Shown: piece by piece, positions 1 to 64,000 of the stretch | Position numbering within the stretch: the stretch's first letter is position 1 | Layout: each line of letters begins with the position of its first letter | The notes under the pieces: generated by a model | What the model saw: only the letters and a program-made list of their open reading frames with translations | What the model was told of the DNA's origin: nothing | Databases searched by the model: none | Program-made: the position numbers and the translations under genes | Source: Eledone cirrhosa | Lineage: Eukaryota | DNA: 64,000 nucleotides | Assembly: GCA_964016885.1 (NCBI GenBank) | Contig: OZ024742.1 | Span: 249,922,001 to 249,986,000 of the forward strand | Reading direction: 5' to 3'

Positions 1-574
1 CATATCCACCCTGGATGAAGCAAGAAGCCATGCGACGGGAATGGGTTTCGAAATCGTCGTCCTGGCTACTGAGTCGACGAAGACGGAATAATTGGGAATA
101 GGGTATGGAGTGTTTGGTGTGGGTTGGATAGGAGGCGGTGAAGTCGAGATAAGATTGGGCGTCTGTTGGTTTAATGAAGATGGAAGTAGAGAGGGTGTGG
201 TGAGAGTGATTAATTGATTAATAGATAGAGAGATATCTAGAAAAGCGACAGAAGAATCGGAGACGGAAGCGGTAAAATTGTGGAGCATATATATATATGT
301 GTGTGTATGTGTGTATGTATGTGTGTGTGTGTGCGTGCGCGTGTGTGTTTTACTGTATGTGAGCATATGTGTGTGTGTGTGTGTGGCTTTGTGTGAGTTT
401 GTTTGTCCATGTCGAGGCTTATGTTTCTGTGTTTATGTCCCATGAACTAAGTTTTCGAGTTAAAAAAAGATTGATAAAAATAATAGAAGGATTTTTTAAA
501 TGGTGTGTTGACGATATGTTGGACTAACATCATTGAAGATGTAATAAAAGAAAATAATACTGTGTTCGAGATAT

Positions 575-700
575 AGCATGAGTCCAAGTTCTTAAATATA
601 TCACGCAGAAAGGTGGAATCAGTATAAAACTTTCTTTTATGAACGTTTTATAGAGAGTCCACCTGTCTGCGTGATATATTTAAGAACTTAGAATCATGCT
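575..700. repeat. Fold-back inverted repeat (~55-bp arms)
   Basis: agcatgagtccaagttcttaaatatatcacgcagaaaggtgga ... tccacctgtctgcgtgatatatttaagaacttagaatcatgct. Confidence 0.8.
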
Positions 701-1217
701 GTGAAGGCGAGTAGCTTAGATGTTACGGTGTTCGGCTCATGAAGGTAGGGTCCTAAGCTCGAATCTCGGTGTGGTGGTGTGTCTTTAGTTTCATGTTTTT
801 TGCAGTCCACGGGCAAAAATTAATTGTAACTCTAATTCAAAAGATCGGTCTATTTGCACACCCTATACTTAGAAACTACATTAAGGAAATACGTGAGAAT
901 GCAATGCTCAGCCACATATATGTTAATTTCAGGACAGAGCTGTTCAAATGGTCGAACAACAAGGGCGTTCTCCGACAGAAACGACGGAGGTCCAATGCAG
1001 TTTACAGTAATGCACGATTTTTGTGTTGGTACATCCAGAGAAAAGCAGCTTCCAGTGATTCATTATTCTCACTGTTCCATATGTTATTATGTACAAACGA
1101 AAGACTGAAAACAAAGAATTTTAACAGCAGATATCAGCTATGTAAACAGAGATCGCAATATGGTGGTGAGCTATACTTATAACCATATGGCCTCACTCTA
1201 CTGAGACATACAAACGC

Positions 1218-1275
<58 letters not shown>

Positions 1276-1353
1276 GTGCGCCTGTATGTAAGAATTGAAT
1301 AGTTGAGAACGGCAAAATGAAAAATGAAATGAAACAAGAATATGCGTATGTAC

Positions 1354-1397
<44 letters not shown>

Positions 1398-1435
1398 CTG
1401 TGTGTGTATGTATGTAATATATTGTATATACATAT

Positions 1436-1490
<55 letters not shown>

Positions 1491-1591
1491 ATATATATTC
1501 ATATATATGTGATAAAAACATAAAAAGTGACAAATTTACAAATGACGTAAATACATATAAAAATGTAAATAAATAAATAAGCACACGCACT

Positions 1592-1625
<34 letters not shown>

Positions 1626-1754
1626 GATATATGTATACACACACACACACACACGCACGCACATATATATATATAAAACGAAAAACAACAAGTTTATGCA
1701 TGACGTAAATACATAGGCAAAAACATATATATATATATATATAATATATATACA

Positions 1755-1829
<75 letters not shown>

Positions 1830-2064
1830 GGAGAGGTTTATGTGCTTTTGTGTGCGTATATGTATGAATGTATGTCTGTATGTATATATATATGTATGCA
1901 AAAAAAACAGTCAAATGTATAAATATGAAAAGAATATATCAGTGAGTTCCCCGTCTGTTTGAACCCGCCATCTCTCCCTCCATCTCTTACCCCAAACAAG
2001 TCTTTTGATGTCTTCAGAAGCGAATCGTTTTACAGCTACTGCCGTCCTTAGTAATACGACTCAC

Positions 2065-2208
2065 TTAGATTACAACTCAACTGCTTCTTTCTGCTTTGAT
2101 CATTACGTATAAATGTTTTCAAAATGGCGCTGGTCAAATGTCGAGAATCCCACATCACAGATTTCTCCCAAATGACCAAACCAGTGTCAATGTTTACATC
2201 TACATAAT
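2065..2208 (-). CDS. Candidate isolated 144-nt coding exon of an unidentified host gene
   Basis: Minus strand: tgtttgttgttatttAG acceptor, GTGAGT donor, open phase 1-1 frame YVDVNIDTGLVIWEKSVMWDSRHLTSAILKTFIRNDQSRKKQLSCNL; no homology recognised. Confidence 0.3.
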
Positions 2209-3179
2209 CTAAATAACAACAAACATTCGGATTTTTTTCTTATTTTTATGAATGTTTGGTTTGGGCGATTTGTTTGTGTATATTTTCTGCTTGAGTTGAA
2301 AATATTCTTGTTGTGGTTGTCATTATTTTTGTTGTATTGTTGTTGTTTTTCTTCTTCTTGTTGCTACAATTGCTTTTATATCTCTTTTTTTCTGCAACTG
2401 TTGTAGACGTTCATAGCTGTACAGACTCCGTTGTTCATATACTGCGTCACAAAAGCAAACGGATAATAACACACCATCTCTTGCCTCAATAACTATTTGT
2501 ACTGTTTTTGTGTATGTTTTTGTCCGCAGCCCTATGTTATATCTAAATAGATATAAACATATACAGACCCCAGTATCTTTCTCCTATATTGTTTACACAT
2601 AATTTAGACACAAAACAGAAGTCAATAAAATTAAATACGTTCAAATTGCCGTTGTAAAGAGTAGAACATTCTGAGGTCTTTTTGTCAGAGACGATGTGAG
2701 GCGAAAAAGAATTGATAGGCTGTAAATAAAGTTTATAAATATAAAGAGGTTCTCTGGACGAAATGATCAAGAAGAAAGGGAATGGAATATATTGCTGGCT
2801 GTAGTTTTGTCACCATCATCGATCGTGGTAATAACAGAAGTTATGGTGTTGGTGAGAGTGACATTAATAACAGTGGCGCTGACGGCGCTAACAACGCTAG
2901 TGGAAACGGTGGTGACAGTGGGGACGAAGGCGGAGGCGACCACTATGACTGCAGCTGAAGTGGTTACAGTAACGGTGACGGCTTCGGGGGAATGAGAGGG
3001 GCATTTCTTCATTAACGATGTTATTTCCAATGTTTCTGAAACTCTGGAGTAATTTGCTATTTAGTTTGATTAATGTTGAGAATGAGACATAGGTTTATTC
3101 TCACAGATCTTGAATTTCCAGGTCACTGATTCATTCATGGCATAACTATATTTAGACGATGAGAAGGTTGTACGATTGC

Positions 3180-3420
3180 AGAGAGTTACCAGCACCCCAA
3201 TCTGTCATAGTCCACCTTGACACTCAGTGTGTCATGTGCCATAATAGAGTCACCAGTACCCCAATATATTATAGACCAGCTTGACATCTTCACTCAGTGT
3301 CTCAGGTGCTATGATACCACAGCCTGTCGTAGTCCACCTTGACACCTTCACTCAGTGTATGAGGTACTATGATACCATAATCTGTCATAGTCCATTCAGT
3401 GTATGAAGTGCTATGTTATA
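3180..3420. repeat. Degenerate minisatellite (~50-65 bp units)
   Basis: Recurring ctgtcatagtccaccttgacac..ttcactcagtgt..gtgctatgatacca units. Confidence 0.75.
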
Positions 3421-3625
3421 GTCAGTGGTGGGATTTGAATCTCTTATCAGAATTTCAATTCAGAACGTAAATAACCAGAACAGAAAGCACAACACATCTC
3501 GTCTAACGCTCAAGCCATGAAGCCAAACCAACACTCTGAAATTACATTTATTTATCGACGCTGAGGAGTTGACCACCGCAAGAAGGATTTCAGAAGTAGG
3601 GTGATTGTCAGTATTTTGTTTTAAA

Positions 3626-3846
3626 GGGCGGTGGATTGGCAGTATCGGTAGAGGGCTGGACGCCATTCTTTGCAGCATATAGTTACGGCCCTCTATGATC
3701 TGAGTTCAAATCCCGCCGCGGTTAATTTTGCCTTTCATCCTTACGGGGTCAATAAAATAAAGTACCGTCACGCACTGGAGTCGATTTAATCGACTTTCCC
3801 CTCCCCCAAAATTGATGGCTTTGTGCCTATATAAGAAACCACTATT
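3626..3846 (+). mobile_element. tRNA-derived SINE (dominant family), full-length copy
   Basis: Box A-like tggcagtatcggtag, box B gagttcaaatcc, central gcctttcatccttacggggtc(g)ataaaataaagtacc, tail tggctttgtgcc..agaaac; more than 20 copies in the window. Confidence 0.85.
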
Positions 3847-3879
3847 TTGTTTTAAAGATCACTCATTTTACTTTAAATT

Positions 3880-4318
3880 TAAGATACCTGGCGATGCGCA
3901 GACACAGGGAACTTATACAAAAATATTCAGTGGATGGAGAAAAACAAGCGGGGACTAAATTCCAAGACACTGAAAAAATCACTGCCTTCTTGTTCGGTGG
4001 CAAATTCAAAAGAATCAATCACTTGACATCCAGGTTAATAAGTGAGGAATGGGGTGTTAAAAAGACAGTAGAATTTTTCAGTGTCTTAGAATTTAGTCCC
4101 CGCTTGCTTTTTTCCATCCACTGAATATTTTTGTATAAGTTCCCTGTGTCCGCGCATCGCCAGGTATCTTAGCTGAGAATGACTCCCTGATGACGAAAAG
4201 GTTTCTCCATAATCTCCATTTGGAAACTATGTATATTCCCTTTCAGAAACTAATTAGTTGGAGTGAAATTTAAGTAAGTAAGCTAAATACTATAATTTTC
4301 TTATTTTACGTTTTTCAT
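3880..4318 (+). mobile_element. Fold-back element (arms 3880-3985/4065-4171) followed by an HHR-like motif; second copy at 28408-28762 (-)
   Basis: Near-perfect inverted arms, then ccctgatgacgaaaagg...ggaaactatgta; homologous reverse copy ending in (TA)n. Confidence 0.7.
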
Positions 4319-4394
4319 ATATATATATATAAAAGAAAATATCGCTCTACATGGCTGAATACAATAAATGTAATTTTAGTTTTCCAAATATTAA

Positions 4395-4612
4395 TAATTG
4401 TTTCTACTTTTTGGCACAAGGCCAGCAAATACTCAGTGCATTACTGGTACTTTATTTTATCGAGCCCTTAAGGATGAAAGGCAAAGTTAACCTCGGCGGG
4501 ATTTTTTATAATAATGATAATAAATATTCTTAACTCAGAAGGCAAGGACCGTAACTCTAAGCGTCAAAGCATGGCGTCTGACCCTCTATCGATACTGCCA
4601 ATCCACCGCCAA
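4395..4612 (-). mobile_element. tRNA-derived SINE copy
   Basis: Reverse complement of the dominant SINE. Confidence 0.8.
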
Positions 4613-4848
4613 ATATTAATAATAACATTCGATTCGTTTGCAAGTATGCAAACAAGGCTCAATTTTATAGCGATGTCAGTAAAATGAACAGTACTGATGA
4701 AGGGTGATGCTCACAAACATTAGTCTCTGCAGTTCTGTTCGCATACCAACACAAGAGCAAGAATGAAGTGTTCATTCTACTGACATGGCTATAAAATTGA
4801 GGCTTGTTTGCATAGTTGAAAACGAGTCGAATGTTATTATTAATATTC
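4612..4848. repeat. Fold-back element with a degenerate HHR core in the loop (CTGATGA 4694-4700)
   Basis: aatattaataataacattcga...tcgaatgttattattaatatt arms; loop cagta ctgatga agggtgatgctcac aaacattagtc tctg. Confidence 0.65.
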
Positions 4849-4951
4849 GAACAATTCAGATTATATATATATATATATACATATATATACATATTTTATT
4901 AAAGTAAAACAAAGAAGCCTTCAATACATCAAAAGTCTTTATTAGCCAACA

Positions 4952-5010
<59 letters not shown>

Positions 5011-5242
5011 TCCTTATATATACATATACATATATATACATATACATATATACATATACATATACGTGTGTCTACGTACATCTGTAGCTATATATAGGTA
5101 GTTATAGATATATATCTAGGAGAGGAGCTGATCTCACCGCGTTCTAAAAAGATGCCCTACAAAAGCTGTATGTTACTAGGGCGACCCTACGACTCCCTTG
5201 GGAGTTACGGTATTCACATATATACATACATACATATATATA

Positions 5243-5323
<81 letters not shown>

Positions 5324-5939
5324 CATAGATATATATATAGATATATATAAACACGCTTACACACACACACATATATACACACACACATATATATATATAT
5401 ATACATGTGTGTGTGTGTGGGTATATATGTGAGTGGTATGTGAGTGTGTTTATATATATATATATATATATGCGTATATGGATATGTTTGTGTGTAAACC
5501 ATTGTCACATATATCATCTACTACCGTACATGAGTTGTAATAGAACTAAATATTCTGACAAATAATTACTGTTTAACACCAACAAAAATAACCTGAACAC
5601 CAATATCGCCAGCATCGTAACCAGCCTCCTCATTACCACCATTTTCACTAACATCACCACCACCATCAAAACTATCATCATCAACAATAACTACAGCAGC
5701 AACTGCCATACAATTCGCGATCTTGTTAATATGTTAGCTGTGTTTTGTAATAGCGATCAAATTATCAAATGATTAAATTGCCCGAAAGAATATAAAACAA
5801 AATTAAATAAAGAATATATATAATGAAACGAAAGGTCGCAGTCATAGAGAACCAAGCTATTCCTAATAATGCAAATCAAAGGTCAGATTGTAATCCAAAA
5901 TGTGCCGATGTCTCCAGTGTGACGTTAGATTCGCATTTG

Positions 5940-6100
<161 letters not shown>

Positions 6101-6276
6101 ATATATATATGTATGTATATATATATGTATATATATATATATATATGTTCATATATATATAAATGTATATATATGTATGTATATATATATATATATATAT
6201 GCATATATATATATATGTATGTGTGTGTGTGTGTATATGTATATATACACACATATATATATATACATACATGTAA

Positions 6277-6329
<53 letters not shown>

Positions 6330-6331
6330 AA

Positions 6332-6416
<85 letters not shown>

Positions 6417-8023
6417 CTGTCTGCGTGTCTGTGTACGTGTAGTATTTATTTATTTATTGTTAAATGATTGTGATGTTTGGGTCAGAACGAAACAGCAGTT
6501 ATAAAAATGCTTGCAAATCGACCAGCCCTGCGTCAAATTACTTGGAACATTTGCAGTCAACTTTGTGAAACATAGTCACAAAATACATGGAAATCAGTCA
6601 ATTTTTTTTTTTTTTTTTAAATGCCTCCATTTAACCTTCCTTCTTTTTTTCTTTCTTGTTTATTTATTTATCGTTTATTTATTTATTAAAACATGCTCGG
6701 TAACATTTATTCTTTCTCTGATCTTTGGTGGGAAAATGGTCTCAGTTCTTAAAATTACGATATCGCCCCAAAATATTTGACACCAACTCCATTCGAGAAG
6801 TCTGGGTCAGCATAGGATTAGTCCCACATTTGTTGTTGTTTTTGTTTGTTGTTGTTGTCGTTGTTGTCTTCATTGTTTAACGCCTTGTGAGTTCAGATTG
6901 AGCAGATATATGATCAAAAGTGATCCAGCCGAAACCATCCTGTCGTTTTGTTTTCTAAACAATGCTACTAGCTCTACATTATCATATGTCACATTCCTTC
7001 TTTTATCAGAACCCGGATGGGGAGGACTTGATTCTGATTCGTTTTAAGGCTCTCTGAGACTGCTGAGAAGGAAATATGACATTATACCCAAACCAGATGC
7101 CTAGTCAGAATGCTTGCAACGGAGTGCAGTGGGTTAAGGACACCCCGGACAGGTTTTAATATTGAACAGAGTGAAGGATTAAGTTTACCACTAAAAGGGA
7201 CCAGTGTAATTTGGACTGTTAAGTTATAGACAGAACTGAATGGTCCCTGATTGCTATGAAGAAGGGAATATTTTGCGCATAACTAAAAAAAGCAAGAGTA
7301 TATAATATGCTTTGGAAAGCTAGGCACAGTGTGTTCCGCTCACAATGGGAAGGCCGGGAATTTGATTCTCGAAGGCACATTTTATCCTTGAGTAATATTC
7401 TTTATTAAACGTTGCCCCAGTTCACTCAGCTGAAAAAATTAATTGTATCTCTAATTCAAAGAGCCAGCCTTATCACATGCTGTGTCACATCGAAACTCCC
7501 TAGGAAGTTCGTTAAAGATACATGGGGATGTGGAATGCTCAACCAATTGCATGTTAATTTAACGACCAGTGTATTTCATTTTTCTAACCACTGGAATCTT
7601 GACACTGACATAGATCCAGCACTCTTTTATACGATACGTATCATATTACATTTATGTTATATGTTTTAAGCACATACATTTGCTTGAGTGTATTTACGTG
7701 AAAACTTTGATATTCTGCATGTAAACTCCAGTCGAGTCGAAACCTTAAAGCCATAAAATATATTGCTATGGAATATATTGATTATAACGTTTCAACTGTC
7801 AATCATAAAGCATCAATAAAGCTACATTAGTAATAATCACTTTTCTTTCATGGTATTTTAAATGATGATGTAATATCTCACCTTATATGGAGGAACCATA
7901 TTTTATTTAGAAACATTTATTATGTCTGTAGTATGGTGTAAGTGAAACCGTCTTTCACACACACCGGAACAGCCCCTTTCATTAATTATATATAATTGTA
8001 TGCGCGTAATGTGTGTGAGCGAG

Positions 8024-8090
<67 letters not shown>

Positions 8091-10688
8091 TGCAAGTAAC
8101 ATATTTATCACAAGCACACCATAGCTGTCGCTCTAATTAACGAATTAATATTATTTATTAATCTTTATAGAAGACGGTAATTAAAAAGAGTCTAAGAAGC
8201 GCCTGCCGCCTTTCACATCTCCAAGATGATAATAAGGCAGTTTTAACATTCATCTTCCATTTCAGTCCCTAGACGATACTTCATTTGAATTAATGGTTAC
8301 AATTTATTTTATAGTGTTTCTGTTCCCTTTGATATGGTTTTTATTTATGAAATAGTGATATTCTGTGACTGATTTAAGTTTGATTTGAAAAGCTATTTTG
8401 AGGGAACCAGGTAATGCCTCTACATGCCCACCCATAATGCGTGTTGGCCTAAAATACCTGTGGGATAAGGTCTGCAGTAACAACGTGAGTGGGCAGTGTT
8501 TCTTGATGTGGGTTCCAAGATAGCACTGGGTTCCTCGAAGTAAGCCCTATTTAATGAATTTTATTTTTAATTAATTCACTTGAAATTTATTTAATTTTAT
8601 CAGGAAAAGCTAACATAAATCATATTTTAGCTTTAAATTAGCCGAACAGAATATATGTAAAGAAAGATTCCTGAATTGTGCCAGGTTTCCAAAATGGAAG
8701 TAAAGAAATTTCAAATATTAAAACGTTCCAAATTTCTTTATAACCATATTGGTTTATTTTATTTAATTTAATTTTTGTTATATATTAACACGTTCTCTTT
8801 TAAAATATTGTTTGTTTAATTTAATGTATTTTATAAAATAGTCTACATGTTTGGTTTCCGGAGAACGTAGGATGTGATTAACCAATCAGAAATGTTGTCT
8901 GTTGATATTGACTTCCTGTAGGTGTTATTGTAATGTTCTGTACCATACATTCCCGGGCTTTTCTCTCTTCTGTTTTCAGTCGATTGAGGTCCAATAGATT
9001 GCCACTTTGACGTTTACACGTCTAGTGTCTGGGAGAAGTAGTTTCTGTGCGACTAATTCCACAGCAATGCTGGTCTTTCAGAAGATTTTATTTGCTATGC
9101 GATCGCAACCAGGTGACATTGTGAATTGTGCAGGAGAGCGGGTCCTGAATCATACAGCGGCTGCGAGGTGTATCTGGAGAGCGTAATAATTGATCAACCA
9201 GCGAACAATATATCTTCGATTTGCTGCAGTCGGGCCGGAACACGGTTACCTAACAACAACAAAACAACAACTACAAGACGTTAACGGCAAGATGTTTGGC
9301 AAATAAAGTATGACTATTAAAGTATAGACAAGAACATAACATAGGGAAGAAGAGGCTTTCGTAAATAGCAGCATAGTCGAAATTGATATATTCCTAGAAT
9401 GGCCTTGTACCGGTTTTCCCATCTTTCAAAATAGTTATCTTGAATGAGAGATTGGAGATAACTGCCATTAAGAAGGTATAAATGACAGCGGTAGAATCAT
9501 AAAATTATTCGAGACATACTAAAATGTTACACCAACCCGGATATATTCCATGCTAAATTGGTGCGATCGCTTTACTTTATCTGCGCCAAAATTTACAAAT
9601 ATTTTAACGAGAATATTATATATATAATTATAAGCCAAAGAAAAACATTTCCCATCTTTGCAAAGAATATTTCTGGAAGCTGAAGACCATTCTGGGAATT
9701 CTTCAATCTGCAGACTTTCAAGCGTTATAACCAAATACTAGATTTATTTATATTTCAATACGGTAACTGATACCTATTTACAGCAGCAGATTTTTTTATG
9801 AGTATTTCAAACGGACATCATGAAGAATCGAGAATCATTTACAAGGAACATAAATTTCGAGAACTTTTTCCTAATCAGATAATTTTATTGATACTTTATA
9901 ATGCTCGGATAGTCTGGAAACACTGGGCACACCTAAAACATAAGGTCATGAATGGAATATTTCACTGGGAGAGTGAGAAAATGACACAAACTGTAGCTCT
10001 AGACAAAGGGAATGGATAATGTGGAAGAGCATGCTAATCTTAAAATACGCTGTAGTGGTGGTTGTGTGGGAGGGGGCGTTGATGTGCGTGCAGGTGGTTG
10101 TTGTTGTTGCTGCGGCCGATGTGCTGCTGGTGGTGGTGGCGTTGTTGGTGCTTGTTGTTGTGGAATTGGTTGTTGTTGTGGTAGTGGAGGTTCTTGTGGT
10201 TATTGTTGTTGCTGTTGTGGGGGTAGCAATGGTTGTACTTGTTGTTGATGTAGTGGTGGTTTCTGTTGCGGCAATAGCAAGAAATGTAGTGTGAAATCAC
10301 GTTTGTGAACCTCAATACTAAATACATATATCTGACAGTGATTACTTTAATACATAAAGTCAACGAATTGTGAAAAAAAAAATCAACGTACACAGATTAA
10401 TGGTATCAAACACACACACACATACACACAGCATACACAACATTTATACAGTATATGCGGAAATACATTTAAAAGAGAAAAGCAGGCTCAAAGATATGGA
10501 AATATGAACATGTGTAAATATTCTCATTTACATTCTTGAGAAAAAGATTAAGGTGTATATATATATATGTGTGTATGTTTGTGTGTGTGCGTACAGATAC
10601 ACACACACTCACCCCCTTGCTTTTATATATGCATATATATGCATATATATGTGTGTGTGTGTGTGCGCGCGTGTGTGTGGGGGGGGGC

Positions 10689-10719
<31 letters not shown>

Positions 10720-11367
10720 TGTGTGTGTGTGTGTGCGTGTGTGTGTATGTGTGTGTGTGTAGGGTGAATTGGCAGATTCGTTAGAACGTCAGATAGAATG
10801 CTTTATGGTATTCGTTCCGATGTCCAATTTGCCTTTCATCATTTAGAGGTCGATGAAAAAATTACCTGTCTAGTTCTGGGGTCGATTTTCTAAATAACTC
10901 TTGAAAAAATCTGCTGTACTCATGTCTGGAGAGGGATGGGATCCGCCAGGCTTAAACTGCCCAGTATGTCAATACGGCGTCCCTATGAGTTTCAACATAA
11001 AATAGGTACATTCATATATACATCGCTATTTCAGAGCACCAATACAAATTTCTAATTGATGCTGAGCCTGCAACCGCTCTGTATGCAAATCAGTTTCAAC
11101 AGTTCATAAAATAACTGGAATTCTATAAGTATCCCGCTTCTGTAATTTCGCTCAAAGCGAAGAGGTATGTAGTCTTGACAAACCACTTACAAGTGAGAAA
11201 CGGTCAACGTCGATTACTCCCCTTTGCTTTTGCTGATGCAGGTATGTGACATCAGTGACTACCTTATAATACATAGCGAATGGCCTTCAACCTGTATTTA
11301 AATAAACATACAGTATATTATTAAATATACAATACGTACATTCATATATAAATCGCAACCAATACAA

Positions 11368-11667
11368 CTATATATATAAAACAGAGGATGTCTGTCTGTG
11401 TGTCTGTTTCCCTAAAACTCGAGAAGTACCCAACCGTTTTTTTCAAACTTTACACATGTAACCCGTATGGCCCCGGAATTTCAAATTATTCCGTATTAGG
11501 CGATTTGGCGATCTCTTTCTCTTTCTCTTAGTCTTTCTCTTTTTAGATAGATACATAGATATGACGTCGCGCCTTCATGATATCTGTCTGTATGCCTGGC
11601 TGTCTGCATTACGACATTATGACGCGATCAATGTGTGTGTGTATATATGTATATATATATATATATA

Positions 11668-11733
<66 letters not shown>

Positions 11734-12395
11734 TCTTATGCCAGGGAGCGTGTTCACGAACCAAAGTATCGTCTTCCTGTTTTCCTTCGGTTGCAACGTT
11801 TTTCGAAATATTTACATCTGCATTCACAGATTGATTTTTTTTTAGTTTCAGAAAATCCCGTTAAGGGTGAAAGCAGCGATTCTTTGCTTAAACTTTAATA
11901 TGTTATTTTAATATAGATATTCGTGTACAGATATTTTTGCATACACAAAAACAAAATATGAACAAACAAGGCTCCCGATTACATAATCACATGCATCACT
12001 GACAGATATTTTTGCATACACAAAAACAAAATATAAACAAACAAGGCCAACGATTACATCAGTTAGTCTTAGTGTACTTCATACTGCTTTTAGGTAGAAG
12101 ATTCCGTTAAGGGTGAAAGCAGCGATTCATTTTCTGCGTTCACAGATTGATTTTTTTTGTTTCAGAAAATCCCGTTAACTGTGAAAGCATTGATTCTTTG
12201 CTTAAACTTTAATCTGTTATTTTAATATATGTAAATATATATATAATTATAAATTCGTGTACAGATATTTTTGCATACACAATAACAAAATATAAACAAA
12301 CGTATTTATTTCACGAGGCTCGATAAGGATAAATATATATCAAATATATAAGAACCCTAGAGCAAATCCCGAGCAACGCCGGGCCATTCTGCTAG
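11368..12395 (+). mobile_element. Non-autonomous Helitron-like element
   Basis: 5' ctatatatataaaacagaggatgtctgtctg; 3' hairpin cccgagcaacgccggg then ccattctgCTAG|T; further copies at 28014-29493 (+) and 56295-56830 (-). Confidence 0.7.
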
Positions 12396-12666
12396 TATAT
12401 ATATATAATCAAGATTTAGCAAATAAGAAAAAGTTTCAAAATAAATTTTTAAAAATTCACTGTACCTGCTATGGTTACCTTTACCGTACCTTTACCCTAT
12501 ATGTATTTTGCGTGTAGGGATATATACTTTATTATATATATATATATATATATATATACATACATATATATACGGGTCACTTTTACGACCTTTCAGACCT
12601 GTGTTAGCTGGGGACGAGGTCATATATTTTATCGTTCCTGAGGTTTTTAACCCTAGGAAAGGAAAA

Positions 12667-12749
12667 TGCTTCTCTGATGATCTTTGTTTTTCCATTAATA
12701 TCCATGTGATATCTAATGTTTTGCAAAGTGAAACTGTACAGTAAGGGCC
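12667..12749 (+). ncRNA. Type I hammerhead ribozyme
   Basis: ttct-CTGATGA-tctttg...caaagt-GAAAC-tgtaca-GTA-aggg; palindromic stem III actgtacagt. Confidence 0.7.
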
Positions 12750-13184
12750 ATTTGAATAGGTAAATATTTATATTATATTTTTTAATTTTGATTAATTTTA
12801 ATTTTAAATTAATTTTGATTTATTTTGAAAAATTGGTTGAATTTTACTTGTTCTGCTTATCTTGATATTAAGTTCTGGTATATCAAATTATTACCATAGA
12901 ACCACCTTGAATCATAGACAACCTATGTATTTCTGGGGGTACCTTGTACCCTTAGGCATATTTACTTTATTCATTATGCTCCGTTATGTAGAGAACAAAT
13001 CTGTCGTTCTATTTAGCTGCTATTTTTTTAGCGGCGACTATAGACAACAAGTCTGTGATTTCCCGCCTTCACTTCACACCGGCATATATACGGGTCACTT
13101 TTACGACCTTTCAGACCTGTGATAGCTGGGGACGAGGTCATATATTTTATCGTTCCTGAGGTTTTTAACCCTAGGAAAGGAAAA

Positions 13185-13267
13185 TGCTTCTCTGATGATC
13201 TTTGTTTTTCCATTAATATCCATGTGATATCTAATGTTTTGCAAAGTGAAACTGTACAGTAAGGGCC
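13185..13267 (+). ncRNA. Type I hammerhead ribozyme (tandem copy)
   Basis: Identical to 12667-12749, 518 bp downstream. Confidence 0.7.
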
Positions 13268-13489
13268 ATTTGAATAGGTAAATATTTATATTATATTTTT
13301 TAATTTTGATTAATTTTAATTTTAAATTAATTTTGATTTATTTTGAAAAATTGGTTGAATTTTACTTGTTCTGCTTATCTCGATACATATGTGTGTGTGT
13401 GTGTAACGTGTCATAACGTGTCATAACTTGTTCTAACGTGTCATACCTTGTTCTAACATGAACCCTTAAATGCATATTGCAGCCGTCAG

Positions 13490-13853
13490 TAGGAAATCAA
13501 GACCCGATCGAGCAACAAGACATCAAATTCATGGCGAAGCTAGGGTGAAACATCAGCCAAATCATTGACGCTCTGGGGTAAGTTTATGGGTTCAATGACC
13601 CAAAGATATCAACAACCTATAAATGGATAAGTCGTTTTAGAAGTGGAAGAGATGAGGTTGAAGATGATCCCCAGTTGAAAAGGCAAAAATGCGGCTTTGA
13701 CATCGCATTGGCTTTTAAGTCGCATGGTCTTCAGTGTTAAATGTTTGCAGGAGTGTATTAACCTAGATGGAGCATATTTTGAAAAATAAACATCATAACG
13801 TAAATCGTTTTTCCAACTATCCTTTTCTCACGAACATTTTGAAGGCCCTCGTA
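13490..13853 (+). mobile_element. Internally deleted mariner transposon remnant (irritans/Hsmar2-like)
   Basis: Translates IKFMAKLG*NISQIIDALG*VYGFNDPKISTTYKWISRFRSGRDEVEDDP (N-terminal HTH), later LQECINLDGAYFEK*, then TIR-like ttttgaaggccctcg+TA. Confidence 0.75.
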
Positions 13854-14272
13854 TATATATGTAGCTGAGTGTGTTTGTTTATTATACACTCATAACTTTA
13901 TTCTATAAATAATCATTTTAACCTCTATAAATACTGATTTGTAGGCGATTAGTTCTTAATAATTAAAAATCCTCCTACTGATTGATACATTATTACTAAT
14001 CCTACTGATTGATACATTATTACTAAATAAAGCTTTTTTACTCTCGTCTGCCTTCCTTTTTCTTCTCTATCTTTAAAATATCTTGTCTTTAAAATTACTG
14101 TCTTCTATTGAAGGTCTAATATCCGAAATTTCAAGAATCTTTTCCAACTGCAGCAAGCATTAAACTAATATACAATCATTGTATTGTTCTCCTGTGTTGG
14201 TTTTCCTTTTTTACTTTTTCCTCATATATGGAGCAATTATGTATGTATGTATATATGTATATATGTATATAT

Positions 14273-14830
14273 GTCAGGTCGCTTTCAAGTGCGACTGGTA
14301 ACATGTAACCCAGTATAACCTGTCTCATGGTCGGGTCGTCTGCGACTAAACCGGCAGCCCCACCAAGCTAGCCTCGTGATGAGGGTGATATATCGACACC
14401 CTGAAATACAAGGGTGATATTTGGACACCTTGAAATACAAGACCCGGAAAAGGGCGGGGGAACTCAGCAGTCAACAGCCATCCAAATAGTACGTTTTGTT
14501 TTTGTTTTGTTTTTCACCTGGGAGTGAAAGGCCCCCAATAGTTGTCACAACACCTTTCTAGGAGAAGAACATTTCTGAAAAAATAACCTGCGGCTTCGGA
14601 AGCATCCGATGATGTTGACTAGTTCTCCTTTTCATGTAATGTTTTCTATGCTCAGAGAGTGGGCTTGGTCGAATGCAAGGCCTTTCCCGACTTAAAAAAC
14701 TTCAAAGCACAGGCATTGCATATTCAGGATATATTACAGGTTCGTGTGGCTGGCTGGAGCCTAAAAGTGCACCAAACTCTATAATCCTCCAAGCAATTGC
14801 AGTATTCTTAGAAGAGTTTGCAGCCATCAT
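14273..14830 (+). mobile_element. Diverged RTE-derived bipartite element
   Basis: Shares 5' actggtaacatgt..cctgtctcatggtcgggtcg and 3' gagtt(t)ggcagcca.cat with 15021-15604. Confidence 0.6.
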
Positions 14831-15020
14831 GTAGGTATGCATTTATCTATTTATGTATGTATGTATCTATGTATGTATGAATGTATATATGTGTGTATGT
14901 ATTTGTATGTACGTATGTATATATATATATGTGTGTGTGTGTGCGTGTATAGATATGCATAAATATATGTATGTATGCGTGTATATATGTATATATGTTT
15001 ATAGGTATATATTTATGTAT

Positions 15021-15604
15021 GTCACCAGTTGGTGTTACTGGTAACATGTATCCCAGTACAACCTGTCTCATGGTGGGGTCGTTGGCGACTAAACTGGCAA
15101 CCCCACCAAGGTTTCTTGGCGAGGAGGGTGTCTTTGGACATCTTGCAGGACTAAAAACAAAACCTGTCAAAGGGCAAAGGAGCTCTTAAGAGTCAATGGC
15201 CATCCAAAATCACCGGGAGAGATGACCCCTTAGCCTTTGTCAAGGCAGAATTCTAAGAGAAGGAAAACTCTGATATAACACCTGCAACCCAGATGGTATC
15301 CAATGATGTTGACTTGTTCTTCTTTTTGGTAAATATCATCTTGGTTAAGAGAGTGGGACTGGCTTTGTGCAGTGCCTTTGCTCACTATAAAAGCTTCACG
15401 CCACAGGCATTGCTTTATATCTGGAGATCTCTCTGCACTTGTCGTCACATGGTACAATGGGCCCAGCACTATGTGTCAATAATTGTCACAAGTGTAGTGT
15501 TTGTACCAGAGTTTTCAAGTCGCTGGCTGGACTAAAAAGTCACACTCGTTCAGCGCATCGGTAGGGGTTCTCCTACATGGATATAAACGAGTTGGCAGCC
15601 GCCA
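15021..15604 (+). mobile_element. RTE-derived non-autonomous bipartite retroelement
   Basis: 3' part encodes [23 protein letters not shown] (C2H2 finger of the kind at RTE ORF C-termini); structured 5' UTR; close copies at 49003-49594 (+) and 36176-36588 (-). Confidence 0.7.
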
Positions 15605-16146
15605 TGTATGTATGTATACATGAATGTATGCATATATGTATGTATATACGAATGCATGTATGTATGTAGGTAGGTATATATATATTAAATATATGTATGC
15701 ATGCATATATATATGAATGTATGTATGTATGTATGTATGTATGTATGTATGTATGTATGTATGTATGTATGTATGTATGTATGTATGTATGTGTTTTTTA
15801 TGTATGTATGTATCGATAATATATCCCTGGCGGCTAATTTGCAAATTGGTTAGAACGTCGGTATTTGTTCCGATTCCCTGAGAACCCAGTTAAAATCCCT
15901 GCGTGGGACAACTTTGCCTCTCATCCTTACTTCCTAATACGCACCTGTCCAGGTATGGCGTATAAGTGGAATTGTTAGAATCGGTTAGGATGCTCCATGG
16001 TATCTCATCTTTCTCTGTGCGTTCAAATACACATTTCTTATGGCAGGAGTTGTGACCGACAGATCGTATCAGAAATGGAAAATCTAAAAATGATATCATT
16101 TCCTTGTTTAGGTCTGATGATCTGCTCCTTTCCTTTTTTAAATATA

Positions 16147-16570
16147 CTAGCAGAAAACCACCCAGAACACCAGCAGAAAACAAGACGATACTATATATAA
16201 ACTGCATATATGATAAACTAAATAGAATGTTATGAAAATCAAAAAGGAAAAAATTAGCGACGGAAATATAAACCTTATATAACGATGCAAATATATGAAC
16301 GTTTATATAAGCGATGTGATGAGTGTTATCATATAACGGACGCTAACCGGAAGTGTTGACATTTGAGAATTTTAAAGAAGTGAATGTTAAAATGAGCAAT
16401 ACTTTATATATAAAAATATTTATGCTTAATTAAGAGCTACGAAATTTAGTAGATAAATTCCATAATATTCATCAATTATTTATTCAATGTAATCCAACTT
16501 ATTTTACTAACGGTATAAAAAAATATTAAACGGACGCTGTCCCGCACTCCTCCCTTTATTATATTATAGA
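16147..16570 (-). mobile_element. Non-autonomous Helitron (second family)
   Basis: Minus strand begins A|TCTATAATATAATAAAGGGAGG and ends TTTTCTGCTAG|T; A/T target without TSD. Confidence 0.65.
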
Positions 16571-17094
16571 TTTCTAGATATATCAGGTCTTGAAAAAAGT
16601 TGATATGATGACTGCCTTGAAGGTGGTAAATCATAGATTTGCTGCATCACAGTTTGACATATTCACTAAACAATGATATTAACAACATACCAAGAAGATT
16701 TGCGTTGTTACAATAGAAGAATGGAACATCACCTAAGAAAACCAGGTTAATAAACAGATCATTAGAGGGGTCAATAGTGTTGAGGGAGTTATAGATTTCT
16801 ATGAAATTGTAAAGTTAATTTATGAGGCGAAAACTGGTTGATTCAAGAATTATACTAAGATGATTCCATTTATGGCTACCACTACGTATTCATTTCGTGA
16901 AAATATATCTATGGTTATATATGTATGTAACACACAAAGAGACACACACAAACACAAACACACTAACACACACAGATGACCGACCATAATGTAGTCCGCA
17001 CTTCCTTGGTCGGTTAACACCATATTCTCACTTTCTGTCTCACTCTCTGTCTCTCTCTCTCTTTCTCTCTTTCTCTCTTTCTCTCTCTCTTTCT

Positions 17095-17204
<110 letters not shown>

Positions 17205-17257
17205 AAAGTGAGGTTCTTTTACAAAATGAAAAATAACCGAGGTGTCCTACACGAGTG

Positions 17258-17482
17258 AAATATAAAGAAAAAAAGATGAAATCGAAAATGCAACTAGAGT
17301 CTTATTTTTAAAAATATATATATATTTATTTGGATGTGAGAAAAACCACAGACCCTCCATCTCAACTCTGCTTTTGAAAAGCAGAAGAACTGCGAAAACG
17401 GTAAAGGTACCAAATGAATATATATATATTTTTTTAAATAAGACTCCAGTTGCATTTTCGATTTCATCTTTTTTTCTTTATA
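17258..17482. repeat. Fold-back element with a U3:A8 HHR motif in the loop (17371-17406, +)
   Basis: Arms aaagaaaaaaagatgaaatcgaaaatgcaactagagtcttattt / aaataagactccagttgcattttcgatttcatctt; loop ctt-TTGAAAA-gcag aagaa ctgc-GAAA-acgg-TA-aag. Confidence 0.65.
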
Positions 17483-17549
17483 TATATATATATATCGTTT
17501 CTGAATTTGTTTAGCAAGATTCTTTATCTGAAAACGTGTGTTGAAACCG

Positions 17550-18078
17550 ATATTATTATACTTTGGGAGGGTCATGTTGCCAATAAGAAACACACGCACC
17601 AGTTGCTTTCACTCCAATTTATTATAAATTAAATTATAAATTAAAACATTTATAAATATCCGGTTGGTTGGTTGGTTCCACAACCGGACGGTTGTTCATA
17701 TATTGTCAAAGTTCTTTCGTCACACATTTTGTGACCTCTTCACTAACTGTGGATTATTTTCTTTGTTTTGTGCCTCTCCTTTGTTCTGTCCTACGCCATT
17801 TGGTTTTTCTCAACACACACAAAAGCAAGATGGCGTAGGAGAGAACAAAGGAGAGGCACAAAACAAACAAAAAAATCCTCAGTCACTGAAGAGGGCACAG
17901 AATGTGTGACGAACGAACTTTGACAATATATGAACAACCGTCCGGTTGTGGAACCAACCAACCAACCGGAAATTTATAAATGTTTAAATTTATAATTTAA
18001 TTTATAATAAATTGGAGTGAAAGCATTGATGCATGTGTTTCTTTTTGGCAACATGACCCTCCCAAAGTATAACAATAT
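17550..18078. mobile_element. ~520-bp palindromic element with an HHR in each arm
   Basis: ~250-bp inverted arms around ~17810; HHR + 17882-17924, HHR - 17705-17747; homologue at 36940-37400, fragment near 60520-60690. Confidence 0.8.
17882..17924 (+). ncRNA. Type I hammerhead ribozyme
   Basis: gtca-CTGAAGA-gggcacagaatgtgtgac-GAAC-gaac-TT-tgac; the other three copies have GAAA; stem I gtca/tgac. Confidence 0.65.
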
Positions 18079-18133
18079 ATATATATATATAGTGCTCAAC
18101 CGGCATACCGCCTATGGACCAAACAACCTTACT

Positions 18134-18236
<103 letters not shown>

Positions 18237-18298
18237 CATAGAGAAATAAATAAACAAATAGATATCTTAAATAGATAGATAGATATATAGATAGATAT

Positions 18299-20317
18299 GT
18301 TTCTTTTATTTGCCACTAGGGCATCAAAAGTGGGACAAGTACAAAGGGGGGAGTTTACACAAAAAGGCGTCCTCAATAAGGAGGAGGCAATAACAAAATA
18401 TAAAAATAAAATAAGATATATCAAAAAATAAAATTTATAACAAAATCCTCAATAGAGAGGAGGGGCCTTGGGGGGTCGCACACACCCCCGAAAAAAGTGT
18501 GCAACCCTTTTCCTCAGGAGCACACGAAATGATATCGGAAGAAACGGACCAGTTGTTGGCCAGAGAGAAAGGTGCCTGACCTCAGTCCTTTCAGACGCGT
18601 CCACCATACAACCTCTTTCGCCATGGCTATTACGCACAGAAACACCGCCTCTGCTTCATCTTTGAAGGGGGGAGGCGGCTTGATCATTACAATAGACTCG
18701 GTGGTCAACCGGATCGGTCCCACCCTTGACAGCAGTTGTTCGACATAGCCCCACAGATCGGCTACGCCCGAGCAGTGTACCAATGCGTGTGCAACGGTTT
18801 CCTCGTCGCACACGCATCTGGGACAGATCTTTTTGGCGGGGTCCCTACCCGGGCGCCCGTGTCTGTAGAGCCTTTCTCGAACGGGTAAAGCCCCTCGGTA
18901 GCACTGCCAGGCCAGGGACTTCTGGAAGTTGACCATAGGTCCCGGGCTGAATGTCCTACCGAACAGGCTGGCCAGTTCGTCCTCCTCCATGTCTAGGGCT
19001 TCTCCGAGGGCGTCGTCGCACCTGCTGCGTACCAGCCCTCTATAGAATGTTGCGGTGGAGTCTCCACTGATAACCGGATCCGCCTGCCAGAGGGCGGTGA
19101 GCGCCTGGGCACACTCAGTGTGCCAGGCGCCCAGTTTTCTCGGTCTTTGCTTGACCCAGGATTGCAGCTCGGTGAGTGAGACGAGTCTGGGAAAGGTTCG
19201 TCTCACAAACGAGGCCCACACCGGTTGTCCGGTGAGGAATACGTAGAGGTGCCGTAGCCTTAATGCGTGTTTACGCATCATTAGCCACGGCATCCCCAGC
19301 CCTCCTTTCGAAGGGTGTTGACAGCAGATGGATCTCCTCACCATAGGAGCCCGCCTCTTCCAAAGGAATTGGAAGAGCGCGCGCTCCATCTTGGTGAGGG
19401 TTTCCCTTGGGCAGGGCACTACGGTCAGGCGGTAGTAGATGACGGACGCTATGTAGGTGTTCGCCACCTCCGCCCGACCTTTCGGGGATAGTTTGCAACT
19501 GGCCCACTTCTGGGTCAGTGCAAACACCCTGTTCGTAACCTCCGCCCAGTTTTTCTCCACCTGGAGGTCCGGTCCGAACCAGACCCCGAGCAACTTCACC
19601 GGGCCCTCCGTCCAGCGTCCGACGACGCCATCGGAGGGCATCGGTCTGCCTCTCCACGTGCCGAGTTGCAAACCGATCGACTTGTCCCGGTTCAGCTTAG
19701 CCCCTGTGAACTTTTCGTACTCCTCCAGTAAGGTGGCGACCGCCTCGATTTCGGAGGCCGTCGACACCATTACTGTCACGTCATCGGCGTAGGCTGACAC
19801 CGCTTTCCGCAATCCCGGTTCCAAAGGGATACCCTGCAACAACTCCAACTTCCGCAGTAGTGGCTCGAGAGTCAACACATACAGAAGGGAGGAGAGAGGG
19901 CACCCTTGTCGGATGGACCGCGCGATTTTGAACGGCTCCGAGAGGTAGCCGTTCACCTTGACCCTAGAGCAGATGCGGCTGCTGTGCATAGCAGTGATCC
20001 AGCCCCTGAAAACGGGTCCGAAGCCTGCCGCCGCTAGCACCGCATCCAGGTAACCATGGTCGACCCTATCGAACGCCTTAGATTGATCCAAGTTGATCAG
20101 AGCCCCACCAAAGCCGGGTTCGTTCCCAACCCTCTCTATGATGTATCGCATGAGGTGGAGGTTGTCATGGATGGACCTGGACGGGATAGCGCATGTCTGC
20201 GCATCTCCCACCAGGTTGCCCACGACAAGCGCCAACCTCTTTGCTAGCACCTTGGCCAAAATCTGTAACTCTGTATTTAGCAGAGTTATGGGCCTGAAGT
20301 TTCTTATTTCGTCCCCA
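18299..20317 (-). mobile_element. 5'-truncated Tx1/L1-clade non-LTR retrotransposon inserted in (TCTA)n
   Basis: RT motifs plus 3' UTR ending ggcaaataaaagaaa; (GATA)n on both flanks. Confidence 0.9.
18514..20316 (-). CDS. Tx1/L1-type ORF2 fragment: reverse transcriptase and C-terminal zinc-binding domain
   Basis: NFRPITLLNTELQILAKVLAKRL, LDQSKAFDRVDH, SIRQGCPLS, AYADD, GGLG, CPRC..EETVAHALVHC; the ORF-track N-terminus (YLSI repeats) is microsatellite. Confidence 0.92.
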   Translation of the reverse strand, partial: GDEIRNFRPITLLNTELQILAKVLAKRLALVVGNLVGDAQTCAIPSRSIHDNLHLMRYIIERVGNEPGFGGALINLDQSKAFDRVDHGYLDAVLAAAGFGPVFRGWITAMHSSRICSRVKVNGYLSEPFKIARSIRQGCPLSSLLYVLTLEPLLRKLELLQGIPLEPGLRKAVSAYADDVTVMVSTASEIEAVATLLEEYEKFTGAKLNRDKSIGLQLGTWRGRPMPSDGVVGRWTEGPVKLLGVWFGPDLQVEKNWAEVTNRVFALTQKWASCKLSPKGRAEVANTYIASVIYYRLTVVPCPRETLTKMERALFQFLWKRRAPMVRRSICCQHPSKGGLGMPWLMMRKHALRLRHLYVFLTGQPVWASFVRRTFPRLVSLTELQSWVKQRPRKLGAWHTECAQALTALWQADPVISGDSTATFYRGLVRSRCDDALGEALDMEEDELASLFGRTFSPGPMVNFQKSLAWQCYRGALPVRERLYRHGRPGRDPAKKICPRCVCDEETVAHALVHCSGVADLWGYVEQLLSRVGPIRLTTESIVMIKPPPPFKDEAEAVFLCVIAMAKEVVWWTRLKGLRSGTFLSGQQLVRFFRYHFVCS

Positions 20318-20320
20318 TAT

Positions 20321-20415
<95 letters not shown>

Positions 20416-20448
20416 GATATATATATAGAGAGAGAGATAGATAGATAG

Positions 20449-20538
<90 letters not shown>

Positions 20539-21405
20539 CGTAGATAGATAGATAGATAAAAATGCATACACGTACTTATGTGTGTGCGCGCTTGTATATG
20601 CCTGTATATGTATGTCTGTATGTTTGTATATGCATTCGAGTAGTTGTGCTAGATTCACTGACATGCCGCATCACAGTAATTTTAAAATGAATCAGCTCTA
20701 CTCTCGTATTTATACACGAAATAGTTTTGCAACTAGAAAGAAAACTAAACACCATTTTCACGTGATTGGTGTCTGTTCATGTATGTAGAAAAAACACAAC
20801 TTCAATCAGTGTGTATATAACTAAAGAGCTGGTAGGTGGGAGTAGGGTGTAGACGGCTAGAAGTTTGTGGAAGTGGGGAATGGTCGTAGAACTCAACCAC
20901 CAGCACTGCGGCGGTGGTGTATATCACAGTGGGATGGCTGACATATTTAACACAAGATGGACGGCCAATATATAGAACAGGGCGGTAGTGTTGACTGCAG
21001 GGCGATGGCAGTGGCGGTGTTTGTCAGAATATCAAAAGAATTGAAATACATTTTAAGGAGAGAGGAGAAAAAGAGGATGGTACGTACGAAGGAAATAAAT
21101 AAATAAATAAAGAAAGAAAGAAAGAAATAAAGAAAGAAAGAAAGAAAGAAGGAAAGAAAGAAAGAAAGAAAGAAAGAGCGAAAGAAAGAAGAAGAAGAAG
21201 AAGAAGAAGAAGAAGAAGAAGAAGAAGAAGAAGAAGAAGAAGAAGAAGAAGAAGAAGAAGAAGAAGAAGAAGAAGAAGAAGAAGAAATAGTTAAGGTTGG
21301 GCCAGAAGGAAGAGGAAGTAGAAAGTGGGAAAAAAAGGAGTATAAGAAGGGAAAACAAAATATTTTCACAACATGTAGGGGTGAGAAAGCTAAATTGAAA
21401 AACAC

Positions 21406-21446
<41 letters not shown>

Positions 21447-21599
21447 ACAAGGAGAAAAAGAAGATTATTAGGAAGAAAAATATATTTTTTTCCCTTTTTA
21501 TTTATTTTTCTCTTTTTTCTGGGTTAGAAAATGATTAAAACGAAATATTTTACTTTGTGTGAAGTGTTAAGGTATTAGTTGATTTATTTATTAATTAAC

Positions 21600-22336
21600 A
21601 ATGGCATTTATTTATTTATTTATATATTTAATAATTGTCTATTACCGGTTTCAGCATTTTTATGCATTATCAAATGATAATAATATGTATTGGTGTAGAA
21701 TGGTGGTGTTTGACATGTTAAAGAAATTGTGCAGAAAGAATAATGTTATTTACAAACAAGGTTTACGAAGTGTAAATAAAAAATAAATAAATAAAATAAA
21801 GGACGCATAATAAGCCAATGTGAAAGAATAAAATAATGTTATTTACCGGCATAGTTCTTGAGGATAAGCAAACCAAAATGTGTTAATATAGCAAGAGTGC
21901 TTAGTTGATCCATGATGGAGGCAAATGGTGGACTGGGGTTTGATATGATTTCCCTTTTTAGAGAGTTAATATGCAAGGGGAGGTAATTCATGCTGGATGA
22001 TATTTAATTTATTTAAGAAAAAGGATTAGGTAGGGTGTAAGGGAGGTGACTCTTAAGAGAGACATGTATTTGTAAATGTTTGATCGTTCGTTCCAGTTTT
22101 AGTTTAGTCCGAAGTTTAGTGCATTAAGTAGGGGTTGGAATTTGTTAATGAAATACGTTTCCTTATTGGTACGATGGATGAAAGTAGTGTTGTCTATGTA
22201 TTTGTAAATGGGGAAAATTTTAAAGTTTGGATGTTGTTTGGGTGCACAATTGGCGATATGTTCACTAAATCCAAACTTTCTGTATTCCTGTATTTTGATT
22301 TGTGATTTATGGACGGTCATACGTTGTCGGAGATTG
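21600..22336 (-). mobile_element. Penelope-like element 3' remnant (GIY-YIG C-terminus, 3' UTR, HHR-like motif at 21637-21680)
   Basis: RMTVHKSQI..SEHIANCA..FKIFPIYK..RTNKETYFINKFQPLLN; downstream TTGATAA-tgcat aaaa atgct-GAAA-ccgg-TA. Confidence 0.7.
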
Positions 22337-22412
22337 TTTTATATATATAGATATATATATATAATGTATAATAAACAATACAATATAATTACTTCATTAC
22401 CAGAGGTTTCAC

Positions 22413-22483
<71 letters not shown>

Positions 22484-22486
<3 letters not shown>

Positions 22487-24278
22487 TTTAGGTCGTTTTG
22501 GAAGCCTCAACAATGCTGATGGGTAATTCTCCGGGTAACGAGATCCGATGGTGAAGAGAGAGATGTAAGTGAATGTAGAATGAGATGTATAATGTGTAGA
22601 AGAACGTAGGAAAGAGCGTAAAAAATAAAAATAATAACACGAGATAGAGTTACATTGGGAGAGATTTAATTGACCCTATATATTTCGGATTCACATCCAT
22701 CAACTGGGTTTTTTTATTTTACCGGGGCGGGGGGTATCTGTCGGAAAGGTGCGAAACGTGTCCCCCGCTGTACGTTGTTTTGAATATTTGAGGTATTCAG
22801 CAGAGCCCGCGCGCGCGCTAAATGGAGTCGGTTAAGTATTGGTCGGCGGCTGAAATAGTTCTTTTAATTGTGGTAGTGGGGTGGCGTTAGCTGTCAATCC
22901 ATTGTATTATCTGCCCGTGCGGGTTTCTGTATGAGCAGTGTTGAATAGTGTGTGTGGCGGTAGTATTCTTTGCCTGTTTGTTGAATGCTACTGTGTGAGT
23001 GTGTGCGTGTGTTGTTGTCTCGCTTGTGTGTGTGTGTGTGTGTGTGTTGTTGCCTCGTTTGTCTGTATTAGCAGTGTTGTATATTCGTATGGTGGAATGC
23101 TACTCTGTGCGTGTGTGTGTGCGTGTGTTGTTGTCTCGCTTGTGTGTGTGTGCGTGTGTTGTTGCCTCGTTTGTTTATTTAAACCAACCACCTCATTTCG
23201 CTTCTCTCGGATCGGTTATTTATTTATAGCGTTAGGCGTTTGATCCAAAGTGCTACCTTGATTCGTAATGTGCCGATGTTTCTTTCCGTCGCTAGAACTG
23301 TGACAATGGGCTTTCCGTCTCTGTTTCCGCATTTGGTTATGTGTTTCCGGAAAAACGAGACCCTGGTGTTGATGAGCTCCTTGATCCAGATGTGTAGCGG
23401 CCGGATTATGCTACCTATATAGTAGTGGTTGCACTTGTTACATTCTACCTTATACACGACGTATGTGCGTAGGCAACAGTTCGTATGGCGCATCGGGCAG
23501 TTATGAGGGACCACGCGTCAGTCGATTTCCCGGGTTTCCTGGAGAGGCATCTTCGCAGGGAGGGACCCGAGTGGACCAGGTGGATGTCGAGGCCCTCCCT
23601 CCGTATAGCCTTGCGGATAGCGTTGGTGGTATTCTCGCCCAGGTGTGGTATTTAAAGGAAGCACTTGCCTTGGGCGTTTCTCTGCCTCTTGCGTCTGGTG
23701 TCTCTTATTCTGTTTGTGAGTGAGGCAAGGTACCCGTTCGTCTCCAGCACTTTGAGGAATCTCTTGGTACTGGTGACACCACTCGCGGGATCGCTGCATC
23801 TGTTTTTAATTCGCGTGATCTCTTTTAGCACTGTTAGGGAAGGCGGACTTGTATTGGACGAGCAGGTCCCTGCAGGCTACCTTGCGGTAGAAGTTGGAGT
23901 GGATCCCTCCCTGTTCCGTGATGTTGATTCGGAATTCGAGGAGGGCAAGAGACCCGTCGTCGCTGTGGTGTTCAACACTGAAATCAATGTTCTCCGTCGT
24001 GTTGTTGAACGTCTCATAGATTCTGTTCGCCATCTCTTGGGAAGATGTGAGGATGAGGATATCGTCCACGTACCTTCAGAAAAAAAATTAAATTAAATCT
24101 CTCCCAATGTAACTCTATCTCGTGTTATTATTATTATCTTTTACGCTCTTTCCTACTTTCTTCTACACACTATACATCTCATTCTACATTCACTTACATC
24201 TCTCTCTTCACCATCGGATCTCGTTACCCGCAGAATTACTCATCTGCATTGTTGAGGCTTCCAAAACGACCTAAAGAA
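22484..24278 (-). mobile_element. 5'-truncated Penelope-like element with inverted pseudo-LTR
   Basis: RT remnant YVDDILIL..FSVEH..LALLE..FYRK; GIY-YIG VVYKVECNKCNHYYIGSIIRPLH; arms 22484-22671 and 24091-24278 are inverted copies. Confidence 0.88.
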
Positions 24279-24325
24279 AATATATCTTATTATTCCACAA
24301 TGCTTCAAGCAAACTTCAATACTCT

Positions 24326-24406
<81 letters not shown>

Positions 24407-24411
24407 AGTAT

Positions 24412-24468
<57 letters not shown>

Positions 24469-24474
24469 TATATA

Positions 24475-25185
24475 TTGGTCAGACCTGGCTTACCTCCTGC
24501 ATTACCACCGTGGACGGCGAGGGAGACGCGCTGAAGTTGTCATACGATCACACGGGGTTGACAACTGTGAGCGGCCAACTCCGCTGTGATAGCACTGAGT
24601 AGTGATGTGGTCCGGAGGCCAAGAATGCCGAAAGTCTCCATTGCTACAGGCTCTGCCACAAACGTATGTGTGTGTGCCCGATACTTCGACAGTTTGCCGT
24701 CTTAGGATTGGTGAACACTTGATACTGGGCTAGTAGCCGATCGCACACAGTTATCACTTGAGTAGGTGTCACAGCAGGTGGCATCCCAGATGAGGGGCCT
24801 TCCTCTGCGGAACGGGAAGATTATCATGCCGTCTAGCCTTTTACCCTCCCCTGGGTCCAGCCCTACTGTGACGGGCTGGGAAGGGAAGTCTCTCGTTGAG
24901 AGCAGCATGGCGTGGGAGACGACCAGCACAGTAACGGCATGACAGTGGGGGAAAGACCGAAAGGATCCACAGTGGTACCTCAGCAGCATTTTTACAGGCT
25001 AAACAAATGCGGAGGCCGAGGCTAAGGGAAACACCAATGTGCAAGCAGTCACTCTCCAACTGAGTGCCGGTGGCGAATGAGGGAACTCCGTTAAGCAAAG
25101 CATCAGGCTAGACGGTGCTGGTGAACCGGGACATCAGCCCGTCTAAAATCCAATTCCAAAGGATGACGTCCCATTTCTTTTGGCT
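24475..25185 (-). mobile_element. CRE-like non-LTR retrotransposon 3' fragment (zinc knuckle and restriction-like endonuclease)
   Basis: LGLRIC..C..PLSCRYCAGRLPRHAALN, GKRLDGMIIFPFRRGRPLIWDATCCDTY, KYR..PVAMETFGILG. Confidence 0.75.
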
Positions 25186-25227
25186 AAAAATTTATAAAAT
25201 TATGAAACCTGAAGAACATACATACAT

Positions 25228-25418
25228 GATGGCTGCCCACTCGTTAACGAGTATGGCCATTGCACAATATACCATTATTAATAATTATTAATGGATTGGC
25301 AGTATCGGTAGAGGGTCGGACATGCTTACCAAGGTAAGAATGTGCACTGAGCCAATCCCACTCTCTGAGCGACAGTATCTATAACCCGAAAAGAAAAGAT
25401 CAACATCATCGGTAACTA
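25228..25418 (-). mobile_element. Diverged fragment of the RTE-derived family
   Basis: atggctgcccactcgt.. and gatcaacatcatcggtaac match the family; contains a short SINE piece. Confidence 0.5.
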
Positions 25419-25889
25419 CATACATACATTCATACATACATACATACATACATACATACATACATACATACATACATACAAACACGACTAGTTCGGAAAT
25501 TACAAGTACAATCCATTAATGGAACAGTAAAAATATGTAAAACATTCCAAAAATTCTGCATCTAATAACTGTATATACACTTGTACAGATACAAAGCATA
25601 TGCACATGCACACATACAATTCAAAACATACGCATTCACACATACAATAACATCCATACCTGCACACACATGCATGCAGACATGCAGACATATCTAACTA
25701 GTTGATGTTGTGTAAATTCCATATGAGAGAGTCTTGTATCTATGTTAGAAACCGACTCTCTCTCTATTGGTAGAAATTATAAAACCAGAAGAATATACAT
25801 ACATACATACATATATATACTCATATATGAAGAAACATTAATGTAGAAGACATGATGTTTATAGAGTAAATTGTTTATAGATGATCAGT

Positions 25890-26075
25890 CATTGGCAGTA
25901 TCGGTAGAGGGACGGACACCAATCTTTGACGCATAGAGTTACGGCCCTTTCCATTCTGAGTTCAAATCCCGCCGAGGTTAACGTTGCCTTTCATCCTTAC
26001 GCGGTCGATAACATAAAGTACCAGTAATACACTGTGATAATTGGTGGCCTTGTGTCAAAAGTAGAAACAATTATA
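25890..26075 (+). mobile_element. tRNA-derived SINE copy
   Basis: Same family motifs. Confidence 0.8.
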
Positions 26076-26225
26076 TTTTTAGTGGATCAATTAAAAACTA
26101 ATGCAAAAAATAATACACGTAAAGAGAAAATGCAATAACATACATGCATGAATACATGCGTGTGTGTGTGTGTGTGCGTGTGTGTGTGTGTGTGTGTGCG
26201 TGCGTGCATATATATATATATATAT

Positions 26226-26421
26226 AGAAACAAGTAAGACTCCGACGGCTGAGCTCAAGCCGTTTCGACGGCTATTTCTGGACTCAGTCCAGAATTAGCC
26301 GTCGAAACGGCTTGAGCTCAGCCGTCGGGGTTTACTTGTTCCTATTACCCACTCTACTACCCTAAGTATTGAGTACTTTTGTGCGTTATGGTCCAGCTGG
26401 TTCCTTACCACATTTCCTTCG

Positions 26422-26470
<49 letters not shown>

Positions 26471-26516
26471 CCGTCGAAACGGCTTGAGCTCAGCCGTCGG
26501 GGTCCTACTTGTTCCT
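26226..26516. mobile_element. Short GC-rich fold-back family (gacggctgagctcaagccgtttcgacggct); copies at 38310-38383, 42718-42800, 47473-47548, 48070-48252, 48868-49001, 55030-55180
   Basis: Recurrent ~150-bp unit, always in (TA)n, folding back at about the same point. Confidence 0.75.
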
Positions 26517-26778
26517 ATATATATATTCGATAGTCGGCTTAAAAGTTCATAGGCTGACCGAGATATTCATATGGAATGAACAAATGTGGGGTTTATATTT
26601 TTCAACATAGTGCATGGAAAGAAACAATGCACTTATTTATAAGGAGAGTTGAAATTGATGCAGTTCTAGCATTACAGTTCTAGCATCACACAGTTATAAA
26701 CAACCTATGATCTTTTCAGCCGTACCTCACACACACACACACACATGCATATATACATATGCATGTGTGTGCGTGTGT

Positions 26779-26883
<105 letters not shown>

Positions 26884-27182
26884 TGAGTGTGTGTGTGCGT
26901 GTGTTTCTTTGCAACCATGACGTGATTAAACGATGTTAGTGGAATTTGAAAATTGAATTGTATTAGTATCATTCACCGTATGTTTGACTACAGAAAATAT
27001 TCTAATAAAAGCACCATGTATAAACCCCCCAGAACGGTACCTTATACATCGTGTTTTGTTTTTCTCTTTATCTTAATTCCTAAGCGGCAAGCTCATAAGA
27101 GTGTGTGTTTTTGTATCTCTGTGTTTGTCTCGTTCATAATTATATATTATATTATATTATATCATATTATGATATGTGGATT

Positions 27183-28000
27183 GGCGATGGATGGCAGTAT
27201 CGGTAGAGGGTCTGACGCCATGCTTTGACGCATAGACTTACGGCCCTTGCCAATCTGAGTTCAAATCCCGCCGAGGTTAACTTTGCCTTTCATCGGGTTC
27301 GATAAAATAAAGTGCCAGTAATACACTGGCTGATGCTGGCCTTGTGCCATTAGTAGAAACAATTATATTATATCATATCATGGCGATGGATGGCAGTATC
27401 GGTAGTGGGTCAGACGCCATGCTTTGACACATAGAGTTACGGCCCTTGCCAATCTGAGTTCAAATCCCGCCGAGATTAACTTTACCTTTCATCCTTACGG
27501 GGTCGATAAAATAAAGTACCAGTAATGCACTGGTAATTGCTGGCCTTGTGCCAAAAAAGTAGAAGCAATTATATTATATCATATATTATATCATATTATA
27601 TCATATCGGTAGAGGGTCTGACGCCATGCTTTGCAGCAAAGAGTTACGGCCGTTTATGGTCTGAGTTCAAATCCCGCTGAGGTTAACTTCGCCTTTCATC
27701 CTTACGGTGTCGATAAAATAAAGTACCAGTAATGCACTGGATAATTGCTGGCCTTGTGCCAAAAGTAGAAACAATTATGTTATATTCTATCATATTATCT
27801 ATATATCTAAAGGGCGGTGGATTGGCAGTATCGGTAGAGGGTCGGACGCCATGCTGTCCAGCATAGTTACGTCCCTTTACGATCTGAGTTCAAATCCCGC
27901 CAAGGTTGACTTTACCTTTCATGCTTAGGGGGTCGATAAAATAAAGTACCAGTAATGCGCTGGGTAATCGATGGCCTTGTGCCTAAAGTAGAAATAATTA
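27183..28000 (+). mobile_element. Head-to-tail array of 4 SINE copies
   Basis: Units of ~190-210 bp separated by (ATATT/ATCAT)n. Confidence 0.85.
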
Positions 28001-28013
28001 TCTATATATCTAA

Positions 28014-28341
28014 AATTTCAAATATTCAAAGCTCTACGGACAGCATTAGGCGATTAAGGGATCTCTCTCTATAGTTCTTAGTCTTTCTCTTTTTAGATAG
28101 ATACATAGATATAACGTTGCGCCCTTAAAATATCTGTCTGTATATGTGGCTGCCTGCATTACGACATTATGACGTAGCTGTGTGTGTGTGTATGTATATA
28201 TATAGTGTATATATATATATATATATAGTGTGTGTAACGTTTTTCGAAATATTTGCTCCTGCATTCACAGATTGAATTTTTTAGTTTCAGAAGATCCCGT
28301 TAAGGGTGAAACCAACGATTCTTTGCTTAAACGTTAATCTG

Positions 28342-28413
<72 letters not shown>

Positions 28414-28787
28414 CGTAAAATAAGAAAATTATAAAATTAACTTACTTACTAAAATTTCACTCCAACTAATTACTTTCTGAAAGGGAATAAACATAGTTTC
28501 CGAAGAAACGTTCGGAGAAGTCTTTCGTCATCAGGGAAGTCTATTCTCAGCTAAGTTTCCAGGCAATACGTGGACACAGGGAACTTATACAAAAATAATT
28601 CAGTGGATGGAAAAAGCAAAGCGTGGACTAAATTCCAAGCCATTGAAAAAATCACTGCCTACTGCGTCGGTGGGTCGGTGGCAAATTTCAAAGAATCAGT
28701 CACGTGACATCGAGGCAATCAGTGAAGAGTGGTTTGTTAAGAAGACAGCAGCCGGACCGTTACTATATATATATATATACATATATA

Positions 28788-28818
<31 letters not shown>

Positions 28819-29493
28819 TATGTATAAATATTTCGTATCTCCTATGCAAATGAGATTAATCACCTCATTTACACAGAGGAGAAAAGTATATATTCTCGCC
28901 TGTCTTCTAGTCCAACAGTCGTAAGCGGTGGGGGGGGGGGACCGTCCTGACGAATGCCAGTTAAGCCTGAAATGCATAGATGGTTGTCCCCCTTGCTTCT
29001 GCTGGACATCACCAGAGGTCGTAAGCTCCCCCCCCCCCTGGGTGTTTGCATAGCTATGGGTTCCTAAAACCGTATTTCTTTGGAGATACGAAATATTTAT
29101 ACATATTATGGTTTATACATAATTTATACATAATACGGTTTTAGGAAAAATATCTGTACACGAATATATATATATATATATATAAAGTAATAATAATAAA
29201 TTTGAAGACTATTTATCAAATATATAAGAACCGTAGAGCAAATATTTATTAAAATAACAGATTAAAGTTTAAGCAAATAATCGCTGCTTTCACCCTTAAC
29301 GGGATCTTAAGATCCCGTTAATGGTGAAAGCACCGATTCTTATATATATATATTCGTGTACAGATATTTTTGCAAACACAATAACAAAATATAAACAAAC
29401 GTATTTATTTCACGAGGCTCGATAAGATAAATATATATCAAATATATAAGAACCCTCGAGCAAATCCCGAGCAACGCCGGGCCATTCTGCTAG
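28014..29493 (+). mobile_element. Helitron-like copy with nested insertions, interrupting the SINE array
   Basis: Homologous to 11480-12395; same cccgagcaacgccgggccattctgCTAG end. Confidence 0.7.
28941..28984 (+). ncRNA. Minimal type I hammerhead ribozyme
   Basis: accgtc-CTGACGA-atgccagttaagcct-GAAA-tgca-TA-gatggt; 6-bp stem I, palindromic stem III atgcat. Confidence 0.75.
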
Positions 29494-29511
29494 TATTATA
29501 TTATATTATAT

Positions 29512-30090
29512 TGTGGATTGGCAGTATCGGTAGAGGGTCGGATTCTATGCTTTGACGCAAAGAGTTACGGTTCTTTCCATTCAGAGTTCAAATCCCGCTG
29601 AGGTTAACTTTGCCTTTCATCCTTACGGGGTCGATAAAATAAAGTACCAGTAATACACTGGATATTTGCTGGCCTTATGCCAAACGTAGAAACAATTATA
29701 TTATATTATATTATATTATATTATATTATATTATATTATATTATATTATATTATATCATATTATATTATATTACATTAGGTTAACTTTAGCTTTCATCCT
29801 TACGGAGACGATAAAATAAAGTACCAGTAATGTACTGGGTTATTGCTGGCCTTGTCCATTAGTAGAAACAATTATATTACATTATGTAGTATCGATTGAG
29901 GGTAGAACGCCATTATTTGTAGCACAGAGTTACGGCTCTTTACGGTCTGAGTTCAAATCCACCCGAGGTTAACTTTACCTTTCATCTTTACGGGGTCGAT
30001 AAAATAAAGCACCAGTAATGCACTGGGGTAGATATAATAGACTTTCTCCTCCCCCAAATTGCTGGCCTTTTCCCTATAGTAGAAATCATT
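29512..30090 (+). mobile_element. Continuation of the SINE array (3 copies)
   Basis: Same family; (ATATT)n spacers. Confidence 0.8.
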
Positions 30091-30597
30091 ATATTATAGG
30101 AATTAAAAGTATAATTCCCCTCAGCATTACCTCGTGCTGTGACACATAAAATTTTGAAGTTCTATTCATAACTTCTTGGCTCAAATCATGTGGCAATATG
30201 TGTAGCATGTGAGTTGTGTCCGTGTGTGTGTGAGTGTGCGCATGTGGATGTGAATGTGGAGTGGAGTGGTTCTTCTTAAGGCGAAGAATGTATTATATTA
30301 TTGGGTGAAAGATATTTATGTGAATTGGAATGGTTCATATAGTGAATAAGTAGGCCACGTGATTTTCCAGGTTCAGTTAATGTTTAAACAATATAGAATT
30401 CCTGAGGTCAGGCTTACAGTGACGTCAGTGGGAAGTAGGATATGAGCAACAAAATAATTAAACAGTGATAAATATTCCAAACTTTCTCTATGTAGTATAT
30501 TTTATGACCATTTTACCGTTTGTTATATTCTCATAAATTCAATGTCGCAGCACAAAAATTCCAGCGTTCTTGATTCCCGGACCACATCCTTACTCAC

Positions 30598-30711
30598 TGC
30601 TTTCGGGATGGAGTCGTTTACTCTGAAGCGAGCCCTACGAGTTTGCAATGGGTGTTTTAGAGCATCTTTCTCGCCATCCCCCTGGACAATGCCTCCCCAA
30701 TTCTGTGTCAT
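30598..30711 (-). CDS. Candidate 114-nt exon
   Basis: ttttcgctcgtggtcttAG ... gca|GTGAGT; phase-0 frame MTQNWGGIVQGDGEKDALKHPLQTRRARFRVNDSIPKA; GC-richer unique DNA. Confidence 0.25.
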
Positions 30712-30884
30712 CTAAGACCACGAGCGAAAACTAACCCTTGAATGAATGTTGCTGAACAGTTCCAAAACATGTGTACCGTTAATGTACTTGCTGTGTCTTT
30801 GAACACTTCCATTTAGATAATTTAAGATTGTAGGTATATTGTAGGTTCAATATATATATATTCTTTGCTTAAACTTTAATCTGT

Positions 30885-30929
<45 letters not shown>

Positions 30930-32136
30930 TATATATATAAATATATATTAAAATAACAGATTAATGTTTAAGCAAAGAATCGCTGCTTTCACCCTTAACG
31001 GGATCTTTTTAGTTTCAGAAGATTCCTCTTCGTATTTTAGTCTTCACATTTATTATTTTTACTATATATATATATAAAGACATTAAAGGGTTATATATTT
31101 ATAAGCACCTTGTTTTAGTTGGAATCAACTCATATTGGTTGCGGCCTGAATTCATTTTACAAAGAAACTAAATCGGCAAAAATACGAGGAGATACGAATA
31201 TATTGAAGGGTTGCACAGTTTGGTGCTTCTTAAATGATACCCCCCACAAAAAAAGAAAAGAATTTACTGCAACACTTTATTGTAACTAGGTTGTATTTTT
31301 TGTATATTTTCCTTTCTACCGTTTACAGGATCCTAAATGAAAACGAAATGAACCATAAGTATGTAGAAATAATATTACATAAGTGATTTGTTTTCATTGT
31401 GTGTACAAAGAAGTATTTAGTATCACGTTGATGAGGTTAGCTTTTCGATATTTGTTTTGATAATTCAACAAGATAATGAGTTAATACTAAGTTCCTGATG
31501 CAAGGTTTATTGTATTGATTGTTCAGTGCGGGTTTTGTAGCGGGTAGTGTAAACACGATGGATTTCGTTAAGTTCAATCCGTTTTTATAAAGTTATAAAA
31601 TAATTTTATGTCATGTGCTTTTCATTATCTGAATATATTCCCAAAATGAAATAACTCAAAATTCGTTAAGATAAAATTGATTGATTGATTTTGCTTTACA
31701 TCATTCAGAGCGAACAAGAAAATGGAAACCAGAAAGTTAATTTGGCAAGTTGACAAGGAGCCGAAGAGAGTTACCTCAGACTCGACTTCCCTCTAAACAA
31801 CAAGTGACCATATTACTACCTGAAGTGATGTCACTATTTTGATGTCTCTTGTTTTCTGGAGATATGGCCAAACTTGAGCCTTGAAACCTTGAAGAGCGCC
31901 TTTGTTCCATGTATGAACAAAAATATAATATAATATTATATATATATATGTTGGTTTATTTTATCCTCGGAGGACTAACAACACACCCAGGAGCTGGACA
32001 TATCGATGAATTGACAGAGTGGAACACATTTCAACAACATGTTTACCTATTTTTTCTACATTAATTCGTAATGCCTGATGAGGTCACAGACAATAATAGC
32101 AAAATTTAACATGTTTGACATACTTATTTATATATA

Positions 32137-32839
32137 TAGCAAAAGGAATAGGTAAATATAAAGCAAAGGGAATAGGTGAATATTTAAATTAGATTTTTAA
32201 TTTATTTTAAAAAATTGTTTGAATCTTGCTTGCTTCGCTTATCTCAATTTTATAGTTCTGGTATGTCAAAATAATGCCATAGAACAACCACTGTATCATA
32301 GACACCCTATATATTTCCAGAGGTACTTAGTACCTGTGGGGATATTGATCTCTTTTTATATAATCTCCGTTATGTAGAGAACAAATCCGTTGTTTTATTT
32401 AGCTACTATTTTTAGTGGCGTGATAGACAACACATCTATGTTTACTTCCGCTTCTACTAAGGGCTGGTTCATGCAAAGGTTAAGTTTACGGCCTCATTCG
32501 ATCCTGTACTAGCCGGAAGATGGCAATGTATTTTGCTGTTCCTGGGACTTTACGTCCTAGGTAGGGAAAATGCTTTCTGAAGATCTGAACATTTCCATTG
32601 GAAGTCCCTAGGATCTCCAATCTTTTGTGAAGTGAAACCGTCGGTAAAAGCAAAAGGAATAGGTGAATATTGAAATTATATTTTTTAATTTATTTTAAAA
32701 AGTTGTTTGAATCTTGCTTGCTCCTCTTATCTCAATTTTATAGTTCTGGTATGTCAAATTAATACCATAGAACAACCACTGTATCATAGACACCCTATAT
32801 ATTTCCAGATGTATTTAGTACCTGTGGGGATATTGATCT

Positions 32840-32841
<2 letters not shown>
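32137..32841 (+). mobile_element. Partial-tandem HHR element (homologue of 12565-13382)
   Basis: 32160-32352 repeated at 32647-32841, with the HHR directly before the second repeat. Confidence 0.8.
32571..32652 (+). ncRNA. Type I hammerhead ribozyme
   Basis: tgcttt-CTGAAGA-(long stem II)-GAAAC-cgtcg-GTA-aaagca; perfect 6-bp stem I. Confidence 0.75.
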
Positions 32842-32905
<64 letters not shown>

Positions 32906-33709
32906 GCACACACACATATATATATATATATATATGGGGACACAAAAAGTAAAAAGGTTGTGTGTGTTTGTGCTTTCAAAGAAAATATCTTAAACCTTAA
33001 AGAAAGAAAATAAGTTTCGAAATAAATAAAACAATTAACCAAGCAGTTTATTAAACTATTCCGTAGGCAATTAATAGAAATCAAAAGAAATTATGCTGGA
33101 GAGAAGCAAAAACAATGACAACTGGAATCAGTGGTGATGAAGTGTAAATGCATTTATATATATATACATACATATATACACCCACATGCACGTATACACA
33201 TGTGCACACAGGCCTGACAGCCGGGACCAAGAGGTAGACAACGTTTGGAGAAAATGATTTCTACAATTAAATTTTCAAACATATAACTTCTGCTTGAGAG
33301 TAGTAATTACAAACTCTATACCTTTGGCTCGGCAGTATAACTTACTATCTTCATTGTTTAATCCTTAATCATTTATTCGCAATTAGCTAACAGTTATTTA
33401 ACTCATATTTGGTGTGGATGGTTGTTGACTCCGATCAGTTCATCCGCCCTTTAAATAGCTCTTGTTTTGTTTTGTTTTGTTTTCTCTGATGCTAGGGTAC
33501 CTATTTGCGTGAGCCCCTTTTAGTCACCGACCACTCGAACATGATGCTTACATGATTCCAGTAGCCAACAGAAGCCTTACCTGACCAAAAGCACCAATCA
33601 AATATTTGAGTAGAATTTCGTCCTTCTAGATCTAACATCCTAAATACCAGTAAAATACACGTGCAGATTATCATCGTTCTAGCTCCAACACAATAAGTAT
33701 GTATAAGTA

Positions 33710-33990
33710 ATTAAAGTCCTGATAGACGCCCTATTGACATACGGCATTTCTTGGGCATTTTAAGCCTGGTGGAGCCCATCCCTCTCCAGGCCAGAGTACA
33801 GCAGATTTCTTCCACAGAAAGATAGTAAGTAAGATAGAGGAAATGAGAAAGAGATATGGACGAAGAATCGACCACAGTACTAGATTGGTACTTTTCTTTC
33901 ACGACCACGAAGGGATGAAAGGCAAAGTTGACCTTGGTGGGATTTGAACTCAGAGAGCAGAGAGCCGAGACGAATAACAGCATAAGTACC
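33710..33990 (-). mobile_element. SINE subfamily with an alternative 3' tail; relatives at 43305-43610 and 10760-11000
   Basis: Shared central domain plus tail gggctccaccaggcttaaaatgcccaagaaatgccgtat. Confidence 0.6.
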
Positions 33991-34353
33991 ATTTATTCAT
34001 TGATCTAAACTGCCGTAACTAAGTATCAACACAATTATTTGGAGAGATTTTCATCATCCTGAGCCACAACATAATAAATAACTTTGAGGTACTGCCAATA
34101 AAATCGACACCAATCCCTCAGCCGGATGTGTGGCGTATACGATCTCTCTATCCAACTATTTCTTCTTCTTCTTCTTCTTCTTCTTCTTCTTCTTCTTCTT
34201 CTTCTTCTTCTTCACTTTATATCTCATTATTCCTATACCTTTCATTAACATACACAGAACCATATTAATCAACTTTACTGCATTTTACCACAACGCTTAC
34301 AACAACTACTATTACTATTACTTCCATTACTACTACTACTACTACTACCACCC

Positions 34354-34388
<35 letters not shown>

Positions 34389-34418
34389 GCTACTACTACT
34401 ACTACCACCATCAGCACA

Positions 34419-34503
<85 letters not shown>

Positions 34504-34566
34504 CTAATACTCCACAGCAGTAGTAGCAGCAGCAGTGGTATTAGTGGTGGGATGGTGGTGGTGGTT

Positions 34567-34603
<37 letters not shown>

Positions 34604-35099
34604 CAGTAGTAGTAGTAGTAGTATCAGATGAAAAAACAAAAACAAAACGAAATAATATGCAAATAAGTTTGATTCTGTGTCGTTAACATTTTTGTTCAAA
34701 GGCAGTGATTCTGTACCGAAACACGGAGTCATGTCTGATTATGTTACAATTGCAAGACCAAGTCTGAGAATTCTTCTCTCAATATATTCTCTATCTTCTT
34801 CGTCTTCATCACAGACAAACCAACTATCTATCTCTGAATAATTTAGTTCTTTCTTTAATTGCGTGGAGAAAGTTTTTGAAAAAATTAACGTCTGAATTCC
34901 TCAGAGCGAATAGCGATCAAAAACTGGCCGTTTCTTAATTAAGATCACATCCTCTTTCTATCACAACTACATAAAGCAGGCAATTACGAAATATTTCAGT
35001 ACACCAAAATACAGACATATACATACACATACGCACACACACACACGCACACACACGCACACACACACACACACACACACATACACACACACACACACG

Positions 35100-35211
<112 letters not shown>

Positions 35212-35379
35212 TATACGTAATATGCATACAACGCTGTGTGTATGAGAGTGTCTTCTGTAAATATATTCATGCACACATAAATACACACTCACAGACAAAC
35301 ACACGCACACACACACATATATGTATAAACATGTATATATATATAAATATGTATATATATATATATATACATAAATATG

Positions 35380-35427
<48 letters not shown>

Positions 35428-35509
35428 CTGTTTATATATATACGATATATATATATACATAAATATATATATATATATATATATATACATATCTGTATAT
35501 ATATATACG

Positions 35510-35553
<44 letters not shown>

Positions 35554-35572
35554 CTGTTTATATATATACGAT

Positions 35573-35632
<60 letters not shown>

Positions 35633-35654
35633 CTGTATATATATATACGATATA

Positions 35655-35695
<41 letters not shown>

Positions 35696-35788
35696 CTGTA
35701 AATATATATACGATATATACATATATATATATATATATATACATATCTGTATATATATATATATATACGATATATATATAAATACAAA

Positions 35789-35851
<63 letters not shown>

Positions 35852-36124
35852 GTATATATATACATATCTGTATATATATATAACCGTTTTGGCCTGTTGA
35901 ACAACATATATTGTTTTCTCTTTACATGTTATAATGCGAAAATATATGAAATTAATTTTCAAACGTTTGCATAATGAACGAGATAAATAAATCTAACAGC
36001 ATTACACGGAATAAAGCTGGCATCATTACATAGAACAGGAGAATGAAAATCAGCAGAGCAATTGACTCCTTGAAACAATCTTCTGAAAGTTGCGTAGGCT
36101 AAGACATAGCAAGTACATGTAAGT

Positions 36125-36175
<51 letters not shown>

Positions 36176-36178
<3 letters not shown>

Positions 36179-36584
36179 TGGCTGCCAACTCGTTCTCGAG
36201 TGCGGCCACTACTTTATATCCATGTAAGAGAACCCTTACCGATGCGCTGAATAAGTGTGACTTTTTAGTCCAGCCAGCGACTTGAAAACTCTGGTACAAA
36301 CACTAGACTTGTGACAATTATTGACACATAGTGCTGGGCCCATGGTACCATGTGACAACAAGTGCAGAGAGATCTCCAGATATAAAGCAATGCCTGTGCC
36401 GTGAAGCTTTTATAGTGAGCAAAGGCACTGCACAAACCCAGTCCCACTCTCTTAACCAAGATGATATTTACCAAAAAGAAGAACAAGTCAACATAATTGG
36501 ATACCATCAGGGTTGCAGGTGTTATATCAGAGTTTTCCTTCTCCTAGAATTCTGCCTTGACAAAGGCTAAGGGGTCATCTCTCC

Positions 36585-36588
<4 letters not shown>
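36176..36588 (-). mobile_element. RTE-derived element, 5'-truncated copy
   Basis: Reverse complement of 15212-15604. Confidence 0.75.
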
Positions 36589-36624
<36 letters not shown>

Positions 36625-36778
36625 TATATCATACACATATATATACACACACATATATCATATACATATATATACACACACATATATCATATACATATAT
36701 ATACACACACATATATCATATACATATATATACACACACATATATCACATACATATATATACACACACATATATCATA

Positions 36779-36828
<50 letters not shown>

Positions 36829-36939
36829 TGTGTGTGTCTGTGTGTGTCTGTGTGTGTGTGCGCGTGTGTGTATATATATATAAATGGTTTTTGAATTTAT
36901 TTTGCGAAATTTCTTATCTGGAAACGTGTGTTGAAACAG

Positions 36940-37397
36940 ATATTGTTGTACTTTGGGAGGGTCATGCTGCCAATAGAAACACATGCACCTGTTGGTATTC
37001 ACTTTCATTTATTATAAGTTTCCGGTTGGTCGGTTGGCTAGATAACCGGAAGGTTGTTTATATATTGTCAAAGTTCTTTCGTCAGACATTCTGTCTCCTC
37101 CACAGTGACTAAGTTTTTATTTTGTGTGCCTCGTTTGTTTTGTCCTTCACTATCTTGTCCTACACCATCTTCTTTCCTACACCAAAATGGTGAAGGACAG
37201 AACAATGATGAGACACAAAATAGAAATCTAGTAACTGAGGAAGTCACAGAATGTGTGACGAAAGAGCTTTGACAATATATAAACAACCTTTCGGTCATCG
37301 AACCAACCAACAAACTGGAAACTTATAATAAATGGAAGTGAAAAGCAACAGGTGCCTGTGTTTTTATTTGGCAGCATGACCCTCCCAAAGTATAACA

Positions 37398-37400
<3 letters not shown>
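36940..37400. mobile_element. Palindromic element with HHRs at 37231-37273 (+) and 37067-37109 (-)
   Basis: gtaa-CTGAGGA-agtcacagaatgtgtgac-GAAA-gagc-TT-tgac; homologue of 17550-18078. Confidence 0.8.
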
Positions 37401-37466
<66 letters not shown>

Positions 37467-37666
37467 TGGAAGCTTAGTAAAATCGAAGCTTTGGCTCTGG
37501 CCAAGCAAAGTCGAACTACAATAAAGAATGAGTAGCAAAGCACTCAATAAGGGTAGGTCCTTAGAGTAATAACATACGTTTAAATAGCTTGACAAATTGA
37601 ACATTACGGTAGGCAAAACCCACTATACAATACCTAAGTAACGAAAGAACTAATCAGGTTAAAGAC

Positions 37667-38172
<506 letters not shown>

Positions 38173-38248
38173 CATACTCTGCTCTATGAGGGCATCGTAT
38201 GCTCAAACGGCCTACCGCGTACGGAGGCTTTAAGCATCCAACTGCAAT

Positions 38249-38312
<64 letters not shown>

Positions 38313-38381
38313 AACGAGTAGGACCCCGACGGCTGAGCTCAAGCCATTTCGACGGCTAATTCTAGACAGAATTAGCCGTCG

Positions 38382-38494
<113 letters not shown>

Positions 38495-38531
38495 TATATA
38501 TACATATATATACATATATATATATATACAA

Positions 38532-38608
<77 letters not shown>

Positions 38609-39206
38609 CATATATATATACACACACTCACACACACACACATATATATATATATATTCACACATATATATATACATATATATATACATATATATATGTA
38701 TATATATACATATATATATACACATATATATACATATATATATATACATATATATATACATATATATATATATTTATATATATAAACACATATATATATA
38801 CACACACACACATATATATATATAACGAAGGATGTGTGATAATTATTTTATTTTATTTTGTTCCTTTACCATCTTATTCCTTCTACCACTTTATCACATT
38901 TTTTTTAGCTGACTCCAACAATAACACAAGGATAGATGTATGATGTACCTAACAATAACAAGAACAGCAACTACAGATTGGCTTGCTTCAGAACGAATTT
39001 CTATAGACTTTTGACTGATGAATGTTCTAACAACTGACCAATAAGAGGAGAAGAGGCCCTTTGACGCTGAAATTCGTTTGTTTGAATTCATATGATTCCA
39101 GTTCCTCAGTGAAACAACAACCCAACCAGGAACTGGGCATATCAGAGTATTGACAAAGTTATACACCTCAACAACATGTGTACTCGTCTCTAGCACACAA
39201 ATTCGG

Positions 39207-39261
39207 ACTGCCTGAAGAGGTCACAGCCAAAGATGGCTGTCACCGAAATATATATAGCAGT
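39207..39261 (+). ncRNA. Type I hammerhead ribozyme
   Basis: actgc-CTGAAGA-ggtcacagcca aaga tggctgtcacc-GAAA-tatata-TA-gcagt. Confidence 0.85.
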
Positions 39262-39604
39262 AATAAACGAAACCAAATTTTAAACATTTGACTTATTTAT
39301 TTTATTTAATTTAACATTACTCCGGAGTAACCAAAATCCCTGCGCACTTCGTGGAGTGCTCCAATCTGCATACTGTACAACCAACATATACTCAAAATTT
39401 ATATATATATATATATATAAAAGTTATACACCTCAACAACATGTATATATATATAAATTTTGAGTATATGTTGGTTGCATGCCAACACCTCAGTATGCAG
39501 ATTGGAGCACTCCACGAAGTGCGCAGGGTTTTTGGTTACTCCGGAGTAATGTTAAATAAAATTAAATAAATAAGTCAAATGTTTAAAATGTGGCTTCGTT
39601 TATT

Positions 39605-39659
39605 ACTGCTATATATATTTCGGTGACAGTCATCTTTGGCTGTGACCTCTTCAGGCAGT
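39605..39659 (-). ncRNA. Type I hammerhead ribozyme (inverted copy)
   Basis: Reverse complement of 39207-39261 with one stem II change. Confidence 0.8.
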
Positions 39660-40063
39660 CCGAATTAGTGTGGTAGAGACGAGTACACATGTTGTTGAGC
39701 TGTATAACTTTTACGCTCAGTCGCTTCACGCCATGCAACTGGGATAAGCAGCGGCCAAATGAGCCTTCTGGTTTAAGACAGACTTTAGACTTTTATATAT
39801 ATATATATATATGGAAATATGATGTAAATTTGAAAGCAGTGCCCCACCATAACCCTACATGTAATGCATAAAACTAACAGAACTGAATATTCAAGTTTGT
39901 ATATATGTTAGTATGTATATAAATAAGGATGGATTCAGTTAGAAACTGGTTAGTACATTACTTAATAGAGTACCTAATACTTGGTGTAGTATAGAGTATA
40001 TTTATGTTATGAGTCGAGAATAAGCTGTTGAAACGGCAAGAGCTCACCCCTCGGGTCCCGACT

Positions 40064-40099
<36 letters not shown>

Positions 40100-40267
40100 T
40101 CAAACACACACTCACACGTACGCACGCACACATACACACACGCATATATATATATGCACATATATAGAGTGAGTAAATTTTGCAAGCTACATCAAAGAAA
40201 CAATGACTTTTTATTCTTATCTCAATTATTTTAGAACAAAGCATTATTTACATAAATCCAATTACCA

Positions 40268-40309
<42 letters not shown>

Positions 40310-40453
40310 TATACATATATACACATCTGTGTGTGTGTGCGAGTGTGTTTATATCTGTGTGTAAGTATGTATGTATATGTCAATGATGGGAATATGCATG
40401 GGCGTATAATGCCTCTCCTTTCTACACAACTAGATACATACATATGCATATAG

Positions 40454-40523
<70 letters not shown>

Positions 40524-40546
40524 TATATATATATGCTATATATATG

Positions 40547-40600
<54 letters not shown>

Positions 40601-40702
40601 GCTATATATATGTGCTATATATATATATGGTATATATATATATATGCTATATATATAAATGCTATATATATATATGTATATATATATATATACACACATA
40701 TG

Positions 40703-40735
<33 letters not shown>

Positions 40736-41469
40736 GATAAACTGATGCAAATAGTGTAATGGTTCCTTATGGTTTTTACTTACATATTTGCCCATGTCTT
40801 GCAGAAATCACTGACGGTCCAGGTAAATGTATTTTACATGGGTATTTATTTTTATTCTTTGTCCATGCATTATTTATCTATGCATTATTTATGCATTCTA
40901 TTCTACACTCTTTCAAAATTGAATTATTAGTTGTCATTTATTTCGTTTATCGTTATATTTTGATAGAGTTGTTCCAGATTTATCAAATGTTGATGTTTCT
41001 GGATAACCAAGTCAAGCATAAAGTATTTTGATATATATACACCTCTCAAAGTCAAATGCTGAGGATAGAAGGTTTATCAGCTTTTCAAGCCTTGGAATTT
41101 ATATAGAATTTGCTAGTTGACTACTAAGATGCCACATGACGACAGAACCTGCTAAACGTCTGCAGCACTAGAGATCACCCACACACTGGTTTATACTAAA
41201 ATACATCTCTAAAAGAATAATATCTGGTGATAAATCCCATCTCATACAATTACTTATGTAATTGCAGTATGCGTGCCCTATCAATTTTTCCATCTGGATG
41301 CAACAGAAACCAATGACTAAGCAAGTAAGTGAATTTTCTCTAGGTTTTTTTCTTTTATTCTATGTCTGATTTTTGTGTGTTGACTATGCATTGTGTACAA
41401 ACTCTTGCAAATTTAAATTCATAGTTTACACTCATAGATAACGGATTTTTCCTTTGGAGTGTTAATTCC

Positions 41470-42230
41470 AAGATTAATGACTTTTGTCTTGGTCACATTT
41501 TAATTCAGCCCCCCAATATATAACAGGCTATCGTAATAGCGGACTCTCCTATTCTCCAGGTCATTCATCTAACACTAATACGAAGAAAAAAAAGAAATAC
41601 ATAAAAAATGTAATCCCCACCTCGTTAAAAATCAAAACTAATGTCGGCAAAACGTTTGTAGCCCTCATAGATAAACATTTCCCCCCAGGACACGAATGCC
41701 ATTAGATCTTTAACCGTCATACGGTCAAAATTGAATACTCTTGAGCTATGAACATAAAATCCCGTCTCCTGCATAAACAACAGACCTCCAAATTATATGA
41801 AAGTTCCTCTAAAAAACCTGAATCATGCCCACAGGACCATCAATTCAAAACCCCAGCATAATATACGAAGCTGAGGTCTCCCCATTGAACCAACACCACC
41901 AAAACGGGTCCTGGAAATACATAGGCATTTCAGAGAGCCGGTTTAAAAACCGCTTTCTCTATCACGAAACGACCTTCAATATACAAACAAACAAATTTCA
42001 AAGCCAGGAACACTGACTTCTCCATCAGATGGAAGATACTAGAAAAATCTCAGCCATACTTAAATGGTCTCAAGACCTGTAAATTAAGTAATGATGAAAA
42101 GTGGTGGATATTGAATAATCTCCACAAAAATAACAAGCCGTTTAACACTCGTACCGAGTTTCTTTCCAGATGCTCTCATATTTCTAAGTACCTTTTGAGA
42201 AATGACCTTCTTAATATCAATCTACAACCT
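41470..42230 (+). mobile_element. Degenerate Penelope-like (Naiad-like) element: RT linker and GIY-YIG
   Basis: KTNVGKTFVALIDKHFP..H..IFNRHTVKIEYS*AMNIK, CP, IIYEAEV..YIGISESRFKNRF..H..TF, WKILEK; frameshifts and stops. Confidence 0.8.
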
Positions 42231-42562
42231 TCTTAACCGATCAATGTTTTCAAAACGGATCGATTTCTTTTCATAAATTTTAGTCGTCAATTTTAACTAT
42301 TATTTTAGCGTTTGCTCGATCCCAAACGGTTTTTAGGTCAAATTACTCCCCTTACACCAGCCGGATAATCTGCCATTGCTTCTACCCTCTTCAGACACGT
42401 TCTGGTTTGTTTTCCATCGGCACAGGTTTACAAGGTAGTCATCATACGATCAACGAAACTAACGTACTTGGTATGGCACCATTGTAGCACTGAGCTAAAT
42501 ATTTATATTCAAACTTGCTCTACAGACTTGAGTTGCTCAACACGTTAGATTTTTTCACACAC

Positions 42563-42707
<145 letters not shown>

Positions 42708-42798
42708 CATATATATGTTTCGACAGCTAAATCCGAAAAGTTCGGATCTAGCTGTCGAAACGGCCGGAGGTCACTCGTAGGAGTCTTGAAACTTTTCC

Positions 42799-42833
<35 letters not shown>

Positions 42834-44302
42834 ATGTGTGTGTGTGTGTGTGCGTGTGTGTGTATTTATATTTATGTAAGTCGGATTCCCAATGGGTATT
42901 GGGAGGTGACAATTAAAATAGATAATCAATGCGTTGGTCGAATATAGGTATTTTTATATATAAATGACTTCCACAGGACTAGAACTGTTTCAGTCGTATA
43001 ATGAAACAGTTCGAGAACTGTAGATTTCATATCTATTTAATATATATATATATTAATATATATATTAAGCGGGCTGATATTACAACCATATAAAGGCTAT
43101 GATTTTAGAATGCTCAAGATAGGAAATAAACAGTTCAGGTACTTTAAAACATGTAACATATTTATTTGTATTTCATTAACTCTGAGGAGTTATTCTTACA
43201 GGAATAAATATTCATCCTTGTTAGTCTGCCGAAACATTCGTAAATCCATTACATACTTTAATAATAATCCACATTTTATTTTTCGTTATATATACATGTA
43301 TAGGTGGTGAATTGGGAAAGTCGTTAGAACGTCGGATAGAATGCTTTGCGGTATTCGTTTCGACTATCTGCTCTCTGAGTTCAAATTCCGCCGATGTCAA
43401 CGCTACCTTTCATCCTTTTGAGGTCGATAAAAAAGTACCAGTCTAGTACTGTGGTCGATTCTTCCTCTATATCTCTTTCTTATATCCTCTCTCTCACTTT
43501 CTATCTTTCTTTGGAGAGGTATGGGCTCCACCAGACTTAAAATGCCCAAGAAACGCCGTATATTAATACTGCGCCCGTACCACTCTCTCGGGAGTTACGG
43601 GAACATACCATATATATGCGCGTGTGTGTGTGTGGGGGGTGGGGGGGGGGGGTGTTTGTGTTTATTTGTGTGTGTAGTGACCTGTGTGCTTTAGATTCCA
43701 GTGTACTTAAAAATATTCAATCATCAACTGAATAAGCACTCAATACATATGAGTAGAGTTTAAGATATATCGGAGACAAAAGTGGAACTGACTTCGACAT
43801 TTCAGAAATTGCTTGATCTTGCTGCACGAATGTCTACATCTTGGCATTTTATAAGGTTCACGTGGATGCATATATTTATATATGTAATAAGGTTTTTTCA
43901 GAAGGAAGGGGGTTCAAATGTTACTAGATCCATCATTTCTTCATAATGCCCTCACCCGATCCTCTCCTTACCATCTAAACTGGGTGTGTCTCTCTACACC
44001 ACTTTCTCCCTTTTCTTTCTCATTATTTATTTTATTTTTATTTTCTTCACATTTATACGTCTTTGTTTCATCCTTTATTCTTCTATTCCTTCTCTCTCTC
44101 CATATTTCTCTGTTATGTCAAGCTATCAATCTCGTTTTACTTCTTTCGGTCCTTCCTTCTTCGCTTCTGTCCTCCTACCTTTCTTTCCATATCGTCTTTC
44201 ATTAATATCTTCTCTCTCCTCGTCTCTTTCTTCTTTTTTTCCTAAATCCCTTTTATCCCTGTCTACCCCCCCCCCCCTCTCTCTCTCTCTAGGTATCTCT
44301 TT

Positions 44303-44358
<56 letters not shown>

Positions 44359-44940
44359 TCGGTCTTTCTTCTCTATATTATACATTATGGTATACTGGTG
44401 GTGATGGTGATGGTGGTGATGTTGGTGGTGCTGGTGGTGATGGTGGTGGTGATGATGGTGATGGTGGTGGTGATGATGGTGATGGTGGTGGTGATGATGG
44501 TTATGGTGGTGGTGGTGATTGCGGTGGTGTTAGTGTTATCGATGGTGGTGGTGCTATTGGAAGTATTGGCAGCGTGGCGTGGCGTGGTGATGGCTGAAGG
44601 AGTTGGTGTAGAGGATGTTAATGGTATTGTTGTTGATACTGGGAGTATTGTTGTTGATAGCAGAGTTAATATGGTAGTGTGGACATTGTCTACGGTTCAC
44701 ACAGACTCCGTTTATAAAGTGTCATTGAAAAGGCTTAGATCACCACGAAGCTGTGGCAAACACATGAGTTCGATTTCGTCACGCAGAAGGACCGAACCCG
44801 GGACCACAAGATTATGAAACTCTTAACCGGTCAGACACATCAACATCCACGATGCTAACCATAGTTAGGTCACGTCATTAATAGTTTTCAGCAGACCAAT
44901 ATCCTCATCTGAAATATTTACCACCCCCTCTAGCTCTCTC

Positions 44941-45038
<98 letters not shown>

Positions 45039-45046
45039 TACATACA

Positions 45047-45079
<33 letters not shown>

Positions 45080-45271
45080 GTATATATATATTAAAATAAC
45101 AGATTAAAGTTTAAGGAAAGAATCGCTGCTTTCACCCTTAACGGGATCTTTGCTTAAACTTTAATCTGTTATTTTAATAAATATTTGCTCTACGGTTCTT
45201 ATATATTTGATATATATTTATCCTTATCGAGCCCTCTTTAGATTTTAGTCTTCAAATTTATTATTATTACT

Positions 45272-45321
<50 letters not shown>

Positions 45322-46018
45322 ATGTGTGTGTGTGTGTGAGTGTGTGTGTGTGTGTGTATGTACGTATGTGCGAGTGTGTGTGTAATGATAATGATAAATT
45401 GGGTGAAATGGTTAGTTTCCAAGATGAATAATGACACTAAGTTCTACAGACAAAGTCTCAAAATTTATCTGTTTGGCATTGGTTCCTTCCGCAGACATTA
45501 TTCTTCATTATACATAAAATAATCCATCAAACTACACCGGGTATATAAGTAATGTATGCACACCTCATATAGGTGTATCAACTATCACATACAACCTGGC
45601 CAGTGTAAGATAACATAATTATATAATAAATGTTTATAGATATATATATGTGTGTGTGCGTGTGTGCGTGTATGGATGTGTGTGTGTGTATGTGTGTGTA
45701 TGTGTGTGTGTGTTTGTGTGTGTGTGCGTAATTTTGTGGTAAGAATTGAACGTATGATACTTAGATTTGCTGTTCATTATGAATATTCCCGCCGAGGTTA
45801 ACTTTGCCTTTCATCCTTACGGGGTCGATAAAATAAAGTACCAGTAATGCACTGGAATAATTGCTGGCCTGGTGCCAAAAGTGGAAACAATTATGAATAT
45901 TAAGCACGTAGATCAGTGGACCGTCAAAGAAAACTGTCAAAATATCAGCTGATATATACAACATTCGCTGCGTTCTATCTATCTATCTATCTATGTACCT
46001 ATCTATCTATCTATCTAC

Positions 46019-46415
46019 CTAACTCCGGACAACAATTGATTCCCTTCTTTAAGTATCACTTTAGAAGGAGAATCAGGGTGGAGAGAGAGGCACTGCACCC
46101 CAGTAAATTTACTGAAAGGTGGGTGAATGAAGCGAAAATGGCCCGAGTGATTGGGCCTTCTCTGTTTATAAGCCTGTAGGTTGAGGAAGAGAGCAAAAGG
46201 AAGAAAGGAGCACTTGCACAATACGCTCCTGGAGTTGAGGGTTGTTCTATCGACGGGGTATTAAACAACCCATTTGCGGCGCCTCCCCCCTATTGGGGAT
46301 TTCGATTGTTGAAATTGTTTGTTTTTATATTTTTTTACACGACCGTATGTAAAATCCCCGGCATGTCTTTGTATTGTCCCCTTTTCTTGTTGCGCCCTTG
46401 TGGCTAATAAAGAAA
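46019..46415 (+). mobile_element. 3' end of a second Tx1-like element in (TCTA)n
   Basis: SGQQLIPFFKYHFRRRIRVERE matches SGQQLVRFFRYHF of the 18.5-kb ORF; 3' end gcccttgtggctaataaagaaa; TCTA repeats on both sides. Confidence 0.8.
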
Positions 46416-46442
46416 TCTATCTATCTACCTATCTATCTATCT

Positions 46443-46561
<119 letters not shown>

Positions 46562-46662
46562 ACTCTCTCTCGTCAACATGAAAGGACCTGTTATTTTTAT
46601 CTAAATACATTTTTTCCAATTCCAGCCCGCCCGTCCCCTCAATCTATCTTATTTACATTCTT

Positions 46663-46698
46663 TCTTCTGATGAAGGACTAGCGTACGAAACGTTAAGA
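46663..46698 (+). ncRNA. Minimal type I hammerhead ribozyme
   Basis: tctt-CTGATGA-aggactagcgtac-GAAAC-GTT-aaga; palindromic aacgtt; decayed relative at 14101-14138. Confidence 0.7.
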
Positions 46699-47031
46699 CC
46701 CTCTTCCTGCTATATCAAGCGTTAACCTAATATATCCCTTCCAAATACTGTACCGATTGTGTTGTTATTTCTGTTTACCTTTTACATACATATATATATA
46801 TATTTGAAAATATGTGGCTCCCAAACGCAGAAGATAAAGGCAAAACTAGTGCTTAGAAACTTTCCTGTAAAAGTCCAGCAGCCGTTACGCAAAGTAGTGG
46901 TCCCTACACACCGAACATAATAATTGAAAATCTCTGACTATATTCAATATATATGTATCCCCTTATTTTTCCACCCTTTTCCGCGTTCCTTCCTCTCATC
47001 ACTGTATCATTTCTATTTACCTATTGTTTCT

Positions 47032-47474
<443 letters not shown>

Positions 47475-47614
47475 ACGAAGGAGATGTGGTAAGGAACCAG
47501 ATGGACCATAACGCACCAGAGTACTCAATACTTAGGGTAGTAGAGTGCTGTTACATATATATATATATATGTGTGTGTTTGTATGTATGTATATATGTTT
47601 CCTTTATTGGAAAT

Positions 47615-47685
<71 letters not shown>

Positions 47686-47928
47686 CACACACACACATAT
47701 ATATATTTAAATTAGTACACATTAAAGGTTAAGCAAAGAATTTGCTTAAACGTTAATCTGTACTAATAATTGTTTCTACTTTTGGCACAAGGCCAGCACA
47801 TACCCAGTGCATTACTGGTACTTTATTTTATCGACCTCGTAAGGATGAAAGACAAAGTTAACCTCGCTGTACTAATAATAAATATTTTCTCTATGGGTTT
47901 GTATATACTTTATTATATATATACACAC

Positions 47929-47983
<55 letters not shown>

Positions 47984-48355
47984 CATATTATATATATAGC
48001 AGTAAATAAAGGATTATGAGTTCATGCAATTGACTTATGTTTCGTCACTATATATATATATATATATATAGGAACGAGTAGGACCCCGACGGCTGAGCTC
48101 AAGCCGTTTCGACGGCTAATTCTGGACGTCGAAACGGCTTGAGCACAGCCGTCGGGGTCCTACTCGTTCCTATTACCCACTCTACTACCCTAAGTATTGA
48201 GTACTTTGGTGCGTTATGGTCCACTTGGTTCCTTACCACATTTCGTTCGTTATATATATATATATATATATACAAATATATAAATGTACATGTATACACA
48301 CACATACACACATGCACTCACACAAACACACACACATGTACACACACGCACACAT

Positions 48356-48477
<122 letters not shown>

Positions 48478-48695
48478 ATATATACGTTTTACCCTTGACT
48501 GTAGTGGAACCTTACATTAAGTCTTCTTATCTATGTTTACATTAGAGATGTATTTTCTCATTTCTTTAGAATGATGTTATATGTCAGTTTACAGAACTGT
48601 AAGACAAATAGAAACATAGATTGATGTGCAAAGATTATTGGGGTGTAATATCATAGCGCCCTAGGGTTAGATACCATCGCCTTTAAATACATGTG

Positions 48696-48772
<77 letters not shown>

Positions 48773-48816
48773 TGTATATATATATACACGCATATATATA
48801 TATATGTGTGTATATA

Positions 48817-48869
<53 letters not shown>

Positions 48870-49002
48870 CGAAGGAAGTGTTTTAAGGAACCAGATGGAC
48901 CATAACGCACCAGAATACTCAATACCTAGGGTAGTAGAGTGGGTATTTGGAAAATGTTAAACCCCGACGGCAGAGCTCAAGCCGTCTCAACGGCTATTTC
49001 TG

Positions 49003-49593
49003 ATAACATGCATCCCAGTACAGCCTGTCTCATGGTCGGGTCGTTGGCGACTAAACTGGCAAACCCACCAAGGTTTCTTGGTGAGGAGGATGACTTAGGA
49101 CATCCTGCAGGACTAAAAACAAAACCTGTCAAAGCTCAAAAGGGCAAAGGAGCTCTTAAGAGCCAATGGCCATCCAAAATCACCGGGAGAGACGACCCCT
49201 TAGCCTTTGTCAAGGCAGAATTCTAGGAGAAGGAAAACTCTGATATAACCCCTGCAACCCTGATGGTATCCAACGATGTTGACTTGTTCTTGTTTTTGGT
49301 AAATATCATCTTGGTTAAGAGAATGGGACTGGCTTTGTGCAGTGCCTTTGCTCACTATAAAAGCTTCAAGCCACAGGCATTGCTTTATATCTGGAGATCT
49401 CTCTGCACTTGTCGTCACATGGTACCATGGGCCCAGGACTATGTGCCAATAATTGTCACAAGTGTAGTGTTTGTACCAGAGTTTTCAAGTCGCTGGCTGG
49501 ACTAAAAAGTCACACTCGTTCAGAGCATCGGTATGGGTTCTCTTGCATGGATATAAAGTAGTGGCCGTACTCGAAAACGAGTTGGCAGCCACC

Positions 49594-49594
<1 letters not shown>
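49003..49594 (+). mobile_element. RTE-derived bipartite element
   Basis: Close copy of 15021-15604. Confidence 0.75.
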
Positions 49595-49642
<48 letters not shown>

Positions 49643-49649
49643 CATATAC

Positions 49650-49702
<53 letters not shown>

Positions 49703-49709
49703 CATATAC

Positions 49710-49778
<69 letters not shown>

Positions 49779-49781
49779 CAT

Positions 49782-49822
<41 letters not shown>

Positions 49823-50370
49823 GGAGGTGAGTTTTATTGTAGTACAATAAAGCAATGCAGATATCGGATAAGAAGCATTCTACAGTTTGTAGGACTCTCA
49901 ACCTCTCTATGTAAAACAATATATCTTTTCTCAGTTATAAAAACTATCTCTTTCTCTCTATCACCCATCTCTCCCTCTCCACCTTCACTCTCATCTCCTC
50001 CCCCTTTTTTCATCCTTTCCTCCCCCCCCCTCCCTAAATTTAAAAAAAAAAATATATATATTTTTTCCTCGTACATATCTTCCCTTCGTTAATTTTCAAA
50101 TTCTTTTAATTTATACATTATCTTCCAACGCTTTTCAACCTCTCTATGTAAAACAATATATCTTCTCTCAGTTATAAAAACTATCTCTTTCTCTCTATCA
50201 CCCATCTTTCCCTCTCATCTCCTCCCCTTTTTCATCCTTTCCACCCCACCCCCTCTCTAAATAAAATATTTTTCCCAATATCACACATCAATCTAAAACC
50301 ACTTTTCATATGTTGATTTAAAACTGCACTATCCACAAGTGTTTTTTAGCCTTCATATCATGTTCTCCTG

Positions 50371-50437
50371 TTTTATCTGATGAAAACACAAATATTATTG
50401 CATGATGATGTTTGTTTTTGAAATGCGCATAATAAAA
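50371..50437 (+). ncRNA. Type I hammerhead ribozyme
   Basis: ttttat-CTGATGA-aaacacaaatattatt..gatgatgtttgttttt-GAAA-tgcgca-TA-ataaaa; palindromic atgcgcat; follows a duplication (49896-50045/50136-50270). Confidence 0.75.
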
Positions 50438-50469
50438 TACATGGAACTCCTTTAACCATCTTTTGATCT

Positions 50470-50564
<95 letters not shown>

Positions 50565-50958
50565 TATATGTATATACATATACATATATATATATGTGTG
50601 TGTGTGTTTGTGTGTGCGTATTTACTACCCTTTTCTTGTTCATTCATTGTAGACAGTTATCATGGGTTCTATTTCTAGCCTTATTACGGACCTGTTATAT
50701 CGTTATATTGTCGGGAAATACAAATATTATTTTTTTGTGGGGGGACGCACCAAACTGTTTCGATTAGACAAGGCGCGTATAAGATCTATTATATATTATA
50801 TACCAATTTCTAAGAATCCTTCTGATGAAAGAATGTTCTTCCAATAGTGGTCGTATTAATTTATTAAGATGATTGATATAGTTTCTTAATACCAGACACT
50901 GCAGTTAGTGACAAGTTGCGAGCGAAACTCTCTTATTACAGCTTCTACCCAAAGAAGA

Positions 50959-51046
<88 letters not shown>

Positions 51047-51169
51047 GGTATCCACAGTAAGTTGTGGGGTCTATTCTGCATGAAGAACTCGATGTAATCC
51101 ATATGTTGAAAATGTTGTAGGTTAAGATAAATCTCGGAAAACAATAAAACATTAAAAGAAAAACAGTCA

Positions 51170-51525
51170 TGATATAAGTTAAAATAATGAAATAAAATAT
51201 CAAGTCATTAGAGATATACTTCACTGCTTTACGATCGTTTCTAGATGATGATAATACATTGTAGCCATACACCGTTATTGATCTATGTAAGGTTAGTTAC
51301 AAAATATCAGATAAAGAGAATATTTACTTACATGCATATCACCAGCTTTTGAAAACAGCTGGTGATATGCATGTAAGTAAATATTCTCTTTATCTGATAT
51401 TTTGTAACTAACCTTACATAGATCAATAACGGAGTATAGCTACAATGTATTATCATCATCTAGAAACGATCGTAAAGCAGTGAAGTATATCTCTAATTAA
51501 TTGATTTTTTATTTCATTGTTTTAA

Positions 51526-51532
<7 letters not shown>
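51170..51532. mobile_element. Palindromic element (~175-bp arms) with a U3:A8 HHR-like motif at 51345-51478
   Basis: gctt-TTGAAAA-cagctggtgat...atcatcatcta-GAAAC-gatc-GTA-aagc. Confidence 0.7.
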
Positions 51533-51564
<32 letters not shown>

Positions 51565-51940
51565 ATAATAATAAATTTGAAGACTAAAATCCAAAGAGGG
51601 CTCGATAAGGATAAATATATATCAAATATATAAGAACCGTAGAGCAAATATTTATTAAAATAACAGATTAAAGTTTAAGCAAAGAATCGCTGCTTTCACC
51701 CTTAACTGGATCTTCTGAAACTAACAAAGTCAATCTGTAAACGCAGAACTGGATATTTCAAAAAACATTGCAACCGGAGAAAGACAGGAAGACGATACTT
51801 TGGTTCGTGGAAACGTTCGCTGGCAAAGAACGGGAAAAAACGAATATAATACGTCATTAATAGGAGCGGTGAAATACAAATACGCGCAAAGACAGAACCA
51901 CGTTTATGGTATAAAAGAGGTCGTAGACTAATATTCTCTT

Positions 51941-51978
<38 letters not shown>

Positions 51979-52118
51979 TTTGAGTATATGCTGGTTGTTT
52001 ACCGATTCCAGTTCCTCAGAGGAATAACAACACAAACAGGAGCTGGACATATCGATGTATTGACTGAGTAAAACACACTTCAACAACATGTGTACCTATC
52101 TTTTCCACACCAATTCGG

Positions 52119-52175
52119 ACTGCCTGAAGATGTCACAGCCAATGATGGCTGTCACCGAAATATATATATAGCAGT
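52119..52175 (+). ncRNA. Type I hammerhead ribozyme (family of 39207)
   Basis: actgc-CTGAAGA-tgtcacagccaatgatggctgtcacc-GAAA-tatatata-TA-gcagt. Confidence 0.75.
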
Positions 52176-52894
52176 ATATCTATAATTTTCCATTTCGCAT
52201 TCACAAGGTCATCAGCCAAGAGGGTTGAAACTCGAGGCTGACAACCTAGCAATAATATATGAATATTTAAACCCTACTGCGGTATTGATTACATATTCTC
52301 ACGTCCGAAAATACCACACAGATACTTCCAATTTTTATAGATATATGTGTGTGTCTGTGTGTGTGTGTTTGTCTGCGTGTGTATGTGTGTGTGTGTGTGT
52401 ACACATATATATAGAGAGAGGCAGAGATAGAGAGTGACAGAGAGCGCGATAGATAGGTGATGAGTGACTTTTATTCAGTATCTAATAGACAGCATATTTG
52501 TCGTAAAAAGCCTTGTTGTAAACCTGAAGGAATTTCAGTCACTCTTCCTCCCCACTAATTTAGATGTGAAGGATTTTCAATTGCCCGCACACTATGATAT
52601 TTTAATTTCTTCAGCATTCTTTCATAATTCGAGACGATTATCTGATTATTGTAATATCTAGTGCTTTGTTGTGGCAGATAAATTGGGATTAATTCAAAAT
52701 AGATTTTAAAACCCTTTCAAAATGTTTATTATCCCAATCTCTAATATATTGTTTTGTCGGAGATTAATGATGGATTAGAATAAATTAGAATGAATTATCA
52801 AATAGTTGTGTTGACTTGTAAATTGATATTGGAAGGAACACGCTAGTGACATCAGATGAAGCTTTGTATTTGAAATACTGACACCAGCTATAAT

Positions 52895-53725
52895 GATTTC
52901 TAGTATAGGCACAAGGCCAGTAATTTGGGGAGAGGGGAAAGGAAAGTCGATTACATCGACCACAGTACAATACTGGTACTTTCATTTACTGACCGGTAAG
53001 GATGAAAAGTAAAGCTAACCTCGGCAGGATTTGAACTCAGAACGCACAGGGCCGTAACTATATGTCGCAAAACATGTTGTCCGACGCTCTACCGAGACTG
53101 CCAATTCATCGCCTTTCTAATAATAATAATTATGATTTAGGCACAAGGCCGACACATTTTGGGGAAGGAGTAAGTCAATTAAATCGACTCTAATGCATTA
53201 CTGTTGCTTTATTTTTACCGGTCCGGGAGGATGAAAAGGAAAGTAACCTTGACGGAATTTGAACTCATTTATATGAACAAAATAATGGTTTCTGGTTTAA
53301 GCACAAGGCCAATACTTTTGGGGGAGGGGAAAGTCGATTAAACAGACCCCAGCGCATTATTGTTGCTTTCTTTTATCGACCCCGTAAAGATGAAAGGCAA
53401 TGCTAATCTCGGCGGGATTTGAACTCAGAACTCTATGTTACAAAGCATTTGGTCTCACGCTCTACCGATACTGTCAATCAACCACCCTCATCCCCCGCAA
53501 AATAATGGTTTCTGATTTAGGCACAAGACAAATGATTTTGAGGGAAAGGGAAAGTCCATTGAATCGACACCAGTGCACTACCGGTACTTTATTTTATCGA
53601 CCCCGTAAGAGTGAAAAGCAAAACCTCGTGGGGATTTGAACTCAGAACCTAAAAGACCGTAACTCTATGCCGTTAAGCATGTTGTCCGTCTGAGACTCTA
53701 CCGCTTCTGCCAAACAACCACCCTC
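52895..53725 (-). mobile_element. Cluster of 4 tandem SINE copies
   Basis: Repeated ggcacaaggcc...gatgaaag...gatttgaactcag units. Confidence 0.8.
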
Positions 53726-54583
53726 GTCCACCGCAAAATAATGAACATGCCACAAACAAAATGAGGCTGTTCACCAACTCATTACCTGCTGAATACATAC
53801 AGAAGTCTGAATATATACACAAAGAAACAGAAGAAATACAACGAAACATTCCATTTGACTCTCCAATATCTTCACAATATATTCTGGTACTTTATTTATC
53901 GACCTCCAATGTATAAAAAGTGGCATTTCCACTCAGAGGGCAAAATTGTGTAACAAATACTAGAATATATTTCTTTCCGTCGACGTCCTAACGATGCAGT
54001 AAATTCACCGTCTTACACCCCCCCCCCTACAATTAACCCCCTACAAGTACCTTCCCATTCCTAAACCGTTTAAATTCACATTCCAATAAAGGGAACATGA
54101 TCATTCACAATGTAAACTAAACGACTTAATAGTGAATAAAACGTGAAATATGTAGAGGAATTGTCATTAAAATGTATTTATTAAATATTTCCTCCTCAGC
54201 ACAGCTTTATCTCCCTTCTTCACCCCCTGTCGTTTTAACAGTTATGAGATAAAAGAGGGAAAGTGGGAGGGAGGCGAAAGAGAATATTTCCTCTTTAAAC
54301 AATATAATCTTCCACCTCCCTCTCACCCTTTCTCTCTATCAGTTATGTGACTTATAACACTAATACAGGATTAAACGGGATTTTTACAATAACCGTTAAT
54401 CTGACAGAAAAGTCACTGTCACGATTTTGAAATATTTTCTAACAAAGTTGGTATTTGTTATTATTATTGAAAATATATTTTAATACCAAGAATATTTGGC
54501 GGAGGGGAGGTTGAGTGTTTCATTAGAAATGTTTGTTTCTCAGTTTTGATGCGAATGTGGGTATTTTGTTAGTTATGGTGCTT

Positions 54584-54664
<81 letters not shown>

Positions 54665-54745
54665 CTTTTACCTGCGTGTTTGTGTGTTCGTGTGTATTAT
54701 TACACAAACACACACACACACACACATATATATATTTATATATAA

Positions 54746-54802
<57 letters not shown>

Positions 54803-54804
<2 letters not shown>

Positions 54805-54960
54805 AGGCGTGTGGCTGAGTGGTTAGAGAATTGGATTCACAATCTTGAGGTTGTGAGTTCGATTCCTGGACCGGGCGATGCGTTATGAGCAAGACACTTT
54901 ATTTCACGTTGCTCTTTCTACCTGGAGTTGCGACCGATAGATAGCACTAGCAACTGGAAA
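54803..54960 (+). mobile_element. Second tRNA-derived SINE family; decayed relatives near 703, 7310, 44720 and 63255
   Basis: ggcgtgtggctgagtggttagag..gtgagttcgattcc..gagcaagacactttatttcac. Confidence 0.7.
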
Positions 54961-55709
54961 GACATGCGGAAACATTGTTTCCTCGGTCCGATTTGACGAA
55001 AGTCGATCGTTCCTTTTATATATATATATAAACAGAGAGGGTATGGTAAGATACCGGGTGAACCATAACGCACCAAAGTACTCAATACTTAGAGTAGTAG
55101 AGTGGGTAATAGGAAAAGAGTCAGGACCCCGACGGCTAAAACAGCCGTAGCTCAGCCGACGGTGTTCTGACTCTTTTCCTAAATATATATATATATATAT
55201 ATACAGAGAGAGAGATGTACGTTTGGTATATACACATGAAATTATGTGTTTGTTGTGTGCAAAAGCACCTGGCGTTATGGTTAGTATGTTTCGCTCACGA
55301 TTGTAAAGTCGTGCGTTCCATTCACAGCTACATGTTGTGTCCTTCACCACTTTATTTGGTGTTGGTCTAGTCATCTGGAAAATAAATGGCTGTACTTGTG
55401 ATTCAAATAGTGTGTGTGTGCTGAGTCTTACATTAGGTTTGGACGTGTCTATGGGATTCTCGGTCATTTGCACGATAACTATCTGAACAGGCGCTTCCAT
55501 TGATCAAATAATTGGAACGTTCTTTGCTGATATTCTCGTGAATAAATCTTTAACGTCATCTATAAGTTATCAGCTTTAAACTTTACAAATTTATACATAC
55601 GCGGGCGCATACATGCATGCAGACAGATCCATATCTATATATCTATCTATCTATATCTATATATAAGACAGAGGGGGATAAAGAAGTGGGGGAGACGTCT
55701 ATATATTTA

Positions 55710-56115
55710 ATTGTTTCTACTTTAGGCAGAAAGCCAGCAATTTGAAGGGGAGGGGAAGTCGATTAAATCGACCCAAGTACTTACTGGTGCTTTATTTATC
55801 GTCTCCGAAGGGAGGAAAGCCAAAGCTAACATTAGCGGGATTTGAACTCAAAATGTAATGGACCGTAACGCTATGCCACAAAGCATGTTGCCAGGCGCTC
55901 TACCGATACTCCCAATCCACCGATGTTCATAGATATATATAATTATTTCTACTTTTGGTACAAGGCCAGAAATTATCCCAGTGTGTAATTGGTGCTTTAT
56001 TTTATCGACCCCCTAAGGATGAGAGGTAAAAGTAACCTCGGTGGGATTTCAACTCAAAATGTAAAGGTCCGTAACTCTATGTCTCAAAACATGTTGTCAG
56101 ACGCTCTACTGATAC
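55710..56115 (-). mobile_element. Two tandem SINE copies
   Basis: Dominant family motifs, reverse strand. Confidence 0.75.
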
Positions 56116-56294
56116 TAGAGGTATATTGCCTATCATCTATAAGTGTGTGTGGCTGTTGGCCCTCCATTAGTTCCGACTATGTGTGTTGCAATTGATTCGA
56201 TCAAAGATAGAGGCTGAAATGAATGTGCAAGTGAATGAGGATTCCATAGGCGCGTGTACCCTTAATATAATTCTAGAGGAAATTCAGCGTGCTA

Positions 56295-56613
56295 CTTTAA
56301 AGTTAAGCAAAGAATTGCTGCTTTCACCCTTAACGGGATCTTCTGAAACTAAAAAAAATGAATCTGTGAACGCAGAAGTAAATATTTCGAAAAACGTTGC
56401 AACCTAAGGAAACCAGGAAGACGATACTTTGGTTCGTGAAGACGTTCCCTGGCATAAGAATATATATATATACACACTATATATACATATATACACACAC
56501 ACATTGATCGTGTCATAATGACGTAATGCAGACAGTCAGACATACAGACAGATATTATAAGGGCGTGACGTTATATCTATGTATCTATCTAAAAAGAAAG
56601 ACTAAGAGAGAGG

Positions 56614-56646
<33 letters not shown>

Positions 56647-56824
56647 TGAGAGAGAGAGAGATCGCTAAATCGCCAAATGCGGTGCCTAAGGCATTGAACA
56701 TTTTAAATATCCTTTTCTCAAAACACTCACAGGACCATAAGTATTACATGTGTAAAGTTTGAAAACAATCGGTTGGGTGGTTCTCGAGTTTTAGGGAGCT
56801 GACAGACAGACAGACATTCTCTGT

Positions 56825-56830
<6 letters not shown>
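56295..56830 (-). mobile_element. Helitron-like element, 5' portion
   Basis: Reverse complement of 11370-11900. Confidence 0.7.
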
Positions 56831-56888
<58 letters not shown>

Positions 56889-57267
56889 GGCGGTGCCCCA
56901 GCATGGCCTCACCCGGATTGCTGGAACAATTAAAATGGTAAAAGAGTATAAATATATATATATATATATGCGTCTGTGTGTGTATGTGTATATATGTGTG
57001 TGTATAGGTGCGTATAGGTGTATAGTGTGAGGGAGAGAGGGAGGAGGGAGAGAGAGGGGGGAGAGAGAGAGAGAGAGAGCACCTGTAAATAAGGAAAAGA
57101 AATGGGGCAAATGGTGTATGGGAGAAACGTAGATTGATAAAGAATTAAATAATACTGAATGAAAGTAGGAACGAAAGAGTGAATGAAGAGGGTCTATATG
57201 TAATCGTGGCTTGGGGCCATGTATTTCTAAATACTTGACTTCACCACTCTATATATATATATATATA

Positions 57268-57405
<138 letters not shown>

Positions 57406-57418
57406 ATATATATACATA

Positions 57419-57450
<32 letters not shown>

Positions 57451-57465
57451 ATATATATATACATA

Positions 57466-57508
<43 letters not shown>

Positions 57509-57989
57509 TATATTTATATATATAAATATATATATAAATATATATACATATATAAATAGATATATATATATAAATATATATATTTGTGTGTGTGTGTGTA
57601 TTTGTACTTGTGGTTAAATAATATTGGGGGATTTAAATAGATAAACAGATTAGAAAGGGGGGAATTAGGAACTTTAGAGATTAAATGTGGTTTGAAGTAG
57701 TGAAGTAGGACTGGTGAAATATAGGGGGATGCACATAGTTTTAGACATCTTGGATTTACTTATACACCATCCAATGTGACCTTCATGTTTTGCTGCTGGT
57801 ACTACTACTGCTGCTGTTGTTGTTGGGTTGGCAGTATCGTTAGAGGATCGGACGCCATGCTTTGCAGCATAGAGTTACGACCCTATATGGTCGGATTTCA
57901 AATCCGGCCGAGGTTAACTTTTATTTTCATTCTTTCGGGGTCGATAAAATAAAGTACCAGTAATGTACTGAGGTAATTGCTGGCCTTAA

Positions 57990-59640
57990 GTGTTTCGCTT
58001 TAGAGTCGAGAATATACTAACTGAAGTGCATCCTGTTTTCCAAAGTGCATTAACTCAAAGTTATCCTCATTTTCTAGAATATTGGTTTATTCTACCACTT
58101 GCATAACATTGAGGAGAACTGATTGAAGGCAAATTCGGTCTTCTACTCCGTTGATAAACTGAAGCTTTGAATCACCTGCGAAGCTTTTTATTTTACTATG
58201 CTTGATGTGGCTCGTGTTTGATCTCATTTCTGTAAATAGTGTAGAGCAGATTAGAGGGACGTCACAACTGACTTTGGCTGAACCTGGTTGTATGCTTTCG
58301 ATCACAACATACTGGGTTCTCTTCACCCGGATCACTTAATCTTCAACAAGATGCTGATGTCAAGGTATATCACGTCAGTGATGGATTTCCTCTCTCAACG
58401 CGATGCAGAAAGGACATTAAGCAGTCCTTCATTCGCGGAAATTTAGGTTATATTTGGTTTCGAGAAAGTATGTTATTGTTGGTCACACCATTCTCTGAAA
58501 TAACTTACTGATATGAGAGCTGAGTGATATCGGGTGGTAATTCACTGCAAGGGACTTGTTTATTTTTCTGAAAACTGGGACGACAGACTGGGATATAAAA
58601 TAATCTTGGATATAGTCTGCGTCAAGTGAATTCCTCCAGATATTATGTCGAGGGGATTCAAGTTGATGTCGACACTGCTTCAGGTCACTTGCGGGGAACC
58701 TATGAAGGCCCAATTCCGAGTTGATTTTAATTTTGTTTATTGCTGCTAAGATATATGAAACCGAACGATATATCGGATACGGTGTGTTGGAGGTTAACAC
58801 CACTAATACTGTCCAGATGAATCATATCAGGATCGTTGAAAACAGAGGAGTATTATTTCTATCGTAACATGACCATGATTTTAGAATTATTATGGACAAT
58901 ATCATTTCCATCAATGAGAGGGACAACAGATAAGACGGCGTGTTTAATTTTCTCTAGTGTCCTAGACTTCCTAAATTCTCCTTTGGTTATTGATGATATT
59001 CACCATACAATTGTGAAGATTATGAGAACCATACCATGGTCAGCGAGATGAGTTTTTTTTCCCCACTGCCATATTATGCATAGTTTCAGTATAGTTACTT
59101 AACATTAGGTCCCAAATGCATTCGTGGTATCTTGTCGGCACCGGCATAGGTTGGGACAGGGAAATCTCACCCATAAAGTTGAAAGATGATTCCACTGCGG
59201 CTTTGTTGAAGGTTGAAAGGGAAATCACTGATTTCAAAGTATCTGTAGGTCAGTCAACACGTGCAGTTGGAAGTCAGACATCATTAATAAGTTGCCAGAA
59301 TGGCACTGCTGATAAAGCACAATAATATTGTTGTGGCAGTCGTTCAAGAACAGCAGAAAAGTTTAGAGTGTTCTATAGAGACCACTAACGCACGAATCGT
59401 TGACTTTATTGTGTAGAAAAACTGTAGCCATTTGAGTATATGTCCTTTGCAGCTGCCATTAAAGAGTCATGTAGGAATATAGATGCCCAGCCCTTTTTCT
59501 TCAATCAGGATATGCGTGGACTGTAGTGACATGGTTCACTTGCATTTCAGCTTTTAAGTGGGAGGTGTCGAGGTGGACCTCGGTTAGGATAAATAAAAAG
59601 ATGTGGTGAATTCAATCTTCCATTTTTGTGCATTAAGCAA
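57990..59640 (-). mobile_element. Decayed CR1/L2-group LINE ORF2 remnant
   Basis: VVPVFRK..NYHPISLSSHISKLFQR; RTQYVVI; IKSFAGDSKL..EDRICLQ; many stops and frameshifts. Confidence 0.75.
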
Positions 59641-59850
59641 ACGTGGAGGCTAGAAAAGTGGCTTGGTTAGATTGTTTCGAGGGTCTAGTCTTGGGTTTCT
59701 TGGTTAGGAAAAGCAATGTGGGGAATTTGTGCAAAGATAGTGGCTTGTGCGACAGACTAGAAGTTTTTTTTATTTTACCAGATTCGACATGCCTTATAAA
59801 GAATTCATGTAAGTATGTATTTATGTATGTATGTATATGCATATTTGTAT

Positions 59851-59886
<36 letters not shown>

Positions 59887-60337
59887 GTGACTGAATTCAC
59901 CTCTTAGATAAACTAATGTATATATGCGTTGGCGTATAAGTTCTATATGTGTGTTTATTCATGTGTAAGCGTATGTTTGTGAAGATATGTATTTATATAT
60001 AATACACATCTGAGCAAAGAATATGGGACGTGTGCTGTGGTTTACGCGTGTCATACCTGTTATCCCTGCAATGCAATTTTAGTCTATTGACCCTTCATGC
60101 TGAATAACAAATACATTACCACTAGGAACACTTGACACACATACCAGTAGCTATCTACCCAATAGAATAGTTCCACTGTAAGTGTTCGTGTGGAATTCTG
60201 AGAGATATGTCTGCAGGAAAATATGCACGTCTATATTACATATACATATGCCTATATCTATCTACAGATATATCTAGGTATATATACATAAATATATATA
60301 TATATATAGAGAGAGAGAGACATATACATATATATAC

Positions 60338-60401
<64 letters not shown>

Positions 60402-60482
60402 ATATATATATATATATATAATATAGATGCCTATAGTCTACCAACGTATTGTGGTTACTTCCAAAAGAATTCAGAAACCTAC

Positions 60483-60529
<47 letters not shown>

Positions 60530-60685
60530 ATACTTGGGGAGGGTCATATTGTTGTAATAATATTGCCAGAAACAATAACAGAACACATTCACTGTTTGTT
60601 TGGTTTTCGCTTCTGTATCTTTTATATGTCCATAGTTAATTTATTTGGCAATCAACATTTATCATTGATTGACAAACGGTTAAAA

Positions 60686-60722
<37 letters not shown>

Positions 60723-61345
60723 ATCAAAGTCCTTTCGTTGCACATCTGCAACATCATCAATGGTACTATTATGTTCCCTCCTAATCAATCAGTGGACTCA
60801 TAAGTAAATATTTCGAAAAACTTTTGCAACTGAAGGAAAACAGGAAGACGATACATTGGTTCGTGAAGCCGTTCCCTGGCAATGAATGGAAGAAAGGCCA
60901 GGATAATACGTCATTATGGTGAGCGGGGAAACAATTTCACGCAAAGACAAGAAAAACAAAATCATGTTTATGGTATAAATGGAGTCATTAAACTAATATT
61001 CTATTTAGAATAATTGAATGATTCTCAGCTCCAGAGTTTAAGAATAATTGTCTACTTTTGGCACGAGGCCAGCAATTACCCTATTAAATTACTGGTACTT
61101 TATTTTATCGACCCAGTAAGGATGAAAGACAAAGTTAATCTCGGTGGGATTTGAACTCAGAGGTTTAAGAATAATGTAAATAAATTTATTGAACGAATAT
61201 GACAGAGGTTATTAAAAGTAAGTAATAATTGTTTCTACTTTTAGGCACAAAGATTTAGGCCAGTACATACACATATATATCTATACACACACATATATAC
61301 ACGTACATACACGTGCATACGCGAATACGCACGTTATACACACAT

Positions 61346-61392
<47 letters not shown>

Positions 61393-61475
61393 AGTATGTA
61401 TACGTATACATACTTATATTTAAGTAACAGCCGTAATAAGAGTGAGAAATGAAATTTCGTTTCATTTTTTCCGTT

Positions 61476-61552
<77 letters not shown>

Positions 61553-61984
61553 AATTGGCGATAGCACTGTGAAAATGTTTAAGTATAATAGAGGTGTGTG
61601 AAAACGTATACGTTATTATACGATAAACATATGAGCAGCTTAGCTTTCAAAGAAAACATTTTATTTTCCTCGATCTTCCCCGGGGAGTATATCACAGAGT
61701 TGCCAGTACGTTTTGAGAATGTAAGACAGAGTTGTTTCAAGATTTCTTAATCTTTCATCAGTGGCACTCACTCAACCCATGCTAGCTCGGAAATAGACTA
61801 GAGTCTATACAGAACTTTTCCTGATAATCATTTGATGGATATGTTAATTTGCATATAATGCGAACCTGGCTATTTAAATTTAATTGGTGATAGCACTACG
61901 GCAGCGTTTATGCATAATATTGCTGTATATGAAAACATATAAACACAAATACGTTTTAATACAATAAACATATGGTTATGCTCA

Positions 61985-62021
<37 letters not shown>

Positions 62022-63836
62022 AATATACAAACTCACACACACGAATAGAAAGACAATGGGTGGTCGTAGATGGAATGCTTTTGAATCATAGAATTGAATA
62101 ACAAAAACATTAATAACACTATGTCTCTTAAATATTGAAGGATACGTTAGTTAATGTTACTGAAATAAAATGATATGGATGTGCCCGGCTAGAACGCCTT
62201 TTATTATAGTTATGTAGTTCGAGAGCTGACCTGCGGCTAAACTACAAAAACAGACAACTTTTGTCTACGATTGTTTCACCGTAAAATGTTAAATATATTG
62301 GCCATTAAACTTCATTAGGTAAGACTCGATCTCTGCTCCTCTTTATTTGATTGTTTAAATTCTTTACATACTCAGCACTGAAACTACCACATCTATCCTT
62401 TTCTTCACATATACTATCAATACTTCTAAACAGCTTGCCCAACAAAACCTTAGATAGAGGATTTGAACCATCATCCCACTAGTATCAAATTATCTCCTCT
62501 CTCGCTAGGACATTTATACTTGTCTTAACATATAATGTTAACAATTTTATACCAAACCGCATGAAACCGGCTGCTATTTATTTGAAAAACATTCTATTCT
62601 CATTTTATGTAAGAAATTTGCTGGTATAATGAAAAAGGATGTGTTATATTACTAAATCCCTCTTAAATCTTGATTATTTTCAGAATTAATTGAAAATCAT
62701 AGATAGTGATTTTCGTTAAAGATATGATAATGAAAAGTTAAATATCTAGACAATGAACTAGATAGGGGAAGATTCGAACATGTGTTCTATTGGTTTGAAA
62801 GTTTCAAATCCCGTCTCCTCACATTGATCCTCATCTTACAATACACTTGTTTAAAGAGAATTAACTGTTTTTTCTTCCATCTGAATCTACGTTAGAGTTA
62901 ACCCGATTAAAAGGTATTTGCGTGCTGAAATCTGAAGCATTCTCAGTGAGGGGTTTCTGGGGTTTTATTTATGGCTAAATCTAGCATAGAGTAATTTTAA
63001 TTACACATTCCAATGAGATTGCTTATTAAGGATATATTTGAGTGTGTACCCTTAATCTGTTAATAATATCGGATGAAAATAGTTATAAATCCTTCAGATT
63101 TGCCCTTAATCTACTCCTACATCACCTCGTTATTTGACATTCACTGTTAAGCATGTTTACTCAGAAATTAAATCGCCTAAACATTTCGCTAGATTTTATA
63201 ACACAGATATTTATTATTTCCGATGTTATGTTACATTTGTGGTCATATAGTAATATATGTTAGTAAGTGGTTATGGTTTTTGGTTCTCGATCACAAGATC
63301 ATGAGTTCGATTCCAGGCAACGCATTGTGTCCTTGTGCAAGACAATTTATATCACGTTTCTACACTCCACTCAGCTGAAATATTTTATTGTGAAATTCAA
63401 AGAGCTAACATTGCCACGCCCTTTATCTTACTGAATGTCCCTGAGTATTCAACTAGCAAATTAATTTCTCGAGCAGCCTGTTCCGTTGAACGAAGGTTCA
63501 AAACTATTTTCATGCCCACCCCTGCATATATGTAATCTTTTCTTAAAAACAAAAGCATTCATCACACAAATTCATTTTGCAGATGTTTTATTTCAGTTTG
63601 TTGCAAAGAAATATGGGTTTTGTTTTCTGGAATATCTCCATGATATGATTAAGATGTTCTTGCCAAAACTTTAGACCGTTTGTTTTTCACATTTATATTG
63701 AATATTTTCAATCTAAAACATCACGATGTCGGTTTTTAATCTCACAGATGCCAACCACAATGTAGAAAGCTGAGAGTTATAAATGTTGTTTGAGTGGGAC
63801 CAGGATTTATCTCTCTGTCTCACCTACACACACACA

Positions 63837-63936
<100 letters not shown>

Positions 63937-64000
63937 CATATAATGAATATTAAAACAAGGATTGTTATCAAAACAGTATGACTGTATTACGACTGCTACG

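What the first reader, a model, noticed from the sequence alone, without database searches (positions are those of the whole stretch)
12565..13382. Young 518-bp-period partial tandem with two identical HHRs
Two essentially identical ~300-bp repeats each contain an HHR, with cleavage sites at 12743 and 13261, so read-through transcription would release a 518-nt monomer. The homologue at 32 kb is clearly diverged but keeps the core and has a different, still self-complementary stem III (actgtacagt versus accgtcggt), which suggests selection on the ribozyme.
Basis: partly seen in the sequence, partly recalled or inferred. Interest (0 to 1): 0.75.

Follow-up and report, generated by a model that had tools for sequence, protein, structure and literature searches.

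The report
Hammerhead retrozyme with Penelope-type insertion ends
This is one copy of a very abundant non-coding jumping repeat that carries a hammerhead (self-cutting RNA) motif and whose copy ends look like those left by Penelope-like retrotransposons, which likely move it; it is a known kind of element, and its cutting and RNA circles are only predicted.

Summary
Window 12566-13385 is 1.58 head-to-tail units of a 518-bp repeat. The two 302-bp overlaps are 99.3% identical, and each has a hammerhead core with the predicted cut after 12743 and 13261.

It is not a local duplication. It is the usual insertion product of a dispersed non-coding family (1930 first-look candidates in the 3.0-Gb genome). 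The diverged 32-kb copy belongs to a sister family (2678 candidates).

- Copies have variable 5' ends.
- They have two fixed 3' ends: 125 or 224-234 nt after the predicted cut in family A, and 63-96 or 203 nt in family B.
- They usually abut (TA)n.
- In two-armed inverted insertions, one short end pairs with one long end in 19 of 23 cases, and never with its own type.

These are Penelope-like-element (PLE) hallmarks, and the genome holds more than 10,000 GIY-YIG candidates.

The three hammerhead helices covary across sublineages. Helix III is palindromic, and two copies are predicted to form a double hammerhead.

Against: no Rfam hammerhead model scores it, positions 10.1/11.1 are U.U, no RNA data exist, and no autonomous partner was found in 64 PLE loci.

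Verdict: a new member of a known kind (animal non-LTR retrozyme). Cleavage and circles are untested.

The parts
12531..12571 (.). (TA)n-rich microsatellite abutting the 5' end of the insertion. The exact 5' end (unit position about 1-7) merges into it.
   Evidence: Sequence. The 5' flanks of other single-armed copies are also (TA)n.
12566..13385 (+). One insertion of retrozyme family A: 1.58 units of a 518-nt non-coding repeat, 32.6% G+C.
   Evidence: Open frames on both strands gave no Pfam match above cut-off.
12566..12868 (+). Upstream copy of the repeated part (unit 1-303).
12869..13083 (+). Single-copy part of the unit (unit 304-518). It includes the alternative 3'-end ('tail') region.
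13084..13385 (+). Downstream copy of the repeated part. It ends at the family's short 3' terminus (unit 302/303, 124-125 nt after the cut).
12664..12753 (+). Hammerhead motif 1.
- Helix I: 12664-12673 with 12744-12753.
- Core CUGAUGA: 12674-12680.
- Helix II: 12682-12728 (two-part, 47 nt) between U12681 and U12729.
- GAAA: 12730-12733.
- Palindromic helix III: 12733-12742.
- A17 = 12743; predicted cut between 12743 and 12744.
13182..13271 (+). Hammerhead motif 2, identical to motif 1. Predicted cut between 13261 and 13262.
12744..13261 (+). The 518-nt monomer that two cuts would release. Folded as a circle it gives -125.9 kcal/mol, z = -4.66 against shuffles.
   Evidence: prediction only.
12819..12951 (+). 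Best-conserved stretch between families A, B and C (76-208 nt after the cut). It spans the short 3'-end site at 12867/12868 and a hairpin just 3' of it. Likely the part the reverse transcriptase recognises (inferred).
12967..12977 (+). Position of the family's alternative, long 3' terminus (unit 402-412, 224-234 nt after the cut). It is not used by this copy.
32140..32850 (+). Copy of sister family B, about 1.4 units.
- Its body starts at 32160, the first base after that family's predicted cut. A 20-nt partial duplicate precedes it at 32140-32159.
- One hammerhead motif lies at 32571-32652, with A17 = 32646.
- The 3' end lies in (TA)n at about 32836-32850 (long-end type).

Best explanation
The 820-bp stretch is a single insertion, 1.58 unit lengths long, of a dispersed non-coding 518-nt repeat family that carries a conserved hammerhead-ribozyme motif and was likely pasted into a (TA)n microsatellite by the enzymes of Penelope-like retrotransposons (PLEs). 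In other words, it is an animal 'non-LTR retrozyme'.

Shown here:
- The family is dispersed and abundant.
- Its copies have variable 5' ends and two fixed 3' ends, about 100 nt apart, downstream of the ribozyme motif.
- Most 3' ends abut (TA)n.
- Many insertions are two-armed (head-to-head), with one short-type and one long-type end.
- The hammerhead core is invariant while its helices covary between sublineages.
- PLE genes abound in the genome.

Inferred:
- A PLE endonuclease nicks both strands of a (TA)n tract.
- Its reverse transcriptase starts copying at one of two internal sites of the retrozyme RNA. A conserved box just after the ribozyme would guide it, as shown in vitro for the anole PLE.
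- It runs towards the 5' end over more than one unit length.

Predicted only:
- In multimeric transcripts, two motifs pair through the palindromic helix III into a double hammerhead.
- They cut after A12743 and A13261, and the 518-nt monomer is ligated into a structured circle. That circle could serve as an endless template.
For: Family and anatomy:
- Own-genome search found 1930 first-look candidates, of which 40 were scored, giving 114 matches. The sister family gave 2678 candidates.
- Of 44 family-A arms, 25 end 124-125 nt after the cut, 16 end at 224-234 nt, and 3 end elsewhere. 40 of 44 have (TA)>=4 in the 3' flank.
- Of 38 family-B arms, 26 end at 63-96 nt, 10 at 203 nt, and 2 elsewhere. 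30 of 38 have the TA flank.
- The 5' ends are scattered over the unit.
- Two-armed insertions: 12 of 14 in family A and 7 of 9 in family B pair one short with one long end. None of the 23 pair two ends of the same type.
- Single arms are 29 short and 6 long. If the two arms chose independently, about 28% of pairs would be mixed (my arithmetic).

Match to published PLE traits:
- 5' truncation, partial tandems, an inverted 5'-truncated copy, a tail at one end only, and (TA)n targets (PMC8557442, passages).
- Two internal reverse-transcription start sites downstream of the hammerhead, and extension of both strands (PMC11167929, main text).

PLEs in this genome:
- GIY-YIG search gave 10,596 candidates; all 150 scored were over the Pfam cut-off.
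- ORFs reach 1096 aa with RVT_1, and one carries RVT_1 plus GIY-YIG.
- One PLE copy also ends in (TA)n.

Ribozyme fold:
- On 68 sequences, 83.3% of cells are paired against 33-41% with slid partners. 12 of 33 pairs changed on both sides. The covariation score is 0.237 against 0.03-0.08 for slid partners and 0.141 for shuffles.
- RNAalifold on one sequence per sublineage (7 sequences) finds helix II and 4 pairs of helix I unaided, with 7 compensated pairs.
- Helix III occurs as the perfect palindromes ACUGUACAGU, ACUGAUCAGU and ACCGAUCGGU.
- The two-copy cofold gives -40.6 kcal/mol against 2 x -13.6, and forms a double hammerhead.

Other:
- Both repeats of one insertion share rare variants. L030 has 7 variants seen in no other of 44 sampled repeats, present in both its repeats, with 0 differences between them.
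- 5' ends fall at +1 to +4 of the predicted cut in 5 of 38 B arms and 1 of 44 A arms, against about 0.3 expected per family (flanks inspected).
Against: - No Rfam hammerhead model reports the motif at any threshold tried.
- RNAalifold on all 68 sequences finds only 3 pairs.
- Positions 10.1/11.1 are U.U (G.U in one sublineage), not the G-C that is highly conserved in canonical and PLE hammerheads (PMC4209133).
- The monomer's lowest-energy fold is not the hammerhead: -13.6 against -11.2 kcal/mol when constrained.
- The ribozyme region is not the best-conserved part of the unit.
- In vitro, the anole PLE inserted RNA whether or not its hammerhead could cut.
- No autonomous PLE sharing sequence with the unit was found in 64 PLE loci. 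tblastn of PLE ORFs on the units gave nothing better than E = 0.088.
- The 'tail' here is about 100 nt, not the published 30-40 bp.
- The sampled loci are the best-scoring matches to a full-unit query, so short copies are under-sampled.
- The alignment used for covariation was picked with a core-motif filter.
Confidence: 0.8

Rival explanations
1. This reading accepts the same element and the same PLE-type insertion. The hammerhead-shaped fold is kept as a protein-binding or folding module and does not cut to any useful extent. Copies are made from linear read-through transcripts of longer tandem arrays, and no circular RNA is involved.
For: - U.U at positions 10.1/11.1, and no Rfam hit.
- PLE hammerheads cut poorly in vitro (PMC4209133).
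- The anole PLE needs no cleavage to insert RNA in vitro, and no reads ending at the cut site were found there (PMC11167929).
- The most conserved box is the start-site region, not the ribozyme.
- Arrays of about 3 units exist and could give long transcripts.
Against: - All 11 core bases are invariant across sublineages while about half of the neighbouring columns differ.
- Helix III stays palindromic through several different sequences. That is what a dimeric ribozyme needs, and it is not obviously needed for protein binding.
- There is an excess of 5' ends at +1 to +4 of the predicted cut in family B.
Confidence: 0.3
2. The stretch is merely the 5'-truncated end (pLTR plus tail) of an autonomous PLE, not a separate non-autonomous element.
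For: PLE insertions are mostly 5'-truncated and form partial tandems (PMC8557442). The hammerhead sits where a pLTR hammerhead would.
Against: - The same 518-nt unit closes on itself, with no ORF between repeats, in copies of up to 2.4 units.
- The longest open frame in a tripled unit is 94 codons, and no Pfam match passes cut-off.
- None of 64 PLE loci shares sequence with it, apart from separate neighbouring retrozyme insertions in L045 and L123.
Confidence: 0.06
3. A local tandem duplication or nascent satellite arose at this locus by slippage or unequal crossing-over, and the hammerhead-like motif occurs by chance.
For: The two repeats are nearly identical and adjacent. The 2026 preprint discusses local amplification of such repeats.
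Against: - The same partial-tandem layout with the same 3' end recurs in the other sampled family-A copies on several contigs.
- The core pattern is 200-fold over chance in the window.
- The helices covary.
Confidence: 0.03

Closest known systems
Animal non-LTR retrozymes (Cervera and de la Pena 2020, PMC7229834, passages read; Li, Clavereau and Pollet 2026 preprint, 10.64898/2026.07.22.740005, abstract, results part 1 and discussion read)
   Same: - Non-coding, low-G+C, head-to-tail units with one type I hammerhead each.
- High copy number.
- Co-occurrence with PLEs.
- Proposed to be non-autonomous PLE dependants.
   Different: - The unit is 518 nt. That is above the 170-400 nt of the 2020 paper, but inside the 51-972 bp of the preprint.
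- The hammerhead is of the atypical PLE-like kind: long helix II, palindromic helix III, and U.U at 10.1/11.1.
- Copies are dispersed 1.x- to 2.x-mers with fixed 3' ends, not long arrays.
- RNA circles are not shown here.
- No sequence match to a PLE pLTR was found, whereas the preprint found such matches in Xenopus.
Minimal hammerheads in pLTRs of EN+ Penelope-like elements (Cervera and de la Pena 2014, PMC4209133, passages read)
   Same: - Type I topology.
- Long helix II and short helix I.
- Helix III reduced to a small palindrome, so two motifs must pair.
- Many covarying families within one genome.
   Different: - The published motifs keep G10.1-C11.1 with one extra base after A9. Here a U sits on both sides of helix II.
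- Helix II is much longer here (47 nt, two-part).
- The host element has no ORF.
PLE integration signature: partial tandem, inverted 5'-truncated copy, one-sided tail, two internal RT start sites (Craig et al. 2021, PMC8557442; Frangieh et al. 2024, PMC11167929)
   Same: - Variable 5' truncation.
- Partial tandems and head-to-head arms.
- The extension is at one end only.
- Start sites lie downstream of the hammerhead.
- Targets are AT-rich or (TA)n.
   Different: - The distance between the two ends is about 100 nt, not 30-40 bp.
- The pairing of one short with one long end was counted here on a non-autonomous element.
- I found no such count in the passages I read. That is not a claim that it is unpublished.
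Double hammerheads of newt satellite 2 and avocado sunblotch viroid (Forster et al. 1988; seen only as cited in PMC4209133)
   Same: Helix III is too short to close. Activity is expected only when two motifs pair in a multimer.
   Different: Those were shown to cut. Here the dimer is a thermodynamic prediction.

Membership tests
Hammerhead ribozyme, type I | Conserved core: C3 U4 G5 A6 N7 G8 A9, G12 A13 A14, A15.1-U16.1, and H17 not G | tested here: met
   CUGAUGA ... GAAA ... U-A at 12674-12743 and 13192-13261. The core is the same in families B, C and D, with N7 = A or U.
Hammerhead ribozyme, type I | Helices I and II flank the core and are supported by compensating changes | tested here: met
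   - Helix I has 3 pairs and helix II 7 pairs with changes on both sides. 83.3% of cells are paired against 33-41% when slid.
- RNAalifold on 7 sublineage representatives finds helix II and 4 pairs of helix I.
- RNAalifold on all 68 copies did not find them.
Hammerhead ribozyme, type I | Helix III closes the core | tested here: inconclusive
   As a hairpin only 3 pairs with a 4-nt loop can form. As a duplex of two copies, 10 pairs form (ACUGUACAGU). The cofold gives -40.6 kcal/mol against 2 x -13.6. This is a prediction only.
Hammerhead ribozyme, type I | G10.1-C11.1 pair next to the core | tested here: not met
   U.U in families A, B and C; G.U in sublineage D.
Hammerhead ribozyme, type I | Scores with an Rfam hammerhead covariance model | tested here: not met
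   No hammerhead family was listed at gathering or at E<=10. None was listed in 12 PLE loci of the same genome either.
Hammerhead ribozyme, type I | Site-specific self-cleavage | not testable with these tools
   The only indirect hint is an excess of copy 5' ends at +1 to +4 of the predicted cut in family B (5 of 38 arms).
Animal non-LTR retrozyme | Non-coding head-to-tail units, one type I hammerhead per unit, low G+C, no LTR/PBS/PPT | tested here: met
   32.6% G+C. The longest open frame is 94 codons, with no Pfam match over cut-off. Units are head-to-tail.
Animal non-LTR retrozyme | Expressed as linear and circular monomer RNA | not testable with these tools
   No RNA run was listed. The four runs laid are contigs of unrecorded kind.
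Animal non-LTR retrozyme | Coexists with autonomous PLEs | tested here: met
   10,596 GIY-YIG candidates; all 150 scored were over cut-off. ORFs carry RVT_1, and one (L044) carries RVT_1 plus GIY-YIG.
Non-autonomous derivative of a Penelope-like element | PLE insertion anatomy: 5' truncation, partial tandem, inverted arm, extension at one end only | tested here: met
   In 19 of 23 two-armed insertions one short end pairs with one long end, and in none do two ends of the same type pair. The window's own copy is single-armed.
Non-autonomous derivative of a Penelope-like element | Sequence homology to the pLTR or 3' end of an autonomous PLE in the same genome | tested here: inconclusive
   No match in 64 PLE loci (269,384 bases) of at least 5 ORF families. 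This is a small sample of more than 10,000 candidates.

The most novel reading that the evidence does not exclude
Both strands of one break in a (TA)n tract are extended on the same small retrozyme RNA, probably a 518-nt circle. Copying starts from two fixed sites about 100 nt apart, one per strand. This would explain three observations: two-armed insertions always pair a short with a long end, arms exceed one unit length, and the repeats within an insertion are near-identical. If so, the scars of these retrozymes are a genome-wide record of how the poorly understood Penelope-like enzymes integrate.
Probability: 0.3. Interest if true: 0.6.

Novelty: new member of a known kind. Interest (0 to 1): 0.35.

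Why it matters
Retrozymes and their suspected dependence on Penelope-like elements are already in print, so the locus itself is ordinary.

The value lies in the family's insertion scars. There are two fixed 3' ends placed just downstream of the ribozyme. Two-armed insertions follow a strict one-short-plus-one-long rule. Most copies have (TA)n flanks. Together these tie a non-coding ribozyme repeat to the PLE integration mechanism, which so far has been worked out only in vitro for one lizard element. They also give clear, testable predictions for cleavage, circularisation and priming.

The motif also shows that Rfam models miss this class of hammerhead entirely.

Tried and rejected
- RNA evidence: no RNA holder was listed. 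The four runs laid are short contigs of unrecorded kind. They show only high summed depth over the element and no molecule ends.
- Rfam: gathering and E<=10 scans gave no hammerhead.
- Autonomous partner: blastn of A, B and C monomers against 24 and then 64 PLE loci matched only separate retrozyme insertions lying near PLE ORFs in L045 and L123. tblastn of 13 PLE ORFs on the units gave nothing better than E = 0.088. A motif scan of the PLE loci found no hammerhead of this lineage inside a PLE.
- Genome-wide census of 5' ends at the cut site by pattern: it returned only 4 and 5 distinct loci, too few to count.
- RNA-editing-like bias among variants shared by both repeats of an insertion: none, the substitution types are mixed.
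- RNAalifold on the full 68-sequence alignment recovered only helix III.
- Within-family variability is only slightly lower in the core (6 of 495 cells, 1.2%) than elsewhere (2.2-4.0%). That is expected for mostly dead copies, so it does not test selection.
- Earlier notes of this scan were consulted. By sequence there was nothing. By words and by place there were several similar readings. I treated them as leads only.
- Supplements of the bioRxiv preprint are closed. Its lists of retrozyme families, which include three insects and one coral, could not be checked against this family.

Full report
**1. The observation**

The window is part of a 3.0-Gb assembly (contig C3). The repeat finder reports two 300-nt copies, 12566-12865 and 13084-13383, 99% identical and 518 nt apart. 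blastn extends the second copy to 13385 at 99.3% over 302 nt. The differences lie at 12604 and 12863, plus 12868 at the very end.

Each copy holds the following motif, read 5' to 3':
- CUGAUGA (12674-12680 and 13192-13198).
- A 47-nt two-part hairpin flanked by a U on each side.
- GAAA.
- The palindrome ACUGUACAGU.
- A at 12743 and 13261.
- A strand (12744-12753) that pairs with the ten bases before the core, with one C.C mismatch and two G.U pairs.

A core pattern finds 4 sites in the window against 0.02 expected.

The homologue at 32 kb is real, at 68-79% identity. It has CUGAAGA ... GAAA ACCGUCGGU A.

**2. Not a local duplication but a dispersed family**

A search of the window's own genome with the 518-nt unit gave 1930 first-look candidates. 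Of these, 40 were scored, yielding 114 matches of 74-100% identity on many contigs. The 32-kb copy belongs to a sister family (B) with 2678 candidates and a period of about 487 nt. A third family (C, period 459) and a fourth sublineage (D) turned up in fetched loci.

I chained the matches into 'arms'.
- Family A, 44 arms: 25 end 124-125 nt after the predicted cut, 16 end at 224-234 nt, and 3 end elsewhere.
- Family B, 38 arms: 26 end at 63-96 nt (17 of them at 95), 10 end at 203 nt, and 2 end elsewhere.
- The 5' ends are scattered over the unit.
- Arm lengths run from 26 to 1224 nt, which is up to 2.4 units.
- 40 of 44 A arms and 30 of 38 B arms have (TA)>=4 within 20 nt of the 3' end.

The window's copy is a single arm. 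It begins in a (TA)n tract and ends at the short site, followed here by CATATG(TG)n rather than (TA)n. These loci are the best-scoring matches to full-unit queries, so short copies are under-represented.

**3. Two-armed insertions**

In 23 loci, two arms lie head-to-head with their 3' ends outward.
- In 12 of 14 such pairs in family A and 7 of 9 in family B, one arm ends at the short site and the other at the long site.
- Four pairs have an odd end.
- No pair has two ends of the same type.
- Single arms are 29 short and 6 long. Independent choice would therefore give about 28% mixed pairs, so 19 of 19 typed pairs is far from chance (my arithmetic).

[quoted passage not shown] It also matches the in-vitro behaviour of the anole PLE. 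That enzyme nicks and extends both strands of an AT-rich target, and it starts reverse transcription at two adjacent internal sites downstream of the hammerhead (PMC11167929, main text). The gap between the two ends here is about 100 nt, not 30-40 bp.

**4. PLEs in the genome**

The Pfam GIY-YIG model gave 10,596 first-look candidates, and all 150 scored passed the cut-off. Fetched loci hold ORFs of up to 1096 aa with RVT_1. One (L044) has both RVT_1 and GIY-YIG, carries 1.1-kb pLTR-like direct repeats, and has a 3' end in (TA)n.

No autonomous partner was identified.
- The A, B and C monomers matched none of 64 PLE loci, apart from separate retrozyme insertions lying near PLE ORFs in L045 and L123.
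- tblastn of PLE ORFs on the units gave only E >= 0.088.

**5. Is the hammerhead real?**

For:
- The 11 defining core bases are identical in A, B, C and D, while about half of the surrounding columns differ.
- On a 68-sequence alignment with the hand-drawn structure, 83.3% of cells pair, against 33-41% with slid partners. 12 of 33 pairs changed on both sides. The covariation score is 0.237, against 0.03-0.08 for slid partners and 0.141 for shuffles.
- Examples of compensated pairs are C-G / U-A / G-C in helix I, U-A / C-G and G-C / A-U / U-A in helix II, and U-A / C-G in helix III.
- RNAalifold on one sequence per sublineage (7 sequences) finds helix II and four pairs of helix I on its own, at -15.06 kcal/mol with 7 compensated pairs.
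- Helix III appears as several different perfect palindromes. A dimeric hammerhead needs exactly this (PMC4209133).
- Two copies of the 100-nt segment cofold into a double hammerhead, with a 10-bp helix III and helix I formed in trans. The energy is -40.6 kcal/mol against 2 x -13.6.

Against:
- No Rfam hammerhead model reports it.
- RNAalifold on all 68 copies finds only three pairs.
- Positions 10.1/11.1 are U.U.
- The monomer's lowest-energy fold is not the hammerhead.
- The alignment was collected with a core-motif filter, and its members form only a handful of independent lineages.

**6. Hints on the life cycle**

- Folded as a circle, the 518-nt monomer gives -125.9 kcal/mol, against -96.7 +/- 6.3 for 100 dinucleotide shuffles (z = -4.66). 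65% of its bases are paired.
- The best-conserved part of the unit between families is 76-208 nt after the cut (up to 0.83 identity in a 30-column window). The ribozyme region scores 0.47-0.63. I read this box, which spans the short start site and a hairpin just 3' of it, as the likely enzyme-recognition part. This is inference by analogy with the anole PLE.
- The repeats within one insertion are close: 0-13 differences in 12 tandem pairs, and 2 in the window's copy. They also share rare variants. L030 has 7 variants absent from the other sampled repeats and no difference between its two repeats. This fits copying of one template unit twice, but it does not exclude a homogeneous tandem template.
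- Five of 38 B arms, including the window's 32-kb copy, and 1 of 44 A arms start at +1 to +4 of the predicted cut. About 0.3 per family would be expected (flanks inspected by eye). This hints at run-off on cleaved RNA. The numbers are small and the sample is biased.
- Pattern-based censuses returned too few loci to help.
- No RNA data were available. The contig runs show only that the element is highly repeated.

**7. Comparison and verdict**

The element works like, and by most testable criteria belongs to, the animal non-LTR retrozymes (PMC7229834). A 2026 preprint argues that these are non-autonomous PLE derivatives (10.64898/2026.07.22.740005). Its hammerhead is of the atypical PLE-like kind.

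It fails two hammerhead criteria: the Rfam score and G10.1-C11.1. Two decisive features, cleavage and circular RNA, could not be tested.

Its reading is right about the ribozyme-type motif and the Penelope link, and wrong in treating the tandem as a local duplication. The locus is a new member of a known kind. The insertion-scar statistics are the most useful by-product.

Noticed in passing
window 4187-4259 (+), 28496-28534 (-); also L088:403-994, L090:1112-1182: A second, unrelated hammerhead-bearing repeat family. Helix III is ACUAAUUAGU and the cut site is U. In L088 two motifs lie 522 nt apart, which looks like another retrozyme family.
   Followed up: partly
window 39212-39256 (+) and 39654-39610 (-): Two near-identical compact hammerhead motifs in inverted orientation about 400 nt apart. 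Helix II has 10 bp and helix III is AUAUAUAU. This looks like a two-armed PLE-type insertion of yet another family.
   Followed up: no
window 50377-50431 (+); 43182-43243 (+); 38022 (+) and 26091 (-); 61734-61761 (-); 46667-46691 (+): Further CUGANGA...GAAA motifs with plausible helices. For example, 50377 has helix III AUGCGCAU, and 61734 has a 6-bp helix II. None was checked beyond the motif scan.
   Followed up: no
window 12300-12393: In runs X1-X3 the summed word depth is 3-5 x 10^5 here, against roughly 10-40 in the least-covered bins nearby (13475-13615). This stretch just upstream of the insertion belongs to an extremely abundant short repeat.
   Followed up: no
window 18514-20670 (-): A 718-codon open frame with RVT_1 (E = 7.6e-26) and a below-cut-off zf-RVT match (26.2 bits against a 27.5 cut-off): a LINE-type reverse transcriptase, not a PLE.
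   Followed up: no
window 13404-13460 and 13582-13740: A 10-bp tandem repeat (TAACGTGTCA-like, 4 or more copies) lies directly 3' of the insertion. Beyond it is a short frame with a weak, below-cut-off match to the Mos1-type HTH_48 domain (E = 0.089), possibly a decayed mariner.
   Followed up: partly
L060, L072, L084 (family B): Three of 38 B arms start about 17 nt before the predicted cut, at AAGGUGAAAC, the 3' foot of helix II. This may be a second preferred stop of reverse transcription.
   Followed up: no
L076:about 1480-1501: A family-B copy with an internal deletion that removes most of the hammerhead while keeping the last bases of helix III and the cut site.
   Followed up: no
L045:6193-7121 and L123:96-798: Retrozyme insertions of family C type lie 1.5-2.2 kb from PLE ORFs. 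In L045 microsatellites lie between the two; in L123 the insertion is on the opposite strand to the ORF. They look like neighbours rather than parts of the PLE.
   Followed up: partly

Follow-up and report, generated by a model that had tools for sequence, protein, structure and literature searches.

The window analysed here, 64,000 nt of the Eledone cirrhosa genome (contig OZ024742.1, positions 249,922,001 to 249,986,000), contains a short repeated element with a predicted hammerhead ribozyme, and one copy of it starts at the very nucleotide where the ribozyme would cut. The question raised by this locus is whether the ribozyme sets the ends of such insertions, and, if it does not, what does. 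The features of this focal copy, and of a related copy elsewhere in the window, are listed in Table 1.

A 487-nt unit with a hammerhead motif

The focal copy consists of one complete unit of 487 nt (32160-32646), starting at the first base after the predicted cut, and a partial repeat with 93.6% identity to the first unit over 204 nt (32647-32850), in which the templated sequence stops at ~32843, where (TA)n takes over. This is the arrangement that the first-pass annotation had read from the sequence, and the ~22-nt duplicate that it placed ahead of the unit is there as well: 32138-32159 corresponds to unit positions 3-24 and is identical to the second copy at 21/22 positions, and it could have arisen either by a template jump at the 5' junction or by a later local duplication. 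The element is hosted by the TA tail of a damaged fragment of another repeat family. Coding capacity is absent from the unit (the longest stop-free frame is 67 aa). Unit coordinates within +36-203 may be off by +1 (a 1-nt register shift).

Table 1. Positions of the focal insertion, its parts and flanks, and the sister-family copy in the window
Feature	Positions	Strand	Remark
Fragment of another repeat family, minimal hammerhead, damaged	31964..32128	+	73-85% identity to 39103-39230 and 52013-52149
Left (TA)5 target remnant	32129..32138	.	Sequence reading
22-nt extra piece	32138..32159	+	Unit positions 3-24
Complete 487-nt unit without ORF, predicted monomer of a circular RNA	32160..32646	+	Period 487 nt
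Site A, unit ~+90-95, read through in the focal copy	32249..32254	+	Fixed 3' end used most often in the family
Predicted hairpin directly 3' of site A (unit +96-126)	32255..32285	+	Folding; also predicted in the 518-nt sister family
Type I hammerhead, long stem II with U.U at its base	32571..32652	+	Predicted cut after 32646
Incomplete second round (unit +1 to ~+197), finishing at site B ('tail' end)	32647..32843	+	
Right (TA)n tract	32843..32899	.	Sequence reading
Sister-family copy, 518-nt unit, 73% identity to the 487-nt family	12566..13385	+	Ends at its site A

As read from the sequence, stem I of the focal hammerhead is formed by 32571-76 and 32647-52, the base of the long stem II by a U.U pair (32584/32633) and stem III by ACC-gtc-GGU; CUGAAGA occupies 32577-83 and GAAA 32634-37, and the cut is predicted after A32646. 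When folded without constraint, this copy does not adopt the active structure as its minimum free energy state (z 0.09); the active fold reaches -16.1 kcal/mol under constraint against -20.2 kcal/mol. An Rfam search of the window gave no hammerhead match at the gathering threshold or at E<=10. In the whole genome, the pattern CUGAWGA-U...U-GAAAC...GUA had 2312 matches while its reversed control had 16, so the motif is not a product of chance. Among 13 family representatives, positions left free by the pattern were paired in 58/65 cases for stem I, 45/52 for stem II and 12/13 for stem III, against 56%, 40% and 62%, respectively, when families were mismatched. None of 20000 cross-family permutations equalled the observed pairing total, which is not a formal probability because the 13 representatives, though from different families or subfamilies, are related; the search pattern itself imposes the U.U pair at the base of stem II. 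Such covariation of the stems across families indicates a genuine ribozyme motif at the family level, and the first-pass prediction of a hammerhead at 32571-32652, with a putative cut after GUA (32646), stands to that extent.

At least 2,300 hammerheads with the U.U pair and a long stem II make up a clan of about ten families, mostly with a palindromic stem III. The periods of the related families are 457-761 nt, and one of them includes a trimer (G000:C1:129193258-129194262). Loci of this clan include L265-L294. The axolotl hammerhead HHR_Amex2 likewise carries U.U at the foot of stem II; its cleavage is weak in the monomer and stronger in the dimer (PMC7229834).

By these sequence features the 487-nt element falls within the definition of a non-LTR retrozyme, in line with the retrozyme-type element suggested at first pass. 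With metazoan non-LTR retrozymes (Cervera & de la Pena 2020, PMC7229834; Li et al. 2026 preprint 10.64898/2026.07.22.740005) it shares the lack of ORFs, one type I hammerhead per unit, a short stem III, low GC, no LTR seen and the coexistence of Penelope-like elements (PLEs). It differs from them in the length of its unit and of stem II (about 50 nt), and in occurring as dispersed copies of 0.1-2.5 units and inverted pairs rather than long arrays. Plant LTR retrozymes also have a hammerhead and a proposed circular RNA intermediate, but their hammerheads are of type III and they carry LTRs, PBS/PPT and 4-bp TSDs (PMC7229834 and the 2026 preprint), whereas the element here has a type I hammerhead, no LTR and ends in TA tracts.

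Fixed 3' ends and two-armed insertions

The 2.996 Gb genome was searched with the 487-nt unit, which gave at least 2656 candidates (40 of them scored), and 30 loci were taken from these. A further 84 loci came from the exact anchor +61-86 (138 matches, the loci being taken among the first 100 listed) and 70 from the anchor +164-187 (216 matches), so that the pooled family sample comprised 170 unique loci with 273 arms. The 3' ends of these arms fell at site A (+84-99) in 137/273 cases, at site B (+185-215) in 85/273 and elsewhere in 51/273, and they were followed by a TA tract in 130/137, 79/85 and 12/51 cases, respectively; A or B thus served as the 3' end of 222/273 arms, 209 of them in TA tracts. 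Both sites (~+92 and ~+198) finish in a TATA word of the unit. A third such word, TATATA at +149-154, was not used by any of the 12 TA-followed ends outside A and B, and TATA microhomology as the sole cause of the 3' ends was therefore ruled out. Directly 3' of site A lies the predicted hairpin, a candidate protein-binding site, and the stop rate of A arms climbs from about +129.

Relative to the GUA site, where the first-pass annotation had placed the start of the insertion, it is these 3' ends that are fixed, while the 5' ends are spread all round the unit in the 170-locus sample. TA occurs within 20 nt of the 5' end in 64/86 single-arm loci. Recurrent 5' stops were noticed near +400-407, directly 3' of a strong hairpin. 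Some loci, such as L004, L007 and L024, carry at least two complete hammerheads and represent source copies; the focal copy has only one hammerhead and so could not release a monomer. Endonuclease or reverse transcriptase (EN/RT) fragments were detected at 6/245 family loci, and those that could be located fall outside the arms.

Head-to-head two-armed insertions were found at 67 loci. The 17/67 in which one outer end lay at neither site were excluded, and in the remaining 50 the outer ends were A and B in 48 cases, A and A in two and B and B in none, compared with 25 mixed pairs expected (p 1e-12); AA and BB pairs were detectable by both anchors. The B arm exceeds the A arm by a tail of 108 nt, which in AB pairs is present on one arm. 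At 6/68 inverted junctions, both arms end within 5 nt of the same unit position, a fold-back-like arrangement.

A tail on one of two inverted arms is described for PLEs (PMC3846280, PMC8557442). In vitro, a purified PLE protein cuts AT-rich DNA and both strands are extended, with two internal RNA start sites bounding the tail (PMC11167929). The use of one site per arm is the PLE 'tail' footprint, which is also seen in local TA-targeting PLEs of the Neptune/Nematis type. Elements that combine an RT, a CX4CXXC linker and, C-terminally, a GIY-YIG domain are abundant in the genome (at least 10,595 candidates), and this linker is assigned to Neptune and Nematis PLEs (PMC8557442). Three PLEs with both ends readable (L250, L256 and L264) have TA ends and a tail of 40-65 nt on one arm only. 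Neptune/Nematis-type PLEs with minimal hammerheads of the U3-A8 variant (PMC4209133) were noted at L245, L246, L250, L253, L258 and L264; in one such family the ends lie 76 and ~143 nt past the cut. Long palindromic PLE insertions were noted at L250 and L256.

With EN+ PLEs of the Neptune/Nematis type (PMC8557442, PMC3846280, PMC11167929), the 487-nt element shares 5' truncation, partial tandems, an inverted 5'-truncated arm, a tail that may be present at one end, a pair of internal start sites that lie downstream of the hammerhead, and microsatellite or AT-rich targets. It differs in having no RT or GIY-YIG ORF, in its type of hammerhead, in the length of the tail (about 108 nt against 30-40 nt in those sources) and in showing no match to the local PLEs examined. 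It would behave like a non-autonomous PLE and is not an autonomous one. No autonomous PLE sharing sequence with it was found among 50 PLE loci (of the at least 10,595 candidates), and the hammerheads of the examined PLEs are minimal U3-A8 types, unlike the long-stem U.U type, so the partner PLE can be assigned by type only. Two apparent exceptions were rejected: a 459-nt relative beside the PLE at L246 and a hammerhead upstream of the PLE at L264 each proved to be a separate insertion and not that PLE's own end.

Elsewhere in the window, palindromic repeats were observed at 39155-39711, 17550-18078, 51172-51532, 37669-38307 and 36940-37401, which are probably further two-armed insertions of the PLE type. 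Hammerhead-like motifs occur at 39212, 39654, 52124, 37235, 38036, 46667, 4187 and 28534, some of them within the palindromic repeats, and a 718-codon open frame on the minus strand (18514-20670) with RVT_1 and zf-RVT domains is LINE-like.

Circular or linear template

Copying for more than one round, which the first-pass annotation had proposed for the focal copy, is common in the family: 34/189 anchor-found arms exceed one unit, none of these exceeds two, and in the length-selected sets arms reach 2.3-2.5 units (L004, L197 and L198). Divergence between repeats is 6.0% inside an arm and 10.2% across loci (n=41); for the paired arms of an insertion it is 6.2%, against 10.5% across loci (n=54). 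Differences between upstream and downstream repeats share no direction (p 0.39 with 45 pairs, p 0.71 with 25), the outcome predicted for repeated reading of one monomer, and the repeats of L214 show no difference over 488 nt. Arms longer than one unit without consistent repeat differences favour a circular template, and we consider a circular RNA the likely one. The circular fold of the 487-nt unit has a z of -5.2 against 40 shuffles.

On the whole, the sequences are probably best explained by an ORF-less hammerhead non-LTR retrozyme, whose copies end at two internal sites in (TA)n and would have been made by a Penelope-type RT-endonuclease from a circular 487-nt RNA. In the proposed series of steps, a transcript with two hammerheads would cleave itself and be ligated into a circle. 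A Neptune/Nematis-type PLE protein would bind near +96 to +220 and cut a (TA)n tract, the DNA ends of which would prime at site A (~+92), site B (~+198) or both, on the UAUA words there. Extension of both ends, one per site, would give head-to-head arms with the 108-nt tail on only one of them. Reverse transcription would run backwards through the sealed junction and stop at random, about four times more commonly after about one unit, and where the template was occasionally open at the ribozyme site, the arm would stop there.

The strongest competitor keeps the same PLE machinery and sites and takes the template to be linear, a mostly uncleaved read-through transcript of rare copies with two to three units, in which the ribozyme is incidental. 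Multi-unit arms, together with the trimer in the related family, mean that linear multimer templates exist, and in vitro PLE insertion used unprocessed RNA, hammerhead cleavage not being needed (PMC11167929). A linear template would equally lead one to expect read-through at the cut and a stop rate that rises with length. The stop rate rises about fourfold beyond ~450 nt from the priming site, and in the stretch +1-95 stops are about six times more frequent on the second pass (22/1143 nt) than on the first (31/10496); this rise with length fits a circle, but limited processivity too, and the change point (454 nt for A arms, 534 nt with CI 442-554 for B arms) is not sharply at 487. Against a linear template, progeny would become one unit shorter with each round, inherited fixed differences between master units are expected and none were seen, and the hammerhead stems covary across the 13 representatives. 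Nor were long arrays present among the matches listed (the first 100 places in three of the searches). Shared 5' flanks were limited to two pairs among the 86 single-arm loci, which we tentatively read as a shared target repeat and not as transduction from a linear master. Taken together, we regard the linear template as unlikely, though it deserves more weight than the other alternatives.

Mobilisation of animal retrozymes by PLEs from circular RNA has been proposed before, with the mechanism left open, and circular retrozyme RNAs and an active hammerhead with U.U in stem II have been reported (PMC7229834). The link to PLEs has also been argued from co-occurrence and pLTR similarity (10.64898/2026.07.22.740005). 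In the portions of these two sources available to us, two priming sites with (TA)n targeting were not found described for retrozymes, nor was the mapping of insertion ends found in the latter; the consulted part of PMC13282606 has no mention of hammerheads or retrozymes. Our literature search, which mostly covered sources other than subscription papers and supplements, where related families may be described, returned no paper that maps retrozyme insertion ends. Since the class of element and the one-sided tail were already known, what is added here is mechanism and not a new kind of system. The insertions carry the PLE footprint in a countable form: two priming sites are used, one on each arm, the ribozyme junction is read through, and in a young family stops at the cut are slightly in excess. 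Exact RNA sites can be named for mutation in the in vitro PLE assay, and Rfam missed, in the window, a type of hammerhead that numbers at least 2,300 copies.

A wider version of the favoured circular reading, in which thousands of U.U circles (457-761 nt) are rolled by a dimeric Penelope enzyme using two sites per (TA)n break, with rare stops at a re-opened junction, is offered tentatively, as somewhat less than an even prospect. If true, it would explain the PLE tail, inverted arms and pseudo-LTRs by one mechanism; the genome would then record the whole retrozyme cycle and provide a minimal substrate of ~500 nt for tests.

Starts at the ribozyme cut site

The focal unit does start at 32160, as the first-pass annotation had claimed in placing the beginning of the insertion at the cleavage site, but this is not a rule of the family. 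Genome-wide, 245 exact matches to the 25-mer +1-25 are preceded by GGTA and read through the cut site, the one match preceded by a non-GG sequence is a read-through copy carrying a small deletion, and among these exact matches true starts exactly at the cut site number zero. Starts at +2 to +4 number four, about the background stop level. At the first crossing of the cut site 4/135 arms stop in the interval -2..+4, and this rate (0.0050 per nt) equals the overall one; at the second crossing 2/25 do so (0.014 versus 0.02-0.03 locally), in counts that exclude the focal copy and the 51 arms with other 3' ends; inclusion of the misclassed L022, which stops at +2, makes the second crossing 3/26. 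The cut site does not set the start of the 487-nt family and no excess of stops is found there. Starts at the cut possibly survive as a minority class of about 5% of arms or fewer.

These counts bear directly on the idea that the insertions are copies of self-cleaved RNA whose 5' end at GUA sets the start of the element. The focal copy, which stops at +1 and again at +3, and 4/84 arms of the sister family that stop at the cut agree with it, whereas the absence of exact starts beside 245 read-through matches, and stops near the cut at no more than local rates in both crossings, refute it as a general rule. We consider it improbable as an account of the family, and possible for the focal copy. 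The latter may be a rare cut-site product, or its start may reflect chance plus local duplication. Under the circular-template reading, it would be a single arm primed at B and copied for 1.4 rounds, with its end at the cut site by happenstance. A DNA-level origin, by tandem or satellite duplication or as a palindromic element without an RNA step and with a decayed ribozyme-like motif, would fit the missing Rfam match and the common palindromic copies, but it is made very improbable by the polarity of fixed 3' and ragged 5' ends relative to the ribozyme strand, the TA targeting, the A/B asymmetry and the covariation of the stems.

The younger 518-nt sister family presents a similar arrangement. 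In the window copy (12566-13385) cuts are predicted after 12743 and 13261 and the repeats are 99% identical. The 3' sites of this family lie at +125 (A) and +227-234 (B), all of the 11 distinct clean two-armed insertions read by eye are AB, and the circular fold of the unit has a z of -5.7. Five matches (four independent) start without the upstream AG, versus 70 that read through. Among the fetched loci 3/84 arms stop exactly at the predicted cut and 1/84 within 1 nt of it, so that 4/84 stop there against about 0.4-0.6 expected (Poisson p 0.001-0.003), with a background of 0.002-0.003 per nt taken from upstream of the cut and some of the 84 arms coming from a length-selected set. This excess suggests, indirectly, cutting by this type of ribozyme at the predicted site, with a few percent of arms terminating at it, and the sister family is the best candidate for bench work. 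The four cut-site stops (L206, L296, L297 and L299) apparently join an inverted stretch of the element and not host DNA.
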